Assembly: GCA_050014695.1 (NCBI GenBank)
Contig: JBEKCV010000006.1
Location: 6,708 to 70,707, forward strand
DNA from: Thermodesulfovibrionales bacterium
GTDB taxonomy: Bacteria; Nitrospirota; Thermodesulfovibrionia; Thermodesulfovibrionales; UBA9159
Length of the DNA: 64,000 nt
Direction: 5' to 3'
Shown: piece by piece, positions 1-64,000 of the stretch
How positions within the stretch are numbered: position 1 is the stretch's first letter
Layout of the letters: each line of letters opens with the position of its first letter
Made by a program: the position numbers and the translations under genes
The notes under the pieces: model-generated
The model's input: only the letters and a program-made list of their open reading frames with translations
Databases searched by the model: none
Told to the model about the DNA's origin: nothing

Positions 1-2
1 GG

Positions 3-167
3 CCGAACACAATTGTGCGGTTCGATCCAAAAATGAGATCCTTTGCCAGCTGGCCCATACCGTCTGGCGGGGGAGTTGTTCGCCACATGGTGAGTACACC
101 AAGCGGTGATCTCTACATCGCTTGCAGCGGCGCAAACAGCGTCGGAATAGTGAAAGTCCGGCAATAA
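3..167 (+). CDS. C-terminal fragment of a virginiamycin B lyase (Vgb)-like beta-propeller protein; gene starts before the window
   Basis: Frame 3 reads PNTIVRFDPKMRSFASWPIPSGGGVVRHMVSTPSGDLYIACSGANSVGIVKVRQ*, resembling Vgb-family C-termini; not in the ORF track. Confidence 0.7.
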   Translation, partial: PNTIVRFDPKMRSFASWPIPSGGGVVRHMVSTPSGDLYIACSGANSVGIVKVRQ

Positions 168-416
168 TGTTATTGGAGGTAGTTTCCCTTCCCTGTGTCA
201 TGAAAGAGCATGGTTCCTGGTGTGCTTTCAAAAAAGGGGAGAACGTGATGTCAAGGAAAAAAGCAACGACCGTCGCTTCTCATCTCGCCATTCAACGACC
301 GAGGATTCCCAGCGACTTTCCTAAAATCTACGCCTTTTTCGTATGTCTGGGCCGATGATTCAACGCCTGTCAGTTCTCTCTGAAAGGCATATCAGAAACG
401 TCGCAAAGGAGAAAGA

Positions 417-1688
417 ATGAAAAAGATCTTTGTCATTGATACAAATGTGCTCATCCACGATCCCGAATCAATCTTTAAGTTCGAGGATAACGATATTGTG
501 ATACCCATCAGTGTTATTGAAGAACTGGATAAACTGAAAAAAGGACAGGGAGAGATACCGCATTCCGCCCGTCATGCATTGAAGCTTATCGACTCGTTAA
601 GAGGAGGTGATAGGGGGGAGCAGCATAACTTGGCAAAAGGGGTTGCGCTACCGAATGGAAAGGGAGGGGCCTTACGCATCGAGACAGAAGAAAGATTTAG
701 GCTCGCGATAAAGGAGTCACCAGACAACAGAATCATAGCCGTCGCTCAAAACCTTGCCTCAGTCAACGAGGCTTTGCCTGTCGCCGTGGTATCCAAGGAC
801 ACCGCGGTGAGGATAAAGGCAGAATCTTTCGGGATTCCCGCCCAGGATTACGAACATGACAAGACCTCAATCTTCAAGCAGTATGGAAGGGTCCTCAGTG
901 ACAGCGATTATCCCAACGGCATACGATCCGTAAGGTACCTGCAAGCAGGCTCCGAGATTTTCCGGGTCCAAGACAAAAACAAGCAGTCCAAGATAAAGAG
1001 TGGCAAAACATTAGAAAACATCTCCCCAAAAAACATAGAGCAGGAATGTGCGATCGATGCGCTCACGAGCCCCGAAGTGGAAATCGTAGCCCTCACGGGA
1101 GCTGCTGGTACCGGGAAGACCCTTCTGGCTTTGGCAGCGGGAATCCACCAGACGGCCAAGAAGTCTCCCCTCTATGAACAGGTTCTGGTGGCACGGCCTA
1201 CGGTAGCCTTAGGCGGAGTCGATATCGGTTATTTGCCGGGAGATATTAAGGAAAAACTCCATCCCTGGATGCAGCCTATCTTTGACAACCTCGAGTTTAT
1301 TGTCAAGACCCCGAGGGACCTGGTGAAAGACCATACGGTGGTTAATAAATACAAAAGCTATCAGTACCTAATAGACATGGATACTGTCCATATCGAGCCG
1401 CTCACTTATATACGGGGACGTTCTCTGCCAAAACGCTACTTTATCGTCGATGAAGCCCAGCAATTACGGCCGATCGATATAAAGACGATCGTCACCCGGT
1501 GCGGGGAAGGAACAAAAATCGTCTTCACGGGAGACCTTGAACAAGTGGACCATCCCTTCCTTGACTCACACTCCAATGGTCTAGCTTACCTGATCAGCAG
1601 GTTTATTAACGAAGTGACCTTCTGCTACCTTAATCTCACTAAAACGGCGCGGTCATCCCTCGCCGAGAGGGCAGCAAAATTATTGTAG
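417..1688 (+). CDS. PIN domain-PhoH family ATPase (PhoH2/YlaK-like)
   Basis: N-terminal PIN motif VIDTNVLIHD...EELD, Walker A GAAGTGKT, PhoH motifs YIRGRSL, IVDEAQ, FTGDLEQ; AAGGGAG RBS. Confidence 0.93.
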   Translation: MKKIFVIDTNVLIHDPESIFKFEDNDIVIPISVIEELDKLKKGQGEIPHSARHALKLIDSLRGGDRGEQHNLAKGVALPNGKGGALRIETEERFRLAIKESPDNRIIAVAQNLASVNEALPVAVVSKDTAVRIKAESFGIPAQDYEHDKTSIFKQYGRVLSDSDYPNGIRSVRYLQAGSEIFRVQDKNKQSKIKSGKTLENISPKNIEQECAIDALTSPEVEIVALTGAAGTGKTLLALAAGIHQTAKKSPLYEQVLVARPTVALGGVDIGYLPGDIKEKLHPWMQPIFDNLEFIVKTPRDLVKDHTVVNKYKSYQYLIDMDTVHIEPLTYIRGRSLPKRYFIVDEAQQLRPIDIKTIVTRCGEGTKIVFTGDLEQVDHPFLDSHSNGLAYLISRFINEVTFCYLNLTKTARSSLAERAAKLL

Positions 1689-1979
1689 CGCTGACAATGC
1701 CGCTAGGAACATCGACCAAGAGGCTTTTGGTGAAGGGTCCGCATAGGTAATTTCAATACTATTGATTTCTGCAATAGGCTATAGCAATGCTAAAAAGTGT
1801 ACTTACGCAATGCAAAACATTCATGAATAATATAGGCTAAAAATGTTTTACACTGGAGCAACTGATTAAGGTTGAGGGATAACCCCGGAATAATTTTTCA
1901 GGAATAATATGTTGGGGAAGGTCTTCGTGAAGGATTTACGAATGCTGCATGCAGCATTTTGAGATGGGAAACATCGTGG

Positions 1980-3719
1980 TCACACACTGGCTCTAAATGC
2001 CTTGAGGTTCATCTGGAGATATCTCGATCCGTTCCATTCATTGATAGTTGGCGTAAACACAACATCCACAGAGGTACTGGAGAGGCTTTCGAAGAGGCTG
2101 CCCATGGCAAAACCGATAGCATCAAGAGATGAAGACTTCTGTTTCAATTTCATTTTGATGTGATTGTTACCGACGATCCTCGGATTAAGGATATCGAGTC
2201 TCCGCGCACCGAGGAGCGGCTCGGGATTGCCGTAACCGAAGGGTTCGAGCGAAGACAGTTCCCGTATGAGACCGGCGTTGACCTCTGAAAGGGTAACTTC
2301 TGCGTCTATCGCTACGGTTGGAATGAAGTCTTCCTTTTCAAGGGAATCCCTCACAATTCCGTTTATCCTCTCTTCAAACGCGGGGAGGTTCGAGACATAG
2401 AGCCTAACGCCTGCCGCCTGTTTATGTCCGCCGAATTCAATGAGAATATCTCTGCATTCTGAGAGCCCTTTACAGAGGTCAAAGCCCGGCACGCTTCTGA
2501 CCGAACCTTTGGCGACATCATCTGTAACGGTAAACACAAAAGCGGGCCTATAAAATTCCTCTGCGATCCTTGACGCCACAATACCGACGACACCCGTGTG
2601 CCATCCCTTGCCGTGAAGAACAATGGCAGCGTCATATCCTTTCGCGTTCACTTGGGAAAGCGCCTCTCGGTAAACCGCCTCTTCTATCCGCTGCCTTTCA
2701 GTATTCATCCGGTCGAGTCCGTCAGCGATACACGATGTTTCTTCCGCGGAATCAGAAAGAAAAAGACGTATCACATCGACGGCATCACCGATCCTCCCCA
2801 CAGCGTTGATCCTCGGTACCATGGTGAAGGACAAAAGTGCAGCCCTCAGATCTCGTTCGCCGAGCCCGGATACCTGTAGTAATGACTTTATACCAGGCCT
2901 GTTCGCGTTCCGGATATACCCTAACCCTTGCTTAAGGATTATCCTGTTTTCGTTGATGAGGGGAACCACATCAGCAATAGTCCCAAGGGCAGCGAGGTCG
3001 AGTAAAGAGAGGGAGTCGTCAACAATGAATGGCAAGTCATGATCGAGGGCAAATGCCTGTGCTACTTTAAAGGCCACTCCGGCCCCTGAAAGAGTCGCCG
3101 TGCGGCAGTTGGCAGCTCCCAGTTTCGGGTTTACAAGAGCAACAGCATCCGGCAATAACAACTCCTGGCTTCTGGGGTCTGACTGTTGGGTGCCGACTGC
3201 CGACTGTCTTATGGGCTCATGATGGTCTGTAATAATGACTGCGATCCCTTTTTCCTTTGCATAGGCAACTGCATCCAGAGAGGTTATCCCGCAGTCTACC
3301 GTGATGATAAGCTTTACTCCGAGCGCCTCGGCCATATCAACAGCAGGGGGATTGAACCCATATCCGTGCGTCAGCCTGCTTGGGATGAAATAATGGACAT
3401 CCATGCCCATGGTTTTCAGGGCGTGCACCATGATCGCTGTGGATGTCAGGCCGTCCGTATCATAGTCCCCGTGGACAAGGACACGTTCTCTCCGGGATAG
3501 AGCATTCTTTATTCTTTCCACAGCGACCTTCATATCAGGAAGTTCGAATGGGTCCGAGAGTCCGGTAAGCGCCGGATTCAGAAAGGAATTGACAGCACCC
3601 GCAGTCTTTATGCCCCTGTTGATTAAAATCTGGGCGAGGACAGGGGATATCGATGCGGCCTTTGTGAGATAATTGACATACTCAGGGTTAGTCCTGTTTA
3701 CGAGCCACCGCTTGTTCAT
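1980..3719 (-). CDS. recJ: Single-stranded DNA exonuclease RecJ
   Basis: GDYDTDG, ITVDCG, TDHH, GTIADVVPL, PRINAVGR and GGHKQAAG motifs; likely start MNKRW at 3719. Confidence 0.96.
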   Translation of the reverse strand: MNKRWLVNRTNPEYVNYLTKAASISPVLAQILINRGIKTAGAVNSFLNPALTGLSDPFELPDMKVAVERIKNALSRRERVLVHGDYDTDGLTSTAIMVHALKTMGMDVHYFIPSRLTHGYGFNPPAVDMAEALGVKLIITVDCGITSLDAVAYAKEKGIAVIITDHHEPIRQSAVGTQQSDPRSQELLLPDAVALVNPKLGAANCRTATLSGAGVAFKVAQAFALDHDLPFIVDDSLSLLDLAALGTIADVVPLINENRIILKQGLGYIRNANRPGIKSLLQVSGLGERDLRAALLSFTMVPRINAVGRIGDAVDVIRLFLSDSAEETSCIADGLDRMNTERQRIEEAVYREALSQVNAKGYDAAIVLHGKGWHTGVVGIVASRIAEEFYRPAFVFTVTDDVAKGSVRSVPGFDLCKGLSECRDILIEFGGHKQAAGVRLYVSNLPAFEERINGIVRDSLEKEDFIPTVAIDAEVTLSEVNAGLIRELSSLEPFGYGNPEPLLGARRLDILNPRIVGNNHIKMKLKQKSSSLDAIGFAMGSLFESLSSTSVDVVFTPTINEWNGSRYLQMNLKAFRASV

Positions 3720-3804
3720 GCACTTCGCAATGAGCAATCCATACCGACTGACGAGTCCCTTTCTCCCGACTCATCTTCGTTACGCATAGCGAATGACGCT
3801 TTCA

Positions 3805-4713
3805 TTATCTGGCAAACGGTCTTTTCCTTCTCCAGATAAGCACAATGGGGCTCGCGACAAAGATAGATGAGTACGTCCCGACAATGACGCCGAGGATCAT
3901 GGCAAGCGCAAAATCATGGATCACCTCTCCACCGAAAAAGAAAAGCGAGAGGGAACTGAGAAGCACCGTAAAGGAAGTCACAATGGTCCTCGAAAGGACT
4001 TCATTGATACTCCTATTCATAACAACCTGCGCCGGCTCCTTGAAATTGGCGCGGAAGTTCTCACGTATCCTGTCAAATACAACCACCGTGTCCGTAAGGG
4101 AATATCCTGCGATCGTCAGAAGAGCGGTTACGAGGATAAGATTGATCTCCTTCCCAAGGAAAAAGAATACGGCCAAAACGGCAAGTACATCATGAAAAGT
4201 GGCGACCGTGGCCCCGACAGCAAAATCGAATTTGAACCGGATGGCGATGTAGACGAGTATGCCGAGGGTCGCCACAGCAATTGCTTGCGCAGCATCGGTC
4301 CGCAGTTTCCCGCCGACTTTAGGTCCGATAACCGTGATTGAATCCACGACATATTTGTTGCCAGGAAACTTCTGACTGATAACCCCCGTTATGGTATCTG
4401 ATACCTGTCCGAATTGCTGCTCGGTCTTCTTCACCCTGATGAGTATCTTTTGCACGGCAGGGAGGTCCTGGAGGTCAAAATCTCTGACACCGCTGTCTTC
4501 GAGGGTCTTTCTCAAATCATGGAGGCTCATCGGTTGCTCGAACTTGAGCTGCAATGCTGTGCCTCCTGCAAAGTCGATACCGAGGTTCGCCTTGCCATTG
4601 GCGATCTGCACGATGGTGATGATCCCTATGATCGACAGGATACCGGAGAATACGAATGCAATTCTTCTTTTTCCAAGGAAATCGATCTTTGTGTTTTTTA
4701 TGAGTTCTAACAT
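3805..4713 (-). CDS. secF: Protein translocase subunit SecF
   Basis: GIDFAGGT, FHDVL, GYSLTDTVVVFDRIREN; follows secD. Confidence 0.97.
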   Translation of the reverse strand: MLELIKNTKIDFLGKRRIAFVFSGILSIIGIITIVQIANGKANLGIDFAGGTALQLKFEQPMSLHDLRKTLEDSGVRDFDLQDLPAVQKILIRVKKTEQQFGQVSDTITGVISQKFPGNKYVVDSITVIGPKVGGKLRTDAAQAIAVATLGILVYIAIRFKFDFAVGATVATFHDVLAVLAVFFFLGKEINLILVTALLTIAGYSLTDTVVVFDRIRENFRANFKEPAQVVMNRSINEVLSRTIVTSFTVLLSSLSLFFFGGEVIHDFALAMILGVIVGTYSSIFVASPIVLIWRRKRPFAR

Positions 4714-4721
4714 CTCGCCTC

Positions 4722-6344
4722 CTATATGCTCAACTTCCTGACCTCTTTCCTGCTGTTGATGAGGTCTAACACGGATTTTGTTCCAATAAGCGCTGTGAAG
4801 AGGTTTATGGCGACGCCGAGACTCAGGGTCACGGCAAAACCCTTTATCGGTCCCGTACCAAACTGAAAAAGAACAGCGGCGGTGATGAGTGTCGTCACGT
4901 GGGAGTCAAATATGGTCCAGAAGGCCTTGTCATATCCTGAATCAACTGCGGCCCGCGGGGTTTTCCCCGCCTTTATCTCATCCCTCATCCTCTCAAACAT
5001 CAGAACGTTGGAATCCACCGCCATACCGATGGCGAGGATGACGCCTGCGATACCCGGCATTGTCAGTGTGGCGTTCAGCAACGCCATGGCACCGATAAGC
5101 AGTATTATGTTGAGGAGAAGCGCGAAGTCGGCGATGACACCTGACAGTCTGTAATAGAGGATCATGAAGAGTACTACGAGAAAAGTCCCTATAATGCCTG
5201 CCCGCTTGCCTGCCTCGATGGAGTCTGATCCCAGTGACGGCCCCACCGTGACATTCTGGAGAGACTTTAACGGAGCGGGCAGTGCGCCAGCCCTGAGGAC
5301 TATTGCAAGATCCCTCGCCTCATCCATGGAGAATCTGCCGGTGATCTGAGCATTGCCGCCCGCTATCCTCTCCTGGATCACCGGCGCTGAATAGATGGAG
5401 CCATCGAGGATTATGGCAAGCCGCTTTTTCACGTTTGCAGCGGTAATATCTTCAAAGAGTTTTGCTCCAGCTGCATTGAAGATAATCGAGACATACGGCT
5501 CATTGAACCGCTGATCAATAGAAACTTTGGCGTCAGAGAGCAGGTCACCCGTCATTAATGTCTGTTTTTTCAGAAGGATGGGCCTTTTTGTGACTTCGCC
5601 GGTCTCTCTATTGGTACTTTTCTCAAAGAGGATCTCATCGTCGGGAGGCACTTTTTCTGAAAATTTTTTCAGGAGGGCTTCTTCCTCCCCCGGTTTTACG
5701 ACTGCTGGCAGCTCAGCTGCCACAGGGGTAGCGTCGTCAACCAGTTTAAATTCGAGCTGGGCCGTCTTCCCGATTATTTCTATCGCCCTCTTGGGATCCT
5801 TTACCCCGGGAAGCTGGACGACTATCTCGTTGACTCCCTGACGGTAAATGGTCGGTTCCGCGACACCGAACTGATCGACCCTGTTGCGGATGGTCTCGAG
5901 AGCCTGATCGGTAGCTGTATCCCTTATCCTGGTTGCTTCCTTGTCGGAAAGCTTATAAACGAGTTTTGTACCTGTCTCCACAGGGCTCAACAAAGGATAG
6001 TTATCCTCAACCGCCTTCCTCACATCTATGGAATTCGGCGTGATGGCTATCAGAAGGCCGTTTCTGCTTATATCGGCAGACAGTTTCTTCTTCGCCAGAA
6101 TGTCCCGCAATGACTGTTCAATCCTCTCCGTTGTTATCTCAACAGCCCTGTCTCCTTCAACCTCGAAGACGAGATACACTCCACCCTGGAGGTCAAGCCC
6201 TAAGGTTATGCCCTTACTCGGCATAGCGCTCTTCCACCATTCAGGCATATACTGGAATACCGCGGTGTTGGGAAGAAAGCATACGATGGCAATAAGAATG
6301 AAAAAACCGATCAGAGCAAATTTCCAGAGAATCTTCTTCTTCAT
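4722..6344 (-). CDS. secD: Protein translocase subunit SecD
   Basis: [35 protein letters not shown]; start placed at MKKKILW (6344). Confidence 0.97.
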
Positions 6345-6604
6345 TGTGTCTTCCTGACCTCCTAAGCCATTCTTGAGTTGTTTGATAAACGGATTACATT
6401 CGCAGACAATGACCCGAGCAGCCTCTCTGTAACCGGCCATTCTTACGGTGGATAGTTCGACGCACTCTATGCCAGGGAAAAGATATCACGATGCCTGACG
6501 CCCTGTTTCATGTTATCCCATGGCACCAAGGCATCTGTCAGACGGCTCGACGTCCCGTCAGCTCCATCGTGTTCTCCCGAAAGGGCTCTTTCCCCTGACC
6601 TCGA

Positions 6605-6940
6605 TCAATCCTCCTCTGATGCAGGTCTCACGGACGCGATATATCCTTTTCCAAATTTGACCTTCACATTTTCCGATATCTTCAGTATTACGGTATTGGT
6701 GGCAACCTTATCCACAACGGCATAAATACCACCGGACGTGATCACCTTGTCGCCCTGTTTCAGGTTTTCCATCATCTGTTTATGTTCCTTCGCCCTCTTC
6801 TGCTGAGGCCTGATGAGAAGGAAGTAAAAGATGACGAAGATCAGGATTAGCGGCAAAAAACTCGTGAACATTGCCCCGGCGCCTCCAGCCTGTCCGGCCT
6901 GCGGTGCTGGACCCATTGCATAAGCGATATCTGATACCAT
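6605..6940 (-). CDS. yajC: Preprotein translocase subunit YajC
   Basis: FYFLLIRPQQKR and GDKVITSGGI; upstream of secDF. Confidence 0.96.
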   Translation of the reverse strand: MVSDIAYAMGPAPQAGQAGGAGAMFTSFLPLILIFVIFYFLLIRPQQKRAKEHKQMMENLKQGDKVITSGGIYAVVDKVATNTVILKISENVKVKFGKGYIASVRPASEED

Positions 6941-6987
6941 GGAACACCCCCGAAAATTAATTTACTATACTAAACGTTTCAGCTCAT

Positions 6988-7806
6988 TTAATCAACATTA
7001 TTTCTATACCCGACCACTGATATCCCGGCCTTATCAGCGCTCGGAAGCAGCACATCCTTCTGGAGGAGTATCGTCTTTTCAGCCTCGAGCGCAAGGACCC
7101 TCGCTTTTGCGGCGACCATCGCGTGCAGCGTAGCGAGCCCAACGACGGGCACATCAAACCTCATATCCTGGTTTGGCTTGGACACTTTTACCACAACAGC
7201 GCCACCAGCGGCGTAATGACCGCCCCTCTTGATCGCTTCATCCGTTCCCTCGATGGCCTCAACAGCCATGACGGCCTGATCCTTGACAACAACTGTCTGC
7301 CCTATATCGAGTTTCCCCATCCCCTTTGCAATTTTCCAGCCAAAGGTAATGTCCTTGAATTCGACATCAGTGGGCCTGCTTTTGGTCAGAAACCCTTCCG
7401 GCGTGAGCATCTGTGAACAAAAATCCGTAGTGTTCAAAAGCGTTATGCCTTCTTTTTCGAGTTCCCTCGTGAGCGCAAGAAGAATGGAGTCATCACCTCT
7501 GTCCTTCAGCGTGAAGAGCAATTTCATCGCCCTTAAATCCGGCGTTATCCTGCTTTTGTAAAGGAGTGATTTCGGCACCTTCCCGGCCATGACAGCCTTT
7601 CTTATCCCGGAACGCTTCAGGTATTCGATAATCTTGCCGAGTTTACCTACATTTATCCACGTTATATCGTCCACACAAGCCGAAAGAGCCTTGTCCGCCA
7701 GCGGCTCCAGAGCCACTGCCATGACGTGGAATCCCTTTGCCTTCGCCTCGAGAGCAACGGCCTTAGGGAGTTCACCCATCCCCGATATTAAACCGATCTT
7801 CTTCAT
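6988..7806 (-). CDS. lpxI: UDP-2,3-diacylglucosamine diphosphatase LpxI
   Basis: LDIGQTVVV, AVEAIEGTD, KPNQDMRFDVPVVG; follows lpxA; start placed at MKKIGL. Confidence 0.93.
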   Translation of the reverse strand: MKKIGLISGMGELPKAVALEAKAKGFHVMAVALEPLADKALSACVDDITWINVGKLGKIIEYLKRSGIRKAVMAGKVPKSLLYKSRITPDLRAMKLLFTLKDRGDDSILLALTRELEKEGITLLNTTDFCSQMLTPEGFLTKSRPTDVEFKDITFGWKIAKGMGKLDIGQTVVVKDQAVMAVEAIEGTDEAIKRGGHYAAGGAVVVKVSKPNQDMRFDVPVVGLATLHAMVAAKARVLALEAEKTILLQKDVLLPSADKAGISVVGYRNNVD

Positions 7807-7913
7807 TTTTTTTTGCGGCTGAGATCGCTTTGTCGCGCCCGTCCGGTCGCCATAACAGCTCATTGATTGTTGAGGGCGTGGCAAAGCAATTTCGCATGTC
7901 TGCCCGTCTTATC

Positions 7914-8693
7914 TTATCTGCAGACCCCCCGCTTATTTTTTTCTATGAACTCGACAAGATGTCTTATTTCCTGTGTGTCAGGGAGTTCTGTCCGGATCTT
8001 TTTGATGGCATCTTTCAACGTCCTTTTCTCCCTGAATAGAATCTTGTATGCCGTTTTCAGCGCATGAATGCTCGCCTCAGAGAACCCGTGCCTCTTCAGC
8101 CCCACAGTATTTAAGCCGTAAAGCCTTGCCCTGGCCCCTGATGCCATGGTATAGGGTGGTATGTCCTGTCCTATACCGCTAAAGCCGCCCACCATCGAGT
8201 AGGCGCCGATCGTCGTGAATTGGTGGACCGCAACAAGCCCTCCGATGAAAGCGTAGTCCTCAACCGTGACATGGCCTGCGAGGGTTGCCACATTCGACAT
8301 GATGGTATGCTTGCCAATCTTGCAATCGTGGGCGATATGAACATAGGCCATGAGGAAGTTATGGTCACCAATGACGGTTAATCCATTCCCACTCACGGAA
8401 GCCCTGTGGATCGTTGTATATTCCCGTATGATGTTGCCATTGCCGATGACGACACCGGTCTCTTCATTCTTGTACTTCAAGTCCTGCGGCGGAAGGCCGA
8501 TACTCGTGAAGGGATATACCGTGCATCCTTCGCCGATTTCCGTCTGTCCCTCCATCATAACATTGGATATAAGCTTTGTCCCCTTCCTGATGCTTACCTT
8601 TCCCTTTATAATGCAGAACGGACCGATGGAAACTTCCTTATCTATGGATGCTTCTCTGTCTATAATCGCTGTTGGGTGTATCTCTTTTGCCAT
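7914..8693 (-). CDS. lpxA: UDP-N-acetylglucosamine O-acyltransferase LpxA
   Basis: IHPTAII, PPQDLKY, HIAHDC, hexapeptide repeats. Confidence 0.97.
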   Translation of the reverse strand: MAKEIHPTAIIDREASIDKEVSIGPFCIIKGKVSIRKGTKLISNVMMEGQTEIGEGCTVYPFTSIGLPPQDLKYKNEETGVVIGNGNIIREYTTIHRASVSGNGLTVIGDHNFLMAYVHIAHDCKIGKHTIMSNVATLAGHVTVEDYAFIGGLVAVHQFTTIGAYSMVGGFSGIGQDIPPYTMASGARARLYGLNTVGLKRHGFSEASIHALKTAYKILFREKRTLKDAIKKIRTELPDTQEIRHLVEFIEKNKRGVCR

Positions 8694-9169
8694 TATGACT
8701 CCCCGCCTTTATCCCTGGATATTTCCCGGGCCTTCTTCATCCCTTCCCTCTTGAGTACCATTGCTGTGAAGTCTGCCTCTGCGACAACCTTGTTATCCAC
8801 GAGGGCACTCCCGGAAAATTTCCAGACATTCCCTCTCCTTTGACGTACGGTAATCTCGAGTCGCAGCTGATCCCCTGGAACAACAGGTTTCCTGAACTTC
8901 GCCTGCTCAATGCTCATAAAATAGACCTCGTCACCATGAACACCGGAGCGGAATGCCATTATCCCCGCAACCTGGGCCATTGCTTCCACGATCAACACTC
9001 CGGGCATGATAGGGTTTCCGGGGAAATGCCCTGCGAAGAAGGGCTCATTGACGGTGACATTCTTTATGCCAACAGACCTTTGTCCGGGTTCCAATTCAAT
9101 GATCTTATCGACCATGAGAAACGGATACCTGTGGGGAAGAATATCCTGAATCTCCTTATTCGCTATCAT
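8693..9169 (-). CDS. fabZ: 3-hydroxyacyl-ACP dehydratase FabZ
   Basis: LPHRYPFLMVD, GHFPGNPIMPGVLIVEAMAQ; start MIANKE after GGAGG. Confidence 0.96.
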   Translation of the reverse strand: MIANKEIQDILPHRYPFLMVDKIIELEPGQRSVGIKNVTVNEPFFAGHFPGNPIMPGVLIVEAMAQVAGIMAFRSGVHGDEVYFMSIEQAKFRKPVVPGDQLRLEITVRQRRGNVWKFSGSALVDNKVVAEADFTAMVLKREGMKKAREISRDKGGES

Positions 9170-10184
9170 TGTACCTCCCTTCCAACCGGTTGAGTTTTTC
9201 CTCCAGTTCTCTGATCTTCTTATGCAGCTCCGGAAGCCTTGCAAAGAGCGCCGATGCCTTGAGCCAATCCCGGTGAGCAATAGCGGGACTGCCGGAATAA
9301 ACGCCTTTTGTGAGATTCCCTAAAACTCCCGATTGCGCTCCAACCATGGTGCCGTCGCTTATCCGGACATGATCAGGAATCCCGACCTGCCCTCCCAGGA
9401 CTACAAGATTTCCGATCTCTGAACTGCCCCCGATTCCCACCTGAGCAACAACAATTGAGTTTTCTCCGATCCTTACGTTATGAGCGATCTGTACGAGGTT
9501 ATCGATCTTTGTTCCGTTGCCGATAATCGTATCGTTTGTAGTTGCCCTGTCTATCGTCACATTAGCTCCTATCTCGACGTCGTCTCCAACGATAACACCG
9601 CCCACCTGCGGAATCTTGTAATGCCTTCCGCCTTCAAAGACATAGCCAAAACCATCGGAACCGATTACCGAACCCGAATGAATGATCACCTTGCTGCCGA
9701 TCTTGACCTTTTCGCGAATGGTCACGTTCGGGTACAGGGTGCACCCATGGCCAATGGTGGTTCCACTGCCGACGAAGACCCCCGGATAAATAATCGTCTT
9801 TTCACCTATCACCACCCCGTCAGAGATATAGGCAAAGGGACAGATCGAGACATCCCTCCCAATCACTGCCTGGTCGGATACAAACGCCATCTCGCTGATG
9901 CCGGGAAAGGGGGATGGCTTCACCATAAAGAGTTCAAGGAGCTGTGCAAAGGCGTACAAGGGGTTTTTCACCCTGATCTGCGGTTTCTGTAATTCCGGGA
10001 TGAAATCCTTGACCACGACAGAGGAGACATTGCTTTGCGCACATTGCTTCGTGAATCTGAGATCCGCGAGGAAAGTTATGTCTCCCGCTTTTGCGTCCTG
10101 GACAGAAGCCGCTCCCTGAATCTCAATGTCCGGATCCCCGTTCACCTCTGCTTTGAGCATCGCCGCAATTTCTCCGAGTTTCAT
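9156..10184 (-). CDS. lpxD: UDP-3-O-acylglucosamine N-acyltransferase LpxD
   Basis: GSDGFGY, KIPQVG, TKIDNLVQIAHNV, hexapeptide repeats. Confidence 0.97.
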   Translation of the reverse strand: MKLGEIAAMLKAEVNGDPDIEIQGAASVQDAKAGDITFLADLRFTKQCAQSNVSSVVVKDFIPELQKPQIRVKNPLYAFAQLLELFMVKPSPFPGISEMAFVSDQAVIGRDVSICPFAYISDGVVIGEKTIIYPGVFVGSGTTIGHGCTLYPNVTIREKVKIGSKVIIHSGSVIGSDGFGYVFEGGRHYKIPQVGGVIVGDDVEIGANVTIDRATTNDTIIGNGTKIDNLVQIAHNVRIGENSIVVAQVGIGGSSEIGNLVVLGGQVGIPDHVRISDGTMVGAQSGVLGNLTKGVYSGSPAIAHRDWLKASALFARLPELHKKIRELEEKLNRLEGRYNDSE

Positions 10185-10204
10185 AGAGTCCTGAGGGTGG
10201 AAAA

Positions 10205-10771
10205 TTATTTCTTTTCCTTATTCTCCGTCCTCAACTCATTATACTTTTTTAGCACGCGTTCTGTGAGATCGAGATCTTTGTTTGTGTACAGAATGATGCC
10301 TTCAACATTCTCAAGGATAAGCGAGTAATTCTCTTCCTTTCCGATCTTCTCAACGATCTCCCTCAGTTCTTTGATGATCGACTCGGTGTACTTGTCTTCT
10401 TTCTTCTTCACCTCGGCCTGAGAATCCTGAACAAGCCTCTGGTAATCCCTGAGCAGTCTCTCTATTTCATCTTCCTTTGCCTTTTTTGCCTCTCCCGAAA
10501 GCACCGAGGACTGTTTCTCTAATTCCCCCTTCAGCTTTTCAACGGTCTTTCCCTTTTCGTCTATGGCCACCTGCTTCGTCTTTATCAAGGATTCCAGTTC
10601 CGCTTTTGCCTTCTTGCCCTCATTCGACTCATTGAGTGCAACCCTGAGATCCACATAACCAATTCTCACAAGATCCGCGGCAAATGAACCCCTCACTGTG
10701 GCTGTTGCAATAAGCATTACTGTGCACATCAAAACAAAGGCATACATCTTCCCGTCTCTTTTTGTATTCAT
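10205..10771 (-). CDS. skp: Periplasmic chaperone Skp/OmpH
   Basis: Signal peptide, IGYVDL, coiled coil, DLTERVL; lies between bamA and lpxD. Confidence 0.93.
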   Translation of the reverse strand: MNTKRDGKMYAFVLMCTVMLIATATVRGSFAADLVRIGYVDLRVALNESNEGKKAKAELESLIKTKQVAIDEKGKTVEKLKGELEKQSSVLSGEAKKAKEDEIERLLRDYQRLVQDSQAEVKKKEDKYTESIIKELREIVEKIGKEENYSLILENVEGIILYTNKDLDLTERVLKKYNELRTENKEKK

Positions 10772-10898
10772 CCTTTCCTCCTTTTTCTGTAATCGAGCTT
10801 TAAGCTATGTCAGAGGGATTTTTATTCCATATCGTAGGCCAGGCGAGATTCAGATTGTCTTCCCCTACGAGCTCTGCGGTACCCCATTGTCGTCTTTT

Positions 10899-13163
10899 TT
10901 AGAAAAAGCTCCCGAAAGCAAATTCCACCTTACTAGCCGGTTCTCCCGGCTTTCTTTGGATGTTATAGCCCCACTCAACGCGAATCGGTCCCATGGGGGA
11001 TATCCATCTGAAGCCGGTTCCCGAAGTATACCGTAATGTCCCGAACGGTTGGCCCGCGTCATATGCATTCCCCGCATCAACAAAGACGACTCCCTTGAGC
11101 CGTAATTCCGAGACAATCGGGAAGATGTATTCGTTGTTGAATATCAGTTCCTTCACCCCCCCGATGTTTTCGCCCAGGGAACCCTTCGGTCCCGCATCGC
11201 CGAAGCTGAGTCCCCTCACGGTATAGATACCGCCTACGTAGAACCTCTCATACAGGGGGAACTCCTTGTCTAATATCCCTAGTCCGTATCCCACTCGACC
11301 CCTGACCATGAAGGCCGTTTTCCCGAAAGGGAAAAACCATGCTGAATCAGCAACGCCTTTGATAAAGGCATTCGAGCCGCCGAAGCCCGCAACGGTCACA
11401 TAGATAGAATTCCTCGATCCGCTGGAGGGGTCGAGGAAATTATCTCGGGAGTCCCTGGTTAAGGACGGGGTGATGCTGCTGGTCGTCTGCTTGCCGATCT
11501 GCTCTTTGATGATCTCATCCGCGCTGGCCAATTGCACACCATATATCGTCGGTATCTCAAAGTTATAGGCGATATTCGAGCTCCAATATTCGCCGAAACT
11601 CTTCCCGAATCCGAAACCCAGACCTTCGGCTATTTTTTCGTAGTCTATGTATCTCCGGGTGTTGTAATAAATCTCAGCGTTAAAAGCAATGGGCTTGTCC
11701 ATAAACCACGGGTCCTTGAACGAAAGCTCATAGTATGACGACCTGCCGCCAAGCTCACCCTTTACTTTTACCGTTTGCCCATTCCCGAAGAGATTGCCCT
11801 GGGTTATTTCGGCCATGCCTATGAGCTTATCCACAGAGCTGTAACCGCCGCCCACACTGATAAACCCCGTTGACTTCTCCTTGACCTTGGCGTCGATATC
11901 AAGGAGTTTTTCCTCATATCTCGGTTTTGGGGACAGGTCCACGGACTCAAAAAAATTGAGGTTGTTGAGCCTCTCATAGCTGCGTTTCAGAAGGGCACTA
12001 TTGAATTCGTCGCCTTCGTCAAGTCTTATTTCCCGACGGATAACCTTATCCTTTGTCTTGACATTACCGGTTATCTCTATCCTCCCTATGTGGTAGATAT
12101 ATCCTTCTTCTATCTTATAGGTTAGGCTGACTGTCTTCGTGGCCTCATCGGGGACGAGATCAGGAAAGACATTGGCCAAGGCGTAACCATGTTGCGTATA
12201 GAGGTCCGTCATGCCGGCAATGTCCTTTTTTAACGTCTCCTTGCTGAACACGGCCCCTGGGGCCGACATGATCTTCTTTCTCAAATCGGCTTCGGAGTAA
12301 ACCTTATTGCCGGTGAGGCCTACTGATGAGATTTTGTATTGGTCTCCTTCAAAGACCTCCATGGTTATCGTCATCCCGTTCTTGTCATCGGAAATAGTTA
12401 TCTCGGGGTTAGCGACAGAGGCCTTGATATAACCATTGTTAAAGTAGAGGTCTTTAATTGATTCTAGGTCAGCAGTCATGGTCTCTCGTTTGTAGTACCC
12501 CGATGAGCTGATAAAGGAAAACATCCCCCATTCGCTGGTCTTCATCACCTTTTTGATCTTGCTCGATGACATAACCTTGTTACCCTTTATGATTATCTTC
12601 TTGATCCTGACCTTTCTCCCTTCTTCAATCTGGTACGTGAGGGAGACCTCGTTTTCCCCAATTTTATTGACAACGGGCACGATCTTGGCTAACCAGTACC
12701 CCTCATCCTCATAAAAGAGTTGCAGTTTCTGGGCGTTATCCTGTATCAGTGTTGTATCCGCAATGGAACCGACGGTTACGGCAATCTTCTCTTTCAGCTT
12801 GGCATCTTCTAGTTCCTTGTTCCCCTGGAAGTCAAGCTTAATGATTGTCGGTTTTTCCTTTACCACATAGATGAGTTTGATCCCTCCCTCCTGAGGCTCC
12901 ATCTCGGCGGTCACATCGTCAAAATACCCCATTTTATAGATATTCTTGATGTCATCGGCCACCTTTTCATTCGAAATCGGCTCGCCGCTTTTCTGGGTAA
13001 TCTTGGATTTTATCGAGCCTTCTTCAATCCGCTTAAGTCCCTTTATCTCGATTGAGGTTACGATAGGCGATTGATCTGCAAGAACATCACTAAGCCCTGT
13101 GGTAAAGAACAGTGCTGTGAGCAGCAAAAGGAACGACGCCACGCTATGGCAAACCTTGCCCAT
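10899..13163 (-). CDS. bamA: Outer membrane protein assembly factor BamA
   Basis: POTRA repeats, VRGL motif, SPMGPIR, C-terminal Phe; AAGGAGG RBS before MGKVC. Confidence 0.96.
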   Translation of the reverse strand: MGKVCHSVASFLLLLTALFFTTGLSDVLADQSPIVTSIEIKGLKRIEEGSIKSKITQKSGEPISNEKVADDIKNIYKMGYFDDVTAEMEPQEGGIKLIYVVKEKPTIIKLDFQGNKELEDAKLKEKIAVTVGSIADTTLIQDNAQKLQLFYEDEGYWLAKIVPVVNKIGENEVSLTYQIEEGRKVRIKKIIIKGNKVMSSSKIKKVMKTSEWGMFSFISSSGYYKRETMTADLESIKDLYFNNGYIKASVANPEITISDDKNGMTITMEVFEGDQYKISSVGLTGNKVYSEADLRKKIMSAPGAVFSKETLKKDIAGMTDLYTQHGYALANVFPDLVPDEATKTVSLTYKIEEGYIYHIGRIEITGNVKTKDKVIRREIRLDEGDEFNSALLKRSYERLNNLNFFESVDLSPKPRYEEKLLDIDAKVKEKSTGFISVGGGYSSVDKLIGMAEITQGNLFGNGQTVKVKGELGGRSSYYELSFKDPWFMDKPIAFNAEIYYNTRRYIDYEKIAEGLGFGFGKSFGEYWSSNIAYNFEIPTIYGVQLASADEIIKEQIGKQTTSSITPSLTRDSRDNFLDPSSGSRNSIYVTVAGFGGSNAFIKGVADSAWFFPFGKTAFMVRGRVGYGLGILDKEFPLYERFYVGGIYTVRGLSFGDAGPKGSLGENIGGVKELIFNNEYIFPIVSELRLKGVVFVDAGNAYDAGQPFGTLRYTSGTGFRWISPMGPIRVEWGYNIQRKPGEPASKVEFAFGSFF

Positions 13164-13433
13164 CTGGACCTCCTTCTCGAAGGACTCTTCTTGCGATATC
13201 CACATTATAAAAGTCAATAAATTCGCGAGTTAGTATAGCTTCGAATGAGGAATTATGTAAATAGGAAAATTGGAAGCGCGAAGGCATCCCGGCGAGTCTT
13301 CCCAGCTTTCACCACCTCGAAGCCGCCGGCCTGTCCCGTATGCTGTATCGCATGCCTTAGATAGCGGCAGGACTCTCGCCTTCGCCGCCCACCTTCCCCT
13401 TGTTGGGAGTATTCGGCAGCATGGCCATCCCAT

Positions 13434-15416
13434 CTAACGTCCAAGCTCGACAGTCTTTTTCTTTATCTCCTTAATCTTGTCCCGAAGCGCAACAGCTCGC
13501 TCAAAATCCAGTTTCTTTGCCGCTTCTTTCATTTCTTCCTCGAGCTTTCTTATGGTCTCCTCGTCGTAACGATAATCGGCGATCTCCTCAGCAACATCAA
13601 CAGTCAGGTAATCCGATTCATAGATGGAGCTCAGGATGTCCTTGATACTCGATTTCACCGTCTCCGGGGTTATGCCCATCTCCTTATTGTATTGCTCCTG
13701 AATTCCTCTCCTCCTGGCTGTTTCATCGAGTGCCCTTCTTATTGAGCCTGTAATGGTATCAGCGTAAAGAATCACTTCGCCGTTCACATTCCTCGCGGCC
13801 CTGCCGGCAGTCTGGATCAGTGACCGCTCGGAACGGAGAAAACCCTCTTTATCGGCATCGAGGATCGCGACCAAAGAGACTTCAGGGAGATCGAGCCCCT
13901 CTCTGAGGAGATTTACCCCCACCAGGACATCATATTTGCCCTGACGGAGATCTCTTATGAGTTCGACGCGCTGCAGGGTATCGATGTCTGAATGCAGATA
14001 GCGAGCCCGTATGCCCAACTCGATATAATAATCTGTGAGGTCTTCGGCCATCTTCTTGGTCAGTGTTGTGATGAGAACCCGCTCTGCCCTTGCAGCCCTC
14101 TGTTGAATTGCAGAGAGAAGATCATCCACCTGTCCGGAGATGGGTCTCACCTTCATCTCAGGGTCAGTCAGCCCCGTTGGCCTTATTATCTGTTCCACGA
14201 CCCTGCCGCGTGATTTTTCGAGTTCATAAGGCCCCGGTGTCGCTGATACATAGATCGCCTGGGTTACCCTGTGTTCAAATTCCGTAAAGGTGAGGGGTCG
14301 GTTGTCCAGGGCGGAGGGCAGCCTGAAGCCGAAATCTACAAGGGTCTGTTTCCTCGACCTGTCACCTGCATACATGCCGCCGACCTGAGGGACAGTGGCG
14401 TGGGATTCGTCTATTACGATAAGAAAGTCCTCCGGGAAGTAATCAATGAGGGTATAGGGCGGCTCTCCGGCAGACCTACCACTCAGATGCCGCGAGTAGT
14501 TTTCGATACCATGGCAATAGCCGAATTCCTTGAGCATCTCGAGGTCAAACCGTGTCCTCTGCTCAATCCTCTGTGCCTCCGCAGCCTTCCCTTCTCTGAG
14601 AAAGCATTCGCGCTGTTCCCTCATTTCATCTTCTATCCTTTTGAGTGCAGGCTCCAGGCGCTCCCTCGGAGTAATCCAATGGCTATTCGGGAAAAGGGCA
14701 AATTTCGCTATCCTCCTGAGCCTCTCACCCGTCAAGGGATCGAACTCGGAGATCGCATCGATATCGTCACCGAAAAATTCTATCCGCATCGCCCTATTAA
14801 GAGAAAATGACGGGTAAACCTCGACACTGTCTCCCCTCACCCTGAAGGACCCCCTTCTGAAATCCTTATCGGAGCGGACATATTGCATATTCACCAAGCT
14901 TTCGAGGATCCTGTCCCTCTCCGCATGCATCCCCTCTTCAACGATAAGATGCATTTCCAAATAATCCTGAGGAGAACCGATCCCGTAGATGCATGAGACA
15001 GAGGCCACAACTATGGTGTCCCTCCTCTCGAGGACAGCCCTGGTGGCGGAATGACGTAACCTGTCTATATCGTCATTGATCATGGCGTCCTTCTCGATAT
15101 AGGTATCGGTGGTGGGGATGTATGCCTCAGGCTGGTAGTAATCGTAATAGCTCACAAAGAACTCAACTGCGTTGCCGGGGAACAATTCCTTAAACTCGCC
15201 GTATAACTGGGCGGCAAGGGTCTTGTTGTGGGCGATAACGAGCGTCGGTTTCCGGACATTGGCAATCACATTGGCAATCGTGAAGGTCTTGCCCGAGCCC
15301 GTGACGCCAAGAAGGGTCTGATGCCTTAAGCCTTTCTTAATACCCGCAGTTAATTCCGCGATTGCCCTTGGCTGGTCGCCCTGAGGAGTAAAAACAGTGG
15401 AGAGTTCAAAGTCCAT
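13434..15416 (-). CDS. uvrB: Excinuclease ABC subunit B
   Basis: [29 protein letters not shown]-terminal UVR domain. Confidence 0.98.
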
Positions 15417-16064
15417 GGAATATTCTACCAGTTTGGATGGATATTATCGTCGCGTCCGGTTTCGGTTTGCCTTTGGTCGAGTGGGGAACAAAACTCCGGA
15501 GCGATCTCGAGACCATATGCTCATCCCCTGAACGACAGGAAGAAGGCGCTTCTTGCGAGTAGCAGACCTCACGGCAGCTCTCCCCTGCAGGCGCAAATTT
15601 CGCCGCCGGAATCGAGCCCTCCCAAGCCGGTGAACTCATACCCCGCGCTCGCGCCAAGGAGACTCATCAAAAGCACCTACATGCTCTCGTGCAACCGGCG
15701 TCGCCGAGTGTTGCCTGGGAGTTTGGGTTATCAGAAAGACCGAGCAGCCGTCCAAAACGGCTGAGTATCAAATCTGGCGAAGTGTTTTACACGCTACCTA
15801 TGGAACGTTTCACCTCGCGGGGCGTTGAGCATGTCCTAGGAGCGCCAGTCGGGCACGCTGCGCCTTCTCGTCTCACAATGCGGCCCAAAACAGAAACCCA
15901 TTTTTGACAAGCGTGAGATTCTTGCGATCCTTCAGGGGGAAATTGCGGGGATGCGAGAATAAGGAAATTACATGTTATTTACCGATTGACCGGCGAGAAA
16001 ATCCCCCGCAAAAAAAAGGGATTATGGAATGCCTTGCGCGCCCTGTAACGACAATAACAGTAGG

Positions 16065-16611
16065 CTATTTCTCCTCATTCATTTTGCCGTTCATCTTAAA
16101 CCACCCGATGCTTCCCTGGAGGTTGCCTGAAAGGTGTGACAGTTCATTGGTAGCAGAAGTAATCTGAGTGATAGCTTTTTGGGAAGTCTTTGCCACACTG
16201 GAGATATTTTCCATCGTCGTCGAGACCTCTTCCATCGCCGTTGACTGCTGCTCCGTAGCCGTGGCGATCATGCGGACCATGTCGAGACAGCGTTCGGATG
16301 CCTGAACAATTCTGTGCAAAGATTCCCTGGATTTTCAGCTGCTTTCACCCCTTCTTCAACCTTCTCCTTGCCGTCTGCCATGCTCCTGACTGAGCTGTGC
16401 TGTTTTTGCAGATACCTCCTCCGAGTTCTTCGTGAGGGTACTGGTCATGTCGGAGATTTTTTTATCGTTTCCCTGAGGTTTTCTACCATCTGCTCGAAGC
16501 TCTTCGCCATATCGCCGACCTCATCATCGGTTGTCACGTGGAGACAGCCATCAAGATTACCAGGGCTGTGCCAACGACCCCATAGAGTTTCTTCGTCAGC
16601 GTCAGTTTCAT
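16065..16611 (-). pseudogene. Collapsed methyl-accepting chemotaxis protein pseudogene
   Basis: Out-of-frame pieces in MCP order: TM1 MKLTLTKKLYGVVGTALVILMAV; HAMP end HVTTDDEVGDMAKSFEQMVENLRE; STLTKNSEEVSA; SVRSMADGKEKVEEG; C-terminus IATATEQQSTAMEEV...GWFK. Sensor domain and signalling tip are missing. Confidence 0.85.
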
Positions 16612-16685
16612 TTGGATCTTCTGAGACAACAACGAATACGCCAGGTTAGAGTTGCGGCGTTCATCTCGCCGATCTCCGAAAGATT

Positions 16686-18647
16686 TTACGTTGTCCCGTT
16701 CCCGGACTCACTCTTGACCTTTTCGAGAAGATCCACAATCTGCTGCGATACGCCGTTCATGTCTTTGTATATCTGCTCGGCCTTTGCCTGGTTCCCCGCG
16801 TTGTGTGCTGCGACAGCTTCCTTTGCAAGGCCATGTATCCTTTCGTGAGGCTGGTCAATGATACGATAACTGGGCAGGGCACCGCATATCGCCTTGCCCT
16901 CACTAAAGTACCACTTGCCGAATCTGCATGTACGGTGGTCGGGCAATGCTGACGGGTCAATGGTTACTTCACCTTTCAGGCACGCCCCGATCTTGCCTAT
17001 GAACAGACGGTGGTCATTTTTGGCTAAATCAAGGATGATCAATGAGGTCTCCCTGGTCTTGATTCCAGATGTATGCTGCCTCAATTCCTCTGCTATCTCT
17101 GTCAGCTTACGCACCTCTTGCACCACATCATCAGCCACGCCCTCCATACCCCTTGCTATCGCTGACGTCTTCTCGATATTCCCTGAGACCTCTTCTGCGG
17201 CCGCTGACTGTTCGTCGACCGCTGTGGCTATCTGGGTTATCTGGTCACGAACCTTCTGAACTTCCGTAACCATGGAATCAAGGGAGTTCCCCACATTCCG
17301 CATGTACTGAGTTGCCTTCGTAACTTCCTCTGATGCCCCACTCATCGACTTCATCGTCTCTTGTGATTCGGTCTGCACCGCTCCTATCTTCCCTGATATC
17401 TCCGTTGTTGCCTTTATCGTCCTCTCGGCGAGCTTTCTCACCTCGTCTGCTACAACGGCAAAGCCTCTACCCTGCTCTCCTGCCCTCGCTGCCTCAATCG
17501 CAGCATTGAGCGCGAGTAGGTTCGTCTGGTCTGCGATGTCCTTGATTACCGTTACGATGTCGCCTATCTCTCCGACACGGCTGTTCAGCTTCTCCACCAT
17601 CGAGGCGAGCTCTACCGTCGAAGTAAAAACCCTGTTTACGGTCTCAACCGCCCCATCAGCCACTTTCTTACCGCCTGCGGCTATCTCCATTGCTTCGACT
17701 GAGGTCTCCGCGGCGGAGGCTGCGTTTTTGGCTATATCCGTGATCGTCTGGCTCATCTCCTCGGCTGCCGTTGCTATCTGCGTTGCCTGACCCGCCTGGC
17801 TCTGGGCGTCCCTTGTTGTCTTGTCACCCGTGATCCGCAATGTTTCCATGACCGGTATGATTTTGCCGACCGTCACGGCTATGCCATTCAGCACGGTGCT
17901 AAATTTCTTCACAACTTTGTTTACATTGTCTGACACCATGCCCACTTCATCTTTGCCGTCATAGGGAAGAACAAAATCCATGTTTCCTTCTGCTGCTTCT
18001 TGCAGGCGGCCTGTTAACCGTATGAGGGGTCTTAATGTGATGCTGACAATCATTAGTGTAAACCCGGTCACAGCTATTATGCCGCCGATGCCCAATGCGC
18101 CATAGAGATACTGCAGAGACCGTATCCTGCCGAATGAATCTGTCAGCGGTATCCTGATGCTTATAGCACCCAGGACCTCTCCTGCCCTCACCTTATGGCA
18201 GGAAAGGCACTTTTCCCCCAGTGCGGCCCCCGGTTGCGCCACATAGGGATATACGCCACGGATGAACGAGCCTTCAAGCTGAACCTTCTCAGTCCCCCTT
18301 TGTATGACGTCTCTTTCGAGATCATCAGCAGGATAATCTTCGGTCTTACCTTTACCGTAGTCTCTGTCGAGGATGGGTGCCCGTATGATCCTGATATCGG
18401 CGACCTTTTTCATCTCTTCGAGGAAAGATTTTTCCGATTCCTTATAATTTTCGGTTGTCATCAACATGGTGAGGGAATTCAGGACTGTTTCCCGATATCC
18501 CTTGAGTGATGAGTTTTCGACCTCACCAAGTACAATTTCCTTTGTTTTACTCCCGGTAACAAAGATCGTGATCGCTATCCCAACTGTAACTAAAGCAATT
18601 ATCGGAAGTGCCGTTTTCCATTTTAGCGAGACGTCTTTGAACTTCAT
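16686..18647 (-). CDS. MCP with periplasmic c-type heme sensor, HAMP, signalling domain and C-terminal CZB domain
   Basis: Two TM helices flanking CLSCH (18195-18209), [21 protein letters not shown]-terminal DHRLF...CRFGKWY...HERIH. Confidence 0.93.
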
Positions 18648-18744
18648 ACCTCTTCCTCCTTTGTACTAAGAAAATAAGATCCCGTACTTATCATGCGGAG
18701 AGAGCATTTCCAGACAGGGTCTCTGGACCCCTGCGGAGAACTCC

Positions 18745-19224
18745 TCAGTTATTCGTTGACAATGAAGTTACCGCGTGGAGACCATCATGCCCGAGGAGCT
18801 TATCGATATCAAGGAGTATTAAGAGCCTGTCTTCGAGTTTCCCCACCCCTCTTATGAACTCGGAGCCATCCCCACCCGTCATGGGCGGAGGCGGTTCAAC
18901 CGTATCTGATGGAAGTCTCAGGACTTCCGATACGGAATCGACAATGAGCCCGACGGTAGTACCCACATCAACGACCATGATCCTCGATTGCGCATCAGCA
19001 GCCTTTGTCTCCAGACCGAATTTCTTCCTCAGGTTTATCACGGGGATGACTTTCCCCCGCAGGTTGATAACGCCCTCCACGTACCCAGGGGTGTTCGGAA
19101 CAGCCGTTATATTCACCATCCGGTTGATCTCCTGGACCTTTAGGATGTCCGTGGCGTATTCTTCACCGCCCAGTTTGAAGGTCACCAGTTGCAATATCTC
19201 AGTACTGGCTGCCAATGCACTCAT
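18745..19224 (-). CDS. cheW: Chemotaxis coupling protein CheW
   Basis: LQLVTFKL, VEGVINLRGKVIPVI, GLIVDSVSEV; AAAGGAGG RBS before MSALAA. Confidence 0.95.
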   Translation of the reverse strand: MSALAASTEILQLVTFKLGGEEYATDILKVQEINRMVNITAVPNTPGYVEGVINLRGKVIPVINLRKKFGLETKAADAQSRIMVVDVGTTVGLIVDSVSEVLRLPSDTVEPPPPMTGGDGSEFIRGVGKLEDRLLILLDIDKLLGHDGLHAVTSLSTNN

Positions 19225-19270
19225 ATTTTCCTCCTTTGGAACACGTACCCACACTGAACCATATACACTC

Positions 19271-19297
19271 TTATCGGCCTAAAGAGAGAAAACTTTA
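19271..19297 (-). promoter_or_regulatory. Sigma-28 (FliA) promoter for cheW-MCP
   Basis: Minus strand TAAA-GTTTTCTCTCTTTAG(15)-GCCGATAA, an exact consensus match. Confidence 0.9.
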
Positions 19298-19305
19298 GAG
19301 CGACG

Positions 19306-20355
19306 CTACACAGCATTGACCATCTCTCCCGCCATCTCTTCGATCGGAAGGATCTTGTCCGCTATGCCTGCATCCACCACCGCTTTTGGCATCCCATATA
19401 CAACGCAAGTCTCCTCGTTCTGGGCAAAAACCCGCCCGCCGTTCTTTTTCAGGGCGGCGAGTCCCTTCAGCCCGTCGTTTCCCATACCAGTCAGTATCAC
19501 GCCGAGGGCCCTGCCGGGAAAAAGTTCGGCCACTGAAAGCATCAGGGCATCCACCGACGGGCGGTAAACAAACTCTTCCTTGTTCGCGGAGATGCTGATT
19601 ACCGGTTCGATACCCCTCTTTCTTGACACCCTCATATGCCCGAACCCGGGGGCTATGAAGACGACTCCGGGTTTGAGCGGCTCTCCTTCTTCTGCCTCTT
19701 TCACTATGAGCTGACTGAGCTGATTGAGCCTGTCGGCGAAGGGACCAGTGAAGCTGGCGGGCATATGCTGAGCGATGACGATCGGAACGGGAAACTCCTT
19801 CGGCAGTTTTGGAATAATGTCCTGAAGCGCCCGGGGTCCACCCGTTGAAGTCCCTATGGATACGATCCCTATCCGTCTCTCGCCTGTTGTTCTGACAGGC
19901 ATGGATTGAGGAATCGCGACCGATCGTCTGTCTTCTTCTCTGATCCGTTTTCTTACCACCCCTTTCCGGCCGAGGTGTTTCACTTTATCAATCAATAGCT
20001 CTTTGAGTTTTACGATATTGATGGATAGGTCGGAGAGGTTCTTTGGAAGAAAATCAACAGCACCCATGTCGAGGGCGTCCAGCGTGACCTTTGCGCCGTC
20101 AGTGGTCAGAGAACTGACCATAATGACGGGGACCGGGTTCTTCGCCATAATTTGCTTCAAGGCTGTGATGCCGTCCATCCGCGGCATCTCGACGTCAAGG
20201 GTGACGATGTCGGGTTTCAAGGCTTGCACCTTTTCGATCGCCTCCAGGCCGTCCCGTGCCGTCCCCACAATGGTAATCTCGGGATCGGAGGAAAGCATGG
20301 CTGACAGTGCATTCCTCATGAATGCCGAGTCATCGACGATGAGAACCTTTACCAC
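19306..20355 (-). CDS. cheB: Chemotaxis methylesterase CheB
   Basis: REC domain plus GTSTGGP, QHMP, RPSVD, LTGMGNDG. Confidence 0.97.
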   Translation of the reverse strand: MVKVLIVDDSAFMRNALSAMLSSDPEITIVGTARDGLEAIEKVQALKPDIVTLDVEMPRMDGITALKQIMAKNPVPVIMVSSLTTDGAKVTLDALDMGAVDFLPKNLSDLSINIVKLKELLIDKVKHLGRKGVVRKRIREEDRRSVAIPQSMPVRTTGERRIGIVSIGTSTGGPRALQDIIPKLPKEFPVPIVIAQHMPASFTGPFADRLNQLSQLIVKEAEEGEPLKPGVVFIAPGFGHMRVSRKRGIEPVISISANKEEFVYRPSVDALMLSVAELFPGRALGVILTGMGNDGLKGLAALKKNGGRVFAQNEETCVVYGMPKAVVDAGIADKILPIEEMAGEMVNAV

Positions 20356-20635
20356 TATCGCACTCCTCCCTCATCCAAATCAATACGGGTTAAGATGGCG
20401 CTGAGACAGCCTCCGGTTCACTGCAAAGCTGCTTCGCTTTTTCCCTGCTCTCTGTGCTCTGTGCTGCAACTGCTTACATTCTTTCTATACGCTGTTGCCT
20501 TTGTAACCTTTCCTCATGCATCGCCCACGGATTTGGCCCGCTGCTCTGCTTCAGTTTGCACCGCTTCAATCCTCCCCGAAATCCTGGACGTTGGTTGCCT
20601 TCCGTTTCCGCCCTCAATCCGGCGGATATCCCGCT

Positions 20636-21832
20636 TTAAAACCCGAAGTCCTTCAGGAGGTCGTCCACATCAGCCTGAGACACCTCCTCAGGTGTTATCC
20701 TCTCGGTTTTTGCCCCTTGCTCTATCTTGACTCCAAATGAGGCTATCAGCCTTACGAGTTCCTCCTCTATTTCTCCGACCAGTTTTATGACCTTCTTTAT
20801 CGTCTGACCAGTCAGGTCCTGAAATGATTGTGTCGTGAGTATCTCAGTGAGATCGTCTTCGAGCCCGTTTTTGAAGGTCTTCAGATATGTTACAGACTCT
20901 TCGGGCTCCTTGATATTTCTGATATGCAAGGCAAGCTCATCCATCTTCAAAATGTGCCTCTCAACGATGCTCATGGTTCTGTTGGCCGCTTCCTCAGTCT
21001 TATCGATCACGAATTGAAGTCTGTCGACCGCGTTGGGCATCTCCGTGGTGGCTAACCCTTTCAGCTTTGGGTCGAGGGCCTCTTTAAAACTTCTGATCGA
21101 ATCATGGAGTTTTCGGGTAACCTTTCCGACCTCTCTGAAAAGGTCGCCCTGGCCCTTCTTCAGGATGTCATGGATCGCTCCGTCCGCGGCCTCATAATCC
21201 TGGATGGCAATGGCGTTCATAAAGTTAACGACGTCGTCAAATATGACGAACCGGGGGTCATCGCTGTTTACCCCCCTCTTTTCAAAAAACTTTTTTGCAT
21301 CCTGGAGTTCTCTCACTTCCATCTGCCCTGCCATGGTCTGGACTGTCTTCACGACCTCCACCGTGTCTCTGCTGCCCGTCTCTTTGACGTCCACGACGAC
21401 ATCTTCGAAAAGGCTCGCATCTTCCGACGGAATCAACTTTTTCGGGTCCAGGAGAACGACGAGCCTGTTGTCCACTTTTGCAACCCCTTCGACCTGCTCA
21501 ACATCTCCATGGAGAAATTGCTCTGGATGCTCCACCGCTGACTCATCAATGTTGATGACGCCGGTAATCCCGTCCACGAGTATGCCGAAGGTAATCCTCC
21601 CGCTGGCAACCACAATGATTTTACTCCCCTTGCTTCCGTTGTCACCGATGTTTACCAGTTTCTTGAGATTGATGATGGGGATAACGGAGCCCCTCAGATT
21701 GGTGACCCCTTCAATATACGCGGGCGCTTGAGGCATCCTGGTTATGACAGGCATCGTGACGATCTCACGAACCTTGAGTATGGGTATGGTATATTCACCG
21801 TCATTGAGATGAAATCCGATATATTGTTGCAT
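20636..21832 (-). CDS. CheW-CheZ fusion protein
   Basis: aa ~1-135 CheW fold (IEGVTNLRGSVIPII, FGILVDGI); aa ~230-398 CheZ (EVGKVTRKLHD, TEEAANRTM, QSFQDLTGQ, C-terminal SQADVDDLLKDFGF). Confidence 0.9.
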   Translation of the reverse strand: MQQYIGFHLNDGEYTIPILKVREIVTMPVITRMPQAPAYIEGVTNLRGSVIPIINLKKLVNIGDNGSKGSKIIVVASGRITFGILVDGITGVINIDESAVEHPEQFLHGDVEQVEGVAKVDNRLVVLLDPKKLIPSEDASLFEDVVVDVKETGSRDTVEVVKTVQTMAGQMEVRELQDAKKFFEKRGVNSDDPRFVIFDDVVNFMNAIAIQDYEAADGAIHDILKKGQGDLFREVGKVTRKLHDSIRSFKEALDPKLKGLATTEMPNAVDRLQFVIDKTEEAANRTMSIVERHILKMDELALHIRNIKEPEESVTYLKTFKNGLEDDLTEILTTQSFQDLTGQTIKKVIKLVGEIEEELVRLIASFGVKIEQGAKTERITPEEVSQADVDDLLKDFGF

Positions 21833-21841
21833 GGCTCCTCC

Positions 21842-23611
21842 TTATCTCTTTTTTATCAGCCCCGTGATACCCCGAGCTATGCTCGGCAGGTCGAGGATAA
21901 GCACAACCTTTCCGTCGCCGGTTATTGTCGCCCCGAGGATATGTGATGAGGCGGTGTCTATTCCGTCAACAGGCTTGATGACCACCTCTTCCTGACCCAA
22001 CAACTCATCGACGGCGAGACAGAATTTACTGTCCCCGATGGAAATGACAATGGCATACCTGTCCTCCGCACGCAGCGAGCCATTGTTTCCGAGGATTCCG
22101 GATAGCTCAAAGAACGGATGAATTCTCTCTCTGATAACGAGAACACCCTGGCCCACAATATCGGAGATATCCTTTCTCGAGACCCGCAAGGTTTCCTCAA
22201 TGGGCGCAAGCGGTATAGCGTATTGCGAGCCATCCGCGCGCACCATAAGGGCCTGGATGATCGCCAAAGTGAGGGGAATGCTTATCCTGAATGTCGAGCC
22301 GGCATCTTTTCTTGACATCACCTCAACGTAGCCGTTGAGTTTGGAGATATTTGTCTTGACCACGTCCATGCCTACCCCGCGGCCGCTGAGTTCGGTCGCC
22401 ACGTCGACCGTCGAAAACCCGGGCAGGAAGATAAGGTTTACCGCAGCCTCTTCCGTCATCCGCTGGGCCTCTTCGCCTGTTATCAACTTTTTTTCCAGTG
22501 CTTTTCTCTTGACCCTGTCGACGTCTATACCCTTACCGTCGTCAGCGACCTCGATCACGATCTGATTGCCTTTCTGGTAAGCGCGGATGGAAATCGTGCC
22601 CTTGGTGGGCTTGCCTTTTGCCCGTCTCGCCTCGACCGATTCGAGGCCGTGATCTATGGCGTTCCGTATGATATGCACCATGGGGTCACCGATCTGCTCG
22701 ATCACGGACTTATCGACCTCCGTGTCCTCGCCTGATATCAGAAGTTCCACCTCTTTACCGAGAGAGCCAGCGATGTCCCTGACGAGGCGGGGGAACTTGC
22801 TGAAGACCTTCTTTATGGGCTGCATCCGCATCCGCATGACAGCCAGCTGCATGTCCGAAGTGACCAGGTCGAGGAAGGCAACGGTATCGAGAAGGCTCTC
22901 CACGTAAGCATCATCGGAATATTTCGTTTCGAGGTAATTTACGATATTTAAAAGCCTGTTGCGGACGAGGACGACCTCTCCGGTCAGGTTCATAACATTA
23001 TCAATCCTGTTGATGTCAACCCTGAGCGTCTGCATCTCGTCCTTTTTTTCAGGAACGGCTTTGTCGCCCTGCTCCACAGACCTCGATGAGGCGGCGGCCT
23101 CCTTTGCTTCGGCACCCCCATCCCGGGGAGGAGGCGTCTGACTGCTGGAGCCTTGTTCCTGCCCGGCATTGTCAACGATGGCCGCAGGAACAACGCCGCA
23201 TTGAACTTCGCCGCCGGCCTGTTCCGCAGCACTGAGCGTTTCGCCGAGTTCTTTGAGCAGGGGAGCGGTATTCACCTCTCCGTGCTCCTTCTTCTTTACC
23301 TGCTCAATCAGGAATCTGAGCATATCCACACTTTTGAGGATGACGTCCATGATCCGCTTTGAGAGGGGTATCTCGTTTTCTCTGAGCTTCTTCATGATAT
23401 TCTCGGCGCCGTGGGCAACATCTACAATGGACTGGAAACCGAGGAAGCCCGCCGCTCCTTTGAGGGTGTGCATACTCCTGAATATGTCATTGATCATGTC
23501 TTTGTCATATCCTCTCGACTCGAGTTCGACAAAAAGCGGATCTATCCTGTCAAGGGACTCTACGGCCTCCGTGATGAAGTCTGTTATGATTTCTTCCATT
23601 TCATCGGGCAT
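21842..23611 (-). CDS. cheA: Chemotaxis histidine kinase CheA
   Basis: Hpt FRSMHTLKG, HIIRNAIDHG, DDGKG, SGRGVGMDVV, C-terminal CheW domain. Confidence 0.97.
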   Translation of the reverse strand: MPDEMEEIITDFITEAVESLDRIDPLFVELESRGYDKDMINDIFRSMHTLKGAAGFLGFQSIVDVAHGAENIMKKLRENEIPLSKRIMDVILKSVDMLRFLIEQVKKKEHGEVNTAPLLKELGETLSAAEQAGGEVQCGVVPAAIVDNAGQEQGSSSQTPPPRDGGAEAKEAAASSRSVEQGDKAVPEKKDEMQTLRVDINRIDNVMNLTGEVVLVRNRLLNIVNYLETKYSDDAYVESLLDTVAFLDLVTSDMQLAVMRMRMQPIKKVFSKFPRLVRDIAGSLGKEVELLISGEDTEVDKSVIEQIGDPMVHIIRNAIDHGLESVEARRAKGKPTKGTISIRAYQKGNQIVIEVADDGKGIDVDRVKRKALEKKLITGEEAQRMTEEAAVNLIFLPGFSTVDVATELSGRGVGMDVVKTNISKLNGYVEVMSRKDAGSTFRISIPLTLAIIQALMVRADGSQYAIPLAPIEETLRVSRKDISDIVGQGVLVIRERIHPFFELSGILGNNGSLRAEDRYAIVISIGDSKFCLAVDELLGQEEVVIKPVDGIDTASSHILGATITGDGKVVLILDLPSIARGITGLIKKR

Positions 23612-23621
23612 ATGAGTACCT

Positions 23622-24011
23622 TTATTTCCCCATTTTCTCGAAGATCTTGTCCATCTTTTCCTTCAAAACCTCCGCGGTAAATGGCTTCACGATATAATTG
23701 TTCACCCCTGATTTAATGGCCTCGATCACCTTTTCCTTCTCAGCCTCAGCCGTGACCATCAGAAACGGAATGTCCTTCAACGCCGGATCACTCCTCACCT
23801 TCCTCAGTAACTCGATTCCATCCATATTCGGCATATTCCAGTCCGATACGACGAATCCGAACCCCCCGTTTTGCAGTTTTGAATATGCCTGGACCCCGTC
23901 TTCCGCCTCTTCTATGTTCTCAAAGCCGAGCTGCTTCAGTATATTCTTGACGATCCTTCTCATGGTCGAAAAGTCATCAATAACGAGAATCTTCATTTTA
24001 TAATCTGGCAT
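23622..24011 (-). CDS. cheY: Chemotaxis response regulator CheY
   Basis: [23 protein letters not shown]; start MPDYK after GGAGG. Confidence 0.95.
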
Positions 24012-24396
24012 CAGAGACACCTCCTTCACCAAAGAAATTCTTTAGGATATCCTTTATATTCTGAGTGACCATATCGGCCGTCACCGGTTTTATGACGTAT
24101 CCGTCGGCACCGGCAGTCAAGGCCCGCTCCCGCTCCTCCGGATCCGCCTCCGTTGTGACCATGAGAATAGGAATACTTGTATAGTTTGGGTCAGCCTTGA
24201 GGTTTTTTATAAGTTCGATGCCATCCATGTACGGCATGTTCAGATCGGTTACTATCATATTGACCTTGCTCGTTGCGAGCTTTTCCAGGGCGTCGAGACC
24301 GTTTTCGGCAGAAACTATCTCGAACCCCTTGGTTTTCAGATAGATCCCAAGCAGTTTCCTCGTTGTCAGACAATCATCTACGATCATGATCTTCAT
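23998..24396 (-). CDS. Second single-domain CheY-like response regulator
   Basis: VDD, TDLNMP, VTTE, YVIKP; inside the che operon. Confidence 0.9.
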
Positions 24397-24400
24397 GGCA

Positions 24401-25216
24401 TCAACTCCTCTGGTACACTACCACGCCGTTGATAATGGCGGGCTTAAACGCCCGCGTAACGTTATGAAGGCTCTCGGCGCAGCCAATGAAGAGAAATCCC
24501 CCGGGTCTCAGGCTGTCATACAGCAGGGACGTCACCCTCTGCTTTGCCTTGGCATCGAAGTAGATGAGGACATTGCGGCAGAAGATGACATCCAGATCCC
24601 GCAACGACTTCATTTTTCTTTCATCCATGAGATTCACGTTCATAAATTTGACCGAGTTCTTTACGGACGGGTCAAGCTCGTAGGACTGTCCGTTTGCCTT
24701 GAAATATTTCCTGAGATACGGTTCGGGCACATTCCTCACCGAATATGAGCCATACACGGCTCTCTTTGCGGATTCCAGAACCCCGTCGCTGATATCCGAC
24801 GCAAACATCTCTTTTCTGACTGCCATTTTTCTTTCCATGAGGAGCATGCTGAGGGTGTAAGGTTCCTCCCCCGTCGAGCATGCCGCAGACCAGAGTCGGA
24901 TGCCTCTTGCTCCGTTTCCTTTCAGCACCTCGGATACGATAGCATCGATAAAGACATCAAACTGCTGCGGCTCCCTAAAAAAAAATGTTTCATTGGTCGT
25001 TATTGCATCATAGAGTTTTGCCAGCTCGCCACCGCCGCCATTATACCGTATGAGATATAAGTAATCCTCAAAGCCGTTCAGATTCTTCTCCTGAACCCTC
25101 TTTATGAGTCTGCTTTCGAGAAGGTATTTCTTGACATCAGGGATATAGATGCCGGTCCGTTCGTAGACGAAGTCCCGCAATTGCTTGAATGTGGAGTCCT
25201 GAAGTTCGATATTCAC
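24401..25216 (-). CDS. cheR: Chemotaxis methyltransferase CheR
   Basis: TTNETFFFRE, WSAACSTGEEPY, IFCRNVLIYF. Confidence 0.97.
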   Translation of the reverse strand: MNIELQDSTFKQLRDFVYERTGIYIPDVKKYLLESRLIKRVQEKNLNGFEDYLYLIRYNGGGGELAKLYDAITTNETFFFREPQQFDVFIDAIVSEVLKGNGARGIRLWSAACSTGEEPYTLSMLLMERKMAVRKEMFASDISDGVLESAKRAVYGSYSVRNVPEPYLRKYFKANGQSYELDPSVKNSVKFMNVNLMDERKMKSLRDLDVIFCRNVLIYFDAKAKQRVTSLLYDSLRPGGFLFIGCAESLHNVTRAFKPAIINGVVVYQRS

Positions 25217-25253
25217 GTCTGTTTTTTTCCTGTTGTTGCCGGTCTCACGTTTT

Positions 25254-27125
25254 TCATCCGAAAGTCCCGGAAGATTTCATGTCCTCAAGCTCTGTGTGCG
25301 CCTTCTTCCGCACGCCTTCGTCGGGGTGGCCTGTCAGGGCATCTAAGATACTCACCACCTCGCTGCCCCCGATCCGGGATACGGCACCAATGGCGGAGAG
25401 GACCACGGGAATATCTCTGTCATCAAGCATCGGAATGAGCACCTTCAGGGTATCCTGTCCCATCGAGCTTCCCAATGCATTTACCGCGCACATCCGCACC
25501 CACATATCGGGATCATGGAGGGCCGATTTTATTACATCATGACAGCAGCCGAGTTCCCCCATCGCTTTGATCGCAACCTTCCTCACCTCCGCTTCAGGAT
25601 CACGAACCGCCTCGGTGAGTGTCTGGCACACCCTTGCATCCCGAGTCCTGCCGAGTCCCGCTACGGCAGACACCCTGACGGTAAAGTCCCTATCGCCGAT
25701 GAGGGCGAGAAGGGTAGCAGCATCCTCCGTAAACCGAGCGATGGCCTCCCTCACCGAGACGTCAAATTCAGCGAGGCACGGAATCACTGCTGAAGAATCG
25801 ATCGACAGGAGTGCCTTCACCCCTTCTTCCATGACGTCTTTGTACCGTTCTGCCGGCAGCAGTTTGCGTATGGGCTCAAATGATGCTTTATCGGCTATTC
25901 GGCCCAATGCGGTGAAAGCCATCCGTCTGATATGTCCATCATAGTCGTCGATAGCATCCACGAGCGTCCGCCTGATATCCCCGTCATCGATATCAACAAG
26001 GGCCTTCATGCTGGCCCGCCTCACATCCCTCACTTCCCCTTCTAATAAACCGACAAGATACGGGACGGCTTCCTTGCATTTCAACTCCCCGATTGCCTCG
26101 ATCGCTATACTTTTTCCACGGTATTTCAGGGACAGATTATCGAAAACCGCAGCCAGGATTTCTCTGCATCCAAAGCTCCGCAAAGCGTCTTTCATGACCT
26201 GCACCTTCTCATCTGTTTCCGGCTCTGAGGGATCCAGGGAACCAGCGTAGTCAATGATGGACACAATGGCCCTCTTCTCCTGTAATGCAACGAAACCTTT
26301 CACGGCAATCTGCTTCTCATTCCAATCACCGTCGGCAAACATTTCCCTGAGCTCTTCCGCGACCTCCGCCCAGGGAGGGGTGACCCCACCCTGGACAAGA
26401 CTTTTTACCGTTGCGGTCCTTTCAAATCCCGTAGCCCCAGGCAGGTGGCTAAGGAGAACATCGAGCGCCTGTGGCGTCCCAATCCTTCCAAGGGTCTCCA
26501 CGGCCGCGATTCTCAAAGCATCAGATGGGCTCTTCAGCAGTGAACTCACGGCCTCAGTCGACGACGCTTCCTTGAGCAGCGCAAGGGCTTCAAGAACGGA
26601 GAAACAGACCCACTCATCATCATTCAATGCCTTCATCAGCTGCGCCACCGCGCCCCCGAATTGCAGAATACCAACGGCCTTTGCCGCGGACGCCCGAACA
26701 TTGGGATTTGGATCTCTTTCGAGAACACGAAGTATTGCCTCCGGATAATCACAGTGTTTAATGTCACAGATGAGGTCGAGCGCAAACTTGCGGACATCGG
26801 GGTCCGGATCCTTGATGAGGGAATGAAGCAAAGGGACAACCGGAACTCCTATCTCCTTCAAGATGATCATCGCGGTATTTCTCAGGAAGGAGTCCTGTCT
26901 CAGGAGCGGGAGCACCATGTAAGCGGTGACCTCGCCCCCGAGGGCAATAAGAGAACGCATGGCAGCGTCTTGGACGCCGGAGTTTTCATCCCTTAACGCC
27001 CTGATCAGGGGATAGATCGCCCTTTCGTCCCCACCCGACAATGCATCCGCTGCCGACCTCCTCTTGGATGCATCAGGGTGAGCCAGATCCTGGGTCAGCC
27101 GTAAGAGTTTCTTCGCTTGTATCAT
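25254..27125 (-). CDS. HEAT/PBS-lyase repeat protein heading the che operon
   Basis: Many DxDxxVRxxAxxAL repeats. Confidence 0.9.
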   Translation of the reverse strand: MIQAKKLLRLTQDLAHPDASKRRSAADALSGGDERAIYPLIRALRDENSGVQDAAMRSLIALGGEVTAYMVLPLLRQDSFLRNTAMIILKEIGVPVVPLLHSLIKDPDPDVRKFALDLICDIKHCDYPEAILRVLERDPNPNVRASAAKAVGILQFGGAVAQLMKALNDDEWVCFSVLEALALLKEASSTEAVSSLLKSPSDALRIAAVETLGRIGTPQALDVLLSHLPGATGFERTATVKSLVQGGVTPPWAEVAEELREMFADGDWNEKQIAVKGFVALQEKRAIVSIIDYAGSLDPSEPETDEKVQVMKDALRSFGCREILAAVFDNLSLKYRGKSIAIEAIGELKCKEAVPYLVGLLEGEVRDVRRASMKALVDIDDGDIRRTLVDAIDDYDGHIRRMAFTALGRIADKASFEPIRKLLPAERYKDVMEEGVKALLSIDSSAVIPCLAEFDVSVREAIARFTEDAATLLALIGDRDFTVRVSAVAGLGRTRDARVCQTLTEAVRDPEAEVRKVAIKAMGELGCCHDVIKSALHDPDMWVRMCAVNALGSSMGQDTLKVLIPMLDDRDIPVVLSAIGAVSRIGGSEVVSILDALTGHPDEGVRKKAHTELEDMKSSGTFG

Positions 27126-27145
27126 GGTGCCTCTTTTGTACTATC

Positions 27146-27172
27146 TTATCGGGATCTTGGAGAAATCCTTTA
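27146..27172 (-). promoter_or_regulatory. Sigma-28 (FliA) promoter for the HEAT-che operon
   Basis: Minus strand TAAA-GGATTTCTCCAAGAT(15)-CCCGATAA. Confidence 0.8.
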
Positions 27173-27242
27173 ACATTCTTCCAGACGGGCTAGTTCAATC
27201 GACGCAGCAATGTGCCGCTTTGACCACAGCCCTTGCTTTACC

Positions 27243-27974
27243 TTACAGGTCGATCTGCATCTTCAGCTTTAAGAGGGCTTGGTTATGGAGCTGTGACACT
27301 CTCCCCTCGGTCAGGTTCAGGACCTTGCCGATTTCCTTCATGGTCATCTCATCCCAATAATACAGGGAGAGGATCATCTTCTCCTTTTTGGGAAGCGTTT
27401 CGATCAGCTGTGCAATGGCCTCTTTTCTCCTGTTATTCTCATAGATTTCAAGGGGGGTCTTCGCGTCGGGGTCCGATATGCACTCTGTAACATCGATGCC
27501 GCTCTCTTCACTTCTCTCACTGAAGTCCTCGAATCTTACCGATACTTGCGCGTTTGCACTCTGCAGAATCCGATAGTACTCATCGAGCGGCATCTGAAGT
27601 CTCTCAGCAACCTCCGTATCATCCGGTGAGCGGCCGAGTTCCCTTTCCAATGTACGGTGCGCCGCCTTGACCGTATCGATTTTCTTCTTCACCGATTTTG
27701 GGAGCCACTCATTTGCCCTCAGCTCATCGAGCATCGCGCCCCTTATCCTGTGCTCCACAAAGGTATTGAGTTTGACCCCGTTTTCTTTAAATCTGCCGAG
27801 GGCATCCAAGAGGCCCATGACTCCGACGCTGACGAGATCCTGTATGGTGAGTTGCGGAGGCAGTCTCCATGCCAGCCGGCTGGCCGTATACTTGATGAAA
27901 GGGAGAGAATCGTTGATGATCTGCTCCTTTGCTTCCTCACTCAGTTTTTCCATATACCCGATCATTTCCTTCAC
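27243..27974 (-). CDS. fliA: Flagellar sigma factor FliA (sigma-28)
   Basis: RIRGAMLDELR, ELGRSP, TMKEIGKVLNLTEGRVSQLH; follows flhG. Confidence 0.95.
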   Translation of the reverse strand: MKEMIGYMEKLSEEAKEQIINDSLPFIKYTASRLAWRLPPQLTIQDLVSVGVMGLLDALGRFKENGVKLNTFVEHRIRGAMLDELRANEWLPKSVKKKIDTVKAAHRTLERELGRSPDDTEVAERLQMPLDEYYRILQSANAQVSVRFEDFSERSEESGIDVTECISDPDAKTPLEIYENNRRKEAIAQLIETLPKKEKMILSLYYWDEMTMKEIGKVLNLTEGRVSQLHNQALLKLKMQIDL

Positions 27975-27985
27975 CTTCCGCCTTT

Positions 27986-28816
27986 TTAGGAGCCTGATGC
28001 CGACAGGAGATTCCCGATAAAAAACTGCAACGTTCCCTTGACCTTCTCCGTCGTCTCTAAAACCTTTGATGCGATTTCCGCAACCTGTTTCGATGCAAGG
28101 CCATGGGGATACGCATCGATAAAGGCTTGCTGAGAACTCACCGCCTTGCGCACCGCGTCATCATAGGGTATATATCCAAGATAATTGAGGGATATGTTCA
28201 AGAATTTTTCGGCGGCGAGCGAAAGCCTTCTGAAAACTTCCAGCGCCTCTCCGGAACCACTTACCGAATTGACCAGGACGTTGAATTCCTTCTCCTGATA
28301 GCGGGTAAAAAGAACCTTGATGAGGGCATAGGCATCCGTGATCGCTGTCGGTTCAGGTGATGTCACAACAATGATCTGCTGTGCCGCGATGCAAAAAAAC
28401 GCTACATTCTCCGATATCCCCGCGGCTGTATCGATGAGCAGGACATCGATGTTTTCCTCATACGTGTCAAATGCCTCGAGTATCCGCAGCCTCTGAAACT
28501 CATCGAGGGACGTTAACTCCTGCACCCCTGAACTGGCGGGGAGTATCTTTATCCCATGAGGACCTTCAACGACCACATCCTTGAGTCCCATCTCGCCGCT
28601 GAGGAGATTCTGGATGTTATGTTTCGGGGCAAGATGAAGAAGAACGTCGATGTTGCTAAGCCCGAGGTCAGCATCGAGGATCATGACATCCTTGCCCAGT
28701 TTCCTCAACGCTATTGCCATGTTCGCTACGACGTTGGTCTTTCCGACACCGCCTTTGCCGCTCGCCACGGCGATCGTCTTCACGTAATTCCTCTTGTCCC
28801 GTTTTTCCTTCAGCAT
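27986..28816 (-). CDS. flhG: MinD-like flagellar ATPase FlhG/FleN
   Basis: SGKGGVGKT, DADLGLSNID, PEPTAITDAYALIK. Confidence 0.93.
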   Translation of the reverse strand: MLKEKRDKRNYVKTIAVASGKGGVGKTNVVANMAIALRKLGKDVMILDADLGLSNIDVLLHLAPKHNIQNLLSGEMGLKDVVVEGPHGIKILPASSGVQELTSLDEFQRLRILEAFDTYEENIDVLLIDTAAGISENVAFFCIAAQQIIVVTSPEPTAITDAYALIKVLFTRYQEKEFNVLVNSVSGSGEALEVFRRLSLAAEKFLNISLNYLGYIPYDDAVRKAVSSQQAFIDAYPHGLASKQVAEIASKVLETTEKVKGTLQFFIGNLLSASGS

Positions 28817-29931
28817 CGGAAATGCCCTTTCTTGAGTATCAGATTTGCGAGGTTGGTTTTACTTATAAATTCTATATCGTCAGGGACCGTCTGGCCGGTG
28901 GTGACATAGGCCACAGGCTTCTGATAGATGAGCATGAGGTTATACAGTGAGCCGAATCTCACCGCCTCATCAACCTTGGTAAAGGCTATCGAATCTATGG
29001 GCAGTCTTCTGTAGAATCTGTACGAATCAATCATGAATTCATCATCAGCATTCGCATTCATAAGGAGATGCAGTTCCAGGGGAAAACCTGATGTCTCGCC
29101 CTGGTCGGAGGAGCCCTGGGAAATATCGAGGAGTTCGTTGATATATGTCTCATCCCTCGGGCTTCTCCCTGAGGTATCAATAAAAACGATGTCCCTGGCC
29201 CGTGCAAAACTGCCGAGACTGCGCCTGAGTTCCGCGGCACTGGAGACAACCGACAAGGGGATGCCCAGGATCCTTGCATAAATCCTCGTCTGTTCGACCG
29301 CTCCGATCCTGTACGTGTCGAGATTGATGACAGCGACCTTCTTCCCCGCCCGTATTGCCCCTGCGGAGAGTTTGGCAATCGTCGTCGTCTTCCCCACGCC
29401 TGTCGGGCCAACAAGCATTACGGCCTTTCTGCCGTAGCTCCTTTCCTTCACGGTTATATCGGATGACAGCAGTGAGGGGATCTCATCTACGTCCCTCGCT
29501 TTTTCACAGATGCGGAGGGCAAACTCATCCCTCACCGAGCGCTCCCTCAGAAAGTTCAGTATCATCTTCTTTTTTGCCGGCAGAGATATCTCATAGCCGT
29601 TATTCCTCATCCCTTCGATGGCCTCTCGGAGCTTTCCGATCTCTTTTTTTATCTCATCCGTCACGATGGCCGGATCGGTGGGATTAAGCGTCCGAGGATT
29701 CGGAAACTCCATCGGATCGGGAACGCCAGGTTTCCCCGCGTCCGTGACCATCTGCCCACCGGCACCCTTGGCTCCCGCATGGTCATAGTCCACAGCCGCG
29801 GTCACCTCTACCCACGGCCTCAGTCCCTTTCCTTCTTCGGTGGAGAGGATAACTGCGTCCTCGCTCAGTTCCTTTTTTACGAGTTCGAGGGCCTCGGTAA
29901 AGTTTCTCGCCTTATATTTCTTAATCTTCAT
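28810..29931 (-). CDS. flhF: SRP-family GTPase FlhF
   Basis: GPTGVGKTTTIAKL, DTYRIGA, DTSGRS, TKVDE, TTGQTVPDD. Confidence 0.95.
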   Translation of the reverse strand: MKIKKYKARNFTEALELVKKELSEDAVILSTEEGKGLRPWVEVTAAVDYDHAGAKGAGGQMVTDAGKPGVPDPMEFPNPRTLNPTDPAIVTDEIKKEIGKLREAIEGMRNNGYEISLPAKKKMILNFLRERSVRDEFALRICEKARDVDEIPSLLSSDITVKERSYGRKAVMLVGPTGVGKTTTIAKLSAGAIRAGKKVAVINLDTYRIGAVEQTRIYARILGIPLSVVSSAAELRRSLGSFARARDIVFIDTSGRSPRDETYINELLDISQGSSDQGETSGFPLELHLLMNANADDEFMIDSYRFYRRLPIDSIAFTKVDEAVRFGSLYNLMLIYQKPVAYVTTGQTVPDDIEFISKTNLANLILKKGHFRC

Positions 29932-31957
29932 ATCTCACCACCCCTGTTGTGTAGAGTTTTACTGATGGAGCTATCTCGGCATTTGAGAGGATAACCACCG
30001 ATGGGAGGAATCTCTCTGTGATTTTCCTGAGGAATCTCCTCACCTGAGTGGAGCAAAGGATAATCGGCTGTGCGTTTTTCACGTTATCCGAGGAGATGGC
30101 ACCCTCAAGCGACCGTATCAACGCGCTCACCATATCAGGGCTTATGGCGCCACCGCCTTCGATTGCCTGCAAAAGGGCCACTTCGAATCTCGGATCAAGG
30201 GTCAAGACATGGACGGACCCATCAGGGACAAGATACTGTTTCGTAATAACCCTCGCCAGCGCCTGTCGCACATGTTCTGTCAGCAACTCCGTGTCCTTTG
30301 TTGACGGAGCATAGTCCAGCAACGTCTCAAGTATCCTCACCAGGTCGTTGATGGGGACTTTTTCTCTCAGAAGGCTCTGCAGCACCCGTTGAACACCTCC
30401 CAGTGTCATCTGAGTCGGGATGAGTTCATCAACGATCTTTGGATAGCTCTTTGAGACATTCTCCAGCAAGCCCTGAACCTCTGTCCGGGTGAGGAGCTCC
30501 CATGCATGGCTCTTTATTAACTCGGTAAGATGGGTGGCGATTACGGTGGCCGGGTCGACGACCATATATCCGAGGGAGCGTGCCTTCTCCACACTGTTTT
30601 CACCGATCCAATATGCCGGAAGTCCGAATGCCGGTTCCTTGGTTGGAGTTCCGCCAATTTTTTCCGTCGCCCCTGACGAGACGGCCAGGTACTGACCCAG
30701 GGCAACCTCGCCCCCCCCTACCTCTATTCCCCGTATGAGAAAACTATATTCGTGCGGCCTGAGCTGCAAGTTGTCCTTGATATGGATGGAAGGAACAACG
30801 AATCCGAGTTCAGAGGCGAGTTGCCTCCTCATCGCCTTGATCTTGCTGAGGAGGTCAGCCTTGTCAGACTCCACAAGGGGAATAAGACCGTATCCGATCT
30901 CGAAGGTCAGGGGCTCTATCTCCATGAAGGTCTCAACGGCCGGTTCCTGCGGTGCCGCTGCCCCTCCCGCCTGTTCCTTTACCTCTTCCTCAGGGGTTTT
31001 TGAGACAACATAGGCCAGCGCTCCCGAGGCAGCCGAGAGCAGGAAGAAAGGGAGATGGGGAAGTCCCGGCACAAGGCCGAGGACGACCATAACGCCTGAG
31101 GCGGTGCCGAGGGCCTTCGGATTGACAAGTAGTTGCTTGGCGATATCATTTCCGAGATCCCTTTCGGTTCCCGCACGGGTCACCACGAGACCTGCGGCAG
31201 TGGAGATGAGGAGGGCAGGAATCTGGGAGACAAGGCCGTCACCTATGGTTAAGATGGTATACGTTTTTGCCGCCTCCGCGATTGGCATACCGTGTTGGAA
31301 TATTCCGATGATAAACCCGCCGATGATATTAATCCCTGTTATGATGAGTCCCGCAATGGCATCTCCCCTCACGAATTTGCTCGCGCCGTCCATTGCGCCG
31401 TAGAAATCGGACTCCTGAGAAATAACCAACCTTCTTCTCCTAGCCTCTGATTCATCGACAAGACCCGCGTTCAGGTCAGCGTCTATCGCCATCTGCTTGC
31501 CGGGCATGGCATCAAGGGTGAACCGGGCTGCGACTTCCGCTATTCTTCCGGAGCCCTTGGTGATGACCATAAAGTTGATAACGACCAGGATGAGGAATAC
31601 GGTAAACCCCACAGCATAGTTCCCGCCCACGACGAAGTTGCCAAAGGATTTTATGACCTGTCCTGCCGCGTCCGTACCCTCGCCGCCCCTGAGCAGTACC
31701 AATCTCGTTGCCGCAATATTCAGCGAAAGCCTGTAGAGGGTTGTTAGGAGGAGCATCGCCGGGAACACGGAAAAATCGAGGGGCTTCTTAATATAGATGC
31801 CCGTTATGAGAATGACTATCGAGAGGGAAATGGACAGGGACAGAAGGACATCCAGGATGAAGGGAGGGATGGGGAGCATCATGACGCCTAAGATAGACAC
31901 GACACAGACCGCGACCACAACGTCCCCCCTCTGTTTTATCTGTTGCAGGAAATTCAT
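29921..31957 (-). CDS. flhA: Flagellar export protein FlhA
   Basis: RIAEVAARFTLDAMPGKQMAIDADL, FYGAMDGASKFVRGD. Confidence 0.98.
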   Translation of the reverse strand: MNFLQQIKQRGDVVVAVCVVSILGVMMLPIPPFILDVLLSLSISLSIVILITGIYIKKPLDFSVFPAMLLLTTLYRLSLNIAATRLVLLRGGEGTDAAGQVIKSFGNFVVGGNYAVGFTVFLILVVINFMVITKGSGRIAEVAARFTLDAMPGKQMAIDADLNAGLVDESEARRRRLVISQESDFYGAMDGASKFVRGDAIAGLIITGINIIGGFIIGIFQHGMPIAEAAKTYTILTIGDGLVSQIPALLISTAAGLVVTRAGTERDLGNDIAKQLLVNPKALGTASGVMVVLGLVPGLPHLPFFLLSAASGALAYVVSKTPEEEVKEQAGGAAAPQEPAVETFMEIEPLTFEIGYGLIPLVESDKADLLSKIKAMRRQLASELGFVVPSIHIKDNLQLRPHEYSFLIRGIEVGGGEVALGQYLAVSSGATEKIGGTPTKEPAFGLPAYWIGENSVEKARSLGYMVVDPATVIATHLTELIKSHAWELLTRTEVQGLLENVSKSYPKIVDELIPTQMTLGGVQRVLQSLLREKVPINDLVRILETLLDYAPSTKDTELLTEHVRQALARVITKQYLVPDGSVHVLTLDPRFEVALLQAIEGGGAISPDMVSALIRSLEGAISSDNVKNAQPIILCSTQVRRFLRKITERFLPSVVILSNAEIAPSVKLYTTGVVRYED

Positions 31958-32991
31958 TTTGCGCCTCCCCGCAGCGTATATATGTGCGCCAATATCTTGG
32001 CCACTGCCCTGTAAAGTTCCTCAGGTATCAGCGCGTCAATCTTGAGTTTGTAGAGGGTCCTTGCCAAGGGCTTGTCTTCAACCGTGGGGATACCATGCTC
32101 TTTTGCGAGTTCTTTCATTCGCTCTGCAATGAATCCTGCTCCTTTTGCAGTGATCCGCGGAGCTGACATCGTATTTTTTTCATATTTCAGGGCGACCGCA
32201 AGATGAGTCGGGTTTGTTATAACAACCGTTGCCTTCGGGACCTCCTGCATCATCCGTCTCCTTGCCATCTGTCTCTGGAGGCTCTTTACTCTGGACTTGA
32301 TCATGGGATTGCCCTCAGATTCCTTAAATTCCTCCCGTATCTCCTCCTTGGTCATCCTGATGGAGCGCTCAAACCGCCACCTCTCGGAGAAATAATCGAT
32401 GACTGCAAGGAGAAAAAAGGTGGCAAAGGCGGTGAGCACCGCTTTCCCTATGAGTTTGACTGCGACGGCTTGTAGTTCACGTAGATCCATTGCTGACGCG
32501 GGAAAGACCTGCGCGATCGACCCCTTGATTACGAAATAAAAGAGAAAACCTCCGACAATGAATTTGAAAAGACTCTTCAGGAAGTTCACAAGGCCGGCCA
32601 GGGAAAATATCTTTTTCAAGCCATTCACGGGATTGAGCCTATCCAAGTCGATGTCGAAGGGCTTAAAGGAGAGGCCTCCCTGAGAGACGCCGGCAAGGAG
32701 AGCGAAGGTGACAGAGATTCCGAAAAATGGCGCCAGAGTCAGGAGCACCTCCGCCGAGGCGCTTCTCATGACCGCAAAGGGATCCTTCCCATAGCGAAGT
32801 CCAAGCAGATTGCCTGTCAAATCAGACATGCGCCTCATGAAGAATCCCCCCCCAAAAAAGAATGTCGCGAGTACCCCTGCAGTAGCAGCCATGGATCCCA
32901 GTTCACGACTTCTCGCAGTCTGGCCCTTTTCTCTGGCCTTCTGCCGTCTTCGCGGCGTAGCTTGTTCTGTTTTCTCTTCGGATTCAGGCAT
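31954..32991 (-). CDS. flhB: Flagellar export protein FlhB
   Basis: EKTEQATPRR and NPTH autocleavage motif. Confidence 0.97.
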   Translation of the reverse strand: MPESEEKTEQATPRRRQKAREKGQTARSRELGSMAATAGVLATFFFGGGFFMRRMSDLTGNLLGLRYGKDPFAVMRSASAEVLLTLAPFFGISVTFALLAGVSQGGLSFKPFDIDLDRLNPVNGLKKIFSLAGLVNFLKSLFKFIVGGFLFYFVIKGSIAQVFPASAMDLRELQAVAVKLIGKAVLTAFATFFLLAVIDYFSERWRFERSIRMTKEEIREEFKESEGNPMIKSRVKSLQRQMARRRMMQEVPKATVVITNPTHLAVALKYEKNTMSAPRITAKGAGFIAERMKELAKEHGIPTVEDKPLARTLYKLKIDALIPEELYRAVAKILAHIYTLRGGAK

Positions 32992-32993
32992 GA

Positions 32994-33752
32994 TTAACCC
33001 TTTGCTAACTCGATGACTCTTGTCATCTCCTCCCTTATGAGAGCGAAATCATTTCCGGTGACCTGGATAAAGAAAGGCAAGCCGAGAAGCATTAGGACAA
33101 AACCGATAAACATAACAAGGGGATATCCGACAAAGAAGATATTTATTTGAGGAGCCGCCTTGTAGATAAACCCGAGCAACAGGTTTGTGATGACCATGAT
33201 GATGATAATCGGTGCGCTTAACTTGAGGGCAATCGTAAATATGCCCCCCGTGATCCCGACCATCTCGGCAACGAGGTTCTTCACATCGATCGTCCCTGCA
33301 GGCAGCCATTCATAGCTCTTCACGAAAATATAGATGAGGTCATGGTGTGCATCCATGGCAAGAAAGACGAGCATGACTATGATTCCATAGAGGTTGGACA
33401 CCACCGTAGACTGACCTATTTCGGGGTTAAAGAGCGTTGCCATGGAAAGTCCGACAGCGTTGCTTATCATTTGCCCCGCCATATCCACTGCAAGGAATAC
33501 AAACCGGGCCGAAAGCCCGAGCACCATTCCGAAGATGACCTCCCGTATAACGAGGGCGGATATTGCAGATCGTGAGAACTCGAAGTTCACAATCGGGGTC
33601 AGGATGAGTGCGATTGCAATGACAAGACCTATCTTGAACTGGGCCGGTATGCTCTTGCTCCCGTAGAAGGGAAGCATGCCGATGACTACCCCTGCCCTGA
33701 GGAGGATCAACAGGAAGTTCGGGATATATTTTGCAAAAACATCCATAATCAC
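32994..33752 (-). CDS. fliR: Flagellar export protein FliR
   Basis: Polytopic membrane protein with MAGQMI, KAAPQINIF; position in operon. Confidence 0.94.
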   Translation of the reverse strand: MIMDVFAKYIPNFLLILLRAGVVIGMLPFYGSKSIPAQFKIGLVIAIALILTPIVNFEFSRSAISALVIREVIFGMVLGLSARFVFLAVDMAGQMISNAVGLSMATLFNPEIGQSTVVSNLYGIIVMLVFLAMDAHHDLIYIFVKSYEWLPAGTIDVKNLVAEMVGITGGIFTIALKLSAPIIIIMVITNLLLGFIYKAAPQINIFFVGYPLVMFIGFVLMLLGLPFFIQVTGNDFALIREEMTRVIELAKG

Positions 33753-33784
33753 CTATACGGGGCGCGCCGCAGCATGAGAATTTC

Positions 33785-34054
33785 TCATCGTATGAGCACC
33801 GGTATCTTTTCGATAAGGTTGGTGGTGAAAGTCGTCAGCACCCGCGCAATCCAGGGGAAAAATATAAAGAGGCAGACAAACACAGCAAGAATCTTCGGCA
33901 CGAACGTCAGAGTAAACTCTTGTATCTGCGTTACCGCCTGGAACAGGCCTATGGAGAGTCCCACGACAAGACTGACCAAGAGGGTAGGCCCTGACGCAAA
34001 GATTATGGTCTTAAATACCTCTGCCGAGAGCTCCTTTATCACATCTATGGTCAT
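33785..34054 (-). CDS. fliQ: Flagellar export protein FliQ
   Basis: FQAVTQIQEFTLTFVPK. Confidence 0.96.
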   Translation of the reverse strand: MTIDVIKELSAEVFKTIIFASGPTLLVSLVVGLSIGLFQAVTQIQEFTLTFVPKILAVFVCLFIFFPWIARVLTTFTTNLIEKIPVLIR

Positions 34055-34683
34055 ATGAAACTCCTCACGAGGGAACTGACCACGAGATTCCAGCCGTCCA
34101 CCAGCACGAAGAGCAGAAGCTTGAACGGAAGGGAAACCAGCACAGGAGGAAGCATCATCATGCCCATGGAAAGCAATACGCTGGAGACAACCATATCGAT
34201 GATCAGGAATGGCAGAAAGATGAGAAAGCCTATTTCAAAGGCCGTTTTCAGTTCGCTGATCGCGAATGCCGGCACGACAACCCTTATAGGCAATTCTTCG
34301 GGTTTTTGGGGGGTCTTTTCCTTTGCCAGGTTTAAAAAGAGGGCGATGTCCTTCTGCCTCGTCTGTCTCAGCATAAATGTCTTGATCGGCGCTTCCGCCT
34401 TTTGGAAAGCCACCTGTATCGTTATCTGCTTGTCCATATAAGGGTTTATTGAGTCCCTCGTAATCACGTCTATCGTGGGAGACATGATAAAGAGGGTTAA
34501 GAATAGTGCTAAACCGATGATGACCGTGTTCGGTGGTATCGTCTGCGCGCCGATGGCCTGGCGTAAAAAAGACAGGACAATCACCACCCGGGTGAAGGAT
34601 GTGAACATCACCAGTATTGCGGGCAGCAAGGACAGAAAACTGATGAGCAGGAAGACTTCAACCGTAGGGTCAGTTATTTTCAT
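34051..34683 (-). CDS. fliP: Flagellar export protein FliP (short form)
   Basis: TSFTRVVIVLSFLRQA, PAFAISELKTAF, MGMMMLPP, LVDGW. Confidence 0.96.
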   Translation of the reverse strand: MKITDPTVEVFLLISFLSLLPAILVMFTSFTRVVIVLSFLRQAIGAQTIPPNTVIIGLALFLTLFIMSPTIDVITRDSINPYMDKQITIQVAFQKAEAPIKTFMLRQTRQKDIALFLNLAKEKTPQKPEELPIRVVVPAFAISELKTAFEIGFLIFLPFLIIDMVVSSVLLSMGMMMLPPVLVSLPFKLLLFVLVDGWNLVVSSLVRSFI

Positions 34684-34990
34684 TGAGATGATCCTTCATG
34701 TTTCGCAGCCTCTTCACCGTGTTGCTGATATCCCTTACCGTATCCGTCTCGAGGTCATTTTCTTCGATTGTCTTTAGTAACTTGAGATCCGATGCGGTGA
34801 CGCCGACCAGCAGTATCTCCCTTCCGATCTTCATAGCAGCGATTCCCTTGCGCGACCCAAACGACTGGTAAGCAAGAACATTCATGATCCCCGCCTTGGC
34901 CTGCCTTTTCCTGAGAAAAAACCCCATAAAAAAGATCAGCCCTATCACGGCGGCAAGGGCTAAAACCATCTGGAAGTACGTCTCCTTCAT
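34670..34990 (-). CDS. fliO: Flagellar protein FliO/FliZ
   Basis: Single N-terminal TM, LLVGVT motif, lies between fliN and fliP. Confidence 0.85.
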   Translation of the reverse strand: MKETYFQMVLALAAVIGLIFFMGFFLRKRQAKAGIMNVLAYQSFGSRKGIAAMKIGREILLVGVTASDLKLLKTIEENDLETDTVRDISNTVKRLRNMKDHLNENN

Positions 34991-35313
34991 TTCAGCTGCC
35001 GTATCCTTTCCGTGGGGCTGATGATATCGGTCAGCCTCACCCCGAACTTCTCGTTGACCACCACCACCTCGCCTCTTGCCACGAGCTTATTGTTGACGAG
35101 TATCTCCATCGGCTCACCTGCCACTTTTTCTAATTCCACGACAGAACCCTGACCGAGCTGCAAGAGATCCTTGATAAGCATCTTCGTCCTGCCCAATTCC
35201 ACAGTTATCTCGAGGGGAATATCCAGGAGGAACTCGATGTCGTTCTTGCCCGAAGATTCCTTTTTTTCTCCCTTTAATTCTTCAAAGTTTGCATCCACGG
35301 TCGGTTGATTCAT
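34987..35313 (-). CDS. fliN: Flagellar motor switch protein FliN
   Basis: LLDIPLEITVELGRT, ARGEVVVVNEKFGVRLT. Confidence 0.97.
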   Translation of the reverse strand: MNQPTVDANFEELKGEKKESSGKNDIEFLLDIPLEITVELGRTKMLIKDLLQLGQGSVVELEKVAGEPMEILVNNKLVARGEVVVVNEKFGVRLTDIISPTERIRQLK

Positions 35314-35326
35314 GTCTGTCTCCTTG

Positions 35327-36295
35327 TCAATAAACCTTGGTTATTCTTAAAGCCTGATTTCCCCTGCTATAGCCGGGCTTGCCGCCGTATTTCCGGACAT
35401 TCTGCACCTTTACCGCAAGGTCATCGGTCACGTTCTTGCAAAGGTTGATCACGCTGCCGACATCGAGATTCATCAATTCCTGGCAGGGTACTTGGACCCT
35501 CCCTAGTTCAGCAACCACCTCGACAGAAGAATCCAGAAGTATCTCTTTCACTCTTTCTACCCATCTCTGATCCACGTGGAATCGTTCGCTCTGGATGCCT
35601 GAGTTGAGCTTTTCCTTTATCGGCTCAATGAGGGAATAGGGAACGCAAAAGAACAGCTTTCCGGTAAAGTCATCTATCTCGACATGGATCTCTATCTTGA
35701 TCACGATTTCGCTCGGCATGACAATAGTCACAAACTGGGGGTTCATCTCGGAACCGGCCTGTTCCGGATGGATAGGTCCTAGACCTGCCCATGCCTCGGC
35801 CATATCCCGGAGAGCCATGGTGACGACCTTCGTTATCACCCTCTGCTCTATTGTCGTGAACGCCCTGCCCTCAGATTTCACGTAGAGAGCCCCCTTGCCC
35901 CCAAAAAAAATCTCCACGAGGGCAAAAACCAGGGGAGCTTCCAAGACGAGGAGCGAATAGCCCTGAAGAGGCTCCATCTTGAAGATATTTATGTTTGAGG
36001 GAAAAGGGATAGTCTTCATGAATTCACCGAACTTTATGATCTCCACATTTTGGATACTGACATCAACAAACCGCATGATAAGGGTTGCCAGTGAATTTCT
36101 GAAAAAACGCGCAAAGCGCTCGTTGGCGATCTCCAACCCGGGCATCCTACCGCGAACGATACGTTCCTGACTGGTCAGATCATACGGCCTGATACCGGAG
36201 AGTATCTTCTCCTTTGCCGTCTCTGTCGTTATTTCACCCGACTGCACCCCTTTGAGGAGGGCATCAACTTCATCTTGTGACAGGACATCGCTCAT
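35327..36295 (-). CDS. fliM: Flagellar motor switch protein FliM
   Basis: N-terminal LSQDEVDALL CheY-binding peptide, EMNPQF. Confidence 0.96.
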   Translation of the reverse strand: MSDVLSQDEVDALLKGVQSGEITTETAKEKILSGIRPYDLTSQERIVRGRMPGLEIANERFARFFRNSLATLIMRFVDVSIQNVEIIKFGEFMKTIPFPSNINIFKMEPLQGYSLLVLEAPLVFALVEIFFGGKGALYVKSEGRAFTTIEQRVITKVVTMALRDMAEAWAGLGPIHPEQAGSEMNPQFVTIVMPSEIVIKIEIHVEIDDFTGKLFFCVPYSLIEPIKEKLNSGIQSERFHVDQRWVERVKEILLDSSVEVVAELGRVQVPCQELMNLDVGSVINLCKNVTDDLAVKVQNVRKYGGKPGYSRGNQALRITKVY

Positions 36296-36786
36296 TGCAT
36301 CACAAACTCAGTGAAATAAAGATTCTTCAAAATATCCTTTCCTATCGCCTGGTTTGTCCTGAGGAGGAGTTCATCCTTCAGCTGGAATTTGCCCTCGGGA
36401 CTTGATACCGATTCCGCAGACTTGCTGCTCATGAGGGTGATAATAGAATCCCTTATTTGCGGGATCTTATCGGTGAATAACGGTTCATAGGACAGATCGG
36501 TCAGTTCGAACTGCATGGAGACCTTGAGAAACCTGCCCTGCTCTGCAAGGTTCATTACAAAGGGGTCAAGCGAGACGAGGGCTGCCTTCGCGTACTTGGT
36601 CTCTTCTTTCTTGTGTGCTTCCCCTCCCTTACCCTTGGCAATAAACTGTGTATAGGTTATAAATCCAGCCGCAACGGCGAGGATGATGGAACCCGCAATA
36701 ATCATGATAAGCATATTCTTATTGCCCTTTTTCGGTGCTTGTTCTTTCGTCTCTTCAGGGTTGGTCTGCTGTTTTTCGTCAGCCAT
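36292..36786 (-). CDS. fliL: Flagellar basal body protein FliL
   Basis: Single TM, PFVMNL, IRDSII, LYFTEFVMQ. Confidence 0.94.
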   Translation of the reverse strand: MADEKQQTNPEETKEQAPKKGNKNMLIMIIAGSIILAVAAGFITYTQFIAKGKGGEAHKKEETKYAKAALVSLDPFVMNLAEQGRFLKVSMQFELTDLSYEPLFTDKIPQIRDSIITLMSSKSAESVSSPEGKFQLKDELLLRTNQAIGKDILKNLYFTEFVMQ

Positions 36787-36835
36787 ATGACGTCCTCCTT
36801 TTCAGATAGGGGCTGAAGTTCGTTTCTCAGGAGTT

Positions 36836-36870
36836 ATTCAAATACCGTGCCTGTCATAACCAATTGAAAT
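36836..36870 (-). promoter_or_regulatory. Putative sigma-54 promoter with adjacent IHF-like site upstream of fliL
   Basis: Minus strand AGGCACGGTATTTGAAT (GG-N10-GA, 36836-36852), preceded by TTTCAA-TTGG-TTA, which resembles the IHF consensus. Confidence 0.5.
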
Positions 36871-37121
36871 ATCAACTAACCTGAACGGAGTTCCCGTCAA
36901 AACAATGACTACAATGATGTTTTCTTGGACATGGCGGAATGTTTTCGGAATCTGGCAAGCAACCGGATTGGGGAGTGGTTTGGTAAAGATGCAAGGCATT
37001 TGCGAGGAGCTCACGATCAACCCGCCGGGGCAGACCGGGCAAGGGAACAAACAAGCAGGGGAGATGGGAATGTGCTCGCGTCTTAAGTCCTAAAGGGGTC
37101 CCTTACTTCTCGGAGCGTACT

Positions 37122-37904
37122 TCATTCCGAGGGATTCTGCCTTTCGAGCGGAAATATAGGAAAAGTTGTTCCGGCCTCAGAAGAAGTGTTATCGTCTCCG
37201 GTGGCTTCATTATATTCAGGGGCAATGATACCCCTTTTTACCATAATACTGCAAATGAGATTTGAACGGTTGACCACATATCGCTGATTCCCTGCAGCGT
37301 TATATTTCCGTGGGTTTGGGAGAACGGCGGCGAGCCTTGCAGCCTCCTCAGGAGTGAGTTGGGATGAAGGTTTCTGGAAGTAGTATCTTGCCGCAGCCTC
37401 CACTCCAAACACTCCCTCTCCCCACTCAATGACATTCAGATAGAGTTCCAGTATCCTCTTTTTCGAAAGGACCGTCTCCATCCTCCAGGTGATTACCGCC
37501 TCGGCTATTTTCCTCAAAGGGTTTTTTGATGGAGAAAGGTACAGGTTCTTTGCCAACTGCTGGCTTATGGTGCTGCCGCCAAGCTTGAACTTCTTTGCCT
37601 TCATATCTTTTTCCAAGGCCTTCTGAATTGCTTCGTAGTCAAATCCCTCATGCTTCCAGAACTTGTCATCCTCTGCTATGAGCACTGCCTTGATGAGGTA
37701 CGGTGAAACCTGTGACAGGGGCATCCACTCCTGAGTTACCCGGTATTTTTTCCCCTTGCCTTGCCACTCCTTCTCCCGGTACTCCATCAATGCGGTCTTC
37801 TTCGGATTGTCCTTCTTGAGTTTGGAAACATCAGGCATGAGAAAAAAATACGCGAGAGGGATACAGAGAACCAAGAAAAGGAAAACAGGCCCTGTTCGTT
37901 TCAA
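37122..37904 (-). CDS. mtgA: Monofunctional peptidoglycan transglycosylase
   Basis: AEDDKFWKHEGFD, GGSTISQQLAKNLYL, KKRILELYLN. Confidence 0.93.
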   Translation of the reverse strand: MKRTGPVFLFLVLCIPLAYFFLMPDVSKLKKDNPKKTALMEYREKEWQGKGKKYRVTQEWMPLSQVSPYLIKAVLIAEDDKFWKHEGFDYEAIQKALEKDMKAKKFKLGGSTISQQLAKNLYLSPSKNPLRKIAEAVITWRMETVLSKKRILELYLNVIEWGEGVFGVEAAARYYFQKPSSQLTPEEAARLAAVLPNPRKYNAAGNQRYVVNRSNLICSIMVKRGIIAPEYNEATGDDNTSSEAGTTFPIFPLERQNPSE

Positions 37905-37944
37905 AATCTTCTGTTAACCATTGTCAGAGAAGGCTGCAACATCC

Positions 37945-38462
37945 TCATTGCTGAAGTGAATGAAACTCTTTGCCTGTGAAGTCTTTTTCTTCTTTTAGAG
38001 CGGTCTCGTTACCAGGCATGGACGTCATCCGGTTTCTCCCCTTTGTAAGGAAGAAGACGGTCTCCATGGTTGTCCAGTCTGTTGTTCCCGTCACAGCCGT
38101 CTGAACATTCCGCGAGGGAAATTCCGTCTTGCCGGGGAAGTGGCACCACATCTCCAGATATACCCGGCCGTTCACCCATTTTGCACGTACTTTTGTCTCA
38201 TAAAAGAGGCGAGCATTCTCGACATCTATGTCCCCGGTCTCAAATAAACGTACTATGGGTCGACTCCTTCACGGTGATCCGTAACGACCCCTTGCCGTTC
38301 GCAGAAGCTTCCTTATCCAACTGGGCGCTCGACTCGGTAATAAGACCGTCCAGAGTGTCAAGGGGAACCCGCTTGATTTCCGTGGCATGTTGGGCGGACC
38401 GGGAGCAGCCGAATACAGCTAAGGCCGTTGCGATACAGGTAAAGAGAGGCAATCTTTTTCAT
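37945..38462 (-). pseudogene. Frameshifted conserved hypothetical lipoprotein
   Basis: MKKIA / LFTCIATALAVFGC (lipobox) ...GSLRITVKEST / IVRLFETGDIDVENARL...YLEMWCHFPGK...TDWTTMETVFFL are spread over different frames. Confidence 0.65.
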
Positions 38463-38533
38463 AGCTGTCGACCTTGCCTCCTCCTTCGGGTCGGCGCCCA
38501 TGTTATCCAACACTTGTCTCGATCCGATGCCGT

Positions 38534-39412
38534 TTATCCCACGATCTCCGTCCCGACCCCCTCTTTCGTAAATATCTCAAGCAAGAGGCAATGCAAGGTC
38601 CTGCCATCCACGATGTGCGTCTTCTTCACGCCGGCATCAAGGGCACGGGTGCATGCCTGAACCTTCGGGAGCATGCCGCCGGAAATCACCCGCTCGTTGA
38701 TGAGCTCTGAAATATCCATTCTGCTGAGAGTGGGGAAAACCGTGCCCTCACCGTTTTGTATCCCGCTCACATCGGTAAGGAGTATTAATTTTTCTGCCTT
38801 CAACGAAGAAGCTATTGCCGATGCCACGTAATCTGCATTTATGTTATACGTTTCGCCTTTTGCCCCGACTCCGATAGGAGAAATAACAGGGATAAATCCA
38901 TCCCGTTCAAGCGAGTTCAGTATCTGAGGGTCAACCGATTCGACTTCACCCACCAGCCCGATATCAATAACTTCTTCTTCCCCTTGTTTTGCAGACTTCT
39001 TAATGAACTTTTTTTTCGCTTTTATGAGGCCCCCGTCCTTTCCGCTCAGGCCTACCGCCCTGCCGCCGTGTTTGTTGATCAATGCCACGATTTCCTTATT
39101 GATGAGACCGCCGAGAACCATCTCGACGATATCCATCGTCTCCTTGTCCGTCACCCGCTGTCCCTGAATGAATGTTGGTTCCTTCCCCATCTTTTCCATC
39201 ATTGCATTCACTCTTGGCCCGCCGCCATGCACGATCACCGGTTTCAGGCCGATAAAACTCAAGAGCACCACATCCTGCGCAAAGGAATTCTTTAATGCAT
39301 CCTCACCCTGCGCAGCACCGCCATACTTAATGACAACACTTTTGCCATAAAAGTTACGTATAAAGGGCAAGGCCTCAATTAAGACATTTGCTTTCTCAAC
39401 GAGTTTTTTCAT
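38534..39412 (-). CDS. argB: Acetylglutamate kinase
   Basis: LIEALPFI, VIKYGG, VHGGGP, YNINAD, GGMLPK. Confidence 0.97.
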   Translation of the reverse strand: MKKLVEKANVLIEALPFIRNFYGKSVVIKYGGAAQGEDALKNSFAQDVVLLSFIGLKPVIVHGGGPRVNAMMEKMGKEPTFIQGQRVTDKETMDIVEMVLGGLINKEIVALINKHGGRAVGLSGKDGGLIKAKKKFIKKSAKQGEEEVIDIGLVGEVESVDPQILNSLERDGFIPVISPIGVGAKGETYNINADYVASAIASSLKAEKLILLTDVSGIQNGEGTVFPTLSRMDISELINERVISGGMLPKVQACTRALDAGVKKTHIVDGRTLHCLLLEIFTKEGVGTEIVG

Positions 39413-39611
39413 ATTTGACCATGGTATTGGATCATTTGACTGCCGGGGTAAAGCAGATTACGAAAAGGCCTTACAGCGATCCTTTGCGTATGCCTGCCAC
39501 AGTCAGCGCCCTCCTGAAAATACCCTTATCGTTGGAGCTCAGAGCCTGAAGCCGACTAATGACACATCATCGCTTCTTCAGGATCTGAGGTGTTTCCACA
39601 CACTGCCACTC

Positions 39612-40214
39612 TTACACCCATTTGGATTGACTGGCCTCGAAGCAGGGGATACAGAGAATCTTGCCCTCTTTTATCCTCGCCCTCGGTTCGGCAACCTTTT
39701 CAGCACACAGGGCACAAGTAACGCTCTGGTATATCCTCGCCTCCGGCGGGGGCAGGACATTCACTTTTGCTATTTTCAACAGTTCCGATTCAGACGCCTC
39801 TAAGACAGCCTTCGTCTTTTTTGCCTTTCTGTTTTGCACTACCTTCAGAACTGCATCCGACCGGTCGCCCTGAGCGTGTCGTCTCCACATATTTTTTTCT
39901 TCTTCTGTCTCTTCAGGCGAGGGAAAATCTATGGAAATCCTCACTCCCTCACCCGATGGCCGTTTGATGAATGTGTAAGCCTGTTTGCCGTAGTCCTTAT
40001 AGGTGAGATTGCCCTTGCCAAAGGTACACCCGGTAAGGACCTGGATAGCATCCACGGCGCAGGAGTCATTCTCCACAATAGCAACAAGCTCTTCGTCCCG
40101 AGAGGCGTTTTCCTGGCCGATCTCCCTCAAAGCAGCCAATGCAACCCTATAGCCGAAGGCCAGACCGGGACAGCTGTGACCATGAAAATCCACTACGTCG
40201 CTAAAGCTTTTCAT
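39612..40214 (-). CDS. FmdE-family protein with C-terminal zinc finger
   Basis: FHGHSCPGLAFG, CAVDAIQVLTGCTFGKGNL, CALCAE...CIPC; start placed at MKSFSD. Confidence 0.9.
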   Translation of the reverse strand: MKSFSDVVDFHGHSCPGLAFGYRVALAALREIGQENASRDEELVAIVENDSCAVDAIQVLTGCTFGKGNLTYKDYGKQAYTFIKRPSGEGVRISIDFPSPEETEEEKNMWRRHAQGDRSDAVLKVVQNRKAKKTKAVLEASESELLKIAKVNVLPPPEARIYQSVTCALCAEKVAEPRARIKEGKILCIPCFEASQSKWV

Positions 40215-40424
40215 CGGTTGGATTTTACACCATAATAGGGCTTTTTGTAAAAGGACCATACTGGGCCTCAAGCTGAGACAGCAGGTCAAGGCGGGGTTGA
40301 AAACAAAAAAAGGTCTTCTTTTTGAAAAAGATAAGACCGACTCAGGGTCCAGCCCCCGGTCTTTGCTGCTATCTCCTCAAGGGGCTCCAGGTCAGGATAG
40401 TCGGGGAATGCGCTGGCACGTATC

Positions 40425-41183
40425 TTAGCCCCCGCGTTCCTGATCGCCGGCAGAAGCACGGGCTTCAGCTGATATCTTTGTTTTCAATGAATCGAGGAAA
40501 CATTTGAATTCCTCTTCCTTTTCGCAGTTCATATCTGAAAATTTAATGGCGACCTTTATATTTCCTGAATCAGCAACCGCTTCCGCGGCCTGAAGCCTCA
40601 TCACAAATCCCTCCAGCCCGGAAATCCTTGTGTGTTCGTCACCTTCCACATCAAGCACCACCGTTTCTAAGATTTGAGGAAGGTGATCATTTCTATGGAA
40701 AACGGAAAAAACCCCACCAAGACTGATATCTATGAGATGTCCCTCAGCTTTGTGAGATTGAAATTTTACTGAAACGGGACTATTCACCACAATACGTTCG
40801 TGTTCTCTTCTTTCGAATTTGCCGGTAAGGGCAACAATTTTCTGAACTAAGGCGTCAATGGTAAAGGGTTTCAGGATATACGCATTTGCCCCCAGTTGCA
40901 GGGCCTTCATTATGCTTGTTTTCTCGTTGACAGCGGACACCATGATAAAGGGCGTGCCCTGTAGCCTCGGATTGCTCCTGACCCACTTTAGCAATCGGTC
41001 ACCGGTAATCTTCGGCATCTCCCAATCGCATAGAATCAGATCATAATTGCCCTTTTCCAATTTCTCCTGACCCTCTTTACCATCTCTTGCTTCATCGACC
41101 TGGATATGAGGAAATTTGTTTAACAGGCCGAATTTGACAATCTCCCTCACCGTATTCGAATCATCAATTATTATAATTATCAT
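40425..41183 (-). CDS. Response regulator with REC and PilZ domains
   Basis: REC (IDD, CDWEMP, KPF) followed by RREHER (RxxxR) and DISLGG (DxSxxG). Confidence 0.85.
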   Translation of the reverse strand: MIIIIIDDSNTVREIVKFGLLNKFPHIQVDEARDGKEGQEKLEKGNYDLILCDWEMPKITGDRLLKWVRSNPRLQGTPFIMVSAVNEKTSIMKALQLGANAYILKPFTIDALVQKIVALTGKFERREHERIVVNSPVSVKFQSHKAEGHLIDISLGGVFSVFHRNDHLPQILETVVLDVEGDEHTRISGLEGFVMRLQAAEAVADSGNIKVAIKFSDMNCEKEEEFKCFLDSLKTKISAEARASAGDQERGG

Positions 41184-41410
41184 ATACGCAGTACCTCGCC
41201 ATTGTCTTTGGAAAGTCTCTCCTCACCATTCCGAATGTCGCTGCCGAAACGCGGCTTATTGCTGAGCTCCTTTTCCCAGAGGCTTCCCGCGGTTTCCCGA
41301 AAAAGAGTCTCTTTCTCCGGAATGGCATTGGCTGCCCGTTTTCCAAATCCTCGCGGTCTCAAGGGGAGGCGCTCCTTCCCATGCCCTGACAGATCTCTTG
41401 ACTACGTATC

Positions 41411-41437
41411 TTATCGGTTGCGGACACAAAAACTTTA
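41411..41437 (-). promoter_or_regulatory. Sigma-28 (FliA) promoter upstream of REC-PilZ
   Basis: Minus strand TAAA-GTTTTTGTGTCCGCA(15)-ACCGATAA. Confidence 0.75.
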
Positions 41438-41505
41438 GGGCATCAATAGAGAAATATTGTTTTCTGCCCTGATCAATCGCTCTCTGCGCCATTTTCTATT
41501 TGAAT

Positions 41506-44142
41506 TCAGGTCGCAGGGATATTCCCTCTTAACATCCTCACCCTCTCCCTTATCTCATCTGCAAAAACCTGATATTCATCGACACCTTCAGGTCTTTGAA
41601 AGGGATTGAGCTCGTGCGGATACAGCGGTTTTCCGAAGCTGAGCTTTATTGCTCCGGGTCTTGGCCAAAGGGTGCCGCGGGGCAACGCCTCAAAAGTCCC
41701 CTCAATGAGAACGGGGACAACGGGGACATTGTGCTGAAGAGCAAGGATCCCGATACCCCTTTTGAAGGGCATAAGGTTGCCGTCAAAGGATCTCCCTCCT
41801 TCCGGGAATATACAGAGGATACGATTATTTCTTAAGATATAGGACGATAGCCGAAGGGCCTTGCCCAGGAACGTCTCCGGATCTATGGGTATGGCGTGGG
41901 CAAGCCTCCCAAAGAGGGTAGGGAGCCACCATCCGCTGAAGTAAGTCTGGAAACCCTGAAAGGACATAGCTCTGAACACCCTGAAAGGGACAGCAGAGCC
42001 GATTACAAATCCGTCCAGATTGCTGCAGTGATTTGAGGCAACGATGAACGGCGGTTCCGGGAGGTTCTCAATTCCCTTGACCTCAAGGCGAAAGAAAAGA
42101 TCTAAAATTCCTCTGATAACTCTCAGGAGGGCGGCAGTTATCGCGCATTCAATCATACCCTGACGTAACCCGATCCTTTTTTTATCTTCTTCTGCAGGTT
42201 CTCCAGAGAGATCTTCCATGGCGGGCTTCTCCGTTTCGAGAGCAACCCGTGCCCTGAACTCCTTGACCTTCGAGACGAGTTCCCCGACGGTCTGGATTTC
42301 CGATGCTAAGGCTTCAGGAAGCTTCAGCGAAAAAGACTTTTCCAGAGCCACAACTAACTCGATCCTCTGGAGGGAATCGAGGCCCAGATCCAGTTCGAGA
42401 TTGTCTGTCGAGCGGATGGGAAGTCTCTCCCTCAGCAATGGGGTAATACATTTCACAACCCCCCTTCCCGCTTCGTCAGTCAACAGAGCCTTATCTTCTT
42501 CTCCCGGTTCCCTCCTCTCGCTTCTCACCACGCTGATCAAATCCTTGATCATAAACCTCTGTAATTTTCCCAGACGAGTCCGCGGAAGGGGTTCTGAATA
42601 TACGCTGAAACCTTTCAGTCTCATATACGAAGGCAGTGTGAGAGAGAACCTATTGATATCCCATCGGAGCGCGTCACGGACATTGCCTATCCGCTCCTTT
42701 CTTGCATAGTCAAGGTTTGGGACGATTATGCCATGGAGGGACTGGGTGAGGCCTCTTTCCTCAATCCCTGTGACGCAGATCTCCTTGATCAGGGGAATCT
42801 TGAGGTACTCCCTTTCCAGATCCTCGGGGTAGACATTCTTCCCGGAACTCAAGACAATAACCTCTTTCGCTCTCCCGGTAATAAAGAGATAACCTTCATT
42901 ATCCCTGTACCCCAGGTCACCGCTGAAAAACCAGCCGTCGCGGATAACCTTATCAGTTTCTCCGGGATCCCTGTAATAGCCCTGCATGACCATAGGCCCC
43001 TTGATGGCGATTTCACCCTCTCCTGTGGATGACGGCTCCATTATCTTTATCTCCACAGAAGGAAGTGGTTTCCCGACCGAGCCCGGCTTCCTTCTCTTGA
43101 GCGGATTAAAGGTAACCACCGGAGAAGTTTCAGTGAGACCGTAGCCTTCAAGGACAGTAAACCCGATGGCCTCAAGATCCTCCATCACTTGCGGGTCAAG
43201 TCTAGCCCCCCCACTCGCAAAAAACCTGAACCCCTCACCAAATGCCTTATGCGCAACGCTGAATATCCTTTTTCCCATGTTTATGCCGGTTATCTTTCTG
43301 AACCAGCCGCAGACTCTTAATAGAATTGTTAGGAGTAAAGCGACAAAGGCGGGCATATCCGAAAACCTTCTCATGATCCCGGTTCGTATCAGTTCCAGGA
43401 GCTGCGGTACCGCCACGAGAATGGTTACTCCTCTTTCCTTCATCGTAGAGACAAGTTCAGGCCCTTTGAGGCCTAAGGGGTAGGTTATGGCAGCACCGAG
43501 GAAAAGCGGAACGAGGAACGTGCAGAGAAAGGCATAGGTATGGTGAAGGGGAAGTATGGATAATACATTGTCGTCGTGGGTAACAATACCCGCGCTGATG
43601 GCAGCCTCTGCATCGGAGCAGAAATTCCTCTGGGTCAGAGTCACGCCCTTTGGCTTGCCGGTCGTTCCGGAGGTATAAACAATGGATGCCGTATCCCTTT
43701 CCGACATAAGAGGGAAATCGAGGGCCGAAGGCATCCCGCGGACATCTCTGAATCGAGGCGAATCAAAGTCGATCATTTTCGCCAGACCGCCAGCGTGCGC
43801 CTCTGTTTTCCTGCCGTGAAAAACGCATACTGCGCCAGAATCAGCGAGGAGATTCGCTATTTCGGCGGAACTGAGTTGCGCATCGATGGGTACCGCAATT
43901 GCTCCGGACATAAGGATTCCCAGGTATGCCGCGCCCCACTCAAATCTGTTCTCCGAAACAATGGCGATCCTGTCACCCCTCTTTACCCCTGACTGCAAAA
44001 GGGAGGCTGCTACGCCCTTCGTGTACCCCAAGAACTCTCCGTAGGTGAGGGTCTTCCATGTCTGGTCAAAATAGTTGAAGGCGATATTGTCGTGATATCT
44101 CTCCGCCGCTGCCAGGAATGCACTGATAATCGTAGCGCTCAT
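41506..44142 (-). CDS. Long-chain acyl-AMP ligase - acyl carrier domain - PlsC acyltransferase fusion
   Basis: YTSGTTGKPKG, GYGLTE, SGDLG; ACP motif LGLDSL; NHCSNLD and FPEGGRS. Confidence 0.9.
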   Translation of the reverse strand: MSATIISAFLAAAERYHDNIAFNYFDQTWKTLTYGEFLGYTKGVAASLLQSGVKRGDRIAIVSENRFEWGAAYLGILMSGAIAVPIDAQLSSAEIANLLADSGAVCVFHGRKTEAHAGGLAKMIDFDSPRFRDVRGMPSALDFPLMSERDTASIVYTSGTTGKPKGVTLTQRNFCSDAEAAISAGIVTHDDNVLSILPLHHTYAFLCTFLVPLFLGAAITYPLGLKGPELVSTMKERGVTILVAVPQLLELIRTGIMRRFSDMPAFVALLLTILLRVCGWFRKITGINMGKRIFSVAHKAFGEGFRFFASGGARLDPQVMEDLEAIGFTVLEGYGLTETSPVVTFNPLKRRKPGSVGKPLPSVEIKIMEPSSTGEGEIAIKGPMVMQGYYRDPGETDKVIRDGWFFSGDLGYRDNEGYLFITGRAKEVIVLSSGKNVYPEDLEREYLKIPLIKEICVTGIEERGLTQSLHGIIVPNLDYARKERIGNVRDALRWDINRFSLTLPSYMRLKGFSVYSEPLPRTRLGKLQRFMIKDLISVVRSERREPGEEDKALLTDEAGRGVVKCITPLLRERLPIRSTDNLELDLGLDSLQRIELVVALEKSFSLKLPEALASEIQTVGELVSKVKEFRARVALETEKPAMEDLSGEPAEEDKKRIGLRQGMIECAITAALLRVIRGILDLFFRLEVKGIENLPEPPFIVASNHCSNLDGFVIGSAVPFRVFRAMSFQGFQTYFSGWWLPTLFGRLAHAIPIDPETFLGKALRLSSYILRNNRILCIFPEGGRSFDGNLMPFKRGIGILALQHNVPVVPVLIEGTFEALPRGTLWPRPGAIKLSFGKPLYPHELNPFQRPEGVDEYQVFADEIRERVRMLRGNIPAT

Positions 44143-44373
44143 GATATCAGCGTCGGGAAACCGATTCGAAAGAACATAGAGATAACGGCGATGAAGTGCA
44201 GAAAACGGGAAGGCCTCGACTTCTCACAAAAGACCGGATAAAAAACACTTCTCCGAATACCGGGAGGCAAACGAACTGGCGAATCGATACTCAACGACAG
44301 ACAAGGATCCTGTCGCTCTTGAAAATTCAGGGGTTTTCCGCCGGACGCTATCCTCGTTTCCCCTCCAGCCTCC

Positions 44374-44799
44374 CTATGGGCCCATTTTTGTCTTGATCTC
44401 CTCAATCGCTTCTCCTGCAATATCTCTTACCTCTGCACGTTCGTCTTTCAAGGCACCTTCCAGGAAAGGAATGGCATCACCGTGACCTATGATGCCGAGG
44501 AGATAGGCGGCGTCGCCCCGGATAGTGGGGTTGTCATTTTCCAGGAGCGCCGTAATACCTGAAATTGAGCGTCTGATGTTGTTGGGATCCTGTTCCGACA
44601 GCGTCTCCACAAGGGCAGTAGTTCCCAATCTCACTCGCATTCGTTCATCCGTAATCAAATCACCGGTGAGCAGATAGAGACTGTTGTCATGTTTGAACAT
44701 ATCGATGATATGTTCGAGAAACCCTTTCTCCAGATAATCCCCGATCATCATTCTTAGGGCGGTTTTTCCTTCCATCATGATCTCTTCTCTCTTCCTCAT
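44374..44799 (-). CDS. Small HEAT-repeat protein
   Basis: DNPTIRGDAAYLLG, DERAEVRDIAGEAI; ATGA overlap with the GHKL gene stop. Confidence 0.8.
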   Translation of the reverse strand: MRKREEIMMEGKTALRMMIGDYLEKGFLEHIIDMFKHDNSLYLLTGDLITDERMRVRLGTTALVETLSEQDPNNIRRSISGITALLENDNPTIRGDAAYLLGIIGHGDAIPFLEGALKDERAEVRDIAGEAIEEIKTKMGP

Positions 44800-46265
44800 G
44801 CAAACGCATCCTTGAGCAGTTTACTCTGCCGTTCGAATGCCTGTCGCGGGTTCTTCGGGTCTTTCATAAGGGCGATTTCCTGCGTGATGAGCCTCGCCAG
44901 ATTCAGCGTATGGGTATCGACCTTTGCTGATTCTCTCTTGTAAAGCGGATGGTCACGGTTTATGTAAATCGTCGTCTCCTCGGAGAAGACCTCGGGGCCA
45001 TCTTCGCCGAAGTTGTCAACGACGCAGGAGACTCCTGCCTCGCCGAACCGTATTCTCTTTATTACCGCATTCGGCGTTAGCCCTTTCACTTTCGGCTTCT
45101 TCTTCCTCTTCTTCTGCAGCGCCCCTTCCGTTTTTTTTGCGGGAGTGATGTCCCGCCCTTCCCCCTCCTCCTCCGTCTTCTTCCGCTGCACCGCTGCGGC
45201 ACTCCCGATGCCGCCGGTCTCTTCCCCGATCGGAAGGGCTCCGAACGGTGAGAGGTCGGGATTCGCCACAAGGGCCTTGAAAACCCTCAGGAGCGCTTCC
45301 TTGAGCGCCCGGCTGACCTTCTTGCCCTCTTTTTTCATGCTTAGCCTCTGGAGCGATTCCTTTACGCCTTCCATCATTTTGTCAACGATCTTTTGGAATT
45401 CCCGGTATTCATCGGAGTCCTTGATAAATCCGGTCCTGTCGCTCGTTATAGGAAGAAAGTCTGCGTTCACCTCCCCCCTTACCCGTGCCATCGATTTTCC
45501 CCACGTCTCCATTCCGAAGAGTTCCCTCCTCACCGTCACCTGTTTGACCTTCACCTCAATGCCCAAGTCCTTGGATGAGGAAGCGGTCTCCGGGAGGATC
45601 ACGATCTCGCCAGTGAGGACACCGAAGGAGGTTCCTTCGAGGATCGGGATCCGATGGCCGGAAAGGCTGCGGGGAGTGACCGTGTGGTTGTTGATCCTCA
45701 CCCTGAAATGGGGCGCCTTGATCGGCGTTCCTTCGATAATCTTCGCCTCTATGTCCTTTGGCTCAAATTTCCGCTCCAGGCCCAGGAGGATGACCGTTGT
45801 GCCGCTTTGCTTCCTGAAGTCGGCGGGCAGCCTCTCAAAAGGCAGCTGCCAGACATCTCCGGTCTTTTCCCACTGCTCCTTGTCGAAAATTACCCTTCCG
45901 ACAAAGTCGTTCTTCTTCGTAACGACTTCAAACCTCCTGCACGCTGCGAGACTCGCAAACTTGCCGATTCCGAACTGGCCAATCCTGTCCCTGTGATATA
46001 CGGGGGATTGGGGGCAGTAAAGCTTTTGCTGGGAGCCGATGCTGAAATATTGTTTGAGCCCTTCTAGGTCCATGCCGCTTCCATTATCCTTTATCTCGAC
46101 CGCGTCTTCTGACAAGGTGATCTCGACAACGCTCGCATCCGCGTCATAAGCATTATTCACAAGTTCCCGAACGAACTCGATGCTTTCCGCATAAAGCTTT
46201 TCCCCGATTGTAATGATGTGGCTTTTGTCGATTGTTATCCGTATGAATTCTTGCTCCGCGTGCAT
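44796..46265 (-). CDS. GHKL (MORC/HATPase_c_3-like) ATPase
   Basis: RELVNNAYDADA, KDNGSGM, GQFGIGK, SGTTV; start placed at MHAEQE after a purine-rich RBS. Confidence 0.88.
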   Translation of the reverse strand: MHAEQEFIRITIDKSHIITIGEKLYAESIEFVRELVNNAYDADASVVEITLSEDAVEIKDNGSGMDLEGLKQYFSIGSQQKLYCPQSPVYHRDRIGQFGIGKFASLAACRRFEVVTKKNDFVGRVIFDKEQWEKTGDVWQLPFERLPADFRKQSGTTVILLGLERKFEPKDIEAKIIEGTPIKAPHFRVRINNHTVTPRSLSGHRIPILEGTSFGVLTGEIVILPETASSSKDLGIEVKVKQVTVRRELFGMETWGKSMARVRGEVNADFLPITSDRTGFIKDSDEYREFQKIVDKMMEGVKESLQRLSMKKEGKKVSRALKEALLRVFKALVANPDLSPFGALPIGEETGGIGSAAAVQRKKTEEEGEGRDITPAKKTEGALQKKRKKKPKVKGLTPNAVIKRIRFGEAGVSCVVDNFGEDGPEVFSEETTIYINRDHPLYKRESAKVDTHTLNLARLITQEIALMKDPKNPRQAFERQSKLLKDAFA

Positions 46266-46334
46266 AGAGACCCCCTCTCCTTCATCCCCGGATGCGATAT
46301 GATACCATGGTTTTGATGTATAATACCCTTTATT

Positions 46335-48437
46335 ATGGGCCTTTGGGACACGATAAAAAGGGATTACAGGGCTGTCTTCAGGAATGACCCCGCCGCAAGG
46401 AACGGGCTGGAGGTGATCCTCACCTATCCCGGCCTTCATGCAATATTTCTCCACCGGATTGATCATTTCCTTTGGAACTTAGGGACCCCCCTGATCCCGC
46501 GGCTTTTATCGCACGTCGCACGTTTTCTCACGGGCATCGAGATACACCCTGCGGCAAAAATAGGGGCCGGTTTTTTTATCGACCACGGCATGGGCGTGGT
46601 GATCGGTGAGACATCCGAGGTGGGGGAGGACTGCCTCCTTTACCAGGGCGTTACACTGGGCGGCACCGGAAAAGAAAAGGGCAAGCGTCATCCTACACTC
46701 GGTGATCATGTGGTCGTGGGTGCCGGTGCCAAGATCCTGGGCGCAATCACCATAGGAAATCATGCGAAGATCGGCGCAAATGCCGTGGTGCTTGATCCCG
46801 TTCCCGATTACTCAATCGTTGTTGGCATCCCCGGGAGAGTAATCAAGAAAAAGGTTTTGAGGATGATGGAGGAAGGCCCCGTGGAAAGCCTTGCCCGCGT
46901 GTATATGGCCGATCCGGTAGAGGAAAAATTCAGGGAGATAGAGAGGAAGATAGAAAAACTCGAGGGCAAAGGAGGAGTGATGCGCGTTTATAATACCCTG
47001 ACGGGGAATAAGGAGGAACTGCTGCCCCTGTCTCCGGGAAAAATCGGGATGTACGCATGCGGGGTCACGGTGTATGACCTCTGTCACATAGGCCACGCGA
47101 GGAGCGCCATCGTCTTTGATGTCATAAGGAGATACTTAACATTCAAAGGGCTTGCCGTAAAGTATGTAAGAAACTTCACTGATATTGACGACAAGATCAT
47201 AAACAGGGCGCGGGAGGAAGGCATTCCATGGGATGAAGTTGCGAGGAAATATACGGCGGAGTTTCACCGAGACATGGACAGGCTGGGTGTCGAAAGAGCG
47301 GATATTGAGCCGCTCGCGACAGAGCACATACCCGAGATCATAGCAATCGTCAAAGGGTTGCTCGACAAAGGGTATGCCTATGTTATTGCCGGGGACGTCT
47401 ATTTTGAGGTCCGGAAATTCCCTGATTATGGAAAGCTCTCGAAGAGGGACATCAGGGAGATGCTTGCCGGTGCACGCGTAGAGGTGGATGAGAGAAAGAA
47501 GAACCCCATGGACTTTGCACTCTGGAAATCGTCGAAACCGGGGGAGCCTTCATGGGACAGCCCATGGGGTCCTGGAAGGCCGGGGTGGCATATTGAATGC
47601 ACAGCCATGGCCACGAAACATATCGGTGAGAGCTTGGATATCCACGGCGGCGGTGCTGATCTCATCTTCCCTCACCATGAAAACGAGTTGGCTCAATCTG
47701 AAGCATATAGCGGTAAGCCTTTTGTAAAGTATTGGGTGCATAACGGCTTCATTACGATCGATAGAGAGAAGATGTCGAAGTCCCTGGGGAATTTCTTCAC
47801 CATACGGGAGATCCTTGATAAGTTCGATCCCGAGGTTGTCAGGTTCTTTCTCCTCTCTACCCATTATAGAAGCCCCATCGAGTTCTCCGACGAATCACTC
47901 CGCGAGGCAGAGTCATCGCTGGACAGATATTACACCACGCTCATCCGGATTGAGGATTTTTTGCGAGATGGGGCTGAAAAAGCAGGACCATCTGCTGAAG
48001 AAACATCCCTCGAGGAAACCCACGCCGCTTTTATGAATAAGGTCTGTGAAGCAATGGATGATGACTTTAACACGGCGCTGGCGCTCGGCCATATCTTTGA
48101 ATTGATACGCGACACGAACAGGTTCTTAGACTCTGCGCCCTCGGGTCAGAAGGCGAGAGATCTCTTGACGACGACACGGGATATCCTGAGTCAAGCGGTG
48201 AGTGTTCTGCATATCCTCGATAAAAGGCCCGAAGAGTGGTACGATGCCCTGATGCAGTCCAAGAAGATCCCGTACGCAAAAGACGAGATACTCACCAAGA
48301 TACGACAGCGGCAAGAGGCAAGGCAGAGGAAGGATTGGGCAGCGGCAGATGCCATCCGGAAGGAACTTGAGGCGCATCAGATCATCCTCGAAGATAAGAA
48401 AAACGGCACCAGATGGAAAGTGGGGGTCAGTAAATAA
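46335..48437 (+). CDS. cysS: Serine O-acetyltransferase (CysE) fused in frame to cysteinyl-tRNA synthetase (CysS)
   Basis: aa 1-215 CysE ([23 protein letters not shown]); from MRVYNTL (46980) CysS with CGVTVY, HIGH, GWHIEC, KMSKS. Confidence 0.93.
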
Positions 48438-48511
48438 TCACTTTTTATAGAGATGAATCTGCAGCGCCGGCTCCTTCACCGGAAACTTCACTGCAAAAGA
48501 TTGCCGGGATT

Positions 48512-48844
48512 TTATCCACGGGCCGCTCTCTCAGCCATCTTGCCTCTTTCCTTCATATGGTCCATCAAGACCTCTCTCATAAGAGAGCACGCAACGATGA
48601 CCTTGCGGTTTGATACGCTGTAATATATATGAATGCCTTTCCGCCTCGATTTCAGTATCCCTTTATATCTCATTACCGCGAGATGCTGAGACACATTTGC
48701 CTTGGGGACGCCCAGGATCTCCACGAGTTCACTCACGGTTTTTTCGCCTTCCCGGAGGGCATCGAGGATTTCAATCCTCTTGGGACTTGCAAGGGTCTTG
48801 CAGATATCCGATTGCATTTCAAACAGTGCCTTATCTTTTCCCAT
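48512..48844 (-). CDS. ArsR/SmtB-family transcriptional regulator
   Basis: KTLASPKRIEIL, VSQHLAVMR winged HTH. Confidence 0.92.
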   Translation of the reverse strand: MGKDKALFEMQSDICKTLASPKRIEILDALREGEKTVSELVEILGVPKANVSQHLAVMRYKGILKSRRKGIHIYYSVSNRKVIVACSLMREVLMDHMKERGKMAERAARG

Positions 48845-48967
48845 ACCCTTATCCTATAGTATTTATCGTCAAGATATCAATGGGTAGCGTTTCTTCGTGA
48901 GACTCCGGGTCCTCTTTTGGTCTCACCACGCCACTTTACATTTCAACAAGATTTGCGGTATCTTTTT

Positions 48968-49630
48968 ATGATGATGATTGATCTTCATACCCATACCCTC
49001 TTCAGCGATGGAGAACTCCTCCCCTGTGAGCTGATACGAAGGGCCGTTGTAGCGGGCTATGCCGCTCTTGCCGTAACGGACCATGTTGACCAGTCCAACA
49101 TAGACTTTGTGGTGCCGCGAATCGTTAGCGCACTGAAGAAAATAAAGGAATTCGTCCCCATCGAGGTAATCCCGGGGGCCGAGATAACGCATGCGCCACC
49201 GAGGCTCATTCCTGACCTCGTGAAAGAAGCCCGCGCCCTCGGCGCACGAATCGTTCTTGTCCACGGTGAGACGGTTGTTGAGCCTGTCATGGAAGGAACG
49301 AACAGGGCCGCCATCGAGGCTGGAGCCGATATCATATCTCACCCAGGGCTAATCACTACCGAAGACATCCTCTTTGCAAAGGACAAGGGCGTTGTGCTTG
49401 AGATCACCTCGCGGAAAGGTCACTCACTCTCGAATGGCTATGTGGCAAAGGAGACGATCAAGTTCGGTGTGTCTTTGACGATAAATACTGACTCCCACGG
49501 CCCGGGAGACCTCATCACGCAAGAGACCGCGCGGAAGATACTCTTGGCAGCCGGCATAGATGAAAATCGTCTTGAGTCAATATTCGAAAATGCAAAACTA
49601 CTCGTTGAAAAAGCGTTAAGGGGGAATTAA
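48968..49630 (+). CDS. PHP-domain phosphoesterase (histidinol-phosphatase-like)
   Basis: DLHTHT, TDH, HGET, SHPG, NTDSH; three possible ATGs at 48968-48974. Confidence 0.88.
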   Translation: MMMIDLHTHTLFSDGELLPCELIRRAVVAGYAALAVTDHVDQSNIDFVVPRIVSALKKIKEFVPIEVIPGAEITHAPPRLIPDLVKEARALGARIVLVHGETVVEPVMEGTNRAAIEAGADIISHPGLITTEDILFAKDKGVVLEITSRKGHSLSNGYVAKETIKFGVSLTINTDSHGPGDLITQETARKILLAAGIDENRLESIFENAKLLVEKALRGN

Positions 49631-50322
49631 TGCCAAAGGCTATCAAGAAGAAGATCGCAAAACCCGCGAAAAAAGAAGAAGATGTTCGGGGTATCATCCA
49701 TGAGGTCCGTAAATCCATCGCGGGGAGGAAAAAATATCTTCTTCCGATAGTGATCATAGCAGCCGTGGCGGTTATCGCAAGCGCAGGGTTTCTCATGTAT
49801 CGGTCAAGCATGAACGCAAAGGCTGACGCCCTTGGAAATGAAGGGTATCAAATCTATTACGGACTGTACCAAAAACAGCCGCTTCAGAAAGAAGACCATT
49901 ACCAGAAGGCACTCGAGAAATTTCAAAAGTCGTATGAGGCGAAAAAGTCACCGATCTCGCTCTTTTATATTGCGAGCTGCTACGAGGCCATGGGCAAGTA
50001 CGATGATTCCCTGAAGGCGCTGAAGGAGCTGAATGAACGATTTCCGGATGACGAGATATACGTGCCCCTTGCTTACTATAAGATGGCAATGATCGACCTG
50101 AAGAAAGGCAATACCGACGAGGCCCTTAAGTATCTCGATACCATAACGAATTATAAAACGGGCTCATTCAAAGATCTTGCCCTGTCAGAATCTGCAAAAC
50201 TTCTCGAGTCGATGGGCAAGAAAGAAGAAGCCGCAAAAAAATACGCGCAGTTGAAGAAAGACTTTCCGAATTCACCGTTTGCAATGGCAGGGCAGGGACA
50301 GGCGGGAGAGAAAAAAGATTAA
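49630..50322 (+). CDS. Membrane-anchored TPR protein (YfgM-like)
   Basis: Basic N-terminus, one TM, TPR-like helices. Confidence 0.8.
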   Translation: MPKAIKKKIAKPAKKEEDVRGIIHEVRKSIAGRKKYLLPIVIIAAVAVIASAGFLMYRSSMNAKADALGNEGYQIYYGLYQKQPLQKEDHYQKALEKFQKSYEAKKSPISLFYIASCYEAMGKYDDSLKALKELNERFPDDEIYVPLAYYKMAMIDLKKGNTDEALKYLDTITNYKTGSFKDLALSESAKLLESMGKKEEAAKKYAQLKKDFPNSPFAMAGQGQAGEKKD

Positions 50323-51614
50323 TTATTTACGAAGGCATCTTTTTTACCCAGCGAGGTTACGAGTATCCTTTTATTCCCCTTCTTTTTGAGTTTCTTGCAC
50401 GAAACCGTTTTGAGTGTTGCCCTATCATCCCTGTCCAATGAAAACTTCTCTTTCGGGGGAAGGTAAATCTTCTCGCCAGCCTTCACTGTCGGAACCCCCT
50501 CATTGAGTTGGACGATAACGCTGGCCGGCACGCCTGTTTTATGTGCGATCTTCTTCACGGTATCCCCCTTTTTCACAGCATAGGTGGCGATCGTAAAGCG
50601 CTCATGCTCAGGGATTCTCGAAAGATTTTCTATAAAGAGGTCCTTCCCGCCGACCGGTATCCTCAATGCGTAGGAATCAACATTGCCCGGGGTGCTCCAT
50701 CTTCTGAGTTCCGGGTTAAGCTCCTTGATGGCATCGACCGTGGTTTGCGCGCAGCGTGCAGCGACATCAAGGTCGAGCGGCTTTTCAATGAGCACCTCAT
50801 CATACTCAAGGGGGGCATGATAATCAAGATTATTAAATCCGTAGGATTGGGGATCAGACGCAATCATTGTTGCTGCGATAAAGCGGGGCACATATTCCTT
50901 TGTTTCGTTCTTGATCTGTTTTGTACTGAGCAGCGCCCAATAATCATCGCTTTTTGACCGGTTCAAGGCCTTGAGAATCTTTCCCTCACCGGCATTGTAC
51001 GCGGCCATCGCGAGGTTCCACGACCCGAACATATCATAGAGATCCTTGAGATAGTTTGCGGCGGCTTCAGTGGACTTTACCGGGTCTTTTCTCTCATCCC
51101 GCCACCAATCGATCTTAAGACCGTAGCGTTTGCCCGTGGAAGCAATGAACTGCCAGGGCCCTACGGCCCTTGCCACGGAATACGCATTTGGACTGAATCC
51201 GCTCTCGATGAGAGGAAGGAAGGCTATATCTTCTGGGATGTTATTTGCCCTGAATATTTCCTTCATCAGCTCAACATATTTCCCCGATCTCGCCAGCCAG
51301 ATCGAGAATTTTTCCTTAATCCTTTCTGTGAACAATGAGATACTTCGGTTTACGGCCTTTGTGGCAAGAGGCGTTTCGGGGTACGGAACTGTAGCACCAT
51401 GAGCATCTTTTGTCTCAGGCTGCACTTCCCCCGGACTTTCTTCAGCCGCTTGCGCCGGAGAGGGGCCTTGTTCAGTCGATTCTTTGTTCTGGTCGAGGGC
51501 AGGAGAGTCTTTAGCGGAAAGCTCATCGCACCAAACGTCGTGAGAACTAAGGAAGAAAGAGAAAAGACAAGACATTAAGCAAGACAACCCGATAAATGAA
51601 ATCCGCCTTATCAT
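50319..51614 (-). CDS. Lytic transglycosylase with LysM domain (MltD-like)
   Basis: IESGF, AVGPWQF, AAYNAGEG, ETKEYVP, YAVKKGDT. Confidence 0.9.
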   Translation of the reverse strand: MIRRISFIGLSCLMSCLFSFFLSSHDVWCDELSAKDSPALDQNKESTEQGPSPAQAAEESPGEVQPETKDAHGATVPYPETPLATKAVNRSISLFTERIKEKFSIWLARSGKYVELMKEIFRANNIPEDIAFLPLIESGFSPNAYSVARAVGPWQFIASTGKRYGLKIDWWRDERKDPVKSTEAAANYLKDLYDMFGSWNLAMAAYNAGEGKILKALNRSKSDDYWALLSTKQIKNETKEYVPRFIAATMIASDPQSYGFNNLDYHAPLEYDEVLIEKPLDLDVAARCAQTTVDAIKELNPELRRWSTPGNVDSYALRIPVGGKDLFIENLSRIPEHERFTIATYAVKKGDTVKKIAHKTGVPASVIVQLNEGVPTVKAGEKIYLPPKEKFSLDRDDRATLKTVSCKKLKKKGNKRILVTSLGKKDAFVNN

Positions 51615-51816
51615 GACACCTATTCATAGCTGAAAATTGCCTGTTTGTCAAGAAATATTTTTTTCTTATCCTGAGAAAACAGAATCCGACAGATTCAGGC
51701 CCTGCGCCCCAGTCGATGGCTCACGTCGTCTCTCCCTTGCCGTCTCTCCCTGGTTCTGGTTCTTCTCACAGAAATCGGCTGGTTGCAAAATCCCGGTCGA
51801 AATGTTAGATTTTCCT

Positions 51817-52224
51817 GTGAGATACGGCGAGCGCGCGATAAAAAAAGCACGACTGGAGATCTGGGATAATCCCTGTGCAGAGAGAGATTACGAAATCAAT
51901 ATCACTTTCCCTGAGTTCACCTGTCTTTGCCCCCGTTCGGGGTATCCCGATTTTGCGGCAATCAAAATAACCTATGTGCCAGCCAAGAAAATCGTGGAGC
52001 TCAAATCTCTAAAACTCTATCTCAATTCTTTCAGGGATATCCCCGTTTCCCACGAAGAGGTCACCAATAGGATATACTCGGAAATGGAGAATCGATTGAA
52101 ACCCAGATTTCTCGAAGTTATCGGAGATTTCAATCCGAGGGGGAATGTGAAAACGCTCATCATGGTTAGCTCTGAAGGCCGTGGGAAGCAGTCAGCTGTT
52201 ACGCGCCCTTTGCCCTCTCGATGA
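51817..52224 (+). CDS. queF: preQ0 reductase QueF (type I)
   Basis: [33 protein letters not shown]; likely GTG start at 51817. Confidence 0.93.
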
Positions 52225-52807
52225 AGAGCTTCATCTTTGTGTGGTCCTTTTTGCCCTTCTGCTGCTCTATGCCACTGCTGACGTCGACGGCATAGGGTCT
52301 GACCCGCCGAATGGCCTTCGCCACATTGTCGGCATGAAGGCCGCCGGCAAGGATTATCCGTCCGAAGCGCTTCGCATCCACCGCGATATCCCAGTTGAAG
52401 ATCTGCCCCGTACCCCCGAGGGGTTCCGGCGCATACGTATCGAGAAGAAACGCGGAGGCCTGATAACGGTTTAACGGTTCTAGGTCCTGCAGTTCCTTTA
52501 CCCTTATGGCCTTGATCACCGGTTCGGTCATGGCGCACGCCTCCGGGGGTTCGTTCCCATGGAGTTGCACGACGCAGAGGGGGACGTCTCTCACCGTCTT
52601 CTCCATCACATCTCTGCTTTCGTCCACAAAGACACCGACTGAGGTGACAAAGGGTGGGAGCTTACGGATAATGTTTTTTGCCTCATCCGGCGATACATGC
52701 CTCGGGCTCCCCTCATAGAAGACAAACCCGAGGGCGTCTGCCCCGAACTCGACCGCCGCAAGGGCGTCATCGATATTCGTTATGCCGCATATCTTAACCT
52801 TAACCAT
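52199..52807 (-). CDS. trpF: Phosphoribosylanthranilate isomerase
   Basis: KVKICG, VQLHG, GGTG, LAGGL, VDVSSG. Confidence 0.96.
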
Positions 52808-52828
52808 CTTAGCTTCCGGCGCCTTCCT

Positions 52829-54184
52829 TCACCCTATGACGGGAAGTCTCGCCAGAGACTCCTTGATCATTTCATCCGGATACACGTAATCCTCCAGCTT
52901 TCCCGAAAGATAGTCCTCGTAGGCGGCGAGGTCAAGGTAGCCATGACCGCTCAGGTTAAAGAGTATCGTCTTCTCCTTCGCTTCTTCCTTACATTTTACC
53001 GCTTCATCTATCGCGGCAACTATGGCATGGGCACTCTCAGGAGCAGGTATTATGCCCTCCGACCTCGCGAACCGAACCGCAGCATCAAATACCGCAGTCT
53101 GCCCGCATGCCACGGCCTCTATAAGTCCGTCACGATAAAGCTGGCAGAGCAGTGGCGCATCAGCATGATACCGCAATCCGCCGGCGTGGATCCCGGGGGG
53201 AACAAAATCATGCCCCAACGTATACATCATGAGCAGGGGGGTGAGCCCGGCAGTATCGCCAAAATCGTACCGAAACTCCCCCTTTGTGAGGGTGGGACAG
53301 GATGTCGGCTCCACAGCGATCACCCTCAAGTCCCTGCCTTGGATCTTGTCCTTGAGGAACGGGAAACTGATCCCCGCCAGATTACTGCCTCCCCCGCAAC
53401 TGCCGATGATAATATCAGGAGAATCACCAAGGATCTCAAACTGTTTTTTCGCTTCCAATCCGATAACCGACTGGTGAATTAAGACATGGTTTAAGACGGA
53501 ACCGAGGGCATAGTTCGTGTCGTTATGAGTGGCAGCGTCTTCCACAGCCTCCGAAATCGCCATTCCAAGGCTGCCCGGGCATTCCGGGTCTGCCTCGAGG
53601 ATCTTTCGCCCCGAGTTCGTAACCGTTGAAGGACTGGGATGGACCGTGGCCCCCCAGGTCTCCATGGCGATCCTCCGGTAAGGCTTCTGGTTGTAGCTCA
53701 CCCTCACCATATAGACCGTCACCTCAAGCCCGAAGAGGCTCCCGGCAAGGGCCATGGAGGAACCCCACTGCCCTGCGCCGGTCTCGGTTGCTATCCGTTT
53801 TATGCCCGCCTGCTTGTTGTAGTATGCCTGCGGTATGGAGGTATTGGGCTTGTGGCTGCCGGCAGGGCTCACTCCTTCATACTTATAGTAAATCCTCGCG
53901 GGGGTGTCCAATGCCTTTTCGAGCCTGTGGGCCCTAAAAAGGGGCGCCGGTCTCCAGAGTGTATATATTTCGAGCACCTCTTCAGGTATATCGATCCACC
54001 GCTTGGTCGAAACTTCCTGTTCGATGAGGGCCATGGGGAAAATGGCCGATAAATCATCGGGGCCAACAGGTTGTTTTGTGCCGGGATGCAGAGGAGGCTT
54101 CGGGAGATTCGGCATATCGGCCATGATATTGTACCACTGCCGTGGTATTTCCCTGTCCGGGAGAACTACCTTTGTTTCGTACAT
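52829..54184 (-). CDS. trpB: Tryptophan synthase beta chain, TrpB2 type
   Basis: [39 protein letters not shown] (451 aa, TrpB2 signature). Confidence 0.94.
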
Positions 54185-54212
54185 AACATCCTCCGATTTT
54201 CCATAGAGATTT

Positions 54213-54998
54213 TCACGCTGATCTTCTCAATTCGTCTATTCTGCTGCCGATATCCGCTGATTCCAAGAGGGCTGTGCCGATGAGCACGGCATCGATCCCT
54301 GCATGCTCCAGTCTCACCACATCGTTCCTCGTCCTTATTCCGCTTTCACTTACGGAAATCTTACCAGAGGGCATCTCTTTTTTTAACAAAAACGTGGTAT
54401 TTATGTCCACAGCAAAGGTGTTCAGGTTCCGGTTGTTTATCCCTATGATGCCCGCATCCAGCTGCAGGATCCTTTCTAACTCGACGTGATTATGCACCTC
54501 ACAAAGGACGGAGAGACGGAGTTCCCTGCTGAGGCAGAGGTATTCTTCAGCCTGAGAGCCGTCCAGCAACGCTGCTATGAGCAAGAGGGCATCCGCTCCA
54601 TATGCGGCCGATTCATAGATCTGATATTCATCGATGATGAAGTCTTTTCTCAATATAGGCTTGGTTACCGTTTCCTTAACAAGGGGGATAGAGTTCAGGT
54701 CGCCCAGGAAAAAATCCTCCTCGGTTACGATAGAAACGGCATCCACGGCCTTGTCCTCATATATTCCGGCTATCTTCAGCACATCGAACTGCGCTCTGAT
54801 GACCCCCCGCGAAGGCGATGCGTTCTTAATCTCCGCGATGAATTTGATCTGTTCTCCGTTTCTCTTGATAGCCGTCGTAAAGTCCCGATGGTTCTCCCTG
54901 TCCAGAATCTGAGCTTTAAGGTCATGCAGAGGAATCTTCCCCTTGGCATAAGCGAGCCGCTCCCGCTTCTTCTCTGCTATCTTACTCAGAATTGACAT
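54213..54998 (-). CDS. trpC: Indole-3-glycerol phosphate synthase
   Basis: [31 protein letters not shown]. Confidence 0.96.
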
Positions 54999-55297
54999 TA
55001 CTGGATTTTAAGGCAATTAACCGAAATAATGCAATGAAGCCCGATCAAGAAAGGAACCATGCAGGGGGGCTAAGTGCGCTTGTTGTTGAGGTTTGATCAC
55101 AGACTAGGGGAGACGTTGAACAGGCATATCTCGGAATCGAGGGGATTCACGATTTCAGTTCTGACCGCCCGGCGAGCTGGCATCCCTTCCCCTGGCAGGG
55201 TCGGACCAAGCGCGAATCCGTTGTCACTGTCTTTGAAAAAGCCGCTATGGTTCAGTCTCGTTTTCGGCCCGGACGGTTGTGATATAATTGCCCTGAC

Positions 55298-56872
55298 ATG
55301 GATGCACACCGAAGAATAGCCACGGCAGCCGGGGTCATGTCCTTTGCGACCTTCATCAGCAGGGTTCTCGGCTTCGTGCGGGACATGATATTCGCGGTGT
55401 ATTTCGGGGCCACCGGGCTTTCAGACACGTTCTTTGCGGCTTTCAGAATCCCCAATCTGCTGCGAGAGCTTTTTGCAGAGGGTTCCATGTCATCCGCATT
55501 TATTCCCGTGCTGACGGAATACCGCCAAAAACACGGTGACAAAGAAGCCGAACGCCTCGTCAAAATAACCTTTTCCTTTATCATCATTGTTGTTGGAATG
55601 ATATGTCTGATCGGTATCATCTTTTCGCCCCTTATCGTTACCGTCATAGCGCCGGGGTTCTTGCGTTCTCCGGAAAAATTCTCGCTGACGGTCCGCCTGA
55701 CAAGGATCATGTTTCCGTTCCTCTTGTTCATAAGTCTCGCGGCATTGGTTATGGGGTCCCTGAACACGAAGAAGGTGTTCTTTGTGCCCGCTTTTTCACC
55801 TTCGATGCTCAACATAACGCTGATCGTGAGTATAGTCTTTTTTGAATCGTCAGCTGAACAGCCCATCATGGTGGCAGCTGTCGGCGTTCTCGTCGGGGGT
55901 TTTGTTCAGTTTGCCTTTCAGCTTCCTTCGTTTTTCAAAAACAACTACCGCCTCGGTTTTGACACCAATTTCGGGCACCCTGGACTCAGACGCATGTCAA
56001 TTCTCCTCATACCCGCCACCCTCGGCTTAGCGGTGAATCAGATAAATATCGTCGTCAGTAATGTCCTTGCCTCATACCTCCTGCCCGGGAGCATCACCTA
56101 CCTGTATTATTCAATGAGACTCATCCAGTTCCCCATAGGCATCTTCGGAGTAGCGATGGGGATGGCGGTTCTCCCGGCATTATCAGAGCATGCGGTGAAA
56201 GGAGACATGGATAAGCTCAGGGATGATTTCTCCTTTGCTTTGCGGCTCCTCTTTTTCATCACGGTCCCGTCTATGGCAGGTCTCATAGCATTGCGGGAAC
56301 CCATTGTAAACGCGCTCTTCCAAAGAGGGGCCTTCGATTTCCGCGCAACGGTAGGGACATCCGAAGCGCTCCTCTTTTATTCCCTGGGCATATGGGCTGT
56401 TGTCGGCGCACGTGTCGTCACTGCGACGTTCTATTCCCTGCAGGATACCAGGACGCCGGTCAAAGTTGCGGTCACGGCGATGCTGACGAATATCATCATG
56501 AGCCTGGTCCTTATGGGGCCCCTCAGACACTCCGGGTTGGCTTTTGCGAACGCCATTGCCTCTATGGTCAACTTCATGCTCCTCTTGCATGCGTTGCGCA
56601 ACCGGTTGGGACGCATCGATGCCAGGAGGATAGCCCGGTCGTTCTTCAAAATAAGCAGCGCTTCATTCGTCATGGGGGTTTCAGGCTGGATTGTCCTCAG
56701 GGGCGGGATGTGGCAGTCTTCAGGAAGGCTCGTCGTGAAAGTGCTCTATCTTTCGGGAACCGTGGCTGGCTGTCTGATCATCTATCTTGGCATCTGTTTT
56801 CTTCTCAGGAGTGACGAGATACATTATATTTATGAGATAATAAGAATGAGACGCACGGGGAGGCGGGTATGA
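55298..56872 (+). CDS. murJ: Lipid II flippase MurJ
   Basis: SRVLGFVRD, AFRIPNLLRELFAEG, QDTRTP. Confidence 0.96.
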   Translation: MDAHRRIATAAGVMSFATFISRVLGFVRDMIFAVYFGATGLSDTFFAAFRIPNLLRELFAEGSMSSAFIPVLTEYRQKHGDKEAERLVKITFSFIIIVVGMICLIGIIFSPLIVTVIAPGFLRSPEKFSLTVRLTRIMFPFLLFISLAALVMGSLNTKKVFFVPAFSPSMLNITLIVSIVFFESSAEQPIMVAAVGVLVGGFVQFAFQLPSFFKNNYRLGFDTNFGHPGLRRMSILLIPATLGLAVNQINIVVSNVLASYLLPGSITYLYYSMRLIQFPIGIFGVAMGMAVLPALSEHAVKGDMDKLRDDFSFALRLLFFITVPSMAGLIALREPIVNALFQRGAFDFRATVGTSEALLFYSLGIWAVVGARVVTATFYSLQDTRTPVKVAVTAMLTNIIMSLVLMGPLRHSGLAFANAIASMVNFMLLLHALRNRLGRIDARRIARSFFKISSASFVMGVSGWIVLRGGMWQSSGRLVVKVLYLSGTVAGCLIIYLGICFLLRSDEIHYIYEIIRMRRTGRRV

Positions 56873-57495
56873 TCATCAGGAGTTTAGTGGTCGGGCCGTT
56901 GCAGGCAAACTGTTTCATCATCGGGGATGAGCAATCGAAAAAGGGCATGGTGGTGGATGCCGGGGACGAGCCTGACAGGATTATGGAAATAGTGGACAGC
57001 GAAGGGCTCACTCTCGATTACATCATTTGCACCCACGCGCACTTTGACCACGTGGGGGCGGTGCCTGACTTAAGGAAAACCCGTCACGCAAAGATTGTTG
57101 TTCACAGGGATGAGGTGGAGATTTACGCTGCCGCACGGGACATGGCGGCTTTCTGGGGCTATGACCTCGATTCCCTGCCGGAACCTGACATGCTTGTTAC
57201 GGATGGTGACGCGATACGACTCGGTGCACTCACGTTCACCATACTCCATACCCCCGGACACAGTCCCGGCGGGATATGCCTTTTCGGGGAGGGCATAGTC
57301 ATCACCGGTGACACACTTTTTGCCGGTTCGGTGGGAAGGACCGATTTTCATGGCGGAGACATGAACAAACTCAGAGAATCCTTCGACAGACTGATGTTGC
57401 TTCCTCCCGATACCCTGGTTCTCGCCGGACACGGCCCGAACTCCACCATAGGAAGAGAACAGTCAGAAAATTTTTTTTCCAAATTATTTACTTGA
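56869..57495 (+). CDS. Metallo-beta-lactamase-fold hydrolase (glyoxalase II-like)
   Basis: THAHFDH, TPGHSPG, GDTLF, GHG. Confidence 0.92.
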   Translation: MIIRSLVVGPLQANCFIIGDEQSKKGMVVDAGDEPDRIMEIVDSEGLTLDYIICTHAHFDHVGAVPDLRKTRHAKIVVHRDEVEIYAAARDMAAFWGYDLDSLPEPDMLVTDGDAIRLGALTFTILHTPGHSPGGICLFGEGIVITGDTLFAGSVGRTDFHGGDMNKLRESFDRLMLLPPDTLVLAGHGPNSTIGREQSENFFSKLFT

Positions 57496-57520
57496 CAAAC
57501 ATCTCATTTACTGGCATATT
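57492..57520 (+). promoter_or_regulatory. Sigma-70-type promoter of the RRM gene
   Basis: TTGACA-N17-CATATT with TG extension. Confidence 0.55.
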
Positions 57521-57633
57521 TACCTGAGTATGGTGTCAGTTCACAGTTAACAGCGGGTTCCTGAGAATCTTCGATTATATTGGGTACCCTAACCCAAGGC
57601 GCTAGCCTTGGGATTTTATTTTCAGGAGGAAGG

Positions 57634-57963
57634 ATGGGCACGAAACTCTACGTAGGGAACATTTCCTTTCAGGCATCAGAAGATGATCTGAAAGACCTCT
57701 TTTCAAAGGCAGGAGAGGTTGTATCCACAAAGATGATCACGGACGCCGCAACCGGCAGGTCAAGGGGATTTGCTTTTGTCGAGATGACCTCCGATGCCGA
57801 CGCCCAGAAAGCCATCACGTTGCTAAACGGCACCAGTTTCTTGTCGAGGAATATTGTTGTCAGCGAGGCAAAACCTCAGGAAAAGCGGGAGAGAGGGGAG
57901 AGAGGACCAAGGGATAGAGAGCGGAGCGGTTTTGGGAGTAAACGCCCGGGGGGAAGAAGATAG
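57634..57963 (+). CDS. RRM (RNP-1) RNA-binding protein
   Basis: KLYVGNI, SRGFAFVEM, Arg/Gly-rich tail; AGGAGG RBS. Confidence 0.93.
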   Translation: MGTKLYVGNISFQASEDDLKDLFSKAGEVVSTKMITDAATGRSRGFAFVEMTSDADAQKAITLLNGTSFLSRNIVVSEAKPQEKRERGERGPRDRERSGFGSKRPGGRR

Positions 57964-57968
57964 CTAGT

Positions 57969-58838
57969 TTAGTCTTTTCTTTTCACTGCAAATCTGGATT
58001 TTGACAGAATCATAGAGCCGAGAGACAAGCCCAGTTCTTTTGAAATAACGTCACACTTGGACTGAAAAAGGTAGAATATTGCTTTTTGCGGTTCCGACAC
58101 TGTCTCAAAATTTCCCTGTCCCTTGCTGATGATGAGGGGGCTCTGCCGGTATCTCTGCTGGAACGCAGGGGATGTCCACTCAACGATGGTCCCGACCGCG
58201 TCCGAGCCGTTATCGATGACCTCGCACACCTCGGTGAGGGCTGTCTCGAGGGCATCCTCGTAAGTGCAATCATTTATGATCGCTGAGCCTTTTACAACGG
58301 CCGTCACTTTCTTGCCAAAGGACTGTATCGCCTCGATAAGGATTCTATCGAAGACTATCTCGCCTGCATTATCGAGAAGATAGAGTATCTCTGTCGTATC
58401 GCTGAGAGCGGACTTGAAAGAGGGATAGTCCTCTACCGCAAAGGGGCTGTTCAATGCCCTCTCTACGGTTCCTTCAATATCGACCGACGTCAATATGCCA
58501 AAGTCAATGACGTTTCCGGCAACAGCGAGACGTGAAGCAGTCAGTAAGGGATCGGGGCTTTTCTGAACGGATCTCTTCAGAGACGGATAGAGGTTGAGCG
58601 CTTTTTGATTGTACTCTGACTTTATCTCTCGAAAGGGGTCTTTCTGTAATAAGCGTCTGATCTTTCTATGGATGAATGTGGTTACATAAGCCGGCGGCTT
58701 CGAAGTGTCTACGTTCTGAATGTCTTCAAGGACAGCCTTCAGTATCTGCTCCTGGAGTTCCTTATCTTTTGAACCGTGCCTCAGGGCTATGAGAGACTGC
58801 CTCAGAAAACACGGGAAACAGTCAAGATGAACCCTCAC
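57969..58838 (-). CDS. DUF89/ARMT1-like damage-control phosphatase
   Basis: CFPC, AGNVIDFG, LLDNAGEIVFD, SKGQGNFE. Confidence 0.9.
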   Translation of the reverse strand: MRVHLDCFPCFLRQSLIALRHGSKDKELQEQILKAVLEDIQNVDTSKPPAYVTTFIHRKIRRLLQKDPFREIKSEYNQKALNLYPSLKRSVQKSPDPLLTASRLAVAGNVIDFGILTSVDIEGTVERALNSPFAVEDYPSFKSALSDTTEILYLLDNAGEIVFDRILIEAIQSFGKKVTAVVKGSAIINDCTYEDALETALTEVCEVIDNGSDAVGTIVEWTSPAFQQRYRQSPLIISKGQGNFETVSEPQKAIFYLFQSKCDVISKELGLSLGSMILSKSRFAVKRKD

Positions 58839-59329
58839 TCGCCCTTCAGATCCTCAGCCTTCTTATTCACCTCGGCAGCCATCCTCTTTTTGAAAGCCAG
58901 GAGTTTTTTCACGATATCCCTGTCCTGCCTTCCGAGAATCTGTGCGGCAAGTATCGCGGCGTTCTTAGCACCGGCCTTCCCCACGGCCATGGTAGCAACG
59001 GGGACACCCGGAGGCATCTGGACAGTGCTCAGAAGCGAATCAAATCCCTGAAGCGGGGATGCGTTTATCGGAACACCGATCACCGGCAGTATGGTATGTG
59101 CTGCGATCACGCCCGCGAGATGCGCTGAAGCTCCGGCTGCCGCTATAATCACCTCGACCCCCTTTTTCTCAGCCCCCTGAGCCAGGTTGACAACGCGTTC
59201 CGGTGTCCTATGTGCAGAGGCTATCGTCATCTCACAGGGGATCCCGAATTCCTTGAGCATCCTCTCTGCCTCCCGCACGACAGGCAGGTCGGAATCGCTA
59301 CCCATAACTATTAAGACCTGCGGTTTCAT
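58835..59329 (-). CDS. purE: N5-CAIR mutase PurE
   Basis: MGSDSD, SAHRTP, AHLAGV, QMPPGVPVA. Confidence 0.97.
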   Translation of the reverse strand: MKPQVLIVMGSDSDLPVVREAERMLKEFGIPCEMTIASAHRTPERVVNLAQGAEKKGVEVIIAAAGASAHLAGVIAAHTILPVIGVPINASPLQGFDSLLSTVQMPPGVPVATMAVGKAGAKNAAILAAQILGRQDRDIVKKLLAFKKRMAAEVNKKAEDLKGE

Positions 59330-59456
59330 ATCTTCTGCTCCGCCGAAAGGCAATCACTCACAAAGACGCTGGGGTTCTTGCGGAAACCATGAAGATTTAT
59401 CTTTCTCAATAAATTTCTCTGTCTTTTTCCCTGTCTCACCACTTTTCCTCTTTCAG

Positions 59457-60746
59457 CTACTTCACGTCCGCCGGCCGCCACAGCGCTTTGTCGGCAATGT
59501 CCTTCCGGTAGTGCATGCCTTCGAATTGGATCTTTTCTATGGCCCGGTACGCCCTTTCTTTTGCCCCACGTATGTCGGCCCCCAGCGCTGTGACACCGAG
59601 CACCCTCCCGCCGGACGTCACCACAGCGCCGTCCTGAAAAGCGGTCCCCGCATGAAATGCAAACACATCATTTTCCTTTTTCAATTCATCCAGTCCCCTT
59701 ATTGTCTTCCCCGTCTCATACTTCCCCGGATATCCCTTCGACGCAAGGACAACACAGACGGCGGGCTCCGGTTTCCACCGAATATCCAAGGCAGACAATT
59801 TTCCGTCGATCATGGCACTGGCAATATCAAACAGGTCGGTATCCAGCCGCGCCAGCACGGGCTGCGTCTCGGGGTCTCCCAGTCTACAGTTAAACTCAAG
59901 GACATACGGGATACCATTCTTGATCATGACGCCCGCATAGAGGACGCCGCGATATTTCATGCCCTCGGCCTTGAGTCCCCTCATGACCGGCCACATGACC
60001 TTCTCCATGATCAATGCCTCCATATTTTTTGTGACGACCGGAGCGGGGCTGTATGCACCCATGCCTCCCGTGTTCGGTCCTTTATCGCCATTAAAGATCC
60101 TCTTATGATCTTGGGAAGACGCCATGGGGACAACGGTCTGCCCGTCAAAAAAAGCCATGAAGGACGCCTCCTCCCCCTCAATATAGTCCTCAACGACAAC
60201 ACGGTCGCCGGCATCACCGAAGGCTTTCTCCTTCATAATAAGCCGTAATGCGCTGATCGCTTCGTCCGCAGTGTTCGCCACAAATACGCCTTTCCCCGCC
60301 GCAAGACCATTTGCTTTAATGACGATAGGCATCCCTTTCATCCGGACATGATCCTCGGCCAGGAGGGAGGATGTAAAAACGCTGTACTCTGCGGTCGGAA
60401 TCCCATAACGCCTCATAAAGTCCTTGGCAAAGATCTTACTGGACTCCAAGCGGGCCGCTTCCCTGTTGGGACCGAGTATCCGTCTGCCCTCCTTTTCGAA
60501 GGCATCGACAATGCCCCTCGAAAGAGGCTCTTCAGGGCCGACGATGGTGAGGTCAATCCATTCATATTTCACAAAATCTATGAGCGCGTCAAAATTGTCT
60601 GATCCCGCGTCGATGCACTCGGCGATCTCGGAAATCCCCGCATTGCCGGGGGCACAGTATATCCTATCCACATGCCGGGACTGTGACAGCTTCCATACGA
60701 TGGCATGCTCCCTTCCGCCGCCTCCAATGACAAGGACCTTCATCAT
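59457..60746 (-). CDS. purD: Phosphoribosylamine-glycine ligase PurD
   Basis: GGGGREHA, GLAAGKG, QDHKR, NTGGMG, EFNCRLGDPE. Confidence 0.97.
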   Translation of the reverse strand: MMKVLVIGGGGREHAIVWKLSQSRHVDRIYCAPGNAGISEIAECIDAGSDNFDALIDFVKYEWIDLTIVGPEEPLSRGIVDAFEKEGRRILGPNREAARLESSKIFAKDFMRRYGIPTAEYSVFTSSLLAEDHVRMKGMPIVIKANGLAAGKGVFVANTADEAISALRLIMKEKAFGDAGDRVVVEDYIEGEEASFMAFFDGQTVVPMASSQDHKRIFNGDKGPNTGGMGAYSPAPVVTKNMEALIMEKVMWPVMRGLKAEGMKYRGVLYAGVMIKNGIPYVLEFNCRLGDPETQPVLARLDTDLFDIASAMIDGKLSALDIRWKPEPAVCVVLASKGYPGKYETGKTIRGLDELKKENDVFAFHAGTAFQDGAVVTSGGRVLGVTALGADIRGAKERAYRAIEKIQFEGMHYRKDIADKALWRPADVK

Positions 60747-61633
60747 TCTCGCTCGGTCTTCACCACAAGCCAGTAAATAATTCCGGTAACAAAGATCGCG
60801 GCTATCAGATAATAGATCTTCTCCGGCGGCTCTTTCTTGAGCGTGGCAATCATGGTTTCCCGGATAAACGCTACAAGGGCAACCCCGACAAAAACGCTGA
60901 TATGGAACTTCCCCCCCTTCAGGTGAGAGATCTCCGTGTTCATCAGCTCGATCATGATCCAGAGTATCAATACGGAACCGAGCGACGTAATGATAGCATG
61001 CTCTACGTCTCCGGTCAGAAAATTTTGCCCGGCATGGACCATTGCACCGACGACACCAATGGATAGTCCGATTAAGGCAAGAATGAGGATGAAATTCATG
61101 GTCTTGGAAAAGGCCTCAGAGAAACTGATAAGGGCATTTTTCACACGATATGAACCGGAATAAGTCCTCAACTCCTCTTCGATATAGGAGGAGGTAATGA
61201 CATCAAGATTAATATCAAGTATTTTTTCGAGGGCTATCATCGACTTGGCCCGTTCCTCGGTTTCCTCTACGGCCTGATTGAGAATGCCGATGCAATAGTT
61301 CCTGATAATATTGACTGCCCGGTTCATATAATGAGCCTCTATAAGAACCCTTACATGCGTCTGTCCTATCTTGATCAGTCTTTCGTAATACTGGGTACTG
61401 TAATTTCCGGAAAAGAGATCGAGAAACCATTTTCTCTGTGAATCGAAGACGTGGTGCTTCCGTTTTTCTTCAGTGAAGAATCTCTCCGTGTCCGCAGTCA
61501 GGGTCAGCCACGACTGCAGTGCGTCCATGGCCCCATCCACATTCGCCTCCGCAATTCCCTTAAGAGAACGGAGCCTCTCCTCGTCCTCCTCGGTGAAGCT
61601 ATAGTGCCGTTTTATCTCTTTAAACGATCGCAT
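60743..61633 (-). CDS. Protoglobin/globin-sensor domain fused to a PsiE-like four-TM domain
   Basis: FTEEDEERL, RLIKIGQTHVR (proximal His context), KILDINLDVI; then TM helices with ILWIMIELMNT and ALVAFIR. Confidence 0.8.
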   Translation of the reverse strand: MRSFKEIKRHYSFTEEDEERLRSLKGIAEANVDGAMDALQSWLTLTADTERFFTEEKRKHHVFDSQRKWFLDLFSGNYSTQYYERLIKIGQTHVRVLIEAHYMNRAVNIIRNYCIGILNQAVEETEERAKSMIALEKILDINLDVITSSYIEEELRTYSGSYRVKNALISFSEAFSKTMNFILILALIGLSIGVVGAMVHAGQNFLTGDVEHAIITSLGSVLILWIMIELMNTEISHLKGGKFHISVFVGVALVAFIRETMIATLKKEPPEKIYYLIAAIFVTGIIYWLVVKTERE

Positions 61634-61638
61634 GAGGC

Positions 61639-62232
61639 TTAATGATAGTTCACGTTACTGAGATACTCCGCAATGACAGTGTCATATCGGGCGGTATGGG
61701 CAAAGACCTTTTTTGCAAGCGTGAATTTTCTTTCCCGACTCAGCTCCCCGAGAGATGATTTCATTTCCCCGATTATGGACGAGTAATCATCGGGGTCGAC
61801 CACAACGGCCACGTCCTGAAAATTCTTGGATGCAGCCCTCAGCATCGCAGGGCCGCCGATATCGATGTTCTCAACAGCCTCTTCAAAAGTGACCCCCGGC
61901 TTCGAGACAGTCTCCTCAAAAGGATAGAGGTTCACGACGACCATATCTATCGGTTTGATACCGTGTTTTCCTATGTCCTCCATATCCTTTGGATTGCTCC
62001 GCCTTGACAGGAGCCCCCCATGGATTTTCGGATGGAGTGTCTTCAGCCTGCCGTCCAGCATCTCGGGGAATCCGGTATAGTCAGCTACTTCGATCACGGG
62101 GACGCCTGCATCACGGAGGATCTTTGCAGTTCCTCCTGTTGACAAAATCTCAACCCCCATCGCAACGAGAGCTCCTGCAAAATCAACGATTCCTTTCTTG
62201 TTAGAGACACTGATAAGAGCCCTTCTCATCAT
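61639..62232 (-). CDS. purH: PurH N-terminal domain only (IMP cyclohydrolase/MGS-like)
   Basis: [39 protein letters not shown]; stops at 197 aa with no transformylase domain. Confidence 0.9.
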
Positions 62233-62500
62233 GGCATATCCCCCTTCGTGCGGTTTCGTTTTTCTTCATCCCTCTTGCCGTTTATCATAGCTCTTTTCGG
62301 AAAACTATTCTATCAGTTCCGTTTCATTTTTTGTGCAAATTTTTCAGGGTCATATCAAGAGATGGAGCCGATCTTCTCTGTCAGCGTCTCGATGGGGAAG
62401 TCTTCTGAATCAGGGTTTGGTACGCCGTCGCAACCCTCAGCAGTCACAGAGGCAAAATGCCGAGAAAAGCATCTCTCTGCTGGCCGTTCTCCGGATAGTA

Positions 62501-63364
62501 TCAAACCGTCCCGAGAGCCTTATGGAGGCCTGCCACCAGTTCTGCCATCCGTTGATAATCAAGGGTATCAGGGGTATCACCCGGACCGTGGTAATTTGGA
62601 TTTCTATAAAAAGCGGTATCGGTGATCATAAAGGCAGGGAAGCCGAATTTCCAGAAACTGCGGTGGTCTGAGAAGTCCACTCCGGGAATAACAGACACAC
62701 CGTTGAGGGATTCGAGGGGCAGCGAGGATACGGAGGCGAAGGAACGTTTCAGTTTGTTGGTAAATGACCGTGATGCTATGTTTCCGACGAAGGCGATATA
62801 ATTCCCTTTTTCGGGATAAAACCATCTGAAAATGGACAAGGGATAATACTGACAGTCGTTCACGTCACAGTAATAACCGAGCATTTCGAGAGAGATCATA
62901 CCGAAAACCGGTATGCCTTCGTCTTTCAGGCTCCTTGCATAGACATGGCTCCCCATTCTCGATGTCATGAAAACAGGGGGCTCCTCCAGACTGAAGGCAA
63001 CAAAGCGGACTGTCCGCCGGTGCGGACTCAGGGCGGTGAGTCTCGCCAGCTCAAGGAGCCCTGCAATCCCGCTTGCGTTGTCATCTGCACCCGGCGTGCC
63101 GACGACCGTATCATAATGCGCGCCGATAACGAGTATACCGTCCTTTGCGTCGTGAGAACTGCTTATCTCTCCGATCACGTTGTGATATATACCGCTTCCG
63201 TAAGAAAAGGGTTGCCTCTTTACGGAACAGCCGCATGCGCGAAATCTTTCTTCAATGAAGTCGGCAACCATCGTGAGTTTCTTCACGTCGAGATAGCTCC
63301 TCTCGCCGATGTCTTGAGAAAGGTATTGAACCGTGGCTATGAGATTTGATTGAAGACTTTCCAT
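62501..63364 (-). CDS. M28 family peptidase
   Basis: GAHYD, GADDNASG, LEE, SDH, YH. Confidence 0.9.
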   Translation of the reverse strand: MESLQSNLIATVQYLSQDIGERSYLDVKKLTMVADFIEERFRACGCSVKRQPFSYGSGIYHNVIGEISSSHDAKDGILVIGAHYDTVVGTPGADDNASGIAGLLELARLTALSPHRRTVRFVAFSLEEPPVFMTSRMGSHVYARSLKDEGIPVFGMISLEMLGYYCDVNDCQYYPLSIFRWFYPEKGNYIAFVGNIASRSFTNKLKRSFASVSSLPLESLNGVSVIPGVDFSDHRSFWKFGFPAFMITDTAFYRNPNYHGPGDTPDTLDYQRMAELVAGLHKALGTV

Positions 63365-64000
63365 AAATCCCTTTACCGGAAGCGTTGCGTTTCGCCTTCA
63401 CGACTCCGGCGGCGGAGCCATGAACGGGCAACGTATCGCCGAGTTCCTTCACCGCTCAGACGGAGTCCTCAACGTCAGGCCTTACGCTGGTCAATCGGGC
63501 GGGCTCAAGCTTGGGAACCTCTTCCCCGCCCTGCGCCCTTGCTCAGGGTGGCTGATGTCTTCGTCCCGAACATATGCTATGCTTAATTATGCCGGATCAC
63601 AATACGGCATATATTCATTGCTATAAGTATAAGGGATAATGTTCGCAGGCTCAAGAGGCGTATTGACCGCCGAATCTTTCTCTCTCAGGCATTGCCAGGA
63701 ATCCGGCCTTTACCACTCGTGAGCCGGGCAAAATCATGATGGCGGCGGAGCTGGAAAGGTTCTAGAATACCCGGGGAGCGCGCAAGAGCCACCAAGAAAC
63801 TGCGTGCGGTGCGTAACTCTCAAAAAAAGGACTTCTCGGTAATCATTCGGTCTCGTGAATGCATCGAGATCGTTTTGTTTTCATGGTAGAAGGATTTTCT
63901 TTTTTCGCTCTGCGACGGGGATCACATGAGGTCTCATGGATAAGGTGACGGAGTCCGCAAAGAGGAAGACAGGCAGGCATCTCATATCCCTTGCGACCGT

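Follow-up and report, generated by a model that had tools for sequence, protein, structure and literature searches.

A CheW-CheZ fusion protein in a chemotaxis operon of an uncultured Nitrospirota bacterium, with a candidate role in placing the phosphatase beside CheA

The window, by which we mean the whole 64,000-nucleotide stretch of DNA that was analysed, encodes in its chemotaxis operon a single protein in which a CheW domain is covalently joined to a CheZ phosphatase domain. We consider it likely that the protein is truly bifunctional in chemotaxis and that its CheW half docks the CheZ phosphatase beside CheA, thus providing a covalent substitute for recruitment through CheA-short. The host is an uncultured Nitrospirota bacterium from peat, and its named relatives are Thermodesulfovibrionales. 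As originally predicted, one frame of 398 residues runs from an ATG without any internal stop, and it lies on the minus strand, a point on which the original prediction was silent. The gene and its parts are as follows, with positions counted from the first letter of the window:

20636..21832, minus strand: fusion gene cheW-cheZ, encoding 398 aa (stop codon included in the coordinates), a single open frame with the Pfam domains CheW and CheZ
21835..21843, minus strand: ribosome-binding site AAGGAGGAG, read from the sequence, overlapping the cheA stop codon (21842-21844) and ending 2 nt before the fusion ATG
21425..21826, minus strand: CheW-like domain, residues 3-136 (PF01584, E 3.5e-35)
21257..21424, minus strand: linker, residues 137-192, consisting of the acidic C-terminal helix of CheW and then a variable segment with a semi-conserved VEVxK...GG..VKE element
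21146..21256, minus strand: residues 193-229, which extend the CheZ module N-terminally and are helical, with helices at 193-209 and 213-252 in the model
20639..21145, minus strand: CheZ domain, residues 230-398 (PF04344, E 1.6e-34), with helical hairpin, flexible tail and C-terminal helix
20804..20818, minus strand: catalytic motif D339-L-T-G-Q343, which aligns with D143 and Q147 of E. coli CheZ
20639..20680, minus strand: C-terminal peptide, residues 385-398, a putative CheY~P-binding helix, with the Pfam match extending to the very end of the model (position 203 of 203)

In the Pfam search that had been suggested as a check, both domains of the fusion protein score far above their curated cut-offs, PF01584 with 121.1 bits (cut-off 23.5) over model positions 1-136 of 138, and PF04344 with 120.1 bits (cut-off 30.7). 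The source genome is a 175-contig metagenome-type assembly with a completeness of 99.81%, and in such material a fusion could be mimicked by chimeric contigs, or by a sequencing error deleting the stop codon that separates a cheW gene from a cheZ gene; one relative, the metagenome-assembled L041, does have its two halves in different frames. A stop or frameshift in the linker was not found, as contigs from three peat metagenome runs that are not flagged as source of the assembly (X7, X8 and X9) extend from residues ~94-115 to residue 398 and cross the linker without a single indel. The survey across genomes, likewise suggested at the outset, revealed a continuous fused frame in at least 92 members of a 401-genome sample of the phylum, with 94 full-length fused matches and with single-contig genomes included, and both Pfam domains are present in all 120 homologues among the matches listed. 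On the basis of the bridging contigs, the genome counts and the two-domain homologues, an assembly artefact was rejected, and the chance that the frame is spurious appears to us vanishingly small. CheZ of any kind occurs in 209 of the 401 genomes, and within the window's own order it is fused in 66 of the 67 genomes that have any CheZ. A divergent second group (f24) is also fused. In two ESM Atlas clusters with 100 and 140 members, all members contain CheW and 96-98% contain CheZ, Nitrospirota being the commonest phylum. In databases such proteins are named "protein phosphatase CheZ". An RNA contig of 169 nt (X23, 20715-20883) is identical to the fusion gene, and it is at most a weak hint at expression, as such libraries can contain DNA.

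The gene was originally placed between cheA and cheB, and this is indeed its position, with cheA upstream and cheB downstream. The gap between cheA and the fusion gene is 9 bp, and the ribosome-binding site in front of the fusion ATG is strong. The che cluster that contains the fusion comes after flhA-flhF-flhG-fliA, and the genes around the fusion are the following:

25254-27125, minus strand: HEAT-repeat protein gene (Pfam), which together with cheR opens the che cluster on the downstream side of fliA
24401-25216, minus strand: cheR (Pfam), the other gene of this leading pair
23622-24032 and 23998-24396, minus strand: a pair of neighbouring cheY genes for single-domain proteins (Response_reg in Pfam with E 1.2e-29 and 4.5e-28), whose products are candidate substrates
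21842..23611, minus strand: cheA, with Hpt, dimerisation, ATPase and P5/CheW-like domains (Pfam)
19306..20355, minus strand: cheB (Pfam)
18745..19254, minus strand: stand-alone cheW (Pfam CheW, E 5.2e-42), starting at the first GTG
16686..18647, minus strand: chemoreceptor with HAMP, MCP signalling and C-terminal CZB zinc-binding domains (Pfam)

The second, ordinary cheW had been given as 18745-19224; the gene is there, but its start lies further out, as the frame runs to 19254 from the first GTG. The fusion is the sole CheZ of this nearly complete genome. With two CheX/CheC-like genes and some five CheA-sized frames that carry a CheW domain, the same genome has other phosphatases and other pathways beside the operon described here; eight further frames also contain CheW domains. 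The context of cheA, cheB, two cheY and cheR is found around the fusion in 5 of 8 annotated relatives' loci, and the HEAT-cheR pair also occurs in the relatives L017, L019 and L029. In three relatives (L015, L016 and L022) the fusion gene stands alone, away from cheA, and in L015 it lies beside flagellin genes.

The CheW half was originally described as a complete domain, and the match to nearly the entire Pfam model confirms this. A PDB sequence search matches this half to 2qdl (E 4.4e-22) and 2ho9, and in the alignment to 2ho9 the E. coli CheW residues V36, E38, I39, G57, R62, G63 and G99 correspond to V21, E23, I24, G42, R47, G48 and G83 of the fusion protein. We take these E. coli residues, with the E38/R62 pair among them, to have the core roles that the CheW literature assigns to them. 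Among 22 fused homologues with identities of 31-75%, V21, E23, I24, G42, R47 and G83 are invariant, and all mapped core positions including G48 are either invariant or conserved to 90% or more. When 45 CheW domains were placed in a quick tree, the fused domains formed a group of their own (SH-aLRT 93) beside the operon stand-alone CheW proteins, which constitute a distinct clade that includes the stand-alone CheW of the window's operon. As the fused domains show branch lengths similar to those of the operon stand-alone CheW and form this separate group beside it, they appear to be maintained and not decaying.

The CheW half is modelled at pLDDT ~80-90, and a structure prediction with the adjacent CheA P5 domain was carried out along the lines of the original prediction. 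The fused CheW (residues 1-140) and P5 (residues 448-589) gave a median score of 0.42 against 0.01 for the best control, with a contact agreement of at least 92% and a partner pLDDT of at least 80, although solved CheW:P5 complexes exist and likeness to them may explain the score. Of 80 solved complexes, 58 passed the mark applied to such scores, as did 2 of 110 mismatched pairs, and among scores up to 0.60 only 7 of the 80 solved complexes passed, together with both passing mismatches. The pairing was graded as weak support for what is a textbook pair. With the core CheW positions conserved, docking of the phosphatase by the CheW moiety into the receptor/CheA baseplate is the most plausible reading, and this layout would probably set the "off" enzyme of the signal beside its "on" enzyme.

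The invariance of the core CheW residues would equally be expected if the fused CheW was a full coupling adaptor for kinase control and array assembly, comparable to CheV, with CheZ joined mainly for a 1:1 stoichiometry and co-expression and not for localisation. The position of the fused CheW lineage as closest relative of the operon's stand-alone CheW agrees with this possibility, as does the relative L029 with its roughly 2-Mb genome, in whose analysed cluster no separate cheW is present, so that there the fused CheW domain might be the coupling protein itself. However, a separate conserved cheW adjoins the fusion in the window's operon and in six relatives (L017, L019, L021, L023, L024 and L026), which points to a division of labour, and we think that a full adaptor function as main reason for the fusion is rather unlikely. 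It overlaps with the docking explanation and is compatible with it.

It could also be considered that the CheW domain acts outside the arrays, where it would be a regulatory or competing ligand of unbound CheA-P5 or of one particular receptor, and would thereby tune the kinase output or serve only one receptor class. The many CheA-sized and other CheW-domain frames of the genome leave room for such specialised adaptors, and the location of the gene away from cheA in some relatives, including the one with the flagellin neighbours, would fit. Nevertheless, at conserved positions the fused domain is indistinguishable from canonical CheW, and the gene directly follows cheA in a flagellum-linked operon, which makes a function outside the arrays quite improbable.

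The halves of the fusion are connected by a shorter linker than the ~95 residues originally claimed. In the alignment of fused homologues, conservation is found in the CheW domain, in both arms of CheZ and in the C-terminal peptide. Linker and tail vary, and the linker is where conservation is lowest and insertions are most frequent. The truly variable part comprises residues ~148-192, that is about 45-55 poorly conserved residues; the remaining stretch (~194-229) is a helical CheZ extension that aligns with long gammaproteobacterial CheZ, since the alignments of the stand-alone gammaproteobacterial proteins begin at about residues 194-231 of the fusion protein. In the full-length model the linker has a pLDDT below 50 at residues 144-178, and strands were predicted at 145-151, 157-166 and 169-178 with pLDDT 46-66. 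The whole-chain model has a mean pLDDT of 64.1 and a pTM of 0.37, at which the relative placement of the two halves is not informative.

A full CheZ with the DxxxQ motif in QDLTGQ had been recognised before, and this holds with the qualification that the tip of the hairpin is ~21 residues shorter than in E. coli CheZ according to the alignment with 1kmi. That CheZ structure is matched with E 9.6e-12 by the whole protein and with E 2.3e-12 by the CheZ half alone, and D339 and Q343 within FQDLTGQ fall onto the E. coli residues D143 and Q147. The PF04344 match is split into two stretches, residues 230-310 on model positions 2-79 and residues ~320-398 on positions 111-203 of 203. The shortened tip was considered as a general loss of the CheA-short-binding surface, but it is confined to the window's subgroup, and this idea was dropped because in the relatives L016, L017 and L019 the match spans the whole CheZ model. 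The monomer model has helices at 255-305 and 310-366 (pLDDT ~60-75), a tail at 362-385 with pLDDT below 50, and then a helix at 386-395. The latter belongs to the C-terminal peptide SQADVDDLLKDFGF, which is present as originally quoted, is putatively CheY-binding, and is the best-conserved segment in the 22 fused homologues (majority fraction 0.78), with Q386, L393 and G397 invariant.

A copy of the fusion without an intact active site does exist in the family, as the catalytic Q is replaced by R in the second, stand-alone-located copy in the genome G322 (L022), and one could therefore ask whether the CheZ half of the window protein lacks phosphatase activity and serves only as a module for binding or sequestering CheY~P. 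Here both D339 and Q343 are kept, however, and among the 22 fused homologues D339, Q335, Q338 and G342 are invariant and Q343 is present in at least 90%. As the protein is moreover the only CheZ of its genome, we regard an inactive CheZ half as very improbable.

In quick trees of the CheZ half, the divergent f24 fused group was placed with stand-alone Nitrospirota CheZ, and none of 200 bootstrap trees contained all fused rows as one clade. By an AU test, one clade comprising the 27 fused rows together was not rejected (p-AU 0.892), and the tree constrained to this clade was 37.8 log-likelihood units better than the free tree, whose search was unconverged with one row on a branch of 4.57. In view of this AU result and the unconverged free search, a twofold origin of the fusion was not retained as a conclusion, and the fusion may have arisen once or several times. 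In the later CheZ trees L120 was left out due to its long branch, and the gammaproteobacterial rows were 12 hand-picked ones of 54 loci.

For the docking that we favour, the following sequence of events can be envisaged. The CheZ halves would dimerise as in E. coli CheZ, and the two CheW domains would enter the CheA-P5/CheW rings of the receptor baseplate. Because of this proposed insertion, CheY~P released from CheA could be dephosphorylated next to its source. Normal coupling would be left to the separate cheW of the operon. A more far-reaching version, which we see as a speculative and improbable extension, is a dimeric two-headed adaptor in which the four-helix bundle holds the CheW domains in neighbouring rings and the ring geometry, perhaps via the β element of the linker, alters access to the phosphatase or its activity, so that receptors would control CheY~P in a push-pull manner. 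If this was true, kinase and phosphatase would be regulated together, and not the kinase alone.

The co-localisation of CheY kinase and phosphatase is considered important for an even delivery of the signal to the flagellar motors, and in E. coli it is achieved by indirect contact through CheA-short, a recruitment of CheZ that Cantwell and colleagues reportedly described in 2003. A lineage whose phosphatase and array adaptor form one covalent chain amounts to a natural experiment on the value of this co-localisation, and the fusion predicts the same site of action for CheW and CheZ. Thermodesulfovibrio-type and magnetotactic Nitrospirota commonly carry the fusion, and it therefore also bears on the navigation of these environmentally abundant anaerobes.

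The original prediction that no protein of this architecture has been characterised agrees with the literature on CheZ and CheW fusions, including that on Nitrospirae, Magnetobacterium and Thermodesulfovibrio, in the accessible text of which no characterisation was found. The novelty that it implied was nonetheless overstated in view of the spread among the sampled genomes, the named database entries and a preprint by Vass, Bourret and Foster (bioRxiv 10.1101/2022.05.07.491035). One sentence in the accessible part of this preprint lists CheW-CheZ among rare CheW-domain architectures below the analysis thresholds, and that part gives no distribution, context or function for it. CheW-CheZ hence appears to be a catalogued but apparently unstudied variant of known chemotaxis wiring.

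With E. coli CheZ (1KMI), the fusion shares the PF04344 domain, the catalytic D/Q pair, the helical hairpin, the flexible tail and the conserved C-terminal peptide, as well as the presumed outcome of a phosphatase beside the kinase. It differs in its covalent CheW domain and in the shorter hairpin tip, and in front of its Pfam match it possesses a further ~35 residues in helical form, as found in long CheZ of the Vibrio/Shewanella type. The nearest unfused relatives found outside the phylum are indeed gammaproteobacterial stand-alone CheZ proteins (Vibrio, Photobacterium, Aeromonas, Shewanella), which show 31-43% identity from residues ~194-231 to 398 but have only 239-261 aa and no CheW domain. 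Stand-alone CheZ proteins of the same phylum (f29, f26 and others; 198-279 aa) are unfused and distant from the CheZ half of the fusion (phmmer E 1e-8 to 1e-14).

CheV consists of a CheW domain and a receiver domain, and it is an array adaptor that is needed for kinase control and array assembly in other bacteria. An identification of the fusion as a CheV-like protein was rejected, as a Pfam search up to E 0.01 gave no Response_reg match in it and its C-terminal module is CheZ. Both proteins nevertheless have an array adaptor domain fused to a phosphoryl-handling module, and both coexist with ordinary CheW, but where CheV appends a receiver domain the fusion appends the CheZ phosphatase. It extends the idea, known from CheV, that signal-terminating modules can be borne by array adaptors.

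The fusion gene occupies positions 20636-21832, exactly as in the original prediction, and lies on the minus strand, which that prediction had not given. It is a single open reading frame of 398 residues that starts with ATG and contains no internal stop codon; AAGGAGGAG is found 5' of this ATG, which lies 9 bp downstream of the cheA stop codon. A Pfam profile search placed both proposed domains above their cut-offs: a CheW-like domain (PF01584; E 3.5e-35, 121.1 bits, cut-off 23.5) covers residues 3-136, and CheZ (PF04344; E 1.6e-34, 120.1 bits, cut-off 30.7) is matched in two stretches, residues 230-310 (model positions 2-79) and about 320-398 (model positions 111-203). A comparison with PDB sequences pairs the N-terminal half with CheW structures (2qdl, E 4.4e-22; E. 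coli 2ho9, E 7.4e-21) and the C-terminal half with E. coli CheZ 1kmi (E 2.3e-12 with the CheZ half alone). In the 1kmi alignment, the catalytic pair D143/Q147 of E. coli CheZ falls on D339/Q343 within FQDLTGQ, as had been proposed, and E. coli CheZ has about 21 more residues between its two hairpin arms. At the sequence level, the protein is a member of both the CheW and the CheZ family.

The stretch is present in 24 public runs, nearly all of them peat metagenomes. Contigs from three runs, none flagged as a possible source, were compared with it (X7, window 20500-21505; X8, 20500-21551; X9, 20527-21490). They span the fusion from about residues 94-115 through the stop codon and bridge the end of CheW, the linker and CheZ without indels and with at most one differing letter, which upholds the continuous frame. 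A metatranscriptome contig of 169 nt is identical to window 20715-20883 and is at most a weak hint that the fusion is expressed.

With gene identities taken from Pfam, the fusion lies between cheA and cheB in an operon that also holds an ordinary cheW, as originally described:

29921-31957, minus strand, flhA
28810-29931, minus strand, flhF
27986-28816, minus strand, flhG-like ATPase
27243-27974, minus strand, fliA-like sigma factor
25254-27125, minus strand, HEAT-repeat protein, 623 residues
24401-25216, minus strand, cheR
23998-24396, minus strand, single-domain cheY
23622-24032, minus strand, single-domain cheY
21842-23611, minus strand, cheA
20636-21832, minus strand, CheW-CheZ fusion
19306-20355, minus strand, cheB
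18745-19254, minus strand, stand-alone cheW
16686-18647, minus strand, chemoreceptor with CZB domain

The genome (4.69 Mb, 175 contigs, 99.81% complete) contains one CheZ match, the fusion itself, and two CheX/CheC-like genes, both away from the fusion; of its 14 matches to the CheW domain, five lie in frames the size of CheA. Given these several CheW/CheA-type frames and CheX/CheC-like genes, the operon is therefore the flagellum-linked one of several chemosensory systems.

In the chemoreceptor, the CZB (chemoreceptor zinc-binding) domain sits at the C-terminal end, after the MCP signalling domain. The HEAT/PBS-lyase-repeat protein (about 620 residues) adjoins cheR upstream and heads the che cluster; it is also found in relatives (L017:8017-9870, L019:1575-3428, L029:12-1664), and its position next to cheR is preserved where the fusion is only 40-60% identical to that of the window. 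A purine-rich spacer of 280 nt (20356-20635) separates the fusion stop codon from the cheB start, the rest of the operon being tightly packed; a terminator-like site was sought in this spacer and none was found, and its sole open reading frame (plus strand, 20395-20730) is taken as spurious. CheA residues 99-193, which separate its Hpt domain from its dimerisation domain, gave no CheY-binding P2 domain by Pfam at E ≤0.01, and this gap of about 95 residues may be a divergent P2 or a mere linker.

The architecture is widespread. In a collection of 5.8 billion proteins, 812 match the fusion at E ≤0.001, and PF01584 and PF04344 are both present in 120 of the 120 matches listed (62-100% identity, 380-416 residues); those of the listed matches that a source names are called 'protein phosphatase CheZ' or 'chemotaxis signal transduction protein/CheZ' and assigned to Nitrospirota or Thermodesulfovibrionales. 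The ESM Atlas holds two clusters of this architecture (100 and 140 members) with Nitrospirota as the commonest phylum. From a library of 1.84 billion representatives, about 11 of the best 150 match the fusion end to end, and most others of these 150 are proteins of 470-770 residues with several matches to the CheW half.

A survey of 401 sampled phylum genomes gave at least 94 matches covering both halves, with identities down to 34%, in at least 92 genomes, a lower bound in which the full-length query scored family f24 as CheW-only; two genomes (G322 and G268) carry two copies each. Any CheZ occurs in 209 of the 401, and it is fused in 66 of 67 CheZ-bearing genomes of the window's order, in 7 of 8 in the remainder of its class and in all 17 of family f25. 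All four loci fetched from family f24 encode a far more divergent fusion of 392-450 residues (L113:1819-2997; L114:1517-2845; L115:2020-3231, minus strand; L116:1648-3000). In family f30, sampled by two loci, CheZ is extended at its N-terminus by about 160 residues that may be a decayed CheW domain: the 347-residue protein at L118:2022-3065 (minus strand) has a sub-threshold CheW match there (22.6 bits, cut-off 23.5), and in the 363-residue protein with a long N-terminus at L119:2039-3130 (minus strand) no CheW was detected. Family f29 and other families have ordinary CheZ of 198-279 residues.

Fused loci are labelled Thermodesulfovibrionales, Nitrospirae/Nitrospirota, Dissulfurispiraceae, Thermodesulfovibrio sp. 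or Candidatus Magnetomicrobium, and some lie in two MAGs labelled Deltaproteobacteria. The best 80 loci comprise 26 of the fused type, of which 24 have both domains in one reading frame, L041 changes frame and L047 is CheZ-only, and 54 stand-alone CheZ, mostly named Gammaproteobacteria, which match from residues 194-231 or so to 398 at 31-43% identity. In the MAG locus L041:3001-4187 the frame changes near residues 131-137, either through sequencing error or as a natural split form. Gene order varies: L025 and L029 show the window's order of cheY(s), cheA, fusion and cheB, L029 with HEAT-cheR at its head and no cheW within the fetched cluster; in L017 and L019 the fusion precedes cheA (HEAT, cheR, cheY, cheY, fusion, cheA, cheB, cheW); and L023 reads cheY, cheY, cheA, an unidentified gene, MCP, fusion, cheW, cheB. 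The fusion gene stands alone in L016 and L022, and also in L015, where it adjoins fliC-flaG-fliD.

A quick tree built from 45 CheW domains unites the fused domains of the window type (SH-aLRT 93) and gives them as sister the stand-alone CheWs of the operons plus the f24 fused domains. It follows that the system's own CheW has a maintained paralogue in the fused domain. One stand-alone CheW, from G262 (L018:8361-8843, 160 residues, adjoining cheA), falls within the fused group and may have been released from a fusion or have been its donor. The unrooted trees of CheZ halves give two sets parted by long branches, one with the window-type fused proteins and a gammaproteobacterial CheZ clade, the other with the f24 fusions, f30 and stand-alone Nitrospirota CheZ, with which the f24 half groups in quick trees. 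All fused rows formed one group in 0 of 200 bootstrap trees; a single clade of all 27 was not rejected by the AU test (p 0.892), for which the free careful search was unconverged. Two stand-alone CheZ proteins without CheW are placed among the window-type halves, L047:1565-2335 (256 residues, 61% identity; its 4.8-kb contig is labelled Methylococcaceae) and L063:2857-3666 (269 residues, 'delta proteobacterium' MAG), and may have come about by gene transfer or by loss of the domain.

Conservation was assessed in an alignment of 22 fused proteins with 31-75% identity to that of the window. The majority fraction is 0.63 in the CheW domain, 0.67 and 0.74 in the N- and C-terminal CheZ arms and 0.78 in the C-terminal peptide; it is 0.39 at residues 148-157 and 0.47 at 367-384, and insertions among fused homologues concentrate at residues 137-177. 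The full-length AlphaFold model is of modest confidence (mean pLDDT 64.1), with a CheW fold at about 80, low confidence at 144-178, helices at 193-209, 213-252, 255-305 and 310-366, then a tail modelled at low confidence (362-385) and a last helix (386-395). Instead of the predicted linker of about 95 residues, the conservation and model profile therefore indicates a linker proper of about 45-55 variable residues, after which comes a helical extension forming part of the CheZ module. A three-strand beta element is predicted in both models at low confidence (145-151, 157-166 and 169-178, pLDDT 46-66, in a model of residues 1-195 with pLDDT 74.8). It overlaps a semi-conserved VEVxK...GG..VKE pattern (residues 145-178, window 21299-21400), which is absent from the most divergent relatives compared, L015 and L016.

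In the CheZ half, all 22 proteins share Q335, Q338, D339 and G342, and at least 90% of them have Q343. The second copy in G322 (L022:5045-6229, minus strand), a 45% identical CheW-CheZ paralogue that lies away from che genes and is long-branched in the CheZ trees, has R for the catalytic Q (FQDITGR) and is by its sequence a candidate non-catalytic derivative. Invariant residues of the CheW half include V21, E23, I24, G42, R47 and G83, which in the 2ho9 alignment are V36, E38, I39, G57, R62 and G99 of E. coli CheW, residues with roles in receptor and CheA coupling. The main alternative, in which the fused CheW would by itself do the work of a coupling adaptor, overlaps in part with array tethering. 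For the fused CheW (residues 1-140) paired with P5 of the neighbouring CheA (448-589), complex prediction gave a median score of 0.42 against 0.01 for the best control, rated 'weak support', and likeness to solved CheW:P5 complexes may explain this pass. Of the reference pairs, 58 of 80 solved complexes and 2 of 110 mismatched pairs attained the score mark, those passing at scores ≤0.60 being only 7 of the 80 and both of the mismatches. The runs share at least 92% of contacts, with a partner pLDDT of at least 80. We think that the fusion quite probably tethers the phosphatase to the array: its CheZ halves would dimerise, and the two CheW heads of the dimer would fill CheW sites in the baseplate, so that the phosphatase would work beside CheA.

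The CheW-CheZ architecture is already listed by Vass, Bourret and Foster (bioRxiv 10.1101/2022.05.07.491035). In line with the original prediction, which knew of no characterised protein of this kind, no study of one was found in the openly available literature searched. The fusion is real, conserved and catalogued, a variant on known components of chemotaxis that, as far as this literature shows, awaits experimental study, and it offers a natural test of kinase-phosphatase co-localisation. In function it resembles CheV, in which an adaptor carries a module that handles phosphoryl groups; CheV has a receiver domain, whereas the fusion lacks one, and an assignment as CheV was rejected on that ground. 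It also resembles E. coli CheZ, which reportedly is recruited through CheA-short; E. coli CheZ is kept at arrays in that way, whereas the fusion would be kept there by its own CheW.
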